A stretch of DNA of 64,000 nt, taken from contig CBDBMG010000001.1 in assembly GCA_965207375.1 (NCBI GenBank), positions 160,001 to 224,000 on the forward strand, in the 5' to 3' direction. This DNA comes from Nitrosopumilaceae archaeon (GTDB taxonomy: Archaea > Thermoproteota > Nitrososphaeria > Nitrososphaerales > Nitrosopumilaceae). The notes under the pieces are model-generated. The model made no database searches. It saw only the letters and a list, made by a program, of their open reading frames with translations, and had not been told where the DNA came from. Within the stretch, counting starts at the first letter, position 1. Each line of letters starts with the position of its first letter. Shown piece by piece: positions 1 to 64,000 of this stretch. Made by a program: the position numbers and the translations under genes.

Positions 1-255
1 ACTATTCAAGCTAGCTATACACAGCCATTCATCAAAACTTTACCAATTAATGACTCATGTAGCTATAACAAATTTTACTTGATAATGACACAGCTACTGG
101 TATAGCTAACTGTATTTAAGTATATAGCTAGCTAGCTACTCTATGAAATTGTCAGCATATTCACAATGGAGCTAATATTTATACCCTCATATGTAGCTAG
201 GTAATGTAAAGATTATTGGTTAATAGAAATTTAATTTTAATTGGTATAGCAACAG

Positions 256-573
256 ATCTACCAATTATTGCTGAGGGACGATGTATACCACAACCAGAAG
301 TTATTTCTAATAATGATGTAACAGTGATGATAGGATCTCCTGCATATATTGCTGATGGATATGATCTCACTATTACTTGTAATATTATTAATGGAATACC
401 TCCAATAAATATTAGTTGATATCGTAATGGAGTAGTTGATTCACCTACAGGAAGCACATCAACTATCACAATATCAAATGTGGACATTAATAAAGATAAT
501 GGTGTAGTCTATATCTGTAGAGCTGAAAATGATAAAGGATATGATGAGCAGTTCACTAGTGTTAATGTGTTTA
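256..573 (+). pseudogene. Ig-like domain exon with an in-frame TGA (417-419) at the conserved Ig Trp
   Basis: AG acceptor at 254-255 and GTAAGT donor at 574. Reads DLPII...LTITCNIINGIPPINIS*YRNG...TITIS...GVVYICRAENDKGYD, the C...W...YxC Ig pattern with W replaced by a stop. Confidence 0.85.
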
Positions 574-1014
574 GTAAGTACTTAACAATTGTAGTTGATC
601 ACCTAACACAAACCACACCTTGAATGCATGGTCAAATTATACTGAGAGTCCATATGAAAGTGAATGATGGCAACAATGAGGATGCAGCCAAAGCTTAGCA
701 CAATGCATTATTATATATGTATATGGACACATTATAGGTTTTTTCAAACGATTTATTCTAATTCAACTGTAGCTCTACTGCTTGCCAAATTTGTCTTTTA
801 ATTTGAAAGAAAATTGTGTCCATATACATTATTCTTGGTAATGGCTGCCGCTGCATATTCTACAACAGCATGTGTGTACAGTAACATATAATAGCTATCT
901 TATCTGAAATATTTAATTAACAGATCATTGGTAGCTATTAGTGAAGCTATGTAAAAGATCTGGTAATGCTGTATGAACATGCAGTGCCATGGATGACATA
1001 GCTAGTTATACCCA

Positions 1015-2644
1015 AACAAAAACAGCATGGCTGTAAAAAGTGTGAGATCAATCAGAAGCAGCATTGTAACAAGTGACCAAAGCTTTGGTATTAAGTAAGG
1101 TCAAGAAGTTAAAACTAGTAGCTAGTTAACAGGGCATTTTCACAACTATGATGGGCTTTGTCACTTGGCCATCTTTATAGCTAGTATAACGAAAAGATGG
1201 CCAAGCATTAACGCTAATCATAGTTGTGAAAATGCCCTATGAATTAGCTATTAATTTTAACTTCTTGGCCTTACTTGATATCAAAGCTTTTGGTCACTTA
1301 TAACTTGTTACAATGCTTGTTTAGGACATCACTGCTTTTTGTGCCTATACATAAACAGATGTTATAGTTTTATAAGCAAGTCTTGACGAAACCTAATATA
1401 AAGTATGTAGAGTAATTAAATTTTGTAAAGTGTCAACAAAAACTTAAACATTATAGGGAGGAGCAAGTTAATATTTTACTTGTATTTCATCAACCATTAT
1501 GAGTCATGTATATGCATGTAGTATACGTACCTAGCTTAGATGTCAGAATCCACTAGGATGAGCAAGAACTTTATACTGATTTACCAGACTCAGAGTAAGG
1601 TAATAGGTAAAATGTATAGCTAATTTACACCAATATTGTATTTTCCCACTTACAGAAGATGATGTTATATGAATACTGAGTGCTAGCTGAAGTGCAGCTA
1701 TATCATGTGCCGTAATATAATTTGTCACATTAACTACAATTAAGCAAATGCATGTCATCCACAATGTTCCTGGGCAGTCCTGGCCATTGTTTGGCACCCG
1801 GACCTATTGAAAACACAACAATTCATATAGCTAGTTATGTAAGATTATATACAATAATAGAATTAGCTATATAAGTGTATGATAACTATAGCTTTGTGCA
1901 AGTAGCTACTCCAAATGTTTAAAGCTTAATTTTGAAAAATTCGCATGTCACAGACATTAATTTTCCTCTGAGTTTTGGCAACTTTTGTCCTTCTGTGTAA
2001 AAGTTTTTCTTAAGTGCACTGATGTATTTGCTTAACTCTAAAAATTGTTTGACTCGTAGAGTATAGCTACATAGGAGAAATGCTGGTGGTAGAAATTAAT
2101 GAAAAGAATGAGTGAGTTATTAGACAACCAAGTGTGATGTACAGAATGAAATCTGAAAATAAAAATTCCAGGGTTCACACAAGCCCTCGTAAAGTGTCCA
2201 ATGAAAATAAAGAAAGAAAGAATTAGAAGAAAAAGAACAACTGCTAGGTAAATTTTTTTAATAGAAGGAGGACTTTATAACCCTGTATATCAGAAGACTG
2301 GCAGGACTGATTTCGATGAACTTCGAGTCACTGATTCTACATTAAATGAAGGTATTAATTCTTGAGTAACAAGCAAATCAGACCCAAAGGGATGGTTTGT
2401 CATGTGTAGTTACACAACGAGCACCAGAAAACTTACAATGGCTGGAACTCAGGAATGGTGATGCCGATATCCTTCATTATCATTATAGTATGAAGGTCTG
2501 TGATAATTAAATGATAACTTTTATGGCAGCTTATCTACAGCATTGGCTAATTTTTGAGCTTTGCTACGTGTAAATAATTCACTCAGTCGTCATGTACTGC
2601 TGCTTCATCTTCTTGGGCTCGCAACTCACTATCCTGAGTCTTGA
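1015..2644 (-). mobile_element. Non-autonomous Helitron-like element, family A (degenerate copy)
   Basis: Palindrome at about 1060-1320, body homologous to 15291-16800, and right end CTTCTTGGGC...ACTCACTATCCTGAGTCTTGA. Confidence 0.7.
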
Positions 2645-3271
2645 TACACAATCGTGTGTCTCCTCATTGTATCAATAGCTAATGATATACATATAAGAGT
2701 GAGCTATTAGCTATTTAGTTACAGGTATATCAAAATGATGTTTTACTGTTAAAGTTTGTATAATCAGTTTTCCTGTTACATAACAAAGTGATGTAGCTAA
2801 TGTAATTGTCATTGTTCTAGCTCCATTGTGTTCTCATGAAGTTTGTAGATCTAGAAGAAATATCTTGTGCATAATGTAAGTTTCCTATGTATAGGTAATA
2901 ATAAACTGTATTTACGTATGACTATAAATTGTGTTTAAACAGTATATTATCATATGTAGGTATTTTAATTGCAGTAGCACTTGTTTATAAGGATCCAGCT
3001 TAAGAGAAATGAAATATATAATACATGATTGTGATAGATAACGATAACACACTAAGTCCTTCATCTTATGCATGATCAATCATCTGGCTTAGCTGTGTAG
3101 GCAGTTCCATACAGTAGCTACCCAGCTGATGTCAGTAGCACTTTTGTTTATTTGTATGTTTGATTTTTACTGGAAACAGTTGACTACAATAAGACTGAGT
3201 GCATCAACATACCAAACAACGTGCATAGATAGTCAGTAGCTACATAGTTCATTGATTTAATGTGTTAATTA

Positions 3272-3452
<181 letters not shown>

Positions 3453-5260
3453 TACTTACTATATACCCCATAGCCCTAACTCTATGTGCTTGTGTAAACC
3501 TCAAATGGGATATTGCTCTGCTGCATATTACTCTACTGAGACACGACCACTCCCAGAAAGATGTACAAGATGCAGAATTCCTACTGACTTGGAGTGTTTA
3601 AAGACATGGTCTCAATGTGTTAAGAAACAAGATTAAGATGCTCATGGCTGAGTAAGTCCTATAGCTAGTCAATAAAACAGTGTAGCTAATGATGTTAACA
3701 TAACTGGCTAGCTGTGTTCCTGTGAAATGTTCATTATAGCTAGCATACAGGCTATACAGGTTATAGGCAGTATTCCATGCAACTATACTGCAGTATTTAT
3801 GGGACAATATTTGATAGCTGCCATCCTAAATATTGTAATTTAAATGGTTGTAGCTATATATAGCCATCTATATACGTAGATATAAGAATATACATCCTAC
3901 ATAGTACGCCATAATACAGAATGCACTGTAAAGTAAGACTTTAATATAAAATGGCAGCCAAAACTATTGTATGATTCTGGTTGTCATTTTGTATGAAATT
4001 CCTTAGGTAGCTAATTCTTATTATCTGCTGTCATTTATACAGCCCACACGACGTATAAAGACTGCTGCTAACTTCAAAATCTACACCCACCCTTGCTAAC
4101 TACTGGGATCAGTGGACTGCATGAATTTAGTTTTACTACAATTTATCTTTTATAGTTAGTTTTTCCCACATAACTAGTGAACTGATTATTTTAATGCGGC
4201 TATGCACTCTTATGTTGCAATCTGTATACTGTAGGAAATTACAGCATTTGATTTAAATGATTTGTTGTTCTTGTTCATGAAATAACATAATGGTCATATA
4301 GTAGCAATATCAATTATGTAATAGTTTTGGAAAATTTTCCTCCTGAAAAATTTGATTACACAAGTGGCACAAAGACTCGTGCCAGTACCAAATAACCTGA
4401 AAATAGAAATTGTAGGTTTTATGGTAAACTTTCAGGCTGTGTGTCTTGTTGTCCATGTAGTTTCCTGGTAATTTAAGTAGCTAGCTATAATTGAGATTTT
4501 TTGACATACAAGATGTACTGAAGCACTAGCTATTTATCTATACCATTGCTTCTGGAGTCAGTTTTAGATTGTAAACAGGATGTTCCTATTAGTTTTTCCG
4601 CTGTTTATCGGTTACCATAGATAATGATGCAATACATTCATACATATGTCATTGTTTATCACATGTTCCATGGTTACTAGCTATGGAAGTAATAGTGACA
4701 TACGTAAATGGAGATTTGTCCACTTCATTTACGGATAACCGTGTGTATATTGCACTAACATCATATCAACTTGAAGCTAATGCTCAGCCCTATTTGATGC
4801 TGCAGCTGAAAAGTGAGTAGTGGATATTTATAAAAATCACTTGATTTCACTACATATAGCTATATAGCTATTTTCGAGAGGTTTGATGGCACAACACGCT
4901 ATAGCTGTAGTTAGGTGAAATACAATCATAATACATTATAATTATTTTGCTGTCAGCTGTTGAACAAATCTGTTTGTGCATGTTTACACATGAATGATGA
5001 TTATTGTTGATCATGCGCAATATTAAAAGTATGCAACCTATATTATTAATTCACAAACTCTTATTATCAATCTTGTTCATGAAAAATTGCTTGACTTACA
5101 TATACGTAGATCTTGGACTGAAATATGGTAGAACTAACAATATTATATTCGAAGTGGATATTTCACCTAATTATGCTTTGTGGCAAAATAGTACAAGTTT
5201 ACTAGTAGTACGTATATATCTCATCTCTCCTAAATTACACATGCCTAGGCCAAAGTAAAT

Positions 5261-5527
5261 TGTGACCAAGTCTGCGAAAACCAGCCTTATCTGCACGCAT
5301 GTCAAATTGGACCTCATTTTGAGCCTTTCAAATTTATTATCTCTTTTTTCCTAACTTACTATAGTAGTCTATCAAAACTTTCATCATATACACAAAATTT
5401 CCTAAGGAATTCAATAAAACTTACAGATATTGTATGACCCACACAAAAAAGAGGTAGGTATGATAAAATGTATAATTAGGTGTATTTTGTGCAGATAGCT
5501 AAGACCTGTTTTGCGGACTCGGTCACA
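5261..5527. mobile_element. MITE with TGTGAC...GTCACA termini
   Basis: TIR TGTGACCAAGTCTGCGAAAAC / GTTTTGCGGACTCGGTCACA, flanked by AT on both sides. Confidence 0.75.
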
Positions 5528-5639
5528 ATTAAGGTTTTGCATGCGGCAGTCAGCTGGCTAGCTAGCTAGCTATAAGCCTCTCTTTATCCATCCAGAAACG
5601 GCGCCACGTGCTTCAAACTCCAACCTCAGTAAACCACAC

Positions 5640-5905
5640 CGGTAATCTTTCGTGTGATGAACACACATACCAGCCTTATATGGATTGTCAGTAAACTCTA
5701 CCGATTATTCTTTGTGTGATGAACACACGTACCAGCCTTATATGGATTTCAGTAGTTATTCTTCGTGTGATGAACACACGTACCAGCCTTATATGGATTG
5801 TCAGTAAACTCTACCGATTATTTTTCGTGTGATGAACATACGTACCAGCCTTATATGGATTGTCAGTAAACTCTACCGGTTATTCTTCGTGTGATGGACA
5901 CATGT
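5640..5905. repeat. Minisatellite, about 61-bp unit, about 4.5 copies
   Basis: Repeated TTCGTGTGATGAACACACGTACCAGCCTTATATGGATTGTCAGTAAACTCTACCG; one unit is shortened. Confidence 0.9.
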
Positions 5906-7370
5906 ATCCTTTATCGTACCATCAATGGCCAAAACGACCATTTTCATTTATGGTGACTAGTGTCCTAGTGTCTCAGAATTAATCAGGGAATGTAGGCATC
6001 AGAGTCAGTCAATTGTGCTTTATTGAATTCTCTACAAAATTAAGTTTCAACTCCTATCACCGGCTGGCTTCATTGCTTATAGACCTAGCTATATACTACC
6101 AAGAATTAGCTACTTAATACCTACCATATATCATTCACTTTAGGTGTGATAGTATAGCTTATTATTAGCTACTATTTTTGTTGTATACGTAGCTACTCAG
6201 TGCCGGATCACTCGATATCTGATTATAACAACACTGCAGTATGTGTAATACAATGTTAGCTACTTCAGTTATAAAATGATTACTCAATACCTTACTTATA
6301 TTACACATGCTGTCCATGCAAAGTGTTAGTAGCTAATACTTTACAATTTTTCATACTCCAATACTTTTACTGTCTATACTATCATGGAATTATACATACA
6401 TTACAATCTTTATGCTACTAAACTATAGCACAAAAGATATCTAATACTGAAACAACATTGCATGTGACTACTGCATGTAATCATCATAGCAGTATACGTC
6501 TCTGGATCTTTTCAAGAGCAGTAACAACCTGTTTAGTCCATGAGCATCATGCATCATGATGTAGAAGCTTATTCATTTGTGGTCTATGACCATAGGTAGC
6601 TAGCTAAGCCATATAGTTAACTTCCTCTGATGTAAGTCAGTTGAGATTATTTTAAGGTGTATAGTCTACTTTCCAAGATATAGCCGTGTTTTGTAAATAT
6701 TGGTTCCATTTCATGTGGCCAGCTAGTCCACTTTTTAGGCTTACATGACACTTAAACATTATATCAATAACCTCTAATAGAGCAGTCAAACATTCTATTA
6801 ATTCAGCCAGGTTACAAGCTGCATATATAATAGCTAACAGATAAATAAACAAAATACGTTATCTGGCCTGTGACAAGTCTGTCTGAGTCCTTGCCTCCAT
6901 ACTCCTCCAGTTTTCCTTCTTGTATATTATATATTTACTAGTTTCTTTCATCTCCATAGCAACATTTCAAGTTGACTGTTGTTAAGCAGTTGTGCTTGCA
7001 ATTGAGATCTCAAAGCAAGCTAATGCTAAAATATTGGTATCCTGAAACCTTTAACAGCGACGTGTTTATACAGTAGACACTGACTGCTGCATGGTGGATC
7101 TTCAATACACACCCACCTGGAACACACATGCCAAGTTGTTGTGTGGCTCTATACAAACATACAATAAACCAACGGTGATAATTTGTGGCTACAGTAGTTG
7201 GGACATAGACTAGTTACTCACATGAGACATACCAGCATGTTGTGAAGGCTAGTCATGTGTGACCTACTCGGCTGTCATAGTAATTTAAACTTTTGGCACA
7301 TAGCTACAAAAGGCAACAACTTCAATTTCATGAGGTCACCTGAGCATTTTATGATAATCATATTTAAACA

Positions 7371-7511
7371 GTGCTATCGTGGATTGCGCATCCGTTGTCA
7401 GTAACTGAATGGATCCCTGAAACTTGATTGATTATTTTGAACAAATTAGCCAATCAAATTTCAGGGATTTATTCCTGTTACTGACAACGGATGCGCAATC
7501 CACGATAGCAC
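7371..7511. mobile_element. Fold-back MITE / palindrome
   Basis: GTGCTATCGTGGATTGCGCATCCGTTGTCAGTAAC and its perfect reverse complement; arms about 60 bp. Confidence 0.8.
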
Positions 7512-7921
7512 ACTTTCATAAACATCACATGATTCATAGGATGTCTGTACACCGTATTTAATATCGTTGTTGCATCACGGGGCTCCTTGCCACAATCACT
7601 ATAAACGGTACACTGAAATGAAACTAAGTGAATCCTAGACAAGTTGTGTTTTCCTTAATCAGGATCATTCTGCCACTGATATCAATTGGCATGGAAATAA
7701 TTCTTGATCTATTGATTTAATGAACCAATGTATTGATATTGTTGATTTGGCTTCACACAAATACTTTGATGTGCTAATTGTCTGACACCAAACCACTGAG
7801 TGTTTTTATATTACCCGGTAAATGACAGTAATATTTTCTATATTAAATACCCAGTGCACCAGAAATTACACTTTATTATTACCTTCTGGCTGCATCCACA
7901 TATTCAACACTCATCAAACAC

Positions 7922-8359
7922 TAGGCCTGAGTCTATTATGCTCTGAAAATTGCCTATTATGCTTTTTGGCATTGCTCCAATTTTGTGCCTATTATGCTAG
8001 ATTTTATGCTACTCCACAGTCAATTATGCTAGTAATAATACACAGTTTAATGCAAAAACCTGCCTAAAATCTGACCTGTCACATGCCAGTAGTTGTTATA
8101 ACCATTTTAGTGGTGCCTAATATAATATAGCGACTATAAAGGAGTTGTAGAAGCTTAAACTGTGAAGCATTGCCTAGCAGTGGAGCTGTGGAGTAAGAGT
8201 ATTTTATAGTTTTTAGATTGTAAAAATGTTGAAATTAAGTTTAAATATGCAGCTTGCGCCCGCATTTGCAAAATCATGCCTATTATGCTGGCATTATGCT
8301 TGATGCTTTTGCACACCTATTATGCTAAAAATTATGCTGGCATAATCGACTCAGGCCTA
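7922..8359. mobile_element. Non-autonomous hAT element
   Basis: TIR TAGGCCTGAGTC, perfect 8-bp TSD TCAAACAC (7914-7921 and 8360-8367), repeated subterminal ATTATGCT motifs. Confidence 0.9.
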
Positions 8360-8630
8360 TCAAACACTCATGCATAAGAGTAATATTCCTTCACCAGACT
8401 TTCTCACTATGTGGTATTAAATTGTGATCTAGCCATGAAACTTTGTGGCTCAAATTTGATGGTTGCTTGATTGTCGGGATTAGCCGAGAAGATTTAAATT
8501 TATTCACTATGCACTGTATCATATGCATATTTTGCCCGCACATGTATTAACAATAGCATTGCCAAGGGTTCTGAGCCCCACCCAACACCAAGTGGAATAG
8601 GTCATATCCACAGAAAGCAGATCGGTATAT

Positions 8631-8710
8631 CTACTCTAATAGAACAGTCAATTGATGTGTTACTCTAATAGAACAGTCAATTTATGTGTTACTCTAATAG
8701 AACAGTCAAA
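8631..8710. repeat. Three copies of a ~30-bp tandem repeat containing ACTCTAATAGAACAGTCA
   Basis: Direct tandem copies. The motif recurs dispersed at about 6775, 14110, 24020, 30655 and 37505. Confidence 0.85.
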
Positions 8711-9037
8711 TATTGGAGTCAGTGTAATAATTAAGCCTAGCTACACCACTGCGTGTGTAGGCTATCTATCCCATATGCATATCAGGGATGTGGCCACAGT
8801 AGTCGACAGCAACCAGTACTGACCACTACTACAACCTCACTGACCAGTAGCTACTAAAATTTGTCGGCATAATGCTTCTACTTGCCAGTGACTACATCAT
8901 AAAGTTATTAATTTAATATTAAAATATCTGCATAAGTGAAAATGGTTCACTTTAATTACTATAAACACAACAAAAGTGTCTAGCTACAATAAGTTGCAGA
9001 GACCTAAAATTCCTTTATGTATTGATCATTGTAGTTA

Positions 9038-9227
9038 CCGTATAGAGCAAAAGTTTGATGATGGAAAAGTTGACGAATTTGATGAATGGCTAGCGATTCA
9101 TCAAAGTTTTTCCCTACAAACCTTTATCTCTTAATGTTTCTCCTATGAAACCCACAATCAATTCATCAAACTTTTGTGAATGATTCATTCATCAAAGTTT
9201 TCCCAGTCAAACTTTCATGCTATACAG
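9038..9227. mobile_element. Tc1/pogo-type MITE
   Basis: TA|CCGTATAG ... CTATACAG|TA ends with internal inverted repeats. Confidence 0.7.
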
Positions 9228-11747
9228 TATGTGTAGGTGTATATTGCAAGATGAGTAGCCTATAATGGCAAAAATATATGCTACATATAATGAAGTTGTT
9301 AGCTATGTGTATAGCTAATGCATTCACTGAACTGCTGCATGACAATCAAAGCAGTAAAATAAAATAAAATGTAGCTAATCCGATTTAAAATGTTTCCAGC
9401 ATTTGAAGGGTATAAAATTTTGTTCTACAACATCTAGCTACAGCAAAAGCTTTGGTCTGGAAAAATCCTTTTTGGATTTTCAAGTTGGCTATAGACCATG
9501 ATTATACTGTAGTTTCTCTTAAATAATTATTATTGATGTTCACTTTTAGGCACTGGTGATATGGGGTCAGCAGACATTTCCACCAGTCACTCCAACCTTT
9601 CCCCCTCCTCCAACAATGACTACTGGTATAGTTAATTTACTATCATAGCTAATTTATTACTTGAATGACAATAAATTGAATTTAATAATGCAGGGATTGC
9701 TATTCTGTCTGAGGAGCCTGACACCTTGTCAATCTGCATATGAGGTATATAAATCAAATTATTTCAAATTTTATGATTTAGTTTGTAACAATCGAGTAAC
9801 AATGGTGCCCAAAATGTTTAGTATGATTACCGGTGAAAAAATCATGCAAACTACTGAGAATGAAGAACTTTGAAATAGTCACATGTTACAACTGAAATGC
9901 AAAAATATTTTGTTTTATGAAGATTTCTAGAAACAAAAGTGATTTATGATTTACACTAGAGTGTACAAGGTTTACAAATATGTCGGGCCCCTCAATTCTG
10001 CCACAAATGTAAGGAAACAAGGAACACAATTCTGGTATGAATTAATTATGTTTATTCAAATGTCTGTCAATAATATTATAAGAGATTAAGTTTTCAAAAA
10101 AGTCAATAATTATAAAGTGATGCTATAGTGAAAATATGGAATCGATATCTTCTATCTACAGAAAGTTATGCACAAAACAATTTTATGGAAGTGTATGCCT
10201 TGTTGCACTATATTTCCATCTGCACCAACATTTCCTATTCTGATTGTCACACTTGCTTTGCTATGTCTTCATTATTAAACTTCTTTGCCAAAGGGCGTTG
10301 ACATTGCATGAAGGTATTAATATTCCACACAAGGTGTTAACATCTCACTTTGGGTACTGAGCCACATGCCTATAATGTGATCGCTATTAATAATGCCATT
10401 TGTATGATTAAGGATAACTGCAAGGAACAATATTTTCAAGCAATAGTTCAAGTACATGCGATAATGCAATTTCTAGATGTTTTGGTAAAACATGTAACTA
10501 GTCTCATATACTTCTGAATTTAAAAACTTTATTATTTCTTGTAGTTCTGAGGCATCTTAACGAATGTTATTGAGAGATTTTTAAAAATTATAAAATATGT
10601 TTAAGTTATGCTGATTTATATTGAAAAAACAATAGACACACTGCAAAATCTATACTTTTTCAGTAAAATTACTTAGATTACTAATAGTGTATGTGATGCT
10701 TTCTAAAGGTTTGACATGATTTATCAGACATAACCTTGACGTGCTAGAACAGTTTTAAATAGCTTTACAACTTATTGTCAATTTCATATTTCGGAGCTAA
10801 AAATTTTTTGGAAGTACATGCCTTGTTGCACTATAGAGCTATAGCCTTGAAGGCTATACACCCAGTGATTTAAGTAATAGGTCAATCCCTGTTGACAGGC
10901 TAGGCTGGCAGATGAAAATCTAGTAGTTTTCAAAACATTTTAAATTTGATAGTGGGCCAAGTTAACAGTATTAGGTTGTGCCACTAGTCGGTTTTCTGTG
11001 TTTTGATTTTATAAAATTGTTTTTCAAGGTGCATGTTTTCAGAAGTCATTCATTTTCATAACAATCCGATAGTAATTTTATAAAGGTTGTTTTCAAGCAT
11101 ATTTCATTTTCATGGCAATATCTGTATATAATGAAAGCCATCTGTCTCTATCTATTTGTCTCATAACACTGAGTCAATGATAACTCAGTTATCTCTGCAT
11201 TGATCAACGCTGGACTTGCATGTGATAGCTGTGTCTTCTGATGTCAGCTCTAAAAGCTTTTAAGAGCTGTAATTTATGTTTTACCATCTAAAATAACCAG
11301 GCACTGCGTAACTTAAACCACTAGCTATTAATCTACTGCCATTCAATGTATTGCAATAGCATTTTAATGAGCAAAGACTCATCACTAAGGAACACCAAAG
11401 ATAGTATAACTCCGTACAGAGTTATACTATCTATGATTAGAAACTGAAAAACAGTAGGATTTGTTATTGGGTTCGTTTATGTGAATGGTTTTTAATAGCC
11501 TAGGGATGGACAGACAGACAGACAGACAGACCGACACACAAAACCAGAAGCACGCCTGACAGAAGCAATTGAAATAACCATTAGCACATGGCAAAATAGT
11601 CATTAGTTTAGTGCTTATATAGGGTCACTGGAGATAGAATCTGCTGCATTCAGATACTGAAGCAACTTGAGTTCCTGGCTCTGAAAGCAAAAATCAGGAG
11701 CAGGAACACTACAAGTTCATCTATAGCTGTGCCATTATGATATAGTA

Positions 11748-13285
11748 TCAAGACTCACGATACTGAGTCGCAAGGCCAAGATTAAGCAGCCGTACGTATA
11801 CGCGACGAATGAGTCAGTTATTTACACATAGCACCGCTCTGAAAATTGTAAATGCTCTAGCTAAGGCGCCATGACAGTTATCGATTAGTTATTAAGGACT
11901 CGGTACGTTCTAACTATATAGAATTAGAAACCTGACAATGGAGGAAACCGGCACCACCAATCCTAAGTACTAGACATTGCAAGTTTTATGGCACCCGTTT
12001 GTGCGCCCACGCTCGAAAAACCATCCCTTTGGTGACCATTCACCTATTTACTAGACAAGTAGTACCTTTAGTGTGTGAAGAATTGTTGTTCTGAAGTTCA
12101 TCAACATTGGTCACATCTAACTTCTGCAACAGCCATACAAAGTCCTTCTTCTCATCAAAAAAAGTTTTACGTGGCCATCGTTTTTTTCTTTCTTTTTTTC
12201 ATCGCACACTTTTCGTGGGCTTGTGAGCCCCAGCGTGAATCCCGGAATATATATTTGAAACACTCATTTAGTACATACACTTATTTGTCTAATGACTCAC
12301 TCATTTCTGCATGCCGGGATTTCAGCCAACTTTGTATCAACACTTCTCCTATGAATGCTCTACCAGACAAACAACTTTCAGATACCTGAATCTATTTGAG
12401 AGATACTTTTACACTGCATGTTGATAGTTTCAATAACTCAGACCCCCTCTAAATCATTTGAATGAAATTTCAGATACACAAACTATATTGATATATGAAT
12501 CTTCAGTATAAGTTTAATTATGACACTTCAGTTTGTCAAAATTAGGCTTTAACCATTTCATTCATCCATGATAATTATGCCAAACAACAGCAGGTGAATA
12601 GTGGCCACACATTATAAATAGGAGATCACTGTCACTGTTAGCATACACAAAATTTTATTTAAAACATTATACTATTGTCTTCTCCCGTAAATTGATCAAC
12701 AGTAGAGGATGGCAATGATGTCACACATGCTACACATGACTGAGCCTTCATTGAAGTTATCAATTGTTCTCCAGCTACATAGCTAACAATTATATTAATA
12801 ACACATACTTTATATGTTCATTGGCTACTTGGGGGAAATACAAGGGAAACACCCAAAGTATTAACTTGCTCCTCCCCTTTAAAATTTAATTACTCTGCAT
12901 ACTTTATATAAGGTTTCCTGTCAGGACTTGTTTATAATTATATAATCTGTATTTGAATACTTACAAAAAGCAGTGATATGCTAAACTAAAACAGCCTGGC
13001 TGTGAAAAAGTGTGAGGCCAATCAGAAGCCACAATGGTTATAAGCGGCCAAAAACTCTGATATCAAGTAAGGCCAAGAAGTTGAATATTTTTTAAGAATC
13101 CTTTTACTTGAATGACATACAACAGTTTACAGGGCATTTTCACAACTATGATTCTTGGCCACTTTTTTGTACCATTATCTTTTGTAAGGTGGCCAAGTGA
13201 CAAAGCCAATCATAGTTGTGAAAATGCCCTGTAAACTATTGTATGTCATTCAGGTAAAAAGGATTCTTAAAAAATGTTCAACTTT
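11748..13285 (+). mobile_element. Non-autonomous Helitron-like element, family A (inverted relative to 15291-16800)
   Basis: Starts A|TCAAGACTCACGATACTGAGTCGCAAGGCCAAG. Body is a reverse-complement match to about 15440-16800. Palindrome at 12976-13284 has a truncated second arm. Confidence 0.8.
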
Positions 13286-14341
13286 ATCAATCTATTCTAA
13301 TAAAGCAGTCACTATATTTGGTGGCTGCACTATTAGAGAGTATCAATATTTCATAATAATTATTCATTACGTAGATTTTCGAGGGCCATAAATTTCGCTG
13401 TTTTCGTGGTCAACTTGTCATCCACAAAATTTAAATCCTCGAAATTTCATAAAACAATCATACGTAATATACACATCACATAATGCAGGATGCCAACTCT
13501 GAGGCTAACCCACCAGTAGGCAATCATTATATGAGACATCCACTAATCCAATCTACATACATGACAGTAATTTATCCCACTTCACAGTTCATCTGGCCAC
13601 AATGAGGCAAATAACTAACAAATCTTTCAAATTTTAAAAGAGGAATAGGGATTAATCTTCACTGCATATAGTAAGGAAACAATGACCATTTTTGTGTTGA
13701 ATCCTACTATTAAGCAGAGGTGTATAGGCCGTATTGGTAATGCTTCAACAGGTAGATCATGGCCAATTGATCTTTCTTTTTTCTGTCTGAATATGGCTCC
13801 TATCACATTCTCATGTATCGTAACAAGTGAAATCTATAGGAAGATATTCTATTTATGGGTGCCACTACTGAATGTTAATCACAGGCAAAACAAGTTACCA
13901 AACTGAACTAGCCAAGTACAGGCCTGTATCCAGAAATTTCTGTTGAGGGTCCACAATCCAGGAGCGGTGAAAGAGCTTAAATACACGATGTATGCACATG
14001 AGGGATTCCATACACAAATTATTCTCTATTGCATGATTATCAAATACATACAACCCACAGACTTGACTTATTCAAGGAACACAAGTGAAATATACCACAC
14101 TGACTTCTTTATTAGAATGACTGTTTTATTAGAGTATATTGATCCAGCTTTTGGTTCAGTGACATCAGTTATTTTTCCCATTCTTCCTACCCCCTGCTAT
14201 TAAGTACTACCACATTGATGATACCATAGTATATATTATCTATGATGATACAGGCATATGACAAAATATTCACTTAGCTATGGTTAACAAATATCAGATA
14301 CCTATGTTGTCTGAATCCCATTATAATTATTATAATTATAG

Positions 14342-14665
14342 TGATAAATGGATCAGTGGCTGTGCTTGTTGGAGAACCTGTTACAGTTGGAGATGATGTA
14401 CGAGTGACTATTGACTGTAGTCCACTGATAGATGATGCAATTGATAATGGTATTCCAAATCCCACTGTAACTTGGTTTAAAGATGGAGCTGAACTCTCAA
14501 ATGCATATGTACCAAAGGTTGAAATATCTGCTGATAAAAGATTTTGTATAATCACTGACACTTTATTGGCTGTTGGTGGTCAACTTGGAAATGCTGGCCA
14601 ATATACTTGTGAAGTTTGTGATGGCACCATTTGCATGAATAAAACTAGTTGTCTGTTTGTTTGTG
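14342..14665 (+). CDS. Ig-like domain exon of a surface receptor
   Basis: AG at 14340-41 and GTAAG at 14666. Reads VTIDC...PTVTWFKDG...GQYTCEVC. Confidence 0.88.
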
Positions 14666-14727
14666 GTAAGGCTTAATGTTAACTACTGAGGAATGTTCTA
14701 TATAATATATACCTTTTGTATATTTAG

Positions 14728-14999
14728 CACCGCCAGTATCACTACCAATGATATTTCCAACTGTTATATCATTAACATGTGGACAAAACATTACCATTGA
14801 AACTTTAGTAGGAGTAGCTTCTCTTGTTATTCAGTGCATTTTATCATTTACTTTGACTACAGCAGAAGTTTATAAGGATGGTGAATTAGTTAGTAATAAT
14901 TTTTCACTGACAATTACGCCTGCTAGCAATGCTGATTTTGGTACATATACTTTTGTAGCATCAACTGAAGGGTGTGGTTCAACTAGTGCAGTGTCTAGA
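14728..14999 (+). CDS. Atypical Ig-like domain exon
   Basis: AG at 14726-27. Reads LTCGQNITI...IQC...YKDGE...LTI...DFGTYTF...C. Donor GTCAGT at 15000 appears phase 0, so the 3' boundary is uncertain. Confidence 0.75.
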
Positions 15000-15290
15000 G
15001 TCAGTTTTATAAGATTTATATTTCAAAAGTGGTACACTACAACACCACATATTTGTATAAGCATGGCATTGAATTGATGGGTATCTACGTATACTTTAAA
15101 ACACAATACAGAAGAAATTTTCACATGGTATGCATGCAGTAATGTTCAACCTCAGTAATTGTGCTTAGTGGTATTTCAATTACTGAACTGGTTTTCAAGT
15201 AAAATATCTCAGTTTTCTCTGCTTAACTTACAACTGTTCATTGCTTTTATACATTACCATAACTTTTGTGCTTTGTGTTATGTGTATGCT

Positions 15291-16800
15291 TATATGCTAA
15301 ACAAAAACAGCCTGGCTGTAAAAAAGTGCGAGGCCAATCAGAAGCCACAATGGTTATATTAGCGACCAAAAACTCTGATATCAAGTAAGGCCAAGAAGTT
15401 GAACATTTTATTAAGAATCCTTTTACTTGAATGACATACAATAGTTTACAGGGAATTTTCACAACTATGATTGGCTTTGTCACTTGGCCACCTTTTTGCA
15501 CCATCATCTTTAATAAGGTGGCCAATTGCAAGTGACAAAGCCAATCATAGTTGTGAAAATGCCCTGTAAACTATTGTATGTCATTCAAGTAAAAGGATTC
15601 TTAATAAAATGTTCAACTTCTTGGCCTTACTTGATATCAGAGTTTTTGGTCGCTTATAACCATTGTGGCTTCTGATTGGCCTCGCACTTTTTTTACAGCC
15701 AGGCTGTTTTTGTTTAGCATATCACTGCTTTTTGTAAGTATTCAAAAACAGATCATATAATATAAACAAGTCCTGACAAGAAACCTTATATAAAGTATGC
15801 AGAGTAATAAAATTTTAAGGGGAGAGGAGGAAGTTAATACTTTGGGTGTTTCCCTTGTATTTCCCCCAAGTAGCTAAAATGAATATATAAAGTATGTGTT
15901 ATTAAATATAATTGTTAGCTATGTAGGTGGAGAACAGTTGAGAACTTCAATGAAGCCGGCTACATCATTGCCATCCTCTACTGACAGTCTGTTGATCGAT
16001 CTATAGGAGAAAACAATATTATAGTGTTTTAAACAAAAATTTTATATGCTAGTAGAGACAGTGGTAATATATTTTGTGTATCTGAAATTTCATTCAAATG
16101 ATTTAGAGGGGGTCTGAGTTATGGAAACTATCAACATACAGTGTAAAAGTACCTCTCAAATACATTGAGGTATTTACTTTATGCTGAAAGTTGTTTGTCT
16201 GGTAGAGCATACATAGAAGAAGTGTTGATACAAATTTGGTTGCAGAAATGAGTGAGTTATTAGACAAACAAGTGTATGTACTAAATGAGTGTTTCAAATA
16301 GAAATTCCGGGATTCACACGGGGGTCATGCGCAAGCCCACAAAAAGTGTGCAAAGAAAATGAAAGAAAAAAAGCCACGGCCGCGTAAAATTTTTTTGATG
16401 ACAGGAAGGACTGAAAGGACTTTGTATGGCTGTTGCTGAACCAATATTGATGAACTTCAGGACAACAATTCCTCACACACTATATAAAGGTACTATTTGT
16501 CTAGTAAACGGGTGAATGGGCACCAAAGGATGGTTTTTCGAGCGTGGGTGCACGAACGGGCGCCATAAAACTTGCAATGGCTGGTACTTAGGATTGGTGG
16601 TGCCGATTTCCTCCATTGTCGGGTTACTAATTCTATATAGTTAGAACATTCTGAGTCCTGAATAACTAGACGATAGCTGTCGTGGCGGCTTAGTCACAGC
16701 ATTTTCAAATTTCAGAACGGTGCTACGAGTAAATAACTCACTCATTCGTCACATACGGCTGCTTCTTCTTGGCCTCATGACTCACTATCGTGAGTCTTGA
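15291..16800 (-). mobile_element. Non-autonomous Helitron-like element, family A (most intact copy)
   Basis: Near-perfect palindrome 15292-15722 with ~200-bp arms. Right end CTTCTTGGCCTCAT-GACTCAC-TATC-GTGAGTC-TTGA|T. Confidence 0.8.
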
Positions 16801-17559
16801 TTTCTAGCACTGCATTAGTTATGATATCGGTGAAGTTATTCTTTAAGATCAATGAGGACATGCATGTCATATTATTTGCAAACATTGAGTAGATTCCTGT
16901 TTGGAAACATGCAGTCTTAATTGTGACTTGACCATCAAGCATGCTGGCGAAGTGAGTGAGTGTCAAGTATAGAGGTTTATAAAAAAGTATCAGTTATCTA
17001 TGGTATAACAATGTATCGATTACTGCCAGCTCAGGCGCTTATTTGATAAAACCCTGCGTGATAAGAAGATGTAAGCCACAATGGTACAGTACTACGTAGC
17101 TTGGCTCACACAACTTTAAAAAACCTTATTAGAGAAGGAGCAATTGCAAAGATTATTTTTATAATTTGCAACAAATTGATGAGTTCCTGTGGAGGTTCCT
17201 GTTTTCCGTTCCTGCTCCCAGAATTCTACCCATTTAAAAGCAAGTATATGATTATTATCTCTGTTACTAACTGTTGTCACCCTTTGGAATTTTACACCAA
17301 TAACATTATTGTATTTTATTTTCCATATATATAGCACAGATAACCATGCATACTTTATTTTCCATACAGCACTTTATGGAAAATAAAGCATATTAGTCCT
17401 TTTGATTTGCTCACTATTATCATAAAAACAGACCCATTGCATAAACATGCTGGCTATAGATATACGTACATATGATACACTTTATCTTAATTGTAATAGT
17501 CATTAACTATATATAAATCACTTTATCAATGGAATGTTACATAAAATGGTTATTTTTAG

Positions 17560-17697
17560 TTATCACTGTGATGTTTGAGCATTCAATATACAAAGTTGAT
17601 GAAGATGCTGGACCAGCACAACCTGTACTAGTTCTCAATTGCCAATCATCAATGGAATGTAATGTAACAGTGTTTAACACTAATGGATCAGCTAGTG
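17560..17697 (+). CDS. Calx-beta domain exon 1
   Basis: ITVMFEHSIYKVDEDAGPAQPVLVL...TNGSAS, with AG and GTGAG boundaries, phase 1-1. Confidence 0.9.
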
Positions 17698-17768
17698 GTG
17701 AGTACTGTAGTATGTATAATTATTTGATTGACTATTAATACTATAATGGTATGACTAACATGTTACAG

Positions 17769-17975
17769 GAGGAGGTTTTGATTATATTTCTGGACCATAC
17801 ACTGTCACATTTCCTGCTGGAGTGACAAGGGTTCCATTTGATATTCCAATATATGATGATAACATATTGGAAGGCAATGAGAGCTTTATACTCACTATTA
17901 GCCCATCCTCACTACCCACTGGTGTTACTGTTGGTGATCCTGGTCAAGCTACAGTGACCATAGTGGATATTGAGT
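17769..17975 (+). CDS. Calx-beta domain exon 2
   Basis: GGFDYISGPYTVTFPAGVTRVPFDIPIYDDNILEGNESFILTI...QATVTIVD, containing the DD..E..E.F Calx-beta motif. Not in the ORF track. Confidence 0.92.
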
Positions 17976-18863
17976 GTTAGTAATTCATTACATTAATAAC
18001 ATGTAGCTACATACAGTAAACGTTATGAAAAATACAGTTAGCTAAATTTAAGTGTAGGAATCTTTATATGAAGCAAGCAAAATCTTATGATATATTTTTA
18101 GATCATGCATGCCAATAAAATAAATGTACAAGCTGTAGATGTATTAGTTCCTTACAAATTACAGTAAAAAGTATTACAGTACGATATGTCTTAGAGTATC
18201 TAGTGTGATGTCATTAGGTGTAAATATATTATTCTTGGCCACACCACCTCGTTTAGACAATGTTATTTTTATTCTGAGAGTGATGTGTGCCAGATTTCTA
18301 CTAGCTATATAGATTTACAAAATGGTCTTAATTACAGGGGCGGATCTGGAACTTCCTGAGAGGGGGGCTAACCATTGTAGTAAATCTCTGCAGCAGGCCG
18401 GGGGTCTGGGGGCACAGCCCCCAGAAGCTATAGGGTATTCAGTTCATTTTGTAAAGTGCCAAAATGCCACCTACGTGACACAAGATTTAGAGTGTATTTA
18501 ATTCAGTTTGTAAGAACTGAAGAGCTAACCAAAATAGTACCAGGTGTTGTGGTGGGTGCAATCCTTCTTTAGAAGGTGTATAGGCAGGTATGCATTAGAA
18601 ATAACTACTGAGTGTTGTTCTAGTCAGACTAATATCACCATTTTTAATCAAAACTAAACTAATTGTTTACTACTTAGCTGCCAGTTCTGTAAATGAGTCA
18701 TTTTAGTAAAATGACTAAAACTAAATTATAGTAGCTAATGAATAATTTATTATAATGAACAATTTTAGTTCAATGACTAAAGATTAAATGATGGTTGGTT
18801 GCATTAATCAACACTAATAGTGTTTGAATTGCAGCATAACTTTGTAATACACAATGAATGTAG

Positions 18864-19120
18864 CTACGTATAAACTCAGTTTCAGTAGTGATAACGATAT
18901 AGGAACAACTACAGGAATCATTGCAGGCATAATTCTTTTCATAATTGGAATTCCAGCACTAGTATTGGTCCTTTTTATATACATTATAAAACGAAGGCAC
19001 GCCATATCTCATCAAAAATTTGAAAATGAAAAAGATGATGAAACAGTTAATGGTGTTGCAATATATGATGCTGAGGAGACAACAGTCTCAGTTGACAATT
19101 CAACTTATGAAAAACATTAG
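18864..19120 (+). CDS. Transmembrane plus short cytoplasmic tail exon (terminal)
   Basis: Phase-1 acceptor at 18862-63. Hydrophobic GIIAGIILFIIGIPALVLVLFIYII followed by KRR stop-transfer; tail contains AIYDA and NSTYEKH*. Confidence 0.8.
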
Positions 19121-19342
19121 CGTTTAGCTATGTAGCTATAGCTATACTCTAGCTAGCCACATATTATTTTAACTGTAGCTTATCCCATTCTGATTTTTAA
19201 GCTGTGCATGTTACGTAAATTCAAATCATTAACATATTTATATAATACATTCCTTATAGTTAGTACAACAGAACTGGTAACAGTTAAAAGAAGTAGCTAC
19301 CTTGTTAGCTATAGCTAAATAGCTAGTTATTATGTAGCTATA

Positions 19343-19484
19343 CACTGTTAAAACTGCTGTGTTGTTTTAGCACACAAATAAGTCATATTTGGTACCCTCT
19401 TTCTGTTTTTCTCCGTTTTTCTCTGTGACATGGTACCAAATATGACTCATCTTTTGTTAAAACAACACAGCAGTTTTAACAGTG
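19343..19484. mobile_element. Fold-back MITE with CACTG...CAGTG ends
   Basis: TA|CACTGTTAAAACTGCTGTGTTGTTTTA ... TAAAACAACACAGCAGTTTTAACAGTG|TA. Confidence 0.8.
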
Positions 19485-21074
19485 TAGATATGTATATGCA
19501 TTCAGGAAAATATAATGTTGCCTGATTACAATAGTGACCAGCTAACTAACTAGCTATTGTATGGTGATTTTTGAGGCTACAAATAGACATAGCCTTTGCA
19601 TATACTGTCATATAGCCTCAGTAAAGTTACAATGACAATTTCTAGTTGCTATAGCTAACATAAAAACCTTTAACACTTTCACATTCTTGAGGTGAATGCC
19701 TCAGTACCACAAGGACTTGCAAATTGAATCTGTAAGACATAGCTAATCCGTAAAGCATGGTCTACAAAGCATAGCCAAGTGTCCTTTAAAGTTAATGGCT
19801 TACTTAACATGTACACAAGACTTACATATTTGTAAACAATGGTATAATAACTATATCTACAAGCTATAGCCTTAGACAACAGTCATTTGAGCTTGAACAT
19901 TGGTTCCTTATACTTTATGAATTACACTTTTTATAGCTTTTTGGATTCAATTTGCAAGTTTCTGTAAAAGCTACTACGTAGATATTTTTGCAAGTAATGC
20001 ATGATAGCTACTGAGCTTATATAGCTAGAGGAATATGTACAAATATATAATTATTAATATTGGTAATAAGATCAGTAATTATTGATATTTCTATTTTTAG
20101 CAGTAGTATCAGTGATTTTCAAAATGGTTTTAGCTATTTCAAAAGCTTTGATGATTAATAAAGGCTTGTGGGTATATATATGTATTAACACCCCGTGTAT
20201 AGTCAGTAAATGTAATCGGATATAGCTATGCATGAAATAAATAATCAAGCATTTGCAATTTTAATGAGCACATGCACATAGCTACATGTACATCTAAAAT
20301 ATTTTCTGTGTTGAAACAGTAATTCAAGTTGTCTCTGATTGGTTTAACCACTTAGCTACATGACCTAACATATAGCCAGACAATTTATAGCTATTTGTAT
20401 CCATGCCAATAGGTGTCATTATATTCCATTCCACCTAACAATCCGGTCCATGTTTCATTCATTGATCATTAAAAACATGTAGTAGCTAGTTAGTTTATGA
20501 GCCAATTCTTATACTAATGCTTGCAATTCGATGACAATCCTTCGGAACATAGCTATACAATACGTATACTCATAAAGATCTAGATCGATCACTAACTAGC
20601 TACATGCGGCTATATGTTTTGTTCTGTGACAATTTAACTACTTAGTTCAAAAGGTGTAACTGAACTGATAATTATGCATTATATCATTATAGCTGTATGG
20701 CACCTTTCATGGGAAATGACTAAGTGATAAATACAGACACAGACACAGTCTGTGTCTGATATAATTAGTAATGCACCCGCCGTTAATACTGTTAACAGAC
20801 GCGATGTTTTTGCGTGTACTTATTACATCATTAACTTCAGAATACTTGCCAATATATAACTTTGACTTTTCGCTACAATACAGCTGCTTTACCATGTTAG
20901 CGTTCGTGTTAACAAGCGCCTGTAAACATAATTAAGTTGGCGCCTGTAACGAATTAGGCGCCTCGAAAGTAGTCTAGGGACAGATTGATTTATATTATGT
21001 GATTATGCAAACTATATACGTATATATAATTATACTATGCAAGTATGCTATAAAAAGCAAACAAAATAGAATAA

Positions 21075-21300
21075 TTAAAAATTTAATTCAAAAAGTGAGT
21101 AGGGATCGCTACAAAAAGTAAGGAAACAAGGAATAAGATTTTGGCACAAGAGAACACTAAAGTTTAATCCCTACTTTTGTCTCACAATTTCAGTAGGTTA
21201 GTAGTTAGCTATGATCAAGCCAAAAGTATGTGCCATGCAAAATCTTATTCCTTGTTTCCTTACTTTTTGTAGCAATCCCTACTCACTTTTAAATTTTAAA
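21075..21300. mobile_element. Palindromic MITE; related copy at about 43445-43670
   Basis: AAAAGTGAGTAGGGATCGCTACAAAAAGTAAGGAAACAAGGAATAAGATTTTG and its reverse complement. Confidence 0.75.
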
Positions 21301-21484
21301 ATTTATTCTAGTCATATACATAAGAGGTGTATAACAATAGTGTAATTGCCATGCACTTTTGTATCATGATCTACAGCGATATAAAATGACAGTAAAGTGT
21401 GAAATAACTGATTTTTAGAACTTTTCCAAAATTATAAGCACTAGCTAAATACGTAGTTGCACAGCTGTAAACTGGCAACCATAA

Positions 21485-21540
21485 TCAAGACACACGGTCG
21501 TATGTCAGCGGCCAAGAAAGACACGGGAGCACACATGTGT
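21485..21540 (+). mobile_element. Isolated family-B Helitron-like terminus
   Basis: A|TCAAGACACACGGTCGTATGTCAGCGGCCAAGAAAGAC, the inverse of 31360-31416. Confidence 0.7.
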
Positions 21541-21569
21541 TATATACAACTACAGCATCAGTCATAAAA

Positions 21570-21822
21570 TGTGACCGGATTTTGGAAAACAGACCATTTT
21601 GTCACATTTGACATCATTTGTATTTCTGTATATATTTAAGATACTCCAGACGGTACTACTGGTTTAATAAGTGGTTAAATTAATCGCACACAACTTGAAT
21701 TACTGTTTAAGCATTGGAAATAGTTTAGAAGTACATACTGATTAAAATTACAAATGCATAAACATGGCAATTCTATTTATTTCATGCGTGACAATATGGT
21801 CTGTTTCCAAAATCTGGTCACA
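21570..21822. mobile_element. TGTGAC-family MITE
   Basis: TIR TGTGACCGGATTTTGGAAA. Close copy at 39858-40108 and degenerate copy at about 34570-34807. Confidence 0.88.
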
Positions 21823-23266
21823 AATACTATACGTATAAGTAGCTATACAGTTTTGATGTTGATACATCGATATATCACGATATTCAATATATCAATATGA
21901 CTTAAATGTGTATCAATATAGTATCACTGCCTAATGCCATCACGATATGGCAATACATCAATATAATAATTATTTTTGCAAGTTTACTTATTTTTGTAAG
22001 TTAACTTTTCAGACCCCGGCTATTTCTTCCACTATTAAAAGTGAATGGAATTTTTGTGGAATAAGCTTCCTTCTAATGTTTTGGATGTAGCTACAGTTGG
22101 GAACTCGTTCTCCACCTTTAAACTGGCACTATATGTAGCTAGATGGTTGTTTTTGTAATTTATGTTTTGTTCTTGCATGTATTGTTAATTTGTTATGTAG
22201 TTATGTATTTGTTGTATTTAACTAGATATTATGTTTGTAGCTATTGCATGTGTGTGTGTGTGTTTGTAAGTTAATTAACTAGTTAATATTTTTGTTGTGT
22301 ATGTTTTTTTGTTTTTCTGGAGAGCACCTAGTCCAGGCGTGGTCCTTTTATGTAACCCTTTAAAAATTGATAATTATCTAATAATCTAATCTAATGTATA
22401 ATATACGTATTTATTATTGAGAGGATAAGCAGAAGGGTTCCGGATAGGCTATAAATGAAGGCATTCACTATGTCCATGTATACATGCTGATCAGAAACCC
22501 TACAAGGGATATTAAATGAGAAGTAACTGCATATACAACTGGCAGGATGTAGCTAGTTAGTTATAACTATAACATAAAGTCCTTTTATGGGCAATTCCCA
22601 AAATGCACTGACTGGAAAAGTAGCAGCTGATCATCAATTGGTGAACTGTTATTACAAATATGGAAGTAGCTATGTAGCTATATCACACATTGGGTGAAAG
22701 CATTTTTGCAACAGCCGTTATGTAGCTATAGCATGCATGTATATTTTGTATCCTCGTATATAGTTAGTAATTTTGGTTGGTGTATTGTTTACAGTTATGG
22801 TATTTACAGTAGCTACTAATCACTTGTGTATTATCAAGCAATGTAAAGTCATTTCTTAGCTACATGTCGTACACATATTGTATTCAAAAATTTCCAAATA
22901 CTCTGTTCTGTGTAATATAGCCAATTGGAAATAATCGTGTTGCATTGTCTCTGAGTTGCAATAATTGGAGTGCATCTTTTCAATTCTACCACAGATGCAT
23001 AATTATATGCACGTGCACATCGTGATAAAAATTATGTTGTAAATTTTGTATATCACACATCTCTAATTGCTATATCTAGATCTTTCAATTTTGAAGTCCC
23101 TCTATAACCTATAGATAGCTGGGATGACCACACTGGCAGCAACAGGAAGAAACCAGAACATTTGTGGAGTAGCTACAGTTAGAAACCTGAGTTGACCAGT
23201 TTCCTAAAATCTCCAAATTAAATGTCATACTAAAGTGAAATAACCTACCTACTGTAGGTATATACT

Positions 23267-23699
23267 ATCTCAATCAAAAACACCCTGGGTGTAAAAAAAG
23301 GAGCGGCCAAGAACTAAAAAAAAAGAAAAAAGGCCTGGATAAAAAAGAAGTGAAATCAAAATGGGCGGCCAAGGCCTATGTAGTGTTACTGCTGATGGAA
23401 ATAAAAATTTTAATAATCACAAGTCAGGCCGCAAAACATTAACATCTGCTAATGTTTTGCGGCCTGAATTGTGATTATTAAAATTTTTATTTCCATCAGC
23501 AGTAACACTACACAGGCCCTCTGTTAATGTTTTGCGGCCTGACTTGTGATTATTAAAATTTTTATTTCCATCAGCAGTAACACTACATAGGCCTTGGCCG
23601 CCCATTTTGATTTCACTTCTTTTTTATCCAGGCCTTTTTTCTTTTTTTTTAGTTCTTGGCCGCTCCTTTTTTTACACCCAGGGTGTTTTTGATTGAGAT
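23267..23699. repeat. Long near-perfect palindrome with 178-bp arms
   Basis: 23267-23444 is the reverse complement of 23522-23699. The spacer is a third partial copy of the inner arm. Contains GCGGCCAAGAA. Confidence 0.95.
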
Positions 23700-24483
23700 T
23701 TCACTTCTTTTTTAGAAAAAACAGGTCAACTATTAGCTGTAGCTATATAGTCAGCTTCCATGCATGAGCATTAAATTACTGTTTGAGGGTGTATCATTCT
23801 TTTAAATTGTGTATAAAGTTTTGAATTTCTTTACTGATTTCATAGCTACAGCTATGAATGTGTGGTGAGCAATGTTTCTCTATCAATTTTAATTTGGCAA
23901 TGTGAGTCATGATACGATTGGAAAATTACTAAATGGTAGGCCTGAGTCAATTTTTGCTCAGTTCAGGAATTTCTATATACTTACAGATTAGATATGCTCT
24001 ATTAGAATATTTCTACCTTGATTGTTCTATTAGAGAGATCATTCTATTCAACGTTTAATTCACCCAATATACTAGCAATATGCTAGCCTTTATTATACTG
24101 GCATAGATAGCTATTTGATGCAGGCTTATACATTTATATATACCTGTAAATTGAACCACCTATAGTTGGATTAAGCTAGTTGTAGCTACAGCTTTTTCAG
24201 TAATTATAAACTGGTTTACATTAATTAGCTATTATGTATAATTTACCCATGAATGTGATGTGACAGCTAATTTTAATATGATGAATATCAAATTTTTATT
24301 ATAGTGTAAGCCACAGTGAGCACAATACAGGATAAATTGAAGGGTTGATGATCTGATATCGTCAGGTTCTACCTCTCTAGACAGCAACTCTTTGTGACCA
24401 TTATACAGCACAGGTGGTATATAGGAGCTACATTGGGAGAATTCATTGCTAAACCGATAGCTAGCCAGTTGCTATAACATGTA

Positions 24484-24718
24484 TGTGACTGACCCTGCAA
24501 AAATCAACAACGTAGCTATGTAGTTGCACAAAATCACCTAATTTGTTCATCATACTTATGCTCTATTTATAGTAGCAATCTACAATTTTCATCATAATGC
24601 AGTATCTTTTGAAATTTGTAGAATGATATTAGCTACTCCTTTAAAACTAAGATATTCATGAATATCTAACTAGGTGTAATTTGTGCTCACATGATTGATT
24701 TTCACAGGGCCTGTCACA
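24484..24718. mobile_element. TGTGAC-type MITE
   Basis: TA|TGTGACTGACCCTGCAAAAATCAA ... TTGATTTTCACAGGGCCTGTCACA|TA. Confidence 0.7.
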
Positions 24719-25229
24719 TATTTGCAAGTCAAGTAGCTGAAAATGTTAATTACATGGATATCTGGCATACAATTACATCCAGTAATCAGTTGCTGTGTTG
24801 TGACAACATACACAAGAATTTCTCTGCAAAGATAGTTGAACACAGCAATACAAAACAAGTAGCTCGCTAGCTACCTAGCAAGAGAGTTTGGAGTGGCAGA
24901 CTATGTAGCTATGCATACATACTTTCCTTGCACATATGTTAGTGTAACCTTTAATATGGTTTAATTCTTTAACTATGTATAGCTGTACTTTAATAAATTC
25001 ATATAAAACTAAGAATTGTTACAGTATTGTTAAGTGTAGTTTCTTGAACTTTCTCTGAAGATGCCTGCCATTAAAATATTTTCTTCAGTGGGGTATTGGA
25101 TATTGACTGTTGTGATTCTATGACACATTCAGGAGGGTGGTCATTTACGTATGGTAAGTCAGCTATTAGTCACAATGCTAAACTAGCATTGTGTCCAGGG
25201 CCCACCACCGTGGAGGTTGCTGATTTCGG

Positions 25230-25396
25230 GCCCCACCACCACCATCCCCTCCACCACCACGTAAAATCATCATCATCGTCGTCATCATCCTTATCATCAT
25301 CATCTTCTTCATATCATCATATCATCATCAACTTTACAAACATTTTGATTTCATAAACACCGTTGTTGTTGTTGTTGTTGTTGTTGTTATCATCAT
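25230..25396. repeat. CAC/CAT/GTT trinucleotide low-complexity tract
   Basis: Seen directly; lies just downstream of the USP-B stop. Confidence 0.85.
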
Positions 25397-25529
25397 TTAC
25401 CTATATAAAAACATACAAGATAATCAAGACAATACATGCAGCTACAATGTGGTACTAATCAGTGAGCGAATTCTATCATCTTCTTCACCCAGTTTAACAT
25501 GCATGAAGAACATGAACATCTAAAAGCAA

Positions 25530-28500
25530 TCAGCGATGACCTGAAGGTTGTTTGGCATAGAATAAAATATAAACATCACTGTTGGTTTCTGGTTCTAATG
25601 CCCTTGTTAAATGATAATCATTGACCAATGTCCATCCTCTATTCTGCTTGTGATAGGAGGTGTAATGACCTGAGAGTGCACTAGGGCCATGATGGCTAAC
25701 AATGTTGTGCACTTTGTAGCACTGCCCTTGCACACTTATAGTACCGCTGGTGACATCGTCTATAGAAACTCTTAGTTTGTGTGGTATTCCATCTACTCCA
25801 ATCACGTACAACTTAAGCTGTACAACAATAAGTTCACTAGCTCCGACCAGTTCTTGACGCGTCTGAAAAACAGCTCCATCGGCATTGCATGTACTGCAGT
25901 GTGAACCCAGCATGGTTTCCCAATCGCCTAATTTTGCCAATAATTCGTGTAATCTCACTGTGGTTGAGTCAGCTGGTATCACTAATGGCAAGATAGTGTT
26001 AGCTTCATGTCTACTGCTTGTGTATGTGCAGTTGGAACATCGTAGGTATGTTGTAATGGTATACTGTAAGCAGTTTTTAAAGGTGTACAGAACATGGCTA
26101 ATGCTTCTAAAAATTCAGCTGCATCTTGTTGTCTATTAACAGAAAAGGGTGCTCGAAGCAGTTTACGAACAGATCTGCTGGTAAGAAGGTCGACCTTTGT
26201 AGGATCAACATATAGTTATGAGCCAAATCACGAAGCACAGAATATCTACTAATTACACATGCATTTCTGACAGACCTGTGCTGCAATAAGCATTGTAATA
26301 TTGAGTTTGCATAACACGAAACACAATCATTGTTGGTAAACCCCTTACACTTGTTAAAAGTCAAACTGGTGCCTCCTGATGTTGTGCCATACTCAGCTGC
26401 AGTGTTGGTTGTGGTTGTTGCTGTACCTACTGTTGGGGTTGTTGTTGGAGATACTGTAGTAGGTCCAGTTGTAGTTGTGAAACTTGCTGTTGTGTATGTC
26501 ATAGTTGTTGGTGTAGTTGTGGTGGCTTCGGTTGATACAGATGTGGTTGTCTTCATTCTGTGCGATTTAGCAAAAATGGTTCGTGGTGATGTTGTAGTGC
26601 AATGCCCAGCTTCTCTTCTGCTACTGTCCTTAGCTGCTGTTGTTTTCATAGATGCAACAGTATTTTTAAGGTGATAAAATAATATTAACACGTCTTTTCC
26701 TCCACGAGGCCAAGGGGCAGTAGAGGCAGCCAGATCCTGAAAATGTAGCCACTTTTTTCCTTTAGTTGACAGTATGGCAAAGTAATGACAACTTGGTCTA
26801 CTGCTGGGTAAAAGGCTAACAGCTGACATGAGTTTGTATGTACTACTACCTATTGTAATTGAACTATCTGGTAAGGATATGATGTTTGTCTTTCGCTTGA
26901 TAGTATTACCATCAATGCTACTCCACACATCCATCTGCAATATCAGTACATGTTTGGCATTTACAATTTCTGTACGCACTTTCACTGGATGCTCGCAAAC
27001 ATCACAGAACTTATCTGCTGACTGAGTCCAATCCATGTACATTTACATTAGTTTGGTCAATTTCAAGCTTTTCACTGATGTCGGAATGAATAGTGGAATG
27101 ATGTGCTGTTGGTTTTCAGTAAAACTAGCAATGTTACAGTGGGTACACTAAATGTGCAATCTCACAGTATGCTGAAGTGCGGAGCTTAAGTGTGATGAAT
27201 GGTGCACTAGTGCTTGTAAAAATGCAACAGGACTTTGAGTATGTGGTCCATCAAAAGGCGCTCCTAGTTCCTGCCGGAGCTGTAGACAATCCAAATTACA
27301 CTCAGCCGTTGATGTATATGCATCACACATATCCTTGATAGCTGTACTAGTGCTCTGCTGCATAGCCTGACATACAGCAGGAGACAACAATAGGCATTGC
27401 ATAACTGAATTAGCGTAACTAGAGACGCCATCAGTATTGACAAATCCCTTGCCTTTGAAGGTAACATCTTGAGCTGGTTGGTTGACAGGTTGTTGTACTG
27501 CAGATGCAGACCTGATTGTGCACCACTGTCTATCATCAATTGCTTTGGGACGTCGTTTAGGGAGAACAAATGGTTGCATGTTAGACCTGAAATCTTTTCT
27601 AAGCCGATTATACTCTAAAATTGCTGAATCCAATGCCTTGATAGATCTAGGATCAAAGTTGATTAGGTGCAGGCCTTCAATAGTTTTAACTCTTGAAAGA
27701 GCTACATAAGCTTGACCACAGGTGAAGACAGTGTTGCCGATATCTGTTAAAACATGGTTGAGTGTGAGCCCTTGGCTCTTGTGTATTGTTATGGCATATG
27801 CAGTGGTTATAGGAAACTGAGAGCGAATGACATATACCTTGTCAAACACCTCAAACTTAGTAGTGACCCTTTTCAAGTGATGCTCTTGATTGTTACTGAA
27901 CATGATGGTTACAGTATCCACCTTGTTTGCATGATCAATGCACCATTGAACATTGCGAATCGTTCCAATTGCTCCATTAACCAATCCCAAAGTGACATCT
28001 ATGTTGCGTCGTAGCATAACTTTACAGCCTACTTTTATAGTAATTGTATTCTCTAGACCGGCAGTGTGAGTGGAGTCTTCTGAATATTTTGCTAGTTTTT
28101 GTTTAACAAGGGTTGCTGAACAGTCTACACTGTCTTCTGCAACAATGCTATACCGTTCACCAGTAAGACCCTTCAGCACCTCTGCATTGATCTGTTCACA
28201 CATATGTCTAGTTGGCAATAGACATACTGTGTCCTCTGGTAGCTCTGCAAGCTTGGACACGATTTCCTTCATGCGTTCGTTCACTGTGTCACTCCTAAGC
28301 GGTATCTTGCAATTTGACAATATTTTGATATCACTCGCTGAAAGTGCACCTAACCGAACCCTACCAAGTAGTTCAATAAATTCACCATGTTCCTTCTGTC
28401 TCATGTTGATAGTAAGTTCATCATAGCTGAACAATCGGCTCCAGATATCAGCACCTCCTACAGAACCAGTGTGTTTGTTAACAATGGTAGATGTCAGTGG

Positions 28501-29343
28501 AATGTACACTGGACTTTCAAATACAGGTGGTAACTGTAACAAATCACCAAACACCAGTATATTTTTGCAACCAAACCAACCATTTTCCATTTCTTCTGTT
28601 TGAAATATCTCAGTCAATCGGAGATGTATATATAGCAAAGTAACATGACTAACCATTGAGATCTCATCTATTATGAGCAATATCAAATTATGCAGACGTT
28701 GCCTAACAATTTTGAGGCTGTCATCTGATAGTGGACGATACTGTGGAGTTTTACCATGCTCCACAGGTAACTGCAATAACCGATGAATGGTTAGGCCGTT
28801 TATGTTGAATGCAGCAATTCCTGTTGGAGCAGTGACTGCAACATGTTTGTCAGTTGCTGAGCAAACCCATGCTTTGATTGTCTTAATTAGATAACTCTTG
28901 CCAGTACCACCACATCCACTGATGAACATTCGCAATGGCTCTGTATTGTCAGCTTGTGATGTCAGGCACTGGGCGTGCACACTGTTTCTAACTGTGTCAA
29001 ATACCCTCAACTGATCTTTATTTAAATTTTCTATCATTGTATTAACATCAGTGTCGTCATGATCTATCAAAGCAGCTTCAAAATCTGCTATAGCTTCCTT
29101 AGCCTCTGAAACCCCATGCAGTAATGGATCATTTTCATGTGCCTCTTTGTTGGAATTTTGTTCTTCAATCTCCATCTGAGTACGACACTTGTCTATTTCC
29201 ATCCTAATGGTCTTGTCTTTGCCTTGATATTGCTGTAAGCGATTGTGGTAATTTACAGCATCTGCAGATTCAGCTGTGAAGGAATAAAATGCTTCGGCAT
29301 ATGTTTCACAATCACACAATAGACTTTCACAGTCCCTCCACAA
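25530..29343 (-). pseudogene. Helitron-type PIF1 (SF1B) helicase fused to two tandem USP/peptidase C19 domains; 5'-truncated (no Rep), 2 stops and 2 frameshifts
   Basis: Helicase motifs GCGGTGKS, APTGIAA, TIHRLL, IIDEISM, FGDLLQLPPV, NMRQ, TIHKSQGLT and GQAYVALSRV. USP-A: GFVNTDGVSSYANSVMQCL, CTHC/CDVC, CHYFAI...W...QD, LILFY. USP-B: GFTNNDCVSCYANSILQCL, QQDAAEFL (shifted frame), CSNC/CSTC, HHG...SGHYTSY...WTLVND, YILFY. In-frame stops at 27148-50 and 27043-45; frameshifts near 26212 and 26068. Confidence 0.9.
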
Positions 29344-29428
29344 TTATTGGATTTTGATTATCAGGCAAATAAAATGGGCTGGTCTGGTCAAAGATAATTT
29401 TATGCACGTACCATACCATATTCTACAG

Positions 29429-29634
29429 GAGCACTATGCAGATGCTCTTATCTGTAATGGATCCTGAGGGTGTTAGAAGAAGATGATAAAACCGGCTAGT
29501 CCGACGAGTTTATCAAAACAAAGTAGGAGCTTCATAATACAACACAATTCAATTTAAAAATTGCTATAGGGTCAAGATTTTGTCTGACATTTAGATGGTT
29601 ATGATAAACTCAAGCCTTATGGTTTTGCATTTCA
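29429..29634 (+). pseudogene. Degenerate IS3EU-like / integrase-core DDE transposase fragment with an intron
   Basis: MDPEGVRRR**NRLVRRVYQNK | intron 29523-29569 | GQDFV*HLDGYDKLKPYGFAFH, matching the WHxDGxDKLKPYGF motif. Confidence 0.8.
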
Positions 29635-30559
29635 TTATTGATTAACCATAAGGCATTTATGAGATCGTCCACCTACTGTTGCCGTCAACGACAGTTCCTC
29701 TAATCAGGAGGCTCTGGCCATTAAAGATAAGGCTTCTGCCAAATTGGCTAATGTTGACATAACAGTCTACCAGTATTTGTCTTTGATGAAGAACAACCTA
29801 TTCCATTGTCCTTGGCTGCTACTGGGAATGATGACTTTATCAGAGTAACCACTAAGGATGAGAAAAGCAAAATGAAGATCAAGAGAGACAGTGTAAAGCT
29901 GAGGAAGAAGAAATTACAAAGTCAAATCATTCCACAAGGAAATCATCTAAACACCATCAACTTCAAGAACAGTCATTTCCTTTCCACAAGAAGATCAATC
30001 ATTATCTACTTGGCATGCAACAACCAACACATCATCAATGAAGGTGTTGGTCAGACTACTTATATGACTGCTGCTCATTCATCCACAATTCCCTTGGGGA
30101 TTTTCAGTTATTCCCTACAGTACTTCTAACCACAGGTAGCTAGTTAGATTGTATTTTCAATTTGGAGATGTACTTATTAAGTAGAAATTTGTAAACATAT
30201 ATAGCCAATGATTTGTGACATATAGCTACTTCTTCATGTAAATATATGTTTCTTTTATATATTTAATTCATTCAGCTTTGATAATGATGAGGCTGATGTA
30301 GTAGCAAGTGGTCGAGGGGATGGCCATGAATTTAGCAACCTCCATAGTTCATTTCCGTAGCACATGCAGCCAGGACCCTAGCAGGGATGTGATGTGGCTC
30401 ATGAAGCTGAACGTTTCCTAAATGTTATGTTTAAAATTAAAATTTATTAATGTATAATTACAATGAGTAGGCAGATAGATCAGTTGGACATATACATATA
30501 TGCATCCAGACACCTTTAATATGTTGTTTGGTTACCTATAGCTAATTCAGGATTGAATC

Positions 30560-31416
30560 CGATTGGAGTCAATTCATATATCCGGATCAGATGGGTCACT
30601 TTCTCTGGAAAGCTGTAATACTCTCTTATATAGCAGTCATAACCTCAGAAATCATGACTGTTCTATTAGAGAGTATCGATCTATTCTTGCTATAATTACG
30701 GGTCATCATTTATGCGAGAAAAGTACACATACTTTACTTGCTTTGTTAGTATCCTGCACTATTAGACAAGTGCCTGATAAAAATCCTGGTCAATAAATTA
30801 TACGGCTTATTATTCAAAGCTGATATAAGCGCGTCTTTAATTTTTCGTCGAAAATTACACCTACTTGTTTTGTTAATCATAAAATCGGCAATATTGCTCT
30901 GATTTACAAATCCTTCAAAACGGTCCACTTTTAATGTTACATTAGTGCCTAATAAAAATTTCAGAGCAATGGCACAAACAGTTTTTCCGGTAGGTGTGTC
31001 AACAAATTGGTAAAAATATTATCGACTATCGGTCATATTTTCGTCAATGTTACCTGTAATCGTACCAAATTTTATGGAGATATAGGGTTTAGGGAGTGCT
31101 AGTAGTGTACCAAATTTCATAGTATTCGCTGCACGAGAAGATTGTTTACGCACGTATTTATCGTCTGGTGCAAAGAAGAAGAAAATCCGACAAGTTTCAG
31201 GGGCTCGTATCTCAGGAACCGCTGGGGCTATTCCTCTCAAATTTAGTATGTAAGGTACTGTATATGGTGACATTAAAATATGTAGAATTAGTAGAAATAG
31301 ACGCCATAGTTTTTGAGTTATGATAGGCTGAAAACGGCTACTTGACCGGTCGCGTAAATAACACACTTGTGCTCGCGCGTCTTTCTTGGCCGCTGACACA
31401 CTACCGTGTGTCTTGA
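30560..31416 (-). mobile_element. Family-B Helitron-like terminal region (left boundary approximate)
   Basis: Ends TTTCTTGGCCGCT-GACACAC-TACC-GTGTGTC-TTGA|T, the same architecture as family A. Confidence 0.7.
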
Positions 31417-32069
31417 TCTATGAGAAATTAATCAAGTGCATTGGTCATATTTCCGGTTACTCATTAGAGACCGCAGGCAAGAGTGGAAACAATTATCAAA
31501 GTTGATCATGATTTATATTTTAGTAGTGGAAGCTACTTGAGGCTACAAAAGAATACAATATAGCCAAGTAATGTAGCTATATTCCTTGTCACTGATCTTA
31601 CACAATTGCAACCTTGACCTACATGCTCCTGAGATGCTCGGTTCTTCTTTCACAACATTATTTCACACTGTGTCTATCAACAGCAGCAGTAGTTACTACA
31701 CGCACTGGCAAGACACACAAAAATAGCTAACTGATGCACTATACAGAGACTTTCTCTTTTTATTAAGTTAGTAAAGATTATGATTTGAAATAATCCAGTT
31801 ATATGTTTTCCTCCTGATATAGCTAGCTATATCACAATCTGTCGTGGTCGAGGTCTTTCCGAGGGTCTGTCACGATAGGAGGAGCAAAGAATCATCTTGA
31901 AAAGAATGGCCACTGAGAAAGACAAAACACAAACCTCACAATCATAATTATTTATGATGTTAAAATGAAGCAATTGCATCCTTTTCCATCACCTATAACC
32001 GTAGCATAGATAATGTGTTAACATATGTAAACATCTTAACATACATAGCATATACATACTTAGTCAAGA

Positions 32070-33140
32070 ACAACATGATAGAAAGTTTCATTCCTGTGAA
32101 AGCCAACCACTATTGACGATTTTGCTGTACATGTTTACTCGGGCTCTCAAATCAATGCCATCCTGCTTGGGCCTTTGATAAGGTGCCAAATCAACACTGA
32201 TGTATCAGTTTGCAAAATTTGCCTACAATGGTATCCAAGGGACATTAGTGGACTGGGTTAAAGGCCTTTCAACTAACAGATCACAAAAAGTGACTTAAAT
32301 AATGCTAGCAGAGACCCATCCAATGTTCTCTCAGATGTGCCTCAAGGCTCGGTGTTGAGACTCATACTTTTCCTGCTTTTCATCAACAATCTATCTACCT
32401 AAACATGTCTCATCTAAGATTTATATGCTGATGATACATCACTATATAGAGTCATCCATTCACCAAATGATACAGCCATGCTTCAATAAGACCTTAAATT
32501 TTTATCACTATTAGCACACAAGTGGCACTGAAATGGTCTTCAATGCTTCTAAATGTATGCATCTCATCATCACTCACAAAGCACTCCCCTTTCCCATCTG
32601 CTCAATATTTTATCTCTAATCAAGCTATCCAACAAGCTACTAGTGCATGCCGTAATCTTTCGTGGTCTGAACATATTACAACAAAGCTAATTCTAACAGG
32701 GATTTCTCATCTTACAAAAATTTAAGTCAATGTCAACCTTCTGTGAAATCAGCTTGTTACACCACCTATGTTAGGCCTATACTTGAGTATGCTTCAGCCA
32801 TTTGGTCACCACACTTGTTATGTGACATTAACAGGATCGAATGGTACAACACCAATAAGCCAGGCTTGTATAATGATTTCTCCAGAACTTCAAGTGTTAC
32901 ATCCTCTATGCTAAGTAACTTAAATTGACCTATTTTGGAACGGCAAAGAAGGAATATTAATGTGGGAACCTTATATCCATTTCACATCAGGTGATCATCT
33001 TTCTAAATCCCCGATACTAGTACTGATCCACTCTTGGACACAATTTGAAGTTACCAGCTGACAGCCAGAACTAACACATACTCTTTCTGCCATTATGGAA
33101 TTCTTTTATCAATTTCACAGATTTGAAGATACAATAAACA
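32070..33140 (+). mobile_element. Degenerate CR1/L2-like LINE reverse transcriptase fragment
   Basis: Remnants HSCESQ, AFDKVP, VPQGSVL..LFLLFINNL, LYADD and YTTYVRPILEYASAIWSP, with many frameshifts. Confidence 0.88.
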
Positions 33141-33355
33141 CTTTAGATGCACATTATCATAGATAGTATACCCTACGTCAGTACTCACGTGCACCCTACC
33201 CGAAAACGTGATCGCTTGGCTACCCGTACACCTCTCCGTATACTAATCTTTAGCTAGTTTACAAAGTATAATATACGGAAAACAAAGGAACAGCACACTT
33301 TACTGCTGTTGTCGAGGCTGTTGTCTAATTGCAAGGAGAGTTGATCACGAGTGGC

Positions 33356-33419
33356 ATGAAGTCAACACTTTTGCTACTTTGCGCTCTACTTACTTGCTTA
33401 TTAGTGTCCAAATCAAGAG
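33356..33419 (+). CDS. Signal-peptide exon of the SRCR receptor gene
   Basis: MKSTLLLLCALLTCLLVSKSR, then a phase-1 GTAAG donor compatible with the next exon. Confidence 0.8.
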
Positions 33420-34103
33420 GTAAGACCTCGGGTGAGATTAGCCACGTATGTCATAGATTATGTGCATGGCATTACATATTAATTTTTGTCATTTTATCTC
33501 GGCGACAGCCGTTATAATCCCTTATCTACGTATACAGCCCCGGATAGCTCATGAAGGATAAGGAGTTCTGCAGGAATTGATCCGGTAGCCCCTTAAGCCA
33601 AATTCTATGGCTTGGCCGCTGGACCGTGCTCGGGCCGTACTGACTTTTTAAGGCGTCCCAAAAGTGCTCAGTTTGATATAGTTGCTTCTGGTGACGTTTG
33701 AATTCACTGACTCAGCTGTATTTTCTTTGATTCAGCGCTTATATATCGGCATCAATTTATGATGCTGCTTTGTTGCTTTTAGCTAGTTTTGTTAAAAAAT
33801 GAAAATCCAGGTGTGGCACAGCACTACATGTAAATAAGGTGACACGTGTAGCCGTGACAAACGCCATGGACGCACGTCATTAGGCAACGCGGTATTGTAC
33901 TGAGTCAAGTACTGGAATATGATGAATTTATATTATCAACCATTATAAACTCTTGATATTCAGTATGTAGCTATGATCATTGCATGAATATCAATTCAGG
34001 GCTATGATTATGGTTTGTGAACTAGATAGCTACAAATACATGTCAATTTGATCTATATAATCATTAATATATACAATATAATGATTTATATACACTCTTG
34101 TAG

Positions 34104-34296
34104 CTGCACCATCCAATGGTGATTTGAGATTTGCTGGTTACGGAGCCACAACTTTATGGGGACGACTGGAAATATATCTCAATCACAGATGGGGAACCAT
34201 ATGTGATTTACGGTTTGGCATCAGGGAAGCAGAAGTAGCTTGTAGACAAATGGGACTAGGCTATGCGGTCAACTACAGTGCAAGTCCTTACCAAAG
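34104..34296 (+). CDS. SRCR domain 1, 5' half
   Basis: NGDLRFAG...GRLEIYLNHRWGTICDLRFGIREAEVACRQMGLG. Not in the ORF track. Confidence 0.92.
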
Positions 34297-35610
34297 GTAA
34301 AACATTGGTTAGTTAAATTGCATCCATATATGGTATAATCTAGTTTATACTCAGCTACCTGCAGCTGGAGCTAATATATAATGTGGTTTATTGGTTTACA
34401 CATTGGTTCCAGTAAGTATAAACAGTAAATGTGATAATTTTAGAGTGAAATAGAAGCCTTGCATGTCATGTCATGGTTTTTAATTATCAGTACACTACAT
34501 AATAATATTAGATGCATAGCGACAAACCAATATTTTTTACGAAGTTACCAATAGTCTGATCTGTTAATAGAACAAATTGGATTTGGAAAACAGTTGCAAA
34601 TCACATATTTTTATTTAGTATATTTATCACTGCCACACAAACAATATTACATATTCGAAGATATTTCATAATACTATATGGAATTCAATGCTCAAATTAC
34701 TAAACTAGTTAAGAAATATTCTGGAAATATTTATGCATAAATAGTATTATTAAATACATGCAGGAATACACTGAATTTCATGTGTGATTTTCCAAAATCC
34801 GGTCACAATTATAGGTTGTTGGTTGTTGATTATTTTAGTGTTATCTGCATTGCATTTCATGGTAAGCATTATTAAAATTTCACTAACCCATTTTACAAAC
34901 ACATTTATTAGTTTTGAGTGTAGTAAATAGCTAAGGCTAATTGCTGATGCATGTGGGATAGGTTAAGCAGTTTACCTATTAATGCATTTATTTTGTGATG
35001 TTTGATTTTAGCCTCTAACTGATAATGTAATGTTATCTGCACCCCAAAACCCATTAAACCCATGTACATTAATTTATTAGAATCAGTGTGGTAATTTATG
35101 GAAAATCAAATTAGTATACTGTATAGATTGTTTTGATGGCATGTTCATAAAACTATATGTAGCTAATAGTAGAAGACAAATTTCACTGTTGGTCACACAA
35201 AGTGCATGCCTGCACGAAGCTCCTTAAAGCTTTCTGTAATTAAAACTTGTCATTGTGCAATACCAGTTCAGTGAACTGCTTAATTGTTACACATATAATT
35301 CTATTACTTTAAGGTATTGGATCACTGACACCAATAAATATATATTTTTACCAGTTTAGCCTGTTTGTCTGTGTTGATGGTAAGCACTTGCTTGTTAATG
35401 TTTCATAGTTCCACTGAACACTGGCCAGAAATTGATTTACCTGATGTTAACTCATTATATGGCTTTGCTTTTATAGTGATATATACACATATGGTATATA
35501 GTATGATATACTGTACAGCAGGAAAGCTTAGACAAGCAAAAGTTTGGCCTACGTACCATGATTCACTAAATTTGCCTAACTCTTCCCTTCCTGCTATGCG
35601 TATTATGTGA

Positions 35611-35718
<108 letters not shown>

Positions 35719-36360
35719 ATCATGCATATGTATGCAAGTTCTGTAATGGGTACAGGGATTAAAAACAATTGTATGTTTTGCAAGTTAGTACTTGTAAAGT
35801 GATTATTCTGACTTGTGTGCTTTAGATATCATGCATGATAAAGTATTTACTTTGAGAAAACTTAAGACACATGTGTGCAATATAAAATTATGCTATATGT
35901 ATGAATAGGCTTTAGTAAAGCCATTGGAGTGGTACGTGATCCATTAATAACCTGTGAATATACATATTGGGATGGTGATCACATGCTCCTCTAGGGAAGA
36001 TGGTGCTTGAACAGCTCACTGATTAGAGTTTGAGTTCATTTTCATAAAGTACTCAAAAGTGTCTTGTGCTTAAGCAATACTATAGCTACTTGTGTCCATT
36101 ATTTTCTGCTTTTAAATGTTTTACCATCTAAAAACCAGGGGCTGTGTAAGTCAAACCACTGTTAATCAACTGCTATTAATGACATCACAAGTAAGTCATG
36201 TGAGCAAAGATTCATTACTAAGGAACACTTAATAAATACTTTTTTTGGTTTAAACCTCCAGTACTTCAGCAATTTTAAGAAACCAGGCATGCACCTGGTT
36301 TAAAAATAATGTAATGAATAGTAGACACACATAAGAAATGAAAGGCACTAAAGTGTAATC

Positions 36361-36841
36361 TCACGTGCGCATTATTTTGGGACTTATAAAATTTTTAGAA
36401 AAGTTTTATATTGAAAAGAAAAAGGTCAATCTCGGACTCAAACTCGGTGCTCCAGATTATCAGTCAGATTGCTCTACCACTCAAGCTACGGTGCCCCACA
36501 CTGATCATAGTTGAAATTATGTATTTTAATTCTATTCAACTGTGTGAAATTGTGCTTTCTCCGGCCTACAGCTACTGCTAACACTAAAACTAACCCTAAC
36601 CCTAACCCTGGGCACCGACCCAGGCCACTAACCGTGGCAAAGCCGGCCTGGGCACCGACCCAGGCCGCTAACACCGTGGCAAAGCCGGCCTGGGCACCGA
36701 CCCAGGCCACTAACTGTGGCAAAACCGGCCTGAACAGTGGCAAAGCCGGCCTGGGCACTAACGCTCACCTCTAACCGGCTTGGATATATATAAGCTACCA
36801 AAATAATGCGCACGTGACTTTCGGTTCAATAACCACTTCCC
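36361..36841. mobile_element. TIR element with a tRNA-like segment, (TAACCC)n and ~40-bp GC-rich hairpin repeats
   Basis: TIR TCACGTGCGCATTATTTTGG; CCTGGGCACCGACCCAGG repeats; second copy at 59565-59971. Confidence 0.85.
36424..36497 (-). pseudogene. tRNA-derived sequence (GAT anticodon-like loop) inside the TIR element
   Basis: GGGGCACCGTAGCTTGAGTGGTAGAGCAATCTGACTGATAATCTGGAGCACCGAGTTTGAGTCC has A-box-like and B-box-like motifs and a CT-GAT-AA loop; the acceptor stem is imperfect. Confidence 0.65.
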
Positions 36842-37959
36842 TATTTTAATGCCCTTGGAGGGCTGGGGGAAGCAATTTATTGTTAGTCAGGCCAAGTCAG
36901 GACTGAGTTCTTACAGCATCATCTTCTTTTAGTCTAGGTACATTACAGTCACTCAAGTTGTCAAATTGATCTCATATAGCCAACGACAATAATTAATAAT
37001 ACAAGTCATGAATTCTGTTAGTTATGAACAAAGCCTGACATGTCGTAAAGGGATGTGAGTGTAGAGGTGTAGATGACTGTATCAGGGGATCCAGAAGTGT
37101 AGCCACACAGAAGGTACAGGATACTATTAGAACACCTTACATGCAGACATACCAGAATATTGTGTGTACATAGCTAGCTACCTAGTTATTAACATCAAGG
37201 ACTTGATAGTATAATTATATAGTGTTCACTAAGGAGTAGGGGGTGTGGTGGATAAAATCCCTCAGGAAGTTCAACAGTTGTTGTAGCAACTAAAATGTAT
37301 TAAATAGCTATAGCAACACAAAATCCTTATACCCACAACTAAATCGCTAGTTCTGGTTCTATACTTTGGAAGGGTGTACAAACAAGTCGTTTTCATAAAC
37401 TAGGAACTGGTCTATTGTGCTTGTTTCTTTATGTATTGTGCTATGCTGCAATGTTCAAATTATTAATTTATTATGCTCATGTAGAAGATTTGTGTGCAAT
37501 ATCTGATTGTTCAATTAGAGTATCAACACTTGTATATACGAGTTCTTCACAGTACAGTATATAGAACAAATCGTTGTTAGGATGAATGTTGTAATAGTGT
37601 ATATTGATATTTAACTACATTTTTAACCAAGCACTTGTTGTTGTGTTAGCATTATACTTGATGCTTTTAGCTACCTGTTGTGGTCAAAATTATGCTAGCA
37701 TATTTGGCTGGTTCCAACCTGAAACTGTTTTGTCAAAAACCTTGTATTCCTATTTGTTTTTCAACTGTTCAACAATTATCAAAGATGGGTCTAATTCGGA
37801 ATAAGATTGGCTAAACATCCATATTGTTATCACTTTCGTTCTTCAACTTGTGACCTAGACATCTAACTGTTTTGTTATATACCTTAACAGTACATCACAT
37901 ATGCATAAGTAGTCACCTTCATGTATATTTCAGAGTCATACACTGCTATCACTTTTAAT

Positions 37960-39382
37960 CACTGACTTCCAGCTGATCAGAGCAGTATAGTTTCATAAAA
38001 ACACAATAAACAGCTGCATTCAACATATTGTTAATTACTATAGGTGACAGTATAGATACTTACATCAGGAAACATGTGTACACTTGCAGCACATCTTCTG
38101 GTCCACTATGTACATTTAAATGCTATTGGTATAGAAATAGCTAACATGGTACCTTTGGTATAATAGCACTGGTACTGCTTTGCCTCGTATGTCATGGTTC
38201 AGTAACTCTCAAGTGGACCAAATCTGTAAAAAATGTAAAATACACATGTGCATGGTAAAGCCTGGTTTCTAAACAAAACAAATATGCATACATACTTGGT
38301 TTAGGAATATTTCAAAATTTTGGTAGATCACTCGTACCAAGTATCTATTAGCGAATTTAACTTGCATTCTAACTGCACTATTGCCTGACATTGTCATCGA
38401 ACCTGTAAAGATTCTCAATTTAAATACACACATGTAAAAAAGTCATACCTGTTTGTGGAGCTGAAGAGGTGCTGGTAGTGTACATATGTTCATGATGTAA
38501 GCATCCATATTGTCACCTGAAAGAATCCATATTGTGTTGATTAAGGTTCAATTGTTACTGTTCTGATTAAGAGATAAAGCTGGCAACTGTAAACATACTC
38601 TGAGACTCACATATAAAGAGACAGTATATGCATATTCAGAGTGACCATACAACACACCTATATATGTCTTGATTCAGGAACCATAAGCCAACTGTACGGA
38701 AAGGATTGTATAGGTCCTGCAACTACTGCTTCCCATCTAAAATGATTCATAGACTACCCATACAAGCAATAGCTACATGATGACAGACTTCTTTCAGCTA
38801 ATCAGAGCAGTCACAATTAATACCTTCATGAACATGATATAGATTTTTCCATGTGATCATATGGATGCTTACATTATGGAACATTTGTACACTGCCAGCA
38901 CATCTTAAGCTCAACAATGCACTATTTAATACTACTGGTGCAGTAAAAGCCCACATTGTACCTTCTCTTCGTGCTTCTTATTGTTACCACTTGTACAATT
39001 CTACTAATTTATCTGTGAATAAGACCTTAAAGCAGTTTGTGACACATATACATAACAAGTTTTACCATCCTGTATTTGTAAGTAAGGTTATTCACCGTAG
39101 ACTCTACATTCAGTACCTGTAGACATACTCTGAGGCTCATATTTATTAAACAGATAGTATCCATATGTATACAATTGCATTCTAACTGCACTGTTGCCTA
39201 CAATTCTCATTGAACCTGAAAAGCATCTCAATTTACATACACATGTGTAAAAAATCATATCTGTTTGTGGAACTGAAGACGTACTGGTAGTGTACATATG
39301 TTCATGATGTAAGCATTGATATTGTCACCTGAAAGAATCCATATTTTGTTGATAAAGGTTAAATTATAACTGTTCTGATTAA
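37960..39382. repeat. Diverged ~820-bp tandem repeat with internal inverted sub-units
   Basis: 38362-38592 resembles 39174-39382; 38465-38516 is the inverse of 38852-38908; the array resumes at about 42100-42280. Confidence 0.8.
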
Positions 39383-39857
39383 GGAGGCACTGTAGGGTTC
39401 GACTATGGCTTCCTGGTCAATATTCAACTCGCTCTAACCCAGCAACTATTAACTTAACAACATCTAAGACTAGTTACGATATACAAGCTGTGCTGGATCT
39501 ACAATTGACAGCAAATGGAATCTTTTAATCGTGCGCTAAACGCGAGTTACGTTTCCTAGCTTTCCCAAGGAACTACTCACGCAAAAAGCGATCGCGGACC
39601 TTGGCATCTGCGTTAAGGATTAAGTAACCTTATATCTACAAAAGAGCATTTTTATTTTGTTATTTCACTTCTTTACTTAATAGATGCAGCTCTTCTGGTT
39701 TCTCTCACGTTCATTACTCCTTCTTTGATGGGATGCCATTGCCGAACCGGTTAAGATTTTAAGAAACGGCTGCCGCACATTTATATCTAATTTATCTAGG
39801 TCTACCAGTACAAAATTTGAAGGCTGTGGACTTAAAAATACACGAATAGTTCTAATT

Positions 39858-40108
39858 TGTGACCGGATTTTGGAAACAGACCATTTTGTCACATTTGACA
39901 TTGTTTATATTTCTGTTTATTTAAGACACTCCAGATGGTACTACTGGTTTAATAAGCGGGTAAATCAATCACACACCACTTGAATTACTATTTAAGCATT
40001 GGAAATAGTTTAGAAGTTTGTACTTGTTAAAATTACAAATGCATAAACATGGAAATTCTATTTATTTCATGCGTGACAATATGGTCTGTTTTCCAAAATC
40101 CGGTCACA
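39858..40108. mobile_element. TGTGAC-family MITE nested in a larger element
   Basis: Close copy of 21570-21822, flanked by TT on both sides. Confidence 0.88.
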
Positions 40109-40484
40109 TTTTAGAAGGAGCATGTAGGATGGTATGCGCGCGGTGCAAATTAGCAAACCACAGAATTTATATTGATGGCGTAATCCGATGAATAATCGGC
40201 AAAAGTACGGAAAAGTTGTTTACCAAGTTACATGATTCGCGCAAAAGAACTCAAGGCCAAGCAGACCGACCCACAACGATAAACTGATGAAGGCTTGGAT
40301 AAAAGGTATAAAGAATTAGAATTCAACTACTGCTTGCTGTATTCAACGCCGAGGTATAAAGAATTCAACTGCTGCTTGCTGTATTCAACGCTGAGAGTAA
40401 ACTACTTGTCTATTCAGTGAATACTTTTTACTGAAGTGGTGGCTTTTATAAAAGCCGTTAATAACAAGACAAATGCCGACAAAC

Positions 40485-42095
40485 TCATGTCAGCTTTCGC
40501 CCAGTAAAATGATTCCATATCTTGTCACGCCAGGCCTTCCGTTTCACTCCAGCTATTTGCAGTTGATTATTAAAGGCCTGGCGATCGTCACAATTGTCTT
40601 CAAATGTAGACTTTAACATTTCGAACGTAATGTTGTACTCATTCAGGCGTTTGGCCATCGTTTTGGTGCACAAACTTCCGAGGTGGATAATAAATTGCTG
40701 GGAAGTAACCCTTTCGTGATGCAAGGTTTGCCAGTATACCACCACATCATTCTTGCTGCGGATGGTTAGGTTGGATAGTAAAGGATGTAGCAGGTTGCTG
40801 GAGAAAATTTTCTTCATGGCACGTACATCCTCCAATGCCCGATGAGCTGGATAGGTTGATGCTATCACACTTGAAATTATGAAATAACATTACCATTGTA
40901 AGTCTCTCCTGGAAAACATTTATGGAAGAGATTTTCCAGCCCCAACCTCTTCTTCTCTTGAGCTGTCCATCCGGTAAAAATTGTATGTTCTTCCTTGACT
41001 AGCTGTATGAAACCAAATGAAAACTTTTATGTTGACAGTATTTGTAACCTACCCTCCTAGCATCGTATAGTGTATCTGCAAAGGAGAGATTAAGGGTGTT
41101 AAAGTTGTCATCAAGTTTGCGACGCTTCACTTCCGCCACGATGAAAGGAAAGTCAAAGGCAAAGCCATTGTGTGATAATAGAACTATATGATAAGGTTAG
41201 AAAAAGTAAAGTGTCTACATGGTAACTCACGTGGGTAGTATTCCTCCTCATGTTATGCTTCTTCTAAGCATGCTTGTATCCACTTAATGAAGTTTTTGAA
41301 TACGGTGGAAAAATTGGATTGGTTGTAGAGATCACGTGCAGTTATTCCACATTTTTCTGATACTGTTATGACATTTTGCTAACACTATAAAGGTAATTTG
41401 TTAAAACAATAAAACAAACCTTTACGAGCGATGTGACGTGATGTGTGGCAAAGACTGGAAAATTCTTCATTACTGATGGACACATCATCTGGAGCTATCA
41501 CCACGGATCCAATTTCCACGATGTGGTCTTGATAGAAACTACCTCCTGTTGTTTCACAATCGTACATGAACAACAAATGTTTACCACTACATGTAATGGA
41601 ATCAACAGTGATATTCTCAAATGGTATGTCCTCATCCTGTTGTTCGTCCACATTGTCATCATCGTCATCTTCACACTCTGCTACAGCAGTGTCACCAACA
41701 TACAAGGAGGTACTGATGCCAAGTGCTTGCAAGGTGACCATGTGCTCTTTCTCCTGCTCGTGACGTTGGTTTGACCGCCTTTTGAGCTCACTCCTGTTAG
41801 GTAATGTTATTCATAAATGTGATTGTAGCAATTATAAACCTGTATTTCAAATACTCAGGTGTACTCCTCTTCTGCTGTTGTCTGTGCCATTTTGTGTGCT
41901 CCTTCATAGTAGCTACCACTGCAGCTTGAGGGACATCCACACCCATTTCCCATAGGCAGATCAATTTCCACAAGGGACCTAGATTCTGAGTGAAGTTGGT
42001 CACATAGACTTACACTACATGTCAGTAATAAAATACCTTGTGACATATTGCCATATTTGTTTTACAGGTATAATGGGTGTGGTGTAAATCAATGA
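40485..42095 (-). pseudogene. Spliced DEDDh (DnaQ-like) 3'-5' exonuclease gene, 5'-truncated, probably transposon-borne
   Basis: Exons about 42095-42037, 41985-41840, 41793-41420, 41362-41231, 41183-41053, 41002-40894 and 40846-40485. ExoI YDCETTG, ExoII HNGFAFD, ExoIII AHRALED. In-frame TAA at 41253-55. Confidence 0.85.
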
Positions 42096-42280
42096 CATGT
42101 GCGAGACATTTTACTATCCATATGTCAGAGTGACCATACAACACACCTATATATGTGTCATGATTCAGGAACCATAAGCCAACCCTATGGAAAAGATTAT
42201 ACAGGTCCTGCAATTGCTGCTTGTTATCTAAAATGATTCATAGGCTACCAACACAAGCAATAGCTACATGTTGACAAACC

Positions 42281-43057
42281 TCAAGAACTTACAAAACTCC
42301 ATTGTTGAAAAGTAGCTAGTGATCTATCTTTTCTCCACTCCACTAAACCATCAATTGCAAACAAAGAAGACATGTGATCCTCGTATTGTTTTTATACTCA
42401 AGTCTACTTCCGAATTCCAGGCAGCAAAGCGTAGCGCGAAATTCAAATTTAACTGCAAGCGATTAATCACCACACTAACCAGCCAAACAGCTTGTTTTGT
42501 AGTCAAACGACTTCGCAATGTAAAGAAGAACTTCCTAGCATAACACCACTAGCCACAAAAGCTTTTTGTGTGAAAACATTAGAATCCATAAATGCACTCT
42601 ATGAACAAAAGCCCGCTCATGACGTAGGCCAGAAATCAATCGCTGTCATTGCAGCTTTTATATAACAGCAACGCACCTTCAGGTACAATAAACCTGCGTT
42701 ATATCAGGCTTGTCAAGGAGATTCGGTGCTTCCGGTGGATATCCCAAACTAAAGAATTAGAATACAAATTCGAGTGCTTTCAGACGTGCCATGACCTGGT
42801 AACAAACGAAACGCTAAATTCGCTTCAGATGAAATACGCGCCCTTTCGAAACTCATATATTGCTGTGTGTAGCTAGGCCACACAAAGCGTATTCTAGGAG
42901 AATAGTGCCCGAGTTTATTTTTTTGCCGACGACCGCTGTATCTCGCCTACGATTTGCGGCGAGACAAAAATGGTGAGAGTACAAATAAGTGATAAATCTG
43001 CCTGCCCACAAGATTACATAGATGTGCTTAAAATTTTTGTAAAGGTGTCATTAACCT
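42281..43057. mobile_element. Transposon end terminating at CCT|TTAA (Kolobok-like)
   Basis: CpG-richer block ending GGTGTCATTAACCT|TTAA; no matching partner end seen. Confidence 0.4.
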
Positions 43058-45434
43058 TTAAACGATTCATGGCACACAATTAGATTTTACCTGACACTTA
43101 TGTCAACTGAAGACCCTTGAGGATAATTGGAAAAGGCTGTTACTGTAAGCAGGAAATCATTTTTATTCTTATTCTAAAAAAGTAAAGCTCCTTATTGATT
43201 AACATATTGATGTGAAGGCTTGTTTGATTTCTCCAGTTTTATATATGTATACTATTGCAACTTTTTCAACCATAAATCTAATTAGCATATCTGGCTACCT
43301 AACTAATTAACCACTACCTGTTATTTAATTACACAATAAGATGCTGAACAAAAGAAACTTGTCTGTATGCAATGAAGTTAACTTTTTCTGATTCATATAA
43401 ATGTGCCCATAAAAGAAAAACATGAAAAATTTAAATACAAGCACATAGGGATCAATCTCTCAGTGCTACAAAAAGTAGGGAAAGATTTTTGCATGGGAGG
43501 ATTTTAAAGATTCTAATTTATAGAAGTTTATAATCCCTACTCAGTAGGTTAGTATGATTAAGCCAACGTAGATATAAATTATCTCATGTCAGAATCTATA
43601 ATATTCTCCCATGCCAAAGTCTTTTCCCCTTGTTTCCTTACTTTTGTAGCACTGAGAGATCAATCCCTCGGACCCTATTCGCCGTTTGCTTTTTATTTAT
43701 GCATATTAGTTAAAATATATACGCTAGGCCTGTGACTTTATAACTGATTATTGGCCACCATTATAATTTACTCAAAAATCATTAAATACAACAACACATG
43801 AAGTAAAATGTCTCTTATACCAGCTGGTTATAATTTGATGAAGAATCACAAGTTAAGCAACTACAAATGCAACAAGTACATTTCATAAAGTAATTATTTA
43901 TGGGATGCAATTCTGGCATGTACAGTTGCTCATATTTCTCTTGTAGCCACAAAAATTACGGTAATAGGAACACAAAATGACAATTTGCAAAATCATATGA
44001 TCTGTCGATTAATTGGGAGGATGCCGATTATTGACCTCCTGTGGCACTAATTGATCGATAATCGATTATAAATATATGCACAAGGCCACACACTAAGTGC
44101 TTTATTTCATGTATGTATAACACGATACTTTAACTGTTTTAAAGATTGTTTACAGAGTACATTAAATGCTTGAACATTTGATGTTAATGCACTCGTTGGT
44201 GTTCATTGATAATGGTGATAGCTCAAGTAATACAAGTAATATGTGTTTTGACTTTGTCTTTTCATAAATTGTGATGTATATAAAATAACAACACAGATTT
44301 TCTACCACACATGCGCATATAGCAATTAATGGAGAATCTTTTAAAGCTTACAGAATGCTGATATTCCATTTTGAACTTGAGATATTCATTATTATGTAAC
44401 TAGGGGTAATTTGTGCTCACATGGTTGATTTTCGCAGGCTCAGTCACATATGTCATTTACACACTAGTGCTTTTGGTGAGACTTGCAGTTTTCTTTTGCT
44501 TATATTGAGCTTATGAGGTTGCTTGGATTACAGAATTTTTATGCATGCGTACATGTTGTGCTCCATAGTCCACTCAGAGTTTGTGTACCTATATAGGTAC
44601 GTATATAGGAATGTTGGTTAGTTACTCTAAGATGGAGAATCATATGGATGTTTTTAGTTAAGAAAATGAGTGTAACTATAAATTCAAAATTACGTGGCAC
44701 AGCATGCATGCATGCATAAAATTTCCGTAAACCAAGCAACCTCAAAATCTCGGTATTAGACTATTGATTTGCATGTCATGACAAAACGGATAACAAAAAG
44801 GCCAGCAGCATCGCATTGTGTACAGCCTTGGTAAAATCTCCTAACACCTTCTAGGTGGGGTATGCAAAGCACATTTATCCCATTTATCCCCATGCAAAAT
44901 TCTTTAAATAAGAGCCAATCTGTCCTTGCCTTTCAGGCACTTATAGCAGTGTTATAGGTGCCAAGCTTGTTTACGGGCGCTTGTTAACAATAGCATTTAC
45001 ATAACTAAACATGTTCCAAAATCCAAAATATATTTGTTTAAGAGAAGTTCATGATGCAATTAAATAACACAAATGGTAGTGATATTTCTAATTATGTGAT
45101 GTGTGTAGGCATGCATTTTCTGTGACATAAGTTCAAGTGAACATAAAGAAAAAGGGAAGGTAACAAAGGATGAAAAAGAAACACCATGGTGCAGTGGATG
45201 AATCTTCATAGGAACAACAATTTCATAAATCATTATGTATTATGTATAATCTGGAGCCATAATCCTAGTGCTAGTGCATAGGTCTTACAACAGGTACATA
45301 GGCAGGTGAAATACAGCTGTATTGTTAACAAAGGTACTGCATTATTGTGTTACCAATGCATTTCAGTCAGTATTCTTGGGTAAAGTTTACTGTAAAGCTT
45401 GTTTTTGAAATGCATAGAAATTGGACACCAGGTT

Positions 45435-45830
45435 TTTAAACCAGCGTGCCTGGTTTCTTAAAATTACTTTTGTCTGCAAAGTCAGCATATATGTTTATCT
45501 GTGTGTGTGTGTTTGCCCCCAGGTTATTAAAACCATTCACATAAATTAAAGCCTGAATAACCAATCAAACAAGTCCTACTTCTTTTAGTTTCTTTATATG
45601 ACACATGCTATTGATACTATGGCTTTAATAACAAAGCGCATCATAAATTCCTGCCAAAGAAGAGCATTATCTTCTAATTCTGTATTAGTCATTCATTTCA
45701 CAATAAAAGGGATTTACCAGTTGTACATTACTAACAAGATGGAGCACTTCAGTTTAAAAGTGGGCATGCCAAGCAGTAGCGAAGCATTTAATAAAAGAAG
45801 ATTGGAAAACTACCTTTATCACTAAGGCTC
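45435..45830 (+). repeat. Dispersed repeat with an internal (TG)n; related copies at about 50210-50700 and (inverted) 48050-48300
   Basis: Shared TAACCAATCAAACAAG, GTACATTACTAAC and CTTCAGTTT(T)AAAAGTG blocks. Confidence 0.7.
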
Positions 45831-46073
45831 TGGAGTATGAAGCCGGTTTAAACATAAAATGTAAATATGTATGCTTTGCTACATATGTGTCCTTAGTGAT
45901 GAGTTTTTGTTCATTCATTCTTCATGATGTCAGTATATATTCTTAGTAGGAGTAGATTAGCAATAGTTTAACCTATAGCTATAGCATCTAGTTTTAGATG
46001 GTAGAACATCAAGCTTGTATCATGTTGATCCCTACTGTACTACCATTAGATTTTACAATCCCTTCATGCAATA

Positions 46074-46863
46074 CCGTATAGCGGGTTTTTGTCGCGATGA
46101 CTTTAATGTCGTGTCTCATGGAATCCGCAACATTAAAATCCGTTACATTTTTAATCTTGTGACTTTTTATCACGTGAGATTTTGTGACTGCCTCGTGCTA
46201 TGTCGATTTCAATATTTCGCTTGGGGTCTCTTCCAAACTCTGAAAGGATCAAATGTAATTCCTTCTGCTGCCATCAACTCAGCGAATTCGAAGTAAATGA
46301 AGTTACGGGCCAAGGGAACCCATCATCACGAGTCTCATTTCAGGAACCAAGGAAAGGAAAGTAGTGTACATATAGGTTTATTCACTGAGAGAACCGACGA
46401 GCCGAAATTGGTAAACTGGCATGCAGTATCGGAGCCACAGCAGCTGCCAGAAGGATTTCAAAGTTTGGAGGTACCGGTATTAATGAAAGTATGGTTCGTG
46501 GTTTTAAGAAAGCTTATTAAATAAGCTACGTTCTAGAAGATTGAGGGAGGAAGAAGACTTAACTGTACGGGAACATTCTACATGGCTACAGCGTAACGAT
46601 CTACAACGTTGCCAATTTCTCTTTCAGTATATAATTCTTCTCCAAAAACTGCGAGAAAAACTACAATCTAAATTTCTTCGTATACATGGTAACCTTGAAT
46701 GCACAAGTCCATACGAAACTCCATTGTTTCGGCAATTGGCATTTAATAAAATTAATTACACGTGAGAACTTAATTATCGTGAGAGATACCATACGCGAGA
46801 ATTAATGTCGTTTCAATTTTATTTCGTGGCTAATTTTATCCGCGACAAAAACCCGCTATACAG
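46074..46863 (+). mobile_element. pogo/Tc1-like internally deleted element
   Basis: TIR CCGTATAGCGGGTTTTTGTCGCG, TA TSD, and transposase N-terminal remnants PSAAINSANS, RAEIGKLACSIGATAAARR and INESMVRGFKKAY. Confidence 0.8.
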
Positions 46864-48437
46864 TATAAAATACATTTTACAAGGCTTCTGCAGATTTACT
46901 TTCTACATCAATGTAAATAGCTATGTATCCACTTTTCCACTATATGACTTGTTTACTAATTGTATACAGATGCAGTATACAAGTATTATGGTTTTGGTGC
47001 CTATGGCCATTTAGTAACAGAACCTTGGATGAAGTATCGGATTCAGAAATACATATACATATATGTCAGATTTCTTTCATCCAAAAAATGTTTTGTGTTT
47101 TTCATGACTTCACTCATACTAATGTAGCAGTGTGTGTGAACACGAGAGTTTTAATTGTGAAGTGCTATGCTAAAGACTTTGTAAAAGTCTACCCAACGTA
47201 CATACTCTATTGCTCTTTCTTGTGGAAATGATACCAAATGCCTGTAATGGAGTTAACTAGTTTTGTTGGTACTTTCTACAATTGGTTATCATCATAGTAA
47301 CCATCCCACTAGGGAGCTGTGAGAAGGCTTTAAGCCTGTTGGACAGGGAGTCAGAAATATCAAATATACTGTCCCAGACCAGTGGTGACTTGAGCCCCAG
47401 GCATGAACACAATCTAGGCGAGAGCCAAAGGAGATGCACAGCTGGGATCCAAAATGTTTCTGCCTTCAATGGACTGAATTCTCGTAGATTAGGGGGTTTC
47501 TCATAGTAACTATCCTACTAGGGACCTGTGGGAAGGTTTAAGCCTATTGACAGGGAGTCCAAAATATTAGCCTAAGCCAAATAAACTGTATCGAATAATG
47601 ATAATATTTTGTGTATATTTTCAGTTGGCTTATATGTACTAGTAGATTATAAAACATATTTCTATTACAGTATGTACATGGCCTTTCTTACAACCCAGAA
47701 ATAACTGGAGCAAAATTATTTTTGCATGCTTATCGGAAGGGATTCTATCCATTCATATTTCTTTAGTCTATATAACCTGCAACACAATATTTATAACACA
47801 CTGCTCTCCCTCCATCCATCAGTGTAGTAATGGTGGTTAGTGTTGATAAGGGCTCTTTTATTGATTTTATACAAGCCACATGTACAATTAGCGTAAGGTG
47901 ATATATGGGATTATGGAATAATTGTGATATATTTATCATAGAGATGGGATAATACTGTGATGCATCACAGTATTGTACAGCAAAAATGCATCAGGTATGT
48001 AGTATCAAGTAAGTTTGAAGCCGAAATTCTTACTGTAACACTATAGGCTAGTCTTTTAAACACTTCGCTACCTGCATGGCACACCCACTTTTATAACAGA
48101 AGCACTTCGTCTTGTGATTTACAACTGGTAAAATTCCCTTTACTGCAAAATGAACAGCTAATACAGCATTGCCTTAGACTTCTTTGGCAGTAATTCATGA
48201 CGTGCTGTTACTAAGGTCACGCCCATCAATAGTATCAAGTGTCATATAACGAAAGTGTGAAGCAGTAAAACTGGTTTAACGGCTTTGAATAGTTATTTAT
48301 GTATCATTGATTTTATGCTGAAACTTATGAAAACTCACCAGCGCCATAAACCTGTTAAACTGTGTATAAAATTTTGATTGTTGGATTTATTTCTTCAATT
48401 TTGTATTTTTGTGAAATATTTTTAAATTACAAAAATA

Positions 48438-48654
48438 CCGTATAGGGGATAAGTTTCGCTGGGCGAAACTTTCGCGGTAGAGGCCTTCCAAGTATATTCG
48501 CGGTAAAACCTTTGCGTTCCAGTAGAAAGGAGCTTATACATTTGTAGTAGCCGAGTAGCTAAATATCTTTGTTTAGCGGCAAAACTTTCGCGGTTGTGTT
48601 TGAAACTGCGAAAACCGCGAAAGTTTCGCCCATCGAAACTTACTCCCTATACGG
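48438..48654. mobile_element. pogo-type MITE
   Basis: TA|CCGTATAGGGGATAAGTTTCG ... CGAAACTTACTCCCTATACGG|TA. Confidence 0.88.
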
Positions 48655-49534
48655 TACATTGTTTGCTTTTGTATGTGAAGACCATCATATGGGATATAGC
48701 TATACATAGGGGAAGTATATACAGTACTGGTCAAAGATAACGTTGCACTCACTTGTACTTCACTCTCGAGTAAACTCGATCAAACAACATGCCTGTAATT
48801 TGTTAAACTCAAGTGTTTTAGCACTCCATGCTTGATGTTCGTTGATTGTACTACATGCTCGATGATTGTTGAGGACACTCAATTGAGAGTATACTTGACA
48901 GCAACATGGATATCGAATAACACTGGAATTATTGGATATCTGCTCGATCGTGAAGCATTGAACAACCACTACTAGCTCGCAACAAGTGAATGATAGTTAA
49001 TCTGGCTTGATATAATGTCTGACTGAGCATTGCAAATAGGAAACATGTAATCTTTTTACTACGAAGACTTGAAATGGAGGTATTTTCCTTAAAGCTAAAC
49101 TCTTGCTCCTCCTCCATTGTTAATGCTCAAATCCAAAGTGATGATCACGAAATCAACTTGATACTTTGTTTTGTGAATTCCACAAAGTTTACAAAAAAAC
49201 AACCATGGTTTAATACATATGTGTCACTAAGGAGATGCCTATCTAGAGGGGTGCCTATCTAGAAGGGTGCTGTTATAAAAAGCTTTAAATGGAACACTTG
49301 TACATAGACAATTCATAAAACTTCTCAATAATAATATTGTTCTGTAGACATGGATTAGCAAATTCCATTGTACATCTGTTACTATCTTGTGATGGGAGTG
49401 AAACACATATTCTTAACTGTAACCAATTTCGGGTAGTTAACACCAGCTGTACTCATCTGGAGGACATTGAAATAATATGCTGTGAGTTACTCTTCCATGT
49501 AAGTTTTTAGCTTGCATGTAATGGTTTTTACTAG

Positions 49535-49724
49535 CTGACTGGAAACCATGGCCATACTCAGGAGAAGTAAGACTAGTAGGTGGAACATCAATCTCTGAAG
49601 GTTATGTTGATATGTACCTTAATGGAGAGTGGGGAAGAATATGTAGTGATAGCATGAGTGGTGATGAGGCAAATGTGATATGTAGACAACTGGGCTATGA
49701 CTCCGCTGTATCCTACACACCAAA
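49535..49724 (+). CDS. SRCR domain 2, 5' half
   Basis: GEVRLVGGTSISEGYVDMYLNGEWGRICSD...ANVICRQLGY. Confidence 0.92.
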
Positions 49725-49887
49725 GTATGTATACATTAATACTATAAATATACAGGGTATAGTTATTGGATGTGTATATAATTCTAATTTCTAACAACAT
49801 AAATTACATCATTTTTTGACTATGGTTTGTCTGTGGTCTGCGTGTTTACATGCATGTATGTTTCAGTTATTGAATTAAATTTTATAG

Positions 49888-50078
49888 TGATGGTGATGAC
49901 CTTGGATCAGGAGGATATGGTACCTTGAATATATCACGGCCTATGGTTACAGGGAATACAATATGGTATAATGACGTCTTAAACTGTCTTGGGAATGAAG
50001 TATGCTTAGCACGATGCCTATCATCTATACCTACTAGTGCAGTGGATCAATGTAGTAGTGAAGTTGGAGTTAGATGTA
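49888..50078 (+). CDS. SRCR domain 2, 3' half
   Basis: GNTIWYNDVLNCLGNEVCLARC...QCSSEVGVRC, phase 2-1. Confidence 0.88.
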
Positions 50079-50257
50079 GTAAGTAAAGTTAACATGTATG
50101 TATGTATGTATGTATGTATGTATTATGAACATTTTTAATACATATATCAGATCATGAATTTCACTTGCACCATGATTTGTGGTTAACAATCTGCTTAGTT
50201 TTAGTTGAAAATTTATTAAACCAGATGTGTTTGAAGGTGCTTTTTGTACAGGAAGCT

Positions 50258-50342
<85 letters not shown>

Positions 50343-51474
50343 ACCCCTAGGCTATTTTAAACCATGAAGCCTGGATAACCAATCAAACAAGTTGTACTGC
50401 TTTTCAGTTTTTTTATACAACACTTGGTATCAATATATATAATTGATGGCTATGGCCTTAATAACGAAGCACGTTGTGAGTTACTGCCAAAGAAGGTAAT
50501 CCTGTATTTGCATGGCCATTCATTTCACAGTAAAAGGCATTTAACCAGCTGTACATTACTAACCAGATAAAGCGCTTCAGTTTTAAAAGTGAGTGTGCCA
50601 TGCGGGCTGCAAAGCTTATAAAAGAAGACTGTTCTATAGTGTTACAGTAAGATTTTTGGCTTAAATCAACTTTATACTAGTACTGTAGTATAAAGCAGAG
50701 GAATAAAATTTATATGTGTTGCTATGTGTGTATGAATCTTTGCTCATGAAACACTTTGCTATAATTTATTATGCGTGCATGCCCACCTTTATAACTGAAA
50801 TATTCTATCATGGTACTATGCAAACACCTTATTATAAATGAAAGGACTAATAGTCATGTTCTTATGTGAGCCTTCTTTCGATGACATCTTTGTTACTACA
50901 ACATCATCGATTCAATATAGGCATGTGGCATGTTAACACCTTGTGTAGAATGCTAACACCTTTGTGAAATGTCAACATGAAGAATATCAAAAAGACCGAA
51001 CAAATGACAACCTATGGCCCCAAGTGAGTATGGCGATTGAAATAGGAAATGTTCATGTTAATGAAAATAACCTTTACGTGAAAATAACCTTTACGTAAAT
51101 GTTTGACTAGGAAAATTTTTGATGAATTTGATGATTCGCTTAGCAATTTGTTACCTAATACATCTAAAGATATTAATTTATCAACTTTATTGCTTAGTAA
51201 ATTAATTCATATTGCTCAAAAATATTGAGATACACTTACGTGTATTGTTCTATGGTTGCAACGCCTTATTTGCAACTCTCAAATGATGAAATAAATCCAG
51301 TTTTAATCACTAATGAATTGAAGAACGAGCAAAATTGATGCACAGAGACCAGTCCATTGCACTATGTTTTGTGCACATGTGCAAGTATTATTCCATTTAA
51401 AGCATAGCATATGGTTTCAGCAACAAATCTTGAGCGAACATACCTAGTGATTTAAACTTAGACTTTATTTTGTG

Positions 51475-52159
51475 CAGGGCCAGAGCCAGCGGTCCGGCCG
51501 GTCAGGTTTTGGCCTGACTACTTTTTCAGCTTTATTGTAAGGTGAAGTAAAATTCATATATACAACTATAGGAAACATTTTTAATATAGCTAGTTAGGCT
51601 TTATTCAATATGCATCCATGGACACTGCTTATAAAAATGATCTGACTGAAGAAAAATGCCGTTGTATTCTATTATATTCACGTCACACGTGCTCTAATTA
51701 GGATGTGGTGTGCATGTTTATTAGTTAACATAATATTAGTACGTCGTTTTTGTTGATCATATGCTTCAATTGCCTTACCTGAACTACCTGAAGAGCCTCA
51801 TCAGCCAGTTAATTTTAGTTTTCCTAAGCAATCTTTTGGTCAGACCTGTGCACTGCAGCTTCCAGGGCAAGTGGTTAAGTAAGTGGCATTACTAGCTATG
51901 TCATATGGAGATTCAGTTGTTACCTGATAGATGTAGAATTTTAGTATAGTTGTTTGGCCTTTTTAGGAGAGTCAAATATCCTTTAAAATGCTCTCAGATT
52001 CAATCTCAGAAGGCGCAAATTTTCAAAATTTTCTTGGGGGGGCATGCCCCCAGATCCCCTAGTGTTAGCATGTGCACACTCAGCATGTGCATTCGTAAGA
52101 TCTGCCTTTGATTGCAGTAGCTCAACCTGACCACCTAAAAATTCGTGGCTCCGCCCCTG
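51475..52159 (+). mobile_element. hAT deletion derivative with a TTF-type (ZMYM1-like) zinc-finger remnant
   Basis: CAGGG...CCCTG ends, perfect TSD ATTTTGTG, and PEEPHQPVNFSFPKQSFGQ...SFQGKWLSKW. Confidence 0.88.
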
Positions 52160-53589
52160 ATTTTGTGAACATGATTATATGCAAGTATCTTCAAGTGAGT
52201 ATGCTCTCGCGTTTTATACCCTCAATAGTTGCTCAAGCGTAATCGAGTTTAGCGTATCAAGCATTTGAGTGGCAAGTGTGTAAGTTGGGAGCGAGTGCAA
52301 CGTTACCTCTGAGCGGTACTGTATGTGTTGACTAATAGTTTATATTTCCGAAATTTTGTTTCTGAAATGCATTAATTTTCAAAAATATTTCCTTCCAAAA
52401 TTTTCTCTCAATACGGTAGCAGTGTACGGCTACTTTGAATGAAGTTAGTTATAGCATTGTTTAGTGTTGTACCAATAGAGTTGTAGTCAGTTTTTTGCAT
52501 TTTAGTTATTTTTGAAGGCACATATGTTTTAGAAGTCTTACTATTAAATACTAATGTATTAAATGAAGTTTAACTAGTTAAACTAAGTTAATGGCGCGAG
52601 TGAGCCAAGCGGAAAGTTATAAACTAAATAAACCTGAAGGAGATTGAAGAAGGTCCCAGCGGCCCATAAGAGAAGAGGAAGCGATGGCTGCATCTGAAGA
52701 GGGAGGCAATAATTAGAAAACGGAAAAGTGCGCATGCGTTTAATTAATGCAAGGCGCGGTAAAGTCGAAGCACACATGGAGCATGGTGTAAAATTGTCTA
52801 TCCTTATATTTTCTTCGAGGAATGACTAGCTACCGGTACACGCACATTAGACAAGGTGATGAATCATCGGCGGAACAGATGTCGCTCCCTAGTACCGGTG
52901 GCGCTGGTGTCTACTGAGAGTGAGTTTGACGGCAGGTCCACAGATTTTGACGAGGAGCAATTGCCCATTCAAGAAGTTGTGAGGCAGCTTCAGTTCAGCA
53001 GGAAATCGCCCCTTACTCCAAGTATTTAGTTACGCTTATGGTAGCTCCCCCATAAACGCCCGTTGGTTCCAGTATTGTTTCACAACGGCTTTTCGCTGGG
53101 GCTCCCCCTTGCCGGAGTCCTGTTTGTTCCCCAGCTGGTGGTCCACCTGATAAATTTCGTGCGTTGCTCGCACACTCGGAAAAATAAATGATTGGGTGAC
53201 TTGTGGGTTAGCTACCAATACGATATCGTGTTTCAATATAAAAGTGTGTATATATTAAGTCACTCGATGTACTTTATGGGCTGCAATAGAAACGCTCCAT
53301 AGGCTGTACTCCAAGATGGTGGGGAAAACGTACGTTTACTAGAAATTACATTATTAATATGGCACACTGCAAAGGGTCTATTAGGTAGAGATACATAAGG
53401 CATACTGGGTGTGGGCCGTGGCAGTTCACCGTGCGAGCGTGTGTGCCTCCATAATGCTTTGTACGATGGGAATTTGTGAAGGTAACTCGTGGGTTGATGG
53501 CCAATATGGTATGTAGTATGCGTTACACATGTTGCAAGTTTTAATTTTTCAGGTATATCATATAACTGAGGCATATAATGTTATATTAT

Positions 53590-54965
53590 GTAGATATAAT
53601 ATGAGTGTGTATATATGAAGCTGCTACACAGATACTGAAGCCGCTGCACATATGCATGTACGTACATATATTATATGGATGCAATATAAGTGTGTATCAA
53701 GAAAGCTGCGGCACAGATGCATGTATAGTATATGGACGTGTATAAGAGCGCATTGTGTATTATTGTATGTGCACATGCATTATCAACTTATAGCTTCCCC
53801 GCAGTCGGCCAGTTAACCCAGTAATGCTCCACACTCCTTGGATTGCGGGCTTGGTGGTCCATCGAGTGAACATATGCGCCCCTGCAATGTGCCAGCTATT
53901 TGCAGTATTGTTTTGCAAAGTGTGTATATGAAGCTGCTGGATGCAATACAAGTGCATGTGTATATACGAAGCTATTATTGTATTTGCATGTGTGCACATA
54001 TGCATGTACATACATATATTATATGGATGCAATATAAGTGTGTATCGATAAAGTACGGCACAGATGCATGTATAGTATGTGGATGCGTATAAGAGCGCAT
54101 TGTGTATTATTATAAGTAGGGCTGCAATGAGTACTAGTTTTAAGGCTCCGGATATTCGCATGCCTTAACGAACGAATATCCGAATATTCGTCTATATATT
54201 TGTACACCAATTACAAGCTTACAAATTGATACGAGAAAACACAGCTGCATGTAGTACAAGACTATGTAGTGTAAAAAGCTGCTGAAAGCCTCCTCCATCG
54301 ACGGTAGAAATTGGGCGTGTATTCAGCAATGCGCGCTATAATATTCTTAGCCTGGTCGGGAGGGCATTTCTTACAATCGCTGAGCGTTAATTGTTTCTTC
54401 CTAGCTTCCTTTTTACTACTTTCAGCAACACTAGACGGGTGTTTCGATTCCAGGTGGTCATGTAATTTAGTTGTTCCCCCCGCGTATGCCAAGTTTACTC
54501 CATCGCACAACTTACAAGGGTCTTTTTAATCTTCTTCCCCTTTTCAACAACACAAAATAATACTCGTGCGTTTTCTACCAAGGCGCCGCCATTTTCAGAA
54601 CTCATGTGACTCAACAAACAAATCCGGATACTAATTTTGGTATCCGGATATTCGATTTATTAACGAATATCCGAATGAAGCGAATATTCGTTGCAGCCCT
54701 AATTATAGGAGCGCATTGTGTATTATTATAAGTGCATATGCATTATCAACTTATGGCTTCCCTGCAGTCAGCCAGTTAACCCAGTAATGCTCCACACTCC
54801 TGGGATTCCACTCATTCCTCGGTGTGGGCTCGGTGGTCCATCGAGTGAACATACAATGTGCCAGCTATTTGCAGTATATATTGTTTTGCAAAAGTGCGTA
54901 TATGAAGCTGCTGGATGCAATACAAGTGCATGTGTATATATGAAGCTATTATTGTATTTGCGTGT
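53590..54965. repeat. Local tandem duplications interrupted by a hAT insertion
   Basis: 53650-53765 resembles 53995-54112; 53746-53993 resembles 54709-54967. Confidence 0.8.
54117..54701 (-). mobile_element. hAT (Ac-like) deletion derivative with a BED zinc finger
   Basis: TIR TAGGGCTGCAA, TSD ATTATAAG/ATTATAGG, and CKLCDGVNLAYAGGTTKLHDHLESKHP. Confidence 0.88.
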
Positions 54966-57361
54966 GTGATAATTGTGTAGCTCCCGTAGATGCCCGGTGG
55001 GCCCAATAATGTATCACACTCCTTGGTCCCCTTTGGGTCCTATTTGTGAACGCGCGCCTCCGTAGTATACCAGTTTAGGTCCTATTTGTGCCTCGGTGTA
55101 GTCCATCGAGTGAACGCGCCTCCGTAGTATACCAGTTATTTGCAGTTTATTTGAGGTAGTCACTAGTGCAGATTGTGCTATATTGCTGCAGCAGGGTAAT
55201 GCCCCCCACACCTCTTCCCTAAACACCCAAGTATATATGAAGACCTGTTCTATATAAGGGGGTATAGTTACATGTATATTATATCATACACATAATTATT
55301 TGTGTGCACACGCATTAAAGCTCTAGCGAATAGTGCTATTACAGTTCACTTGTATAGTTGAACAGAATACTGGATTGCTTGTTTGAAGAAGTATACTTGT
55401 TTCGTGCTTGATATGTGACAGTCGCCGTCAAAATAAATGTATATGTGATCCCTCATGAAAGTAGTATGTCATTATGGTAATGTTGCCATGGGGTTTATGT
55501 TAGCACGAGGGTTTAAAGTTAACAAGAGATCCAAGGATTTCCCAATTACTGATCACATCCAAGAGATCAACGACAAGGTCTGTCTCACGGACATATAGCA
55601 CTGTGCACCTGCAAGAGTTTCGTCGCCGGGTAATTGGCCACAAATTATTGGGGATAATTTATAAAATAAAAAATAAAAATAAAAAAAAATAAATTAAAAA
55701 AATTACAATAAAGAAAAATAAGGGGTAAAATTTTAGGATTTTGAGTGCTAGCCAGCATACAATTACACATGTGTACAAGAGTACGCCACCAACAAAAATA
55801 CACAGCTGGTAAAAATTTGGAGAGCGGCATAAATTCTGTGTATGTTAGATGTATATGTATGAAAATGAAACAATTAGAAGCTGATAATCGGTTATTTAAC
55901 ATCAGTTATGGGAATTTTGAAAATAAACGACTGACAGTCAAAGTGCACAGCACTATTGGCTTATACTGTACTCCATTTTTACGTATGTGGCTGAAGTATA
56001 CATAAATAGGCACATTGTGACATGTGAATACTACTGCTCCCCCATCTTTTCATTACAAACGCAAAAGAATTTGGGACTGCATCAAGAGATTTGTGCAGGG
56101 CTGTACATTTTTGAGTACAATTGCATGCAATCGCATGTGATATATACACATGTTTATGGCCTGGTACGTATGGATATGTAAGTGTACATGTATATGTATA
56201 TGCAAGGATTATGTGGGTGTATATAATTAGATGTACTAGGCTATGAATGTGCATATAATTATATTGTATGTGTATATAATAAATTAGGCATATATGCATG
56301 CTAGTCTGGATATATGTGTACGCAAACACTGCTGATTTCAAATACTTTAAATAACAAGGGTGTGCAGGGGACATGGTGTAAACAATATATTTATCATACA
56401 TAGCTACATTTGTAGCTACTTCCTATGGCTTGGAGGGAAAGGCATTGCCTTTCTATGGCATGCTGAAATTCTTGTGGCTTCCTAGAACCCCTAAGTATTT
56501 CTACCTATACCTCTAAGCCTTCTTAGTAAAACATGCTATAGATATTTGGAATGGTAGTTATATTTAAATTATGTGAACAAAGGCCTGTTTAATTAAAGAG
56601 TAATATATAGGAGAAATAATGGAGCCCTGCACACCTTACCAAAACCCCCACCATCTGCGGACGGTGGTAGCTGCACAGTAGTAGGAAATCTACTGCTGGC
56701 CAGGGGTCTATTTGAAGGAGCAACATTAATATTATGTATTTTCCTTATAAAGGGTGATTATGTAAAGCTCCACGTATTGCATCATCATTTTCATTTGTTT
56801 GTCTGTTCCTCCCATTACTGTAAGTCTGTCAATATTAGATTGCAATTATGCATTAAAAATTTACTCAAGCAGACAAGCATAATATCCTAATAAGGTATTT
56901 TAAAAGTTGTTTTTATACTGCATGATGTCATGAAATTTTGTCTTTATGGAGTTATATGCTCATTTGTCTTTTGAACTTATGGCCTCCATAATTGATTTTA
57001 TTAGTTTGTCACTACCTACCATATAAGGCTGCTAATGGATAGACCAGATGGATATCTTTATAGGTTTCATAACAGTATGGTACTGCTCAAATGTAACATT
57101 ACACACATAAGCATCTAACATGCGAGTCTAACAGTCACTACACGTGAGTGTGCATCTGTGGTACTGCTCTGTGATGCTCTAAGCACACACAAAACCATTG
57201 TGTGTGTTTTGATTCCTCACATGTACTAATGTATAACGGGTTATACTTTCATTTGGCAGCAACAAAGAGTTTTGTTAGGGAGAGTTTTGAAAAGTTTTAC
57301 TTTCATAGAAGTCATGCTCTTTTGAAAATACAACTCCTTTGAAATAAACCCATTATACAGT

Positions 57362-58004
57362 ATATGAGGGGAAAGGATATTTAACGGAATTGGCGGAATG
57401 GCAGAAATGGGAATTTTCGTTTGGAGAGCAAACTATATAAGACTATACTGTATAGTTAAGACCATAGATTAAAAGGTGCGGCGTTTCGTGCCTCTATAAT
57501 CTATGATAAGACACAAGATTCACCACAACATAAGCACATGCCGTTCAGAGCACCAGCACCTTCTCTCACTATTCCAGAATGTTCATCATTGTCCTTGTAG
57601 TTATGTTGTAGTTAGTACTATACTGGACTCGTATGGTGATGCGGTGGGACTAACCTATCTAGGTCTTCTTCAAAAAAATTACTCAAAGTTAAATCTATCA
57701 CTTCGGACCCACACGTATTCATTTTCACAAGCTCTAACAACACAACCGCAAGGACAACGAGGAACAATGTGTTCAAAGAGAATATTCTGGAATACTGTAT
57801 CACGTGATCCCTAAGTATAGAAGGCTCTGGCGCTCTGAACAGCATGTGCTTATGTTGTGGTGAGTCTTGTACAGTACAATCTTGTATACAGTATACAGCA
57901 TAGTCTTATACAGTTTAACTGTGCTAATGTTGTACTTGCTCTCCAAATGAAAATTCCTGTGTTTCCGCCATTCCGCCAATTCCACTAAATCTCCTTTCCC
58001 ATAT
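57362..58004. mobile_element. MITE with long (~200 bp) imperfect TIRs
   Basis: GGGAAAGGATATTTAACGGAATTGGCGGAATGGC and its inverse at 57960-58000. Confidence 0.8.
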
Positions 58005-58377
58005 ATGAGTATGTAGCATAGATTATAAGGTTTCAGTGACAAAATTTCTCATAGTTTTTGTTTTTATTTTGCTGCCTCATATAACTTGATAGTAGGTGCC
58101 AAACAGTTAATTAACTCCACAGCACAAGCCTAAAACAAGAAACAACCTGTCACCAATTGGCTGACATACGTGCTTAAACTTGTGGTTCTAGATCACATGT
58201 CGATCATTAATGAAAGTGGAATGATTCATGTACATATAAAAACAAGCAAAATTGTGAAAATTAATTATGATCATAAGGTTTTGTGTATTTACGAATTTGC
58301 ATGGACAATAATAATATATTTGTATAAATGCATACATACCAAAGAAATGATGGCATGAGGAACAAATATTTTTACAG

Positions 58378-58835
58378 CTCATAGTGCTTTCCAGAATATA
58401 AACGTTGGGAACAAGTCAGTCTGTGAAGTGAATTCCACAGTACGTGAAAAATCACTCCGATTGGTTGGTGGTAGTCAACCTTACATTGGCCGTCTTGAAG
58501 TGTTCCACAATAATACATGGGGAGTAATATGTTTTGATAGATTTCGTGCTGCTGAAGGACATGTGGCATGCAGACAGTTAGGTTACAGTGTTATTTTTAA
58601 TTATGCGAATATCAGGTGAGTATAGAATGAATTGAATATTTGATGATTGTTTCTGCTATATGATGCTTCACATATATTTTTTGCTTATTTTGTAGACTAA
58701 ATGACAATCCTGTGGTGCACTATCATTCAGTGGATTGTAGAGGAGCTGAAACTAGCTTTGCAGATTGTAGTTTTGAAGACCTCCCAACTCCAACTACTCG
58801 CTGTAGTGGAGGACGTTTTGCTTCCATTCGTTGTT
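58378..58835 (+). CDS. SRCR domain 3 (exons 58378-58615 and 58696-58835)
   Basis: LRLVGGSQPYIGRLEVFHNNTWGVICFD...ACRQLGY | VDCRGAETSFADC...RC...ASIRC. Confidence 0.92.
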
Positions 58836-58885
58836 GTGAGTTAATTTGATATTTTTCTATCAACATGTTATTGAGAATTTTTCAG

Positions 58886-59325
58886 ACAATAGACCTTACC
58901 CTCCACTGGCTTCTGTTAGAATGCTTGGAGGGAGTGGTCCATATGGTGTAATTGAGGTGTTCAATGGAGGAAGGTGGGGTCCAATTTGTGATGAACATTT
59001 TGACCAAGCAGATGGTGATGTCGTATGCCGACAGTTTGGATATACTGGTGCACTTCGTGTAATAGATAATTCTTAGTAAGTACATGTATATATATATTGT
59101 GTATATGTCATGCAATATTAATTTCATCACAAACACTATCCCACCAGGAAGACTTAAGCCAGTTAATTTTGTGTTGTGTTTTTAATAGTCTTGAAGTTGG
59201 TAGAAATTTCTTACTCATGACTAATGTACATTGTATTGGAAATGAAACTCACTTGTGGAACTGTCCATTTACTAATGCCACAGAGGTCAAATGTAATTAT
59301 TACAATCAAGTTGCAGTCCACTGTG
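58886..59325 (+). CDS. SRCR domain 4 (exons 58886-59075 and 59189-59325)
   Basis: VRMLGG...IEVFNGGRWGPICDEHFDQADGDVVCRQFGY | NVHCIGNETHLWNC...KC...VAVHC. Confidence 0.93.
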
Positions 59326-59360
59326 GTATGTACCAATGTTAATATATATACGTACTACTA

Positions 59361-60933
59361 CAAGGGCGGCGGAGGCAACTTTTGATAGGTCCGGCCAGGG
59401 GTATGGCTGTTAGGGAGAAGTGTGCAAGGCACACTCAGCATGCTAATGCTAGGGGGTCTGGGGACATGCCCCCCCAGGAAATTTTTGGAAAAAACATGCT
59501 CTGAGATTGTATCTGAGAGCTTTCTCAGCCAGAACTTATAGCTTCTCCATAATTATATAGCGGCAGTGGATATTGAACCGAAGGTCGGTTCAATGGGCGT
59601 AGGCGGTGGATATTGAACCGTAAGTCACGTGCACATTATTTTGGGACTTAGACAATTTTTAGAAAAGTTTTATATATTGAAAAGAAAAAGGTCTATCTTG
59701 GACTTGAACTTGGTTGCTTACAGCTACTGCTAACACTAAAACTAACCCTAACCCTAATCCTGGGCACCGACCCAGGCCACTAACCGTGGTAAAGCCGGCC
59801 TGGGCACCGACCCAGGCCGCTAACACCGTGGCAAAGCTGGCCTGGGCACCGACCCAGGCCACTAACCGTGGCAAAACCGGCCTGGGCACTAACGCTCACC
59901 TCTAACCGGCTTGGATATATATAAGCTACCAAAATAATGCGCACGTGACTTACGGTTCAATAACCACTTCCTTATATAGCATATAACTATGTGTGTTAAT
60001 TTCCTATCAGTTCATGTCCAATAAAATAATTATAGCTATAGCCATAATCCAGAAATAAGTTAAGGTGGGTGGCTGGCTTAGGTTTCAGTTTGGGTCTTTC
60101 ATATGTTGTGTGCATTACCATAGCAAGATAGCTACATGAAGTGCAGAGTGTTGGCCTAGCTTGTTTAGTGAGCGAAACATACTCAGCATGCTCTTGCTAA
60201 GTGCATGGTCTAGGGGCATGCCCCCAGAAAAATTTTGAAAATTTGCCCTCTTGAGATTGAATCTGGAAGTAGTTTTGACTGAAAATTAAACTACATAAAT
60301 GCTCAGCAACTGTGCTGGCCACTTGTACTATAGTTAAATCAACACTGGCAAGTGACATGTCATAACTGTAATGATTTAATTTGCATGTCTGAGTAGTTGC
60401 ATAACCATTCATGGTGGGTGGCTAGCCACCCCATCCACCCCCCCTGGATCAGTCCCTGCATAAGTAATAACAGTTACAGGTTACAAACAGTTCAAAGGCT
60501 CTAAAACATTACTGACGGTGAGCTACATTGGCGCCAGCCATCACTTCAAAAACCATATCCTTAGATTCATCGCTTTTGAAAGCAGCAACTCTGTGGTGGA
60601 TAAAATCGATTTAAGGTATAATTAGTATTGGAAGAACTAGCACAATCAGCATCCATCAGTGAAAACTTACACTTGGTCGTCACCGACATGTGTCACATGA
60701 TATGCGCGTGTACTGAGAACTACTGTAAGTGCAATTGATTCATGGACTAAATGAACTAGAGTATCCTTTTTATAGTGTAGCTAAATAATTATACGTATCC
60801 TATCCGTGAAGTAGCAACAATTCTACACAATCGTCTCAGGTGTGTTTTTTGGTCTACCCGAAAATATTAGAATCTTCATGGAAAAGTGGTCCGGCTAAAA
60901 ACCGGACCAGCCGGACCGGTTCCGCCGCCCTTG
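59361..60933. mobile_element. Non-autonomous hAT element with nested insertions
   Basis: TIR CAAGGGCGGCGGA and TSD TACTACTA/TACTAATA. Confidence 0.82.
59565..59971. mobile_element. Second copy of the TAACCC / GC-repeat TIR element
   Basis: About 40-bp TIR GTGGATATTGAACCGTAAGTCACGTGCACATTATTTTGG; lacks most of the tRNA-like segment. Confidence 0.85.
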
Positions 60934-60968
60934 TACTAATACATTGTATACATATACAAACTTAATAG

Positions 60969-61351
60969 GCTCCAATTCATCAATGTCATATGGAGCACTT
61001 CGGTTGACTGGTAGTAATAGCAGTACTGGAAGACTTGAGATAAATTTTGAAGGTAGCTGGGGAAGTGTATGTTCACGAAACTTTGCCGCAATTGATGGGC
61101 ATGTGGCATGCAGACAACTAGGATTTAAAGGAGTTATCAGTATCTCTAACGTTACCAATGCATGGTTTGTGTCATTATATAACTACATGCATGGATAGCA
61201 CAATTGTGATTGTACAGGATAGATACAGCTAACCACACAATATTTCTGAATGAAGTTCACTGTAAAGGCTATGAAGAAAAATTGATGGATTGCAGGCATA
61301 GATATGGTGATAATGTTTGTACCTATGATGAAGATGTACTGCTTTCTTGTG
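60969..61351 (+). CDS. SRCR domain 5 (exons 60969-61164 and 61218-61351)
   Basis: LRLTGSNSSTGRLEINFEGSWGSVC...ACRQLGF | IFLNEVHCKGYEEKLMDC...VCTYDEDVLLSC. Confidence 0.93.
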
Positions 61352-61871
61352 GTATGTTTTAATTCCACACATTGTAATTAATTTTTCTTAAGGATTGTGT
61401 CAAGTACCTTATTAGCCTTTATTGCATTTTGTGTGGGCGGATCAAAGGGTTCAACAGTTCTATATCTACCATAATGTGTCAAGGAGGTAGTCATAGAACT
61501 GTGGTTGGGTAGTTATAGAGCGCTAGAGTAGTTATAGAATGGTAGCTCATTGACACTTTTCACCATTTATTTGTGCAATTCCTTTATTTATACTATCAAA
61601 GAACTGTGTTTTATTCGCACATTAATAGGTTAATAGGTGTATAATACAATAAAACACTTAAAGCATTGACACTTTGTTTGTATGAAAGATACAGCTCTTG
61701 GTGAGGGTCTCGTGACAAATATAGCACTCAGCTTCGCCTCGTGCTATATTTGCCACTCGACTCTCACCTCCAGCTGTATATTTCATACAAACTGGCAGCA
61801 GTGCTTTAAGTAATACTTAATATGTACGTACTTTAAGGGACTTGTGTTACTTCTATTTAAATTGTTCACAG

Positions 61872-63720
<1,849 letters not shown>

Positions 63721-64000
63721 GTGAGGCTAAGAATACTTATTTACATAATTATGTTATACATGTGTATACAGACATACATAAGGTACTAATCGGTCAGGCC
63801 CTATGGCCTATTGTTTAACCTGTAGCTATAGAAGAATGACTTCCTTAGCTGAGTAGGAATTATTATTTAAATACTTCTACAAATTGCAGAACAATTTTGG
63901 ATATTTGAATATTAGTTTCAAAATAAAATTATTGACACCACGTTTCACTATATAACTTTACAATGCTTGTTTATGCATAAGTGAATTGAGGCATTTATTC

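Follow-up and report, generated by a model that had tools for sequence, protein, structure and literature searches.

Positions 25530-29343 of the window (the whole 64,000-nucleotide stretch of DNA analyzed here) hold what is left of an autonomous Helitron-like element from the HLE2 group, a dead, decayed copy truncated at its 5' end. The ancestral ORF of this element ran to ~2,650 codons and encoded, in order, basic repeats, DUF6570, an HUH Rep domain, a PIF1 helicase, a first USP domain (USP-A), a Thr-rich linker, and a second USP domain (USP-B). Conserved and in frame, the USP pair belongs to the transposase and is not debris. In the reading that we favor, to which we give slightly better than even chances, USP-B would be a live deubiquitinase acting at transposition and USP-A a dead partner that holds ubiquitin, both carried by an HLE2 transposase. 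Such a module, a fixed pairing of one USP predicted to be disarmed and one predicted to be armed, fused to a transposase and found in sponges and at least one insect, would be informative on the ways in which a mobile element deals with host ubiquitin and on the function of natural pseudo-USPs.

Under the standard code, the minus strand of this region contains three stop-to-stop ORFs, at 27148-29343 (731 aa), 26107-27042 (311 aa), and 25530-26114 (194 aa). Pfam assigns PIF1 (E 1.7e-27) and Pif1_2B_dom (2.4e-7) to the first, UCH to the second (E 3.5e-7, through the Cys box only), and UCH to the third (E 1.7e-10). The order of PIF1, USP-A, Thr-rich linker, and USP-B given by an initial annotation made from the sequence is therefore borne out by the minus-strand ORFs and Pfam together. 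A further, hidden minus-strand frame of 77 aa at 25982-26215 contains the QQDAAEFL box, as that annotation had stated; searched by itself, it has no Pfam match. The frames are broken by two in-frame stops, TAG at 27148-27150 and TAA at 27043-27045, which share one frame at a spacing of 35 codons and both interrupt USP-A, and by two frame changes, at ~26210-26212 and ~26073-26075, both of which fall inside USP-B. The ORF that joins the tail of Rep to the helicase is uninterrupted. The parts of the copy and of the DNA beyond its coding region are as follows.

27460..29343, minus strand: C-terminal tail of the Rep region and PIF1-type SF1 helicase, from Pfam; 5'-truncated.
26662..27459, minus strand: USP-A, a predicted pseudo-USP with Ser for the catalytic Cys, its His codon at 26785-26787, and two CxxC pairs.
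26359..26661, minus strand: Thr-rich linker of ~100 aa, read from the sequence and predicted to be disordered from the two-domain model.
25530..26358, minus strand: USP-B, with Cys, QQDAAEFL box, His, Asp, and two CxxC pairs kept.
23700..25529, minus strand: non-coding 3' tail common to the window copy and its sister copy, from blastn.
23267..23699, no strand assigned: long palindrome where the shared DNA ends on the 3' side, with arms at 23267-23444 and 23522-23699.

The helicase retains a Walker A motif (GCGGTGKS, from 28917) and the word IIDEISM (from 28674). USP-A reads VSSYANS, with a Ser codon AGT at 27418-27420, and its Gln box is degraded to TQSPVAFL, whereas USP-B reads VSCYANS, with a Cys codon TGT at 26314-26316, followed by SGHY (His codon 25665-25667), VND (Asp codon 25617-25619), the CxxC pairs, and a stop codon at 25530-25532. 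The two nucleophile words, TQSPVAFL, SGHY, the ND, and the CxxC pairs of USP-B had been called initially and all were found. USP-A lacks the Cys nucleophile of peptidase C19 (PF00443), and USP-B has the Cys, QQD, His, and Asp of that family. The description of USP-B as catalytically intact holds for its residues but not for its frame, which is broken twice in the window and is unbroken only in the sister copy.

This fuller copy, located on contig C3 (C3:311267-319217), is 96% identical to that in the window and adds the basic repeats, DUF6570, and the Helitron Rep domain upstream, in the same ancestral frame. Pfam recognizes DUF6570 (E 2e-14), Helitron_like_N (1.8e-17), PIF1 (7e-26), and UCH (2e-20); USP-B here forms an unbroken 546-aa ORF, scoring 73.9 bits for UCH against a Pfam cut-off of 23.9. 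The C3 ORF also contains the words HFHLQLW and YCTKY, which we take to be HUH Rep motif words. At the site where the C3 copy has a frameshift, the window copy runs through without a break, and the stop positions of each copy are Gln codons in the other; the single frame is thus ancestral, and the two stops and two frameshifts of the window copy interrupt one frame, as originally proposed. Homology between the copies begins at ~29340-29343, the point of 5' truncation, which accounts for the missing Rep in the window copy. Because DUF6570 and Helitron_like_N lie upstream in the ancestral frame of C3, the helicase is not that of a cellular PIF1 gene, an identity rejected on the presence of Rep in the sister copy; a helicase lacking Rep, which would have spoken against the rolling-circle interpretation of the initial annotation, was not observed, and that interpretation is supported.

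A blastn comparison of the two copies yields one alignment of 5,867 bp at 96.1% identity, spanning window positions 29340-23520. The copies lie on different contigs with unrelated flanks on either side, the dispersal expected of a Helitron-like element, and they are the only two in the 4.3 Mb of assembly searched, both dead. Segmental duplication was considered and rejected, given the unrelated flanks, the truncation of one copy, and the contigs of other runs. The DNA around the window copy is itself animal (sponge-like) in character; animal host DNA makes up approximately half of a record filed under a prokaryote.

All four public runs examined yield contigs covering the stretch, and in three of them the contigs extend beyond the truncation point. 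Runs X1, X5, and X8 carry a sense codon at both window stop positions and no frameshifting indels; X13 has a sense codon at one window stop only, its coverage excluding the frameshift sites. In the X1 and X5 contigs, every difference from the window is accounted for, and the Ser and Cys codons are identical to those of the window. The stops and frameshifts of the window copy are private lesions.

The assignment to HLE2 (the Helitron2/Helentron group) follows from the position of DUF6570 upstream of Rep, this domain having been proposed as an HLE2 marker in HELIANO (PMC11417382); the HUH Rep of the C3 copy and the placement of PIF1 after it are further HLE2 features. No AP endonuclease (Exo_endo_phos) was matched by Pfam in the C3 ORF or in the six frames of the 2.2-kb tail, and a Helentron in the strict sense, with endonuclease, was rejected on this account. 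The six frames of the C3 3' tail have no Pfam match of any kind. The tail ends in the palindrome, whose arms are 178 nt long and 100% complementary and which, in the window copy, contains a private internal duplication of 74-75 nt. Each arm includes the 13-nt palindromic word ACACCCWGGGTGT, which occurs in the two palindromes, once on contig C4, and nowhere else. Homology between the copies stops 2-3 nt beyond the palindrome, making it a candidate for the true right end of the element. For HLE2 elements, insertion at TT has been described, together with ends that have inverted repeats in subterminal position and a palindrome at the 3' end (PMC4067079). The palindrome seen here lies on the 3' side and, at 361-433 nt, is far longer than the stem-loops described for such ends. 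In the single full copy available, the 5' side has no word matching the 3' terminal word; the 20-kb locus has no inverted copy of that word outside the palindrome itself, and a clear TT was not seen in the flanks of the copies.

USP-A and USP-B are paralogues with 29-36% identity (tblastn, E 4e-27), and both are predicted to adopt USP folds. An AF2 model of USP-A in its C3 version (pLDDT 88.6, pTM 0.88) retrieves USP46, USP12, USP2, and USP21 in Foldseek at E ~1e-17, and also USP30, with TMq of 0.77-0.80. At the sequence level, USP-B matches PDB entries including USP21 (E 3.3e-8), in an alignment that brings the Cys, QQD, and His boxes into register, while the C3 read-through of USP-A alone has no Pfam UCH match at E <= 0.01 and USP-A alone has no PDB sequence match at E <= 0.01. 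A model of the two domains together returns both as confident USP domains; its linker (residues 286-385) has pLDDT < 50, and it gives no sign of a fixed interface between USP-A and USP-B (pTM 0.47).

Selection appears to have acted on USP-A. Between the window and C3 copies it has 12 synonymous and 8 non-synonymous differences, for a dN/dS of 0.18 (binomial p 4e-4) that rests on just these 20 differences; for USP-B, dN/dS is 0.84 from 12 differences. All four zinc-ribbon cysteines of USP-A are invariant among the aligned sponge sequences. In modeled fold and in constraint, USP-A thus resembles a pseudo-deubiquitinase as defined, and its inactivity is predicted.

The substitution at the USP-A nucleophile is shared by the relatives. 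SSYAN in USP-A and CYAN in USP-B recur in the C3 copy and in all six database relatives (41-95% identity), one of which is named Dysidea avara. Ser occupies the USP-A position in 7/7 aligned sponge-family sequences, down to 41% identity; intact copies with Cys at this position, the outcome that would have marked the Ser as decay, were not observed. As judged from these alignments, the Ser is fixed, and not decay, in the sponge lineage examined.

Helitrons capture host sequences, and one alternative, which we consider improbable, holds that the USP pair derives from a captured piece of a host gene and rides along as a passenger, contributing nothing to the life cycle of the element. In its favor, the position of the USP varies, two Eretmocerus hayati proteins having it N-terminal to DUF6570, and the HELIANO authors view extra domains as ancient captures whose role in transposition needs further work (PMC11417382). 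Yet the pair shares the RepHel frame and persists among sponge families to 41% identity, as well as in a whitefly protein. Moreover, in the two 41%-identity relatives, the USP domains are 42-53% identical to those of the window element (USP-A 42-43%, USP-B 52-53%) versus 17-24% for the linker and 69-72% for the helicase, and the window lesions are missing from the contigs of 3/4 public runs.

Whether the Ser could itself serve as a nucleophile was assessed from the company it keeps. In the window family, as in the four relatives closest to it, USP-A retains both His (CHY) and Asp (FQD), as would be required for a Ser-His-Asp triad, and the first USP of a Bemisia protein is likewise Ser/His; an element with two live enzymes of different chemistry or substrates is nonetheless a reading to which we assign little weight. 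In the two 41%-identity sponge relatives, the USP-A His is Gln or Glu. Across a set of 92 rows, the catalytic His is retained in 9/17 Ser-bearing domains versus 70/71 Cys-bearing domains, counts that represent related rows and not independent events. This set was obtained after prior removal of seven rows from four Mugil cephalus isoforms and with exclusion of domains that covered fewer than 226 of 290 query positions or lacked either catalytic position. In six further Ser-bearing domains, the His has become Tyr, Phe, Asp, or Arg. Because His is lost in 8/17 Ser domains but in only 1/71 Cys domains, USP-A is more plausibly dead than a serine enzyme. The engineered Cys-to-Ser USPs in the PDB lists also served as substrate-holding forms, which argues in the same direction.

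Those lists, from Foldseek, include USP35 C450S and USP2 C276S crystallized with ubiquitin. Engineered Cys-to-Ser USPs bind ubiquitin more tightly, and in the favored reading USP-A, though catalytically dead, would still hold ubiquitin in its cleft in the manner of these crystallized forms. From the end of a flexible linker, it may lend USP-B avidity, or a choice of chain or substrate. USP-B would be a working deubiquitinase whose targets, the transposase itself or host factors present where rolling-circle transposition takes place, would be freed of ubiquitin or of a ubiquitin-like modifier and could thereby be protected from degradation or from ubiquitin-marked restriction. In the initial annotation, the putative role of the module was to counter silencing or degradation that depends on ubiquitin.

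Ubiquitin binding by USP-A is not assured, since there is no sequence-level UCH or PDB match and the Gln box is degraded. The same features favor an alternative in which USP-A binds no ubiquitin and works instead as a scaffold or an allosteric partner, switching on or placing USP-B or anchoring the transposase to a host protein. A ubiquitin gene (PF00240) was not matched in the 4.3 Mb, in a search that missed its controls as well and is no evidence of absence. Pseudo-deubiquitinases are commonly allosteric activators or scaffolds (PMC10919355), and USP-A always adjoins an active USP in the sponge lineage. We regard this alternative as unlikely: the two domains are joined by a 100-residue disordered linker and modeled without confident mutual placement, the invariant zinc-ribbon cysteines are those of the ubiquitin-holding fingers, and Ser accounts for 20/23 of the non-Cys residues read at the catalytic position, a substitution that preserves the shape of the cleft.

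The length of the ORF and the frequent double duty of viral deubiquitinases as polyprotein processors (PMC9741609) raise the prospect that USP-B cuts the transposase polyprotein in cis, like some viral papain-like deubiquitinases. Read by eye, a conserved Gly-Gly site at the domain junctions was not seen: of the six relatives covering the SGG of the linker, four do not keep it, and two relatives have Ser for the second Gly of WPRGG. We consider such processing very improbable.

The arrangement extends beyond sponges. In Bemisia tabaci, a predicted protein of 2,998 aa (CAH0382899.1; P0016) carries DUF6570, Helitron_like_N, PIF1, and two UCH stretches in the same order as the sponge element, with Ser/His in the first USP and Cys/His in the second, although its USP part is just ~24-26% identical to that of sponges. 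The UniRef name of this protein is 'ATP-dependent DNA helicase'. When longer fused forms were sought by querying the USP part against proteins of 2,065-5,000 aa, none was retrieved, which is weak evidence. The 2,998-aa whitefly protein came from a second library. A careful tree was built from 37 rows hand-picked from the 92, comprising all tandem proteins, near neighbors, and a few single-domain rows. Here, the two Bemisia USP domains are mutual nearest relatives (95/86), suggesting that the pairing may have arisen separately; a shared origin of the Bemisia Ser-USP and the sponge USP-A is only borderline rejected (AU p 0.045). From these sequence comparisons, Ser-bearing USP domains appear to have several origins in this group: the Cys-to-Ser change recurs in related arrays, after which the catalytic His seems to relax.

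Active/inactive pairs are known for JAMM deubiquitinases. A more tentative proposal, in our view well short of an even chance, is that a dead Ser-USP and a live Cys-USP form a functional unit that evolved repeatedly, in rolling-circle transposons and in related arrays of animal USPs. The Ser domain would be a natural ubiquitin trap that chooses the chain or substrate and the live domain the cutter, the two acting as a two-part eraser of a host mark. If so, the USP class would gain its first equivalent of the JAMM pairs, borne by a mobile element, and the transposase would have built into it the means to erase a particular host ubiquitin mark that, left in place, would restrict transposition. 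At ~270 residues each, USP-A and USP-B make these proposals cheaply testable.

The Helitron deubiquitinases known to date belong to the OTU and VTD classes; in HLE2, UCH has been counted, and its USP module has apparently gone unexamined. We found no description of a dead and a live USP joined in tandem within one frame, Repbase and the HELIANO supplements being outside the search. UCH as such has been reported in HLE2, as a recurrent domain almost exclusive to these elements (HELIANO; NAR 2024, PMC11417382), and the novelty seen by the initial annotation is consequently narrower than a USP on a Helitron: what stands is the tandem, its dead first USP, and the in-frame fusion. As in the sponge element, DUF6570, Helitron_like_N, PIF1, and UCH co-occur in the HLE2 elements of HELIANO (PMC11417382), where UCH, like 16 other extra domains, is reported in a different ORF from RepHel and shows enrichment in subgroups where lungfish and axolotl predominate, the domains being counted only. 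The words 'sponge' and 'Porifera' are absent from the main text of that paper. By comparison with those elements, the USP of the sponge element is fused in frame and doubled, and the first lacks its Cys.

The closest functional parallel lies in the Helentrons, whose VTD domains in zebrafish cleave ubiquitin and NEDD8 substrates (Nat Commun 2022, PMC9741609). There, too, the deubiquitinase is found within the RepHel ORF, can be in tandem (zebrafish DrT1, with two VTDs), and has inactive relatives, and the authors propose that Helentron deubiquitinases shield transposition proteins from degradation (PMC9741609). The two systems differ in class (VTD/OTU versus USP) and in the AP endonuclease, present there and not found here; in the sponge element, moreover, the putative dead copy adjoins the live one within a single transposase.

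Among cellular proteins, USP39/Sad1 and USP52/PAN2 resemble USP-A as USP folds under selection without the canonical catalytic set (PMC10919355), their true inactivity being debated, and pseudo-deubiquitinases are known to serve without catalysis as scaffolds or activators (PMC10919355). USP39 differs in that Asp rather than Ser replaces the Cys and the His is missing too (PMC10919355); unlike USP-A, none of these cellular proteins is fused next to a live USP or located on a transposase. According to their entry titles, 5txk (USP35 C450S) and 5xve (USP2 C276S) carry the very nucleophile substitution of USP-A, in the same fold and in ubiquitin-bound crystals. These two are laboratory mutants of live enzymes, whereas the substitution in USP-A is natural and, across the sponge sequences aligned, fixed.

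On the minus strand of the window, a decayed, 5'-truncated Helitron-like element (25530-29343, hereafter the window copy) encodes a PIF1 helicase followed by two ubiquitin-protease domains, USP-A and USP-B, with a Thr-rich linker between them.

Frames of the window copy, each read stop to stop
27148-29343, minus strand: ORF 1, 731 aa, standard code; Pfam PIF1 (E 1.7e-27)
26107-27042, minus strand: ORF 2, 311 aa; UCH, the Pfam profile for USP (E 3.5e-7), Cys box only
25982-26215, minus strand: hidden frame, 77 aa; contains QQDAAEFL
25530-26114, minus strand: ORF 4, 194 aa; Pfam UCH (E 1.7e-10)

ORFs 1 and 2 form a single frame, interrupted by TAG (27148-27150) and TAA (27043-27045); from ORF 2 through the hidden frame to ORF 4 the reading shifts at about 26210-26212 and again at about 26073-26075. 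The ORF reading and Pfam thus bear out the initial annotation, which had proposed a PIF1-USP-A-USP-B frame with two stops and two frameshifts, and all of the motifs quoted there were found in the translation: VSSYANS (Ser codon AGT, 27418-27420) and TQSPVAFL in USP-A, VSCYANS (Cys codon TGT, 26314-26316) in USP-B, and SGHY, VND and the CxxC pairs. The description of USP-B as catalytically intact holds for its residues but not for the window copy, where the frame is broken.

A tblastn search of the 4.3-Mb record with the 731-aa ORF revealed a second, fuller copy on contig C3, with all frames on the plus strand; these two are the only copies in the record.

Features of the C3 copy
C3:311267, plus strand: ATG, followed by a basic repeat region
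1,214-aa frame, plus strand: DUF6570 (E 2e-14) and Helitron_like_N (E 1.8e-17)
632-aa frame, plus strand: PIF1 and the first part of USP-A
546-aa frame, plus strand: remainder of USP-A, linker and unbroken USP-B; UCH at E 2e-20 on the read-through

The C3 copy is damaged by in-frame stops at 311468-70, 312053-55 and 317577-79 and by one frameshift near 315690. Because the window copy stays in frame at this last site, and because the stops of either copy are Gln codons in the other, the ancestral reading frame was one ORF, about 2,650 codons long. In one blastn alignment of 5,867 bp, C3:315404-321204 and window 29340-23520 are 96.1% identical; the window copy is truncated within the Rep tail. 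It is through the C3 copy, with its DUF6570 (a proposed marker of the Helitron2/Helentron group, HLE2) and Helitron_like_N domains, that the element is identified from sequence as a Helitron, as had been proposed. No AP endonuclease or other Pfam domain was found in the six frames of the 2.2-kb tail. In the N-terminal part (L010:6471-7052 of the surrounding 20-kb locus; C3:311471-312052), basic units with the pattern Y..NPSP.R.RV...Y recur about eight times at loosely regular spacing; this part has no Pfam match at E <= 0.01.

Public sequencing runs place the decay of the window copy within that copy. Of 15 runs listed, none recorded as RNA, 13 contain the stretch or part of it; four, all covering the stretch, were compared as contigs, a comparison uninformative on copy number or expression. 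Contigs from three (X1, X5 and X8) have a sense codon at both stop positions and differ from the window by +1 base at 26073, -2 bases at 26210 and +9 bases at 28107; they extend beyond 29340, where the sequence resembles, by eye, the Rep tail of the C3 copy. Coverage in the fourth (X13, depth about 2) extends to 22 of 30 bins, with the same change at 27150. In X1 and X5 all listed differences are accounted for, and none falls in the Ser or Cys codon. The four lesions are thus private to the window copy.

The record itself comprises four contigs, C1 to C4, with the window at C2:160001-224000, and scores 99.95% complete and 0.06% contaminated by prokaryote markers. On C1 (2.16 Mb), 78% of bases lie within stop-free frames of at least 150 aa, a prokaryote-like coding density; on C2, C3 and C4 (2.14 Mb together) the figure is 11-19%, and these contigs bear dispersed repeats and microsatellites. 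Among named relatives of the element, the nearest is a Dysidea avara (sponge) protein. Low coding density, repeats and this relative place the element in animal rather than bacterial host DNA. About half of the prokaryote record, C2-C4, thus appears to consist of host contigs, to which marker-gene scores are blind. Other Rep/PIF1 remnants (C4:379701-383415, C4:846487-846774, C3:20235-20932 and C2:422916-423131), only 25-45% identical to the window family and none with a USP match, indicate that several Helitron lineages coexist there.

The DNA common to both copies stops 2-3 nt past a near-perfect long palindrome (window 23267-23699, 433 nt; L010:16026-16386, 361 nt), beyond which the flanks are unrelated. 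The window palindrome has a private 74-75-nt duplication, and one weak relative lies at C3:594029-594168 (74%). This palindrome may mark where the element ends, or it may be a foldback nested within it; stem-loops reported at the 3' side of Helentrons are far shorter. A repeat some 590 bp long, its interior carrying inverted structure (L010:16381-16970; C3:321381-321970), adjoins the C3 copy; with dozens of matches at 70-95% identity over C2, C3 and C4, it resembles a non-autonomous element of high copy number. Just upstream of the copy is a MITE-like unit (L010:5515-5893) with 26-nt terminal inverted repeats, 96% complementary, and relatives at C4:792410-792777 (95%) and C3:514646-514848. Elsewhere in the window, a long CA/TG microsatellite (35403-35828) translates as THTH repeats, and a short frame (34085-34300) may be a scavenger-receptor cysteine-rich fragment.

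With the USP part of the C3 read-through as query, a word-indexed search returned six proteins at 41-95% identity. Aligned with the C3 copy, all seven rows have SSYAN in USP-A and CYAN in USP-B; Ser at the Cys position, which the initial annotation had flagged, is therefore a true feature. Decay as its origin is ruled out by this conservation down to 41% identity. All four zinc-ribbon cysteines of USP-A are invariant; the five close rows retain its His, for which the two rows at 41% identity have Gln or Glu. Between these two and the C3 copy, identity is 69-72% in the helicase, 52-53% in USP-B, 42-43% in USP-A and 17-24% in the linker. Comparison of the window and C3 copies gave a dN/dS of 0.41 overall and, from few differences (12 synonymous, 8 non-synonymous; binomial p 4e-4), 0.18 in USP-A. 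One alternative would make the USP pair a passenger fragment; the pair is a conserved in-frame part of the HLE2 transposase, in which one domain has the full catalytic set and the other lacks the nucleophile.

For USP-A, linker and USP-B together, a 660-aa AF2 model built on a 16-row alignment gave pLDDT of about 80-95 in both domains and below 50 in the linker (residues 286-385), with pTM 0.47; USP-A alone (19-row alignment) reached pLDDT 88.6 and pTM 0.88. A sequence search of the PDB with USP-A gave no match at E <= 0.01, and Foldseek, run on PDB structures, placed its model nearest USP46, USP12, USP2, USP21, USP30 and USP35 (E about 1e-17, TMq 0.77-0.80). By sequence, USP-B matched USP21 (E 3.3e-8) in an alignment that brings the Cys, QQD and His boxes into register.

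In a phmmer search of 1.84 billion representatives with P0001, an intact 675-aa relative, 1,273 proteins matched at E <= 1e-3, 170 at <= 1e-10 and 12 at <= 1e-30. Catalytic positions were mapped on the best 150 of the 1,273: domains nearer USP-A have Cys in 5 and Ser in 17 (plus one Glu and one gap), and those nearer USP-B have Cys in 70 and Ser in 3 (plus one Arg, one Tyr and one gap). Among the 92 rows of the quick tree below, which are related and not independent events, 70 of the 71 Cys domains retain His, versus 9 of 17 Ser domains. USP-A could alternatively be a live serine enzyme, but this relaxation of His after the Cys-to-Ser change argues against it. Besides DUF6570, Helitron_like_N and PIF1, a 2,998-aa Bemisia tabaci protein carries two UCH stretches, the first Ser/His and the second Cys/His. 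In Trichogramma kaykai (P0074, P0164) a protein has a Ser/Tyr USP after PIF1, and two Eretmocerus hayati proteins (P0166, P0167) have a Cys-type USP upstream of DUF6570, so the USP has come to lie at either end of HLE2 proteins. A rainbowfish protein, not necessarily transposon-borne, carries four consecutive USPs, three of Ser type and one of Cys type.

Trees were built from 92 rows (quick) and 37 rows (careful). The sponge rows fall into two clades, USP-A and USP-B, each supported at 100/100, and thus the pair is older than the split of these sponge families. Elsewhere, the Ser domain pairs with its own Cys neighbour (whitefly, 95/86; a 735-aa protein, 100/99), and the fish array falls within a 100/100 clade that includes a two-Cys mullet protein. 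The Ser state requires six changes on the careful tree and forms a single clade in 0 of 200 bootstrap trees; a constraint that keeps the 12 Ser rows in one group is worse by 385 log-likelihood units (AU p 0.000125). Uniting only sponge USP-A with the whitefly Ser domain, a group chosen after the tree, costs 15.4 (p 0.045, borderline). The Ser form thus appears recurrent among USP domains, although the same pattern could result from gene conversion within a tandem.

As to function, we infer that USP-B would be a live deubiquitinase, removing ubiquitin or a related modifier from the transposase or from host factors at the site of element replication. USP-A would be dead, its cleft and fingers retained to hold ubiquitin, and the flexible linker would let both domains act on one chain or substrate. 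Competing proposals make USP-A a scaffold or activator with no ubiquitin binding, or USP-B a polyprotein-processing protease; the ubiquitin-trap reading fits the strong bias towards Ser among replacements and the Cys-to-Ser USPs in the PDB that hold ubiquitin.

Full-text literature searches found no description of a USP tandem or pseudo-USP on a Helitron. The HELIANO study names 20 extra domains that Helitron-like elements stably include; UCH is one of them, is nearly confined to HLE2 and is enriched in two lungfish/axolotl-dominated subgroups (HELIANO, PMC11417382). With USP on HLE2 already in print, the novelty is narrower than initially proposed and appears to lie in two things: a dead and a live USP, fused to a transposase as a fixed pair, and the recurring Ser form. 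Zebrafish Helentrons encode VTD deubiquitinases shown to be active, in some cases as tandems, and OTU domains are noted there but untested (PMC9741609). HELIANO counts UCH among the domains that lie in ORFs separate from RepHel (PMC11417382), whereas in the window element the USP domains are fused to it in frame.
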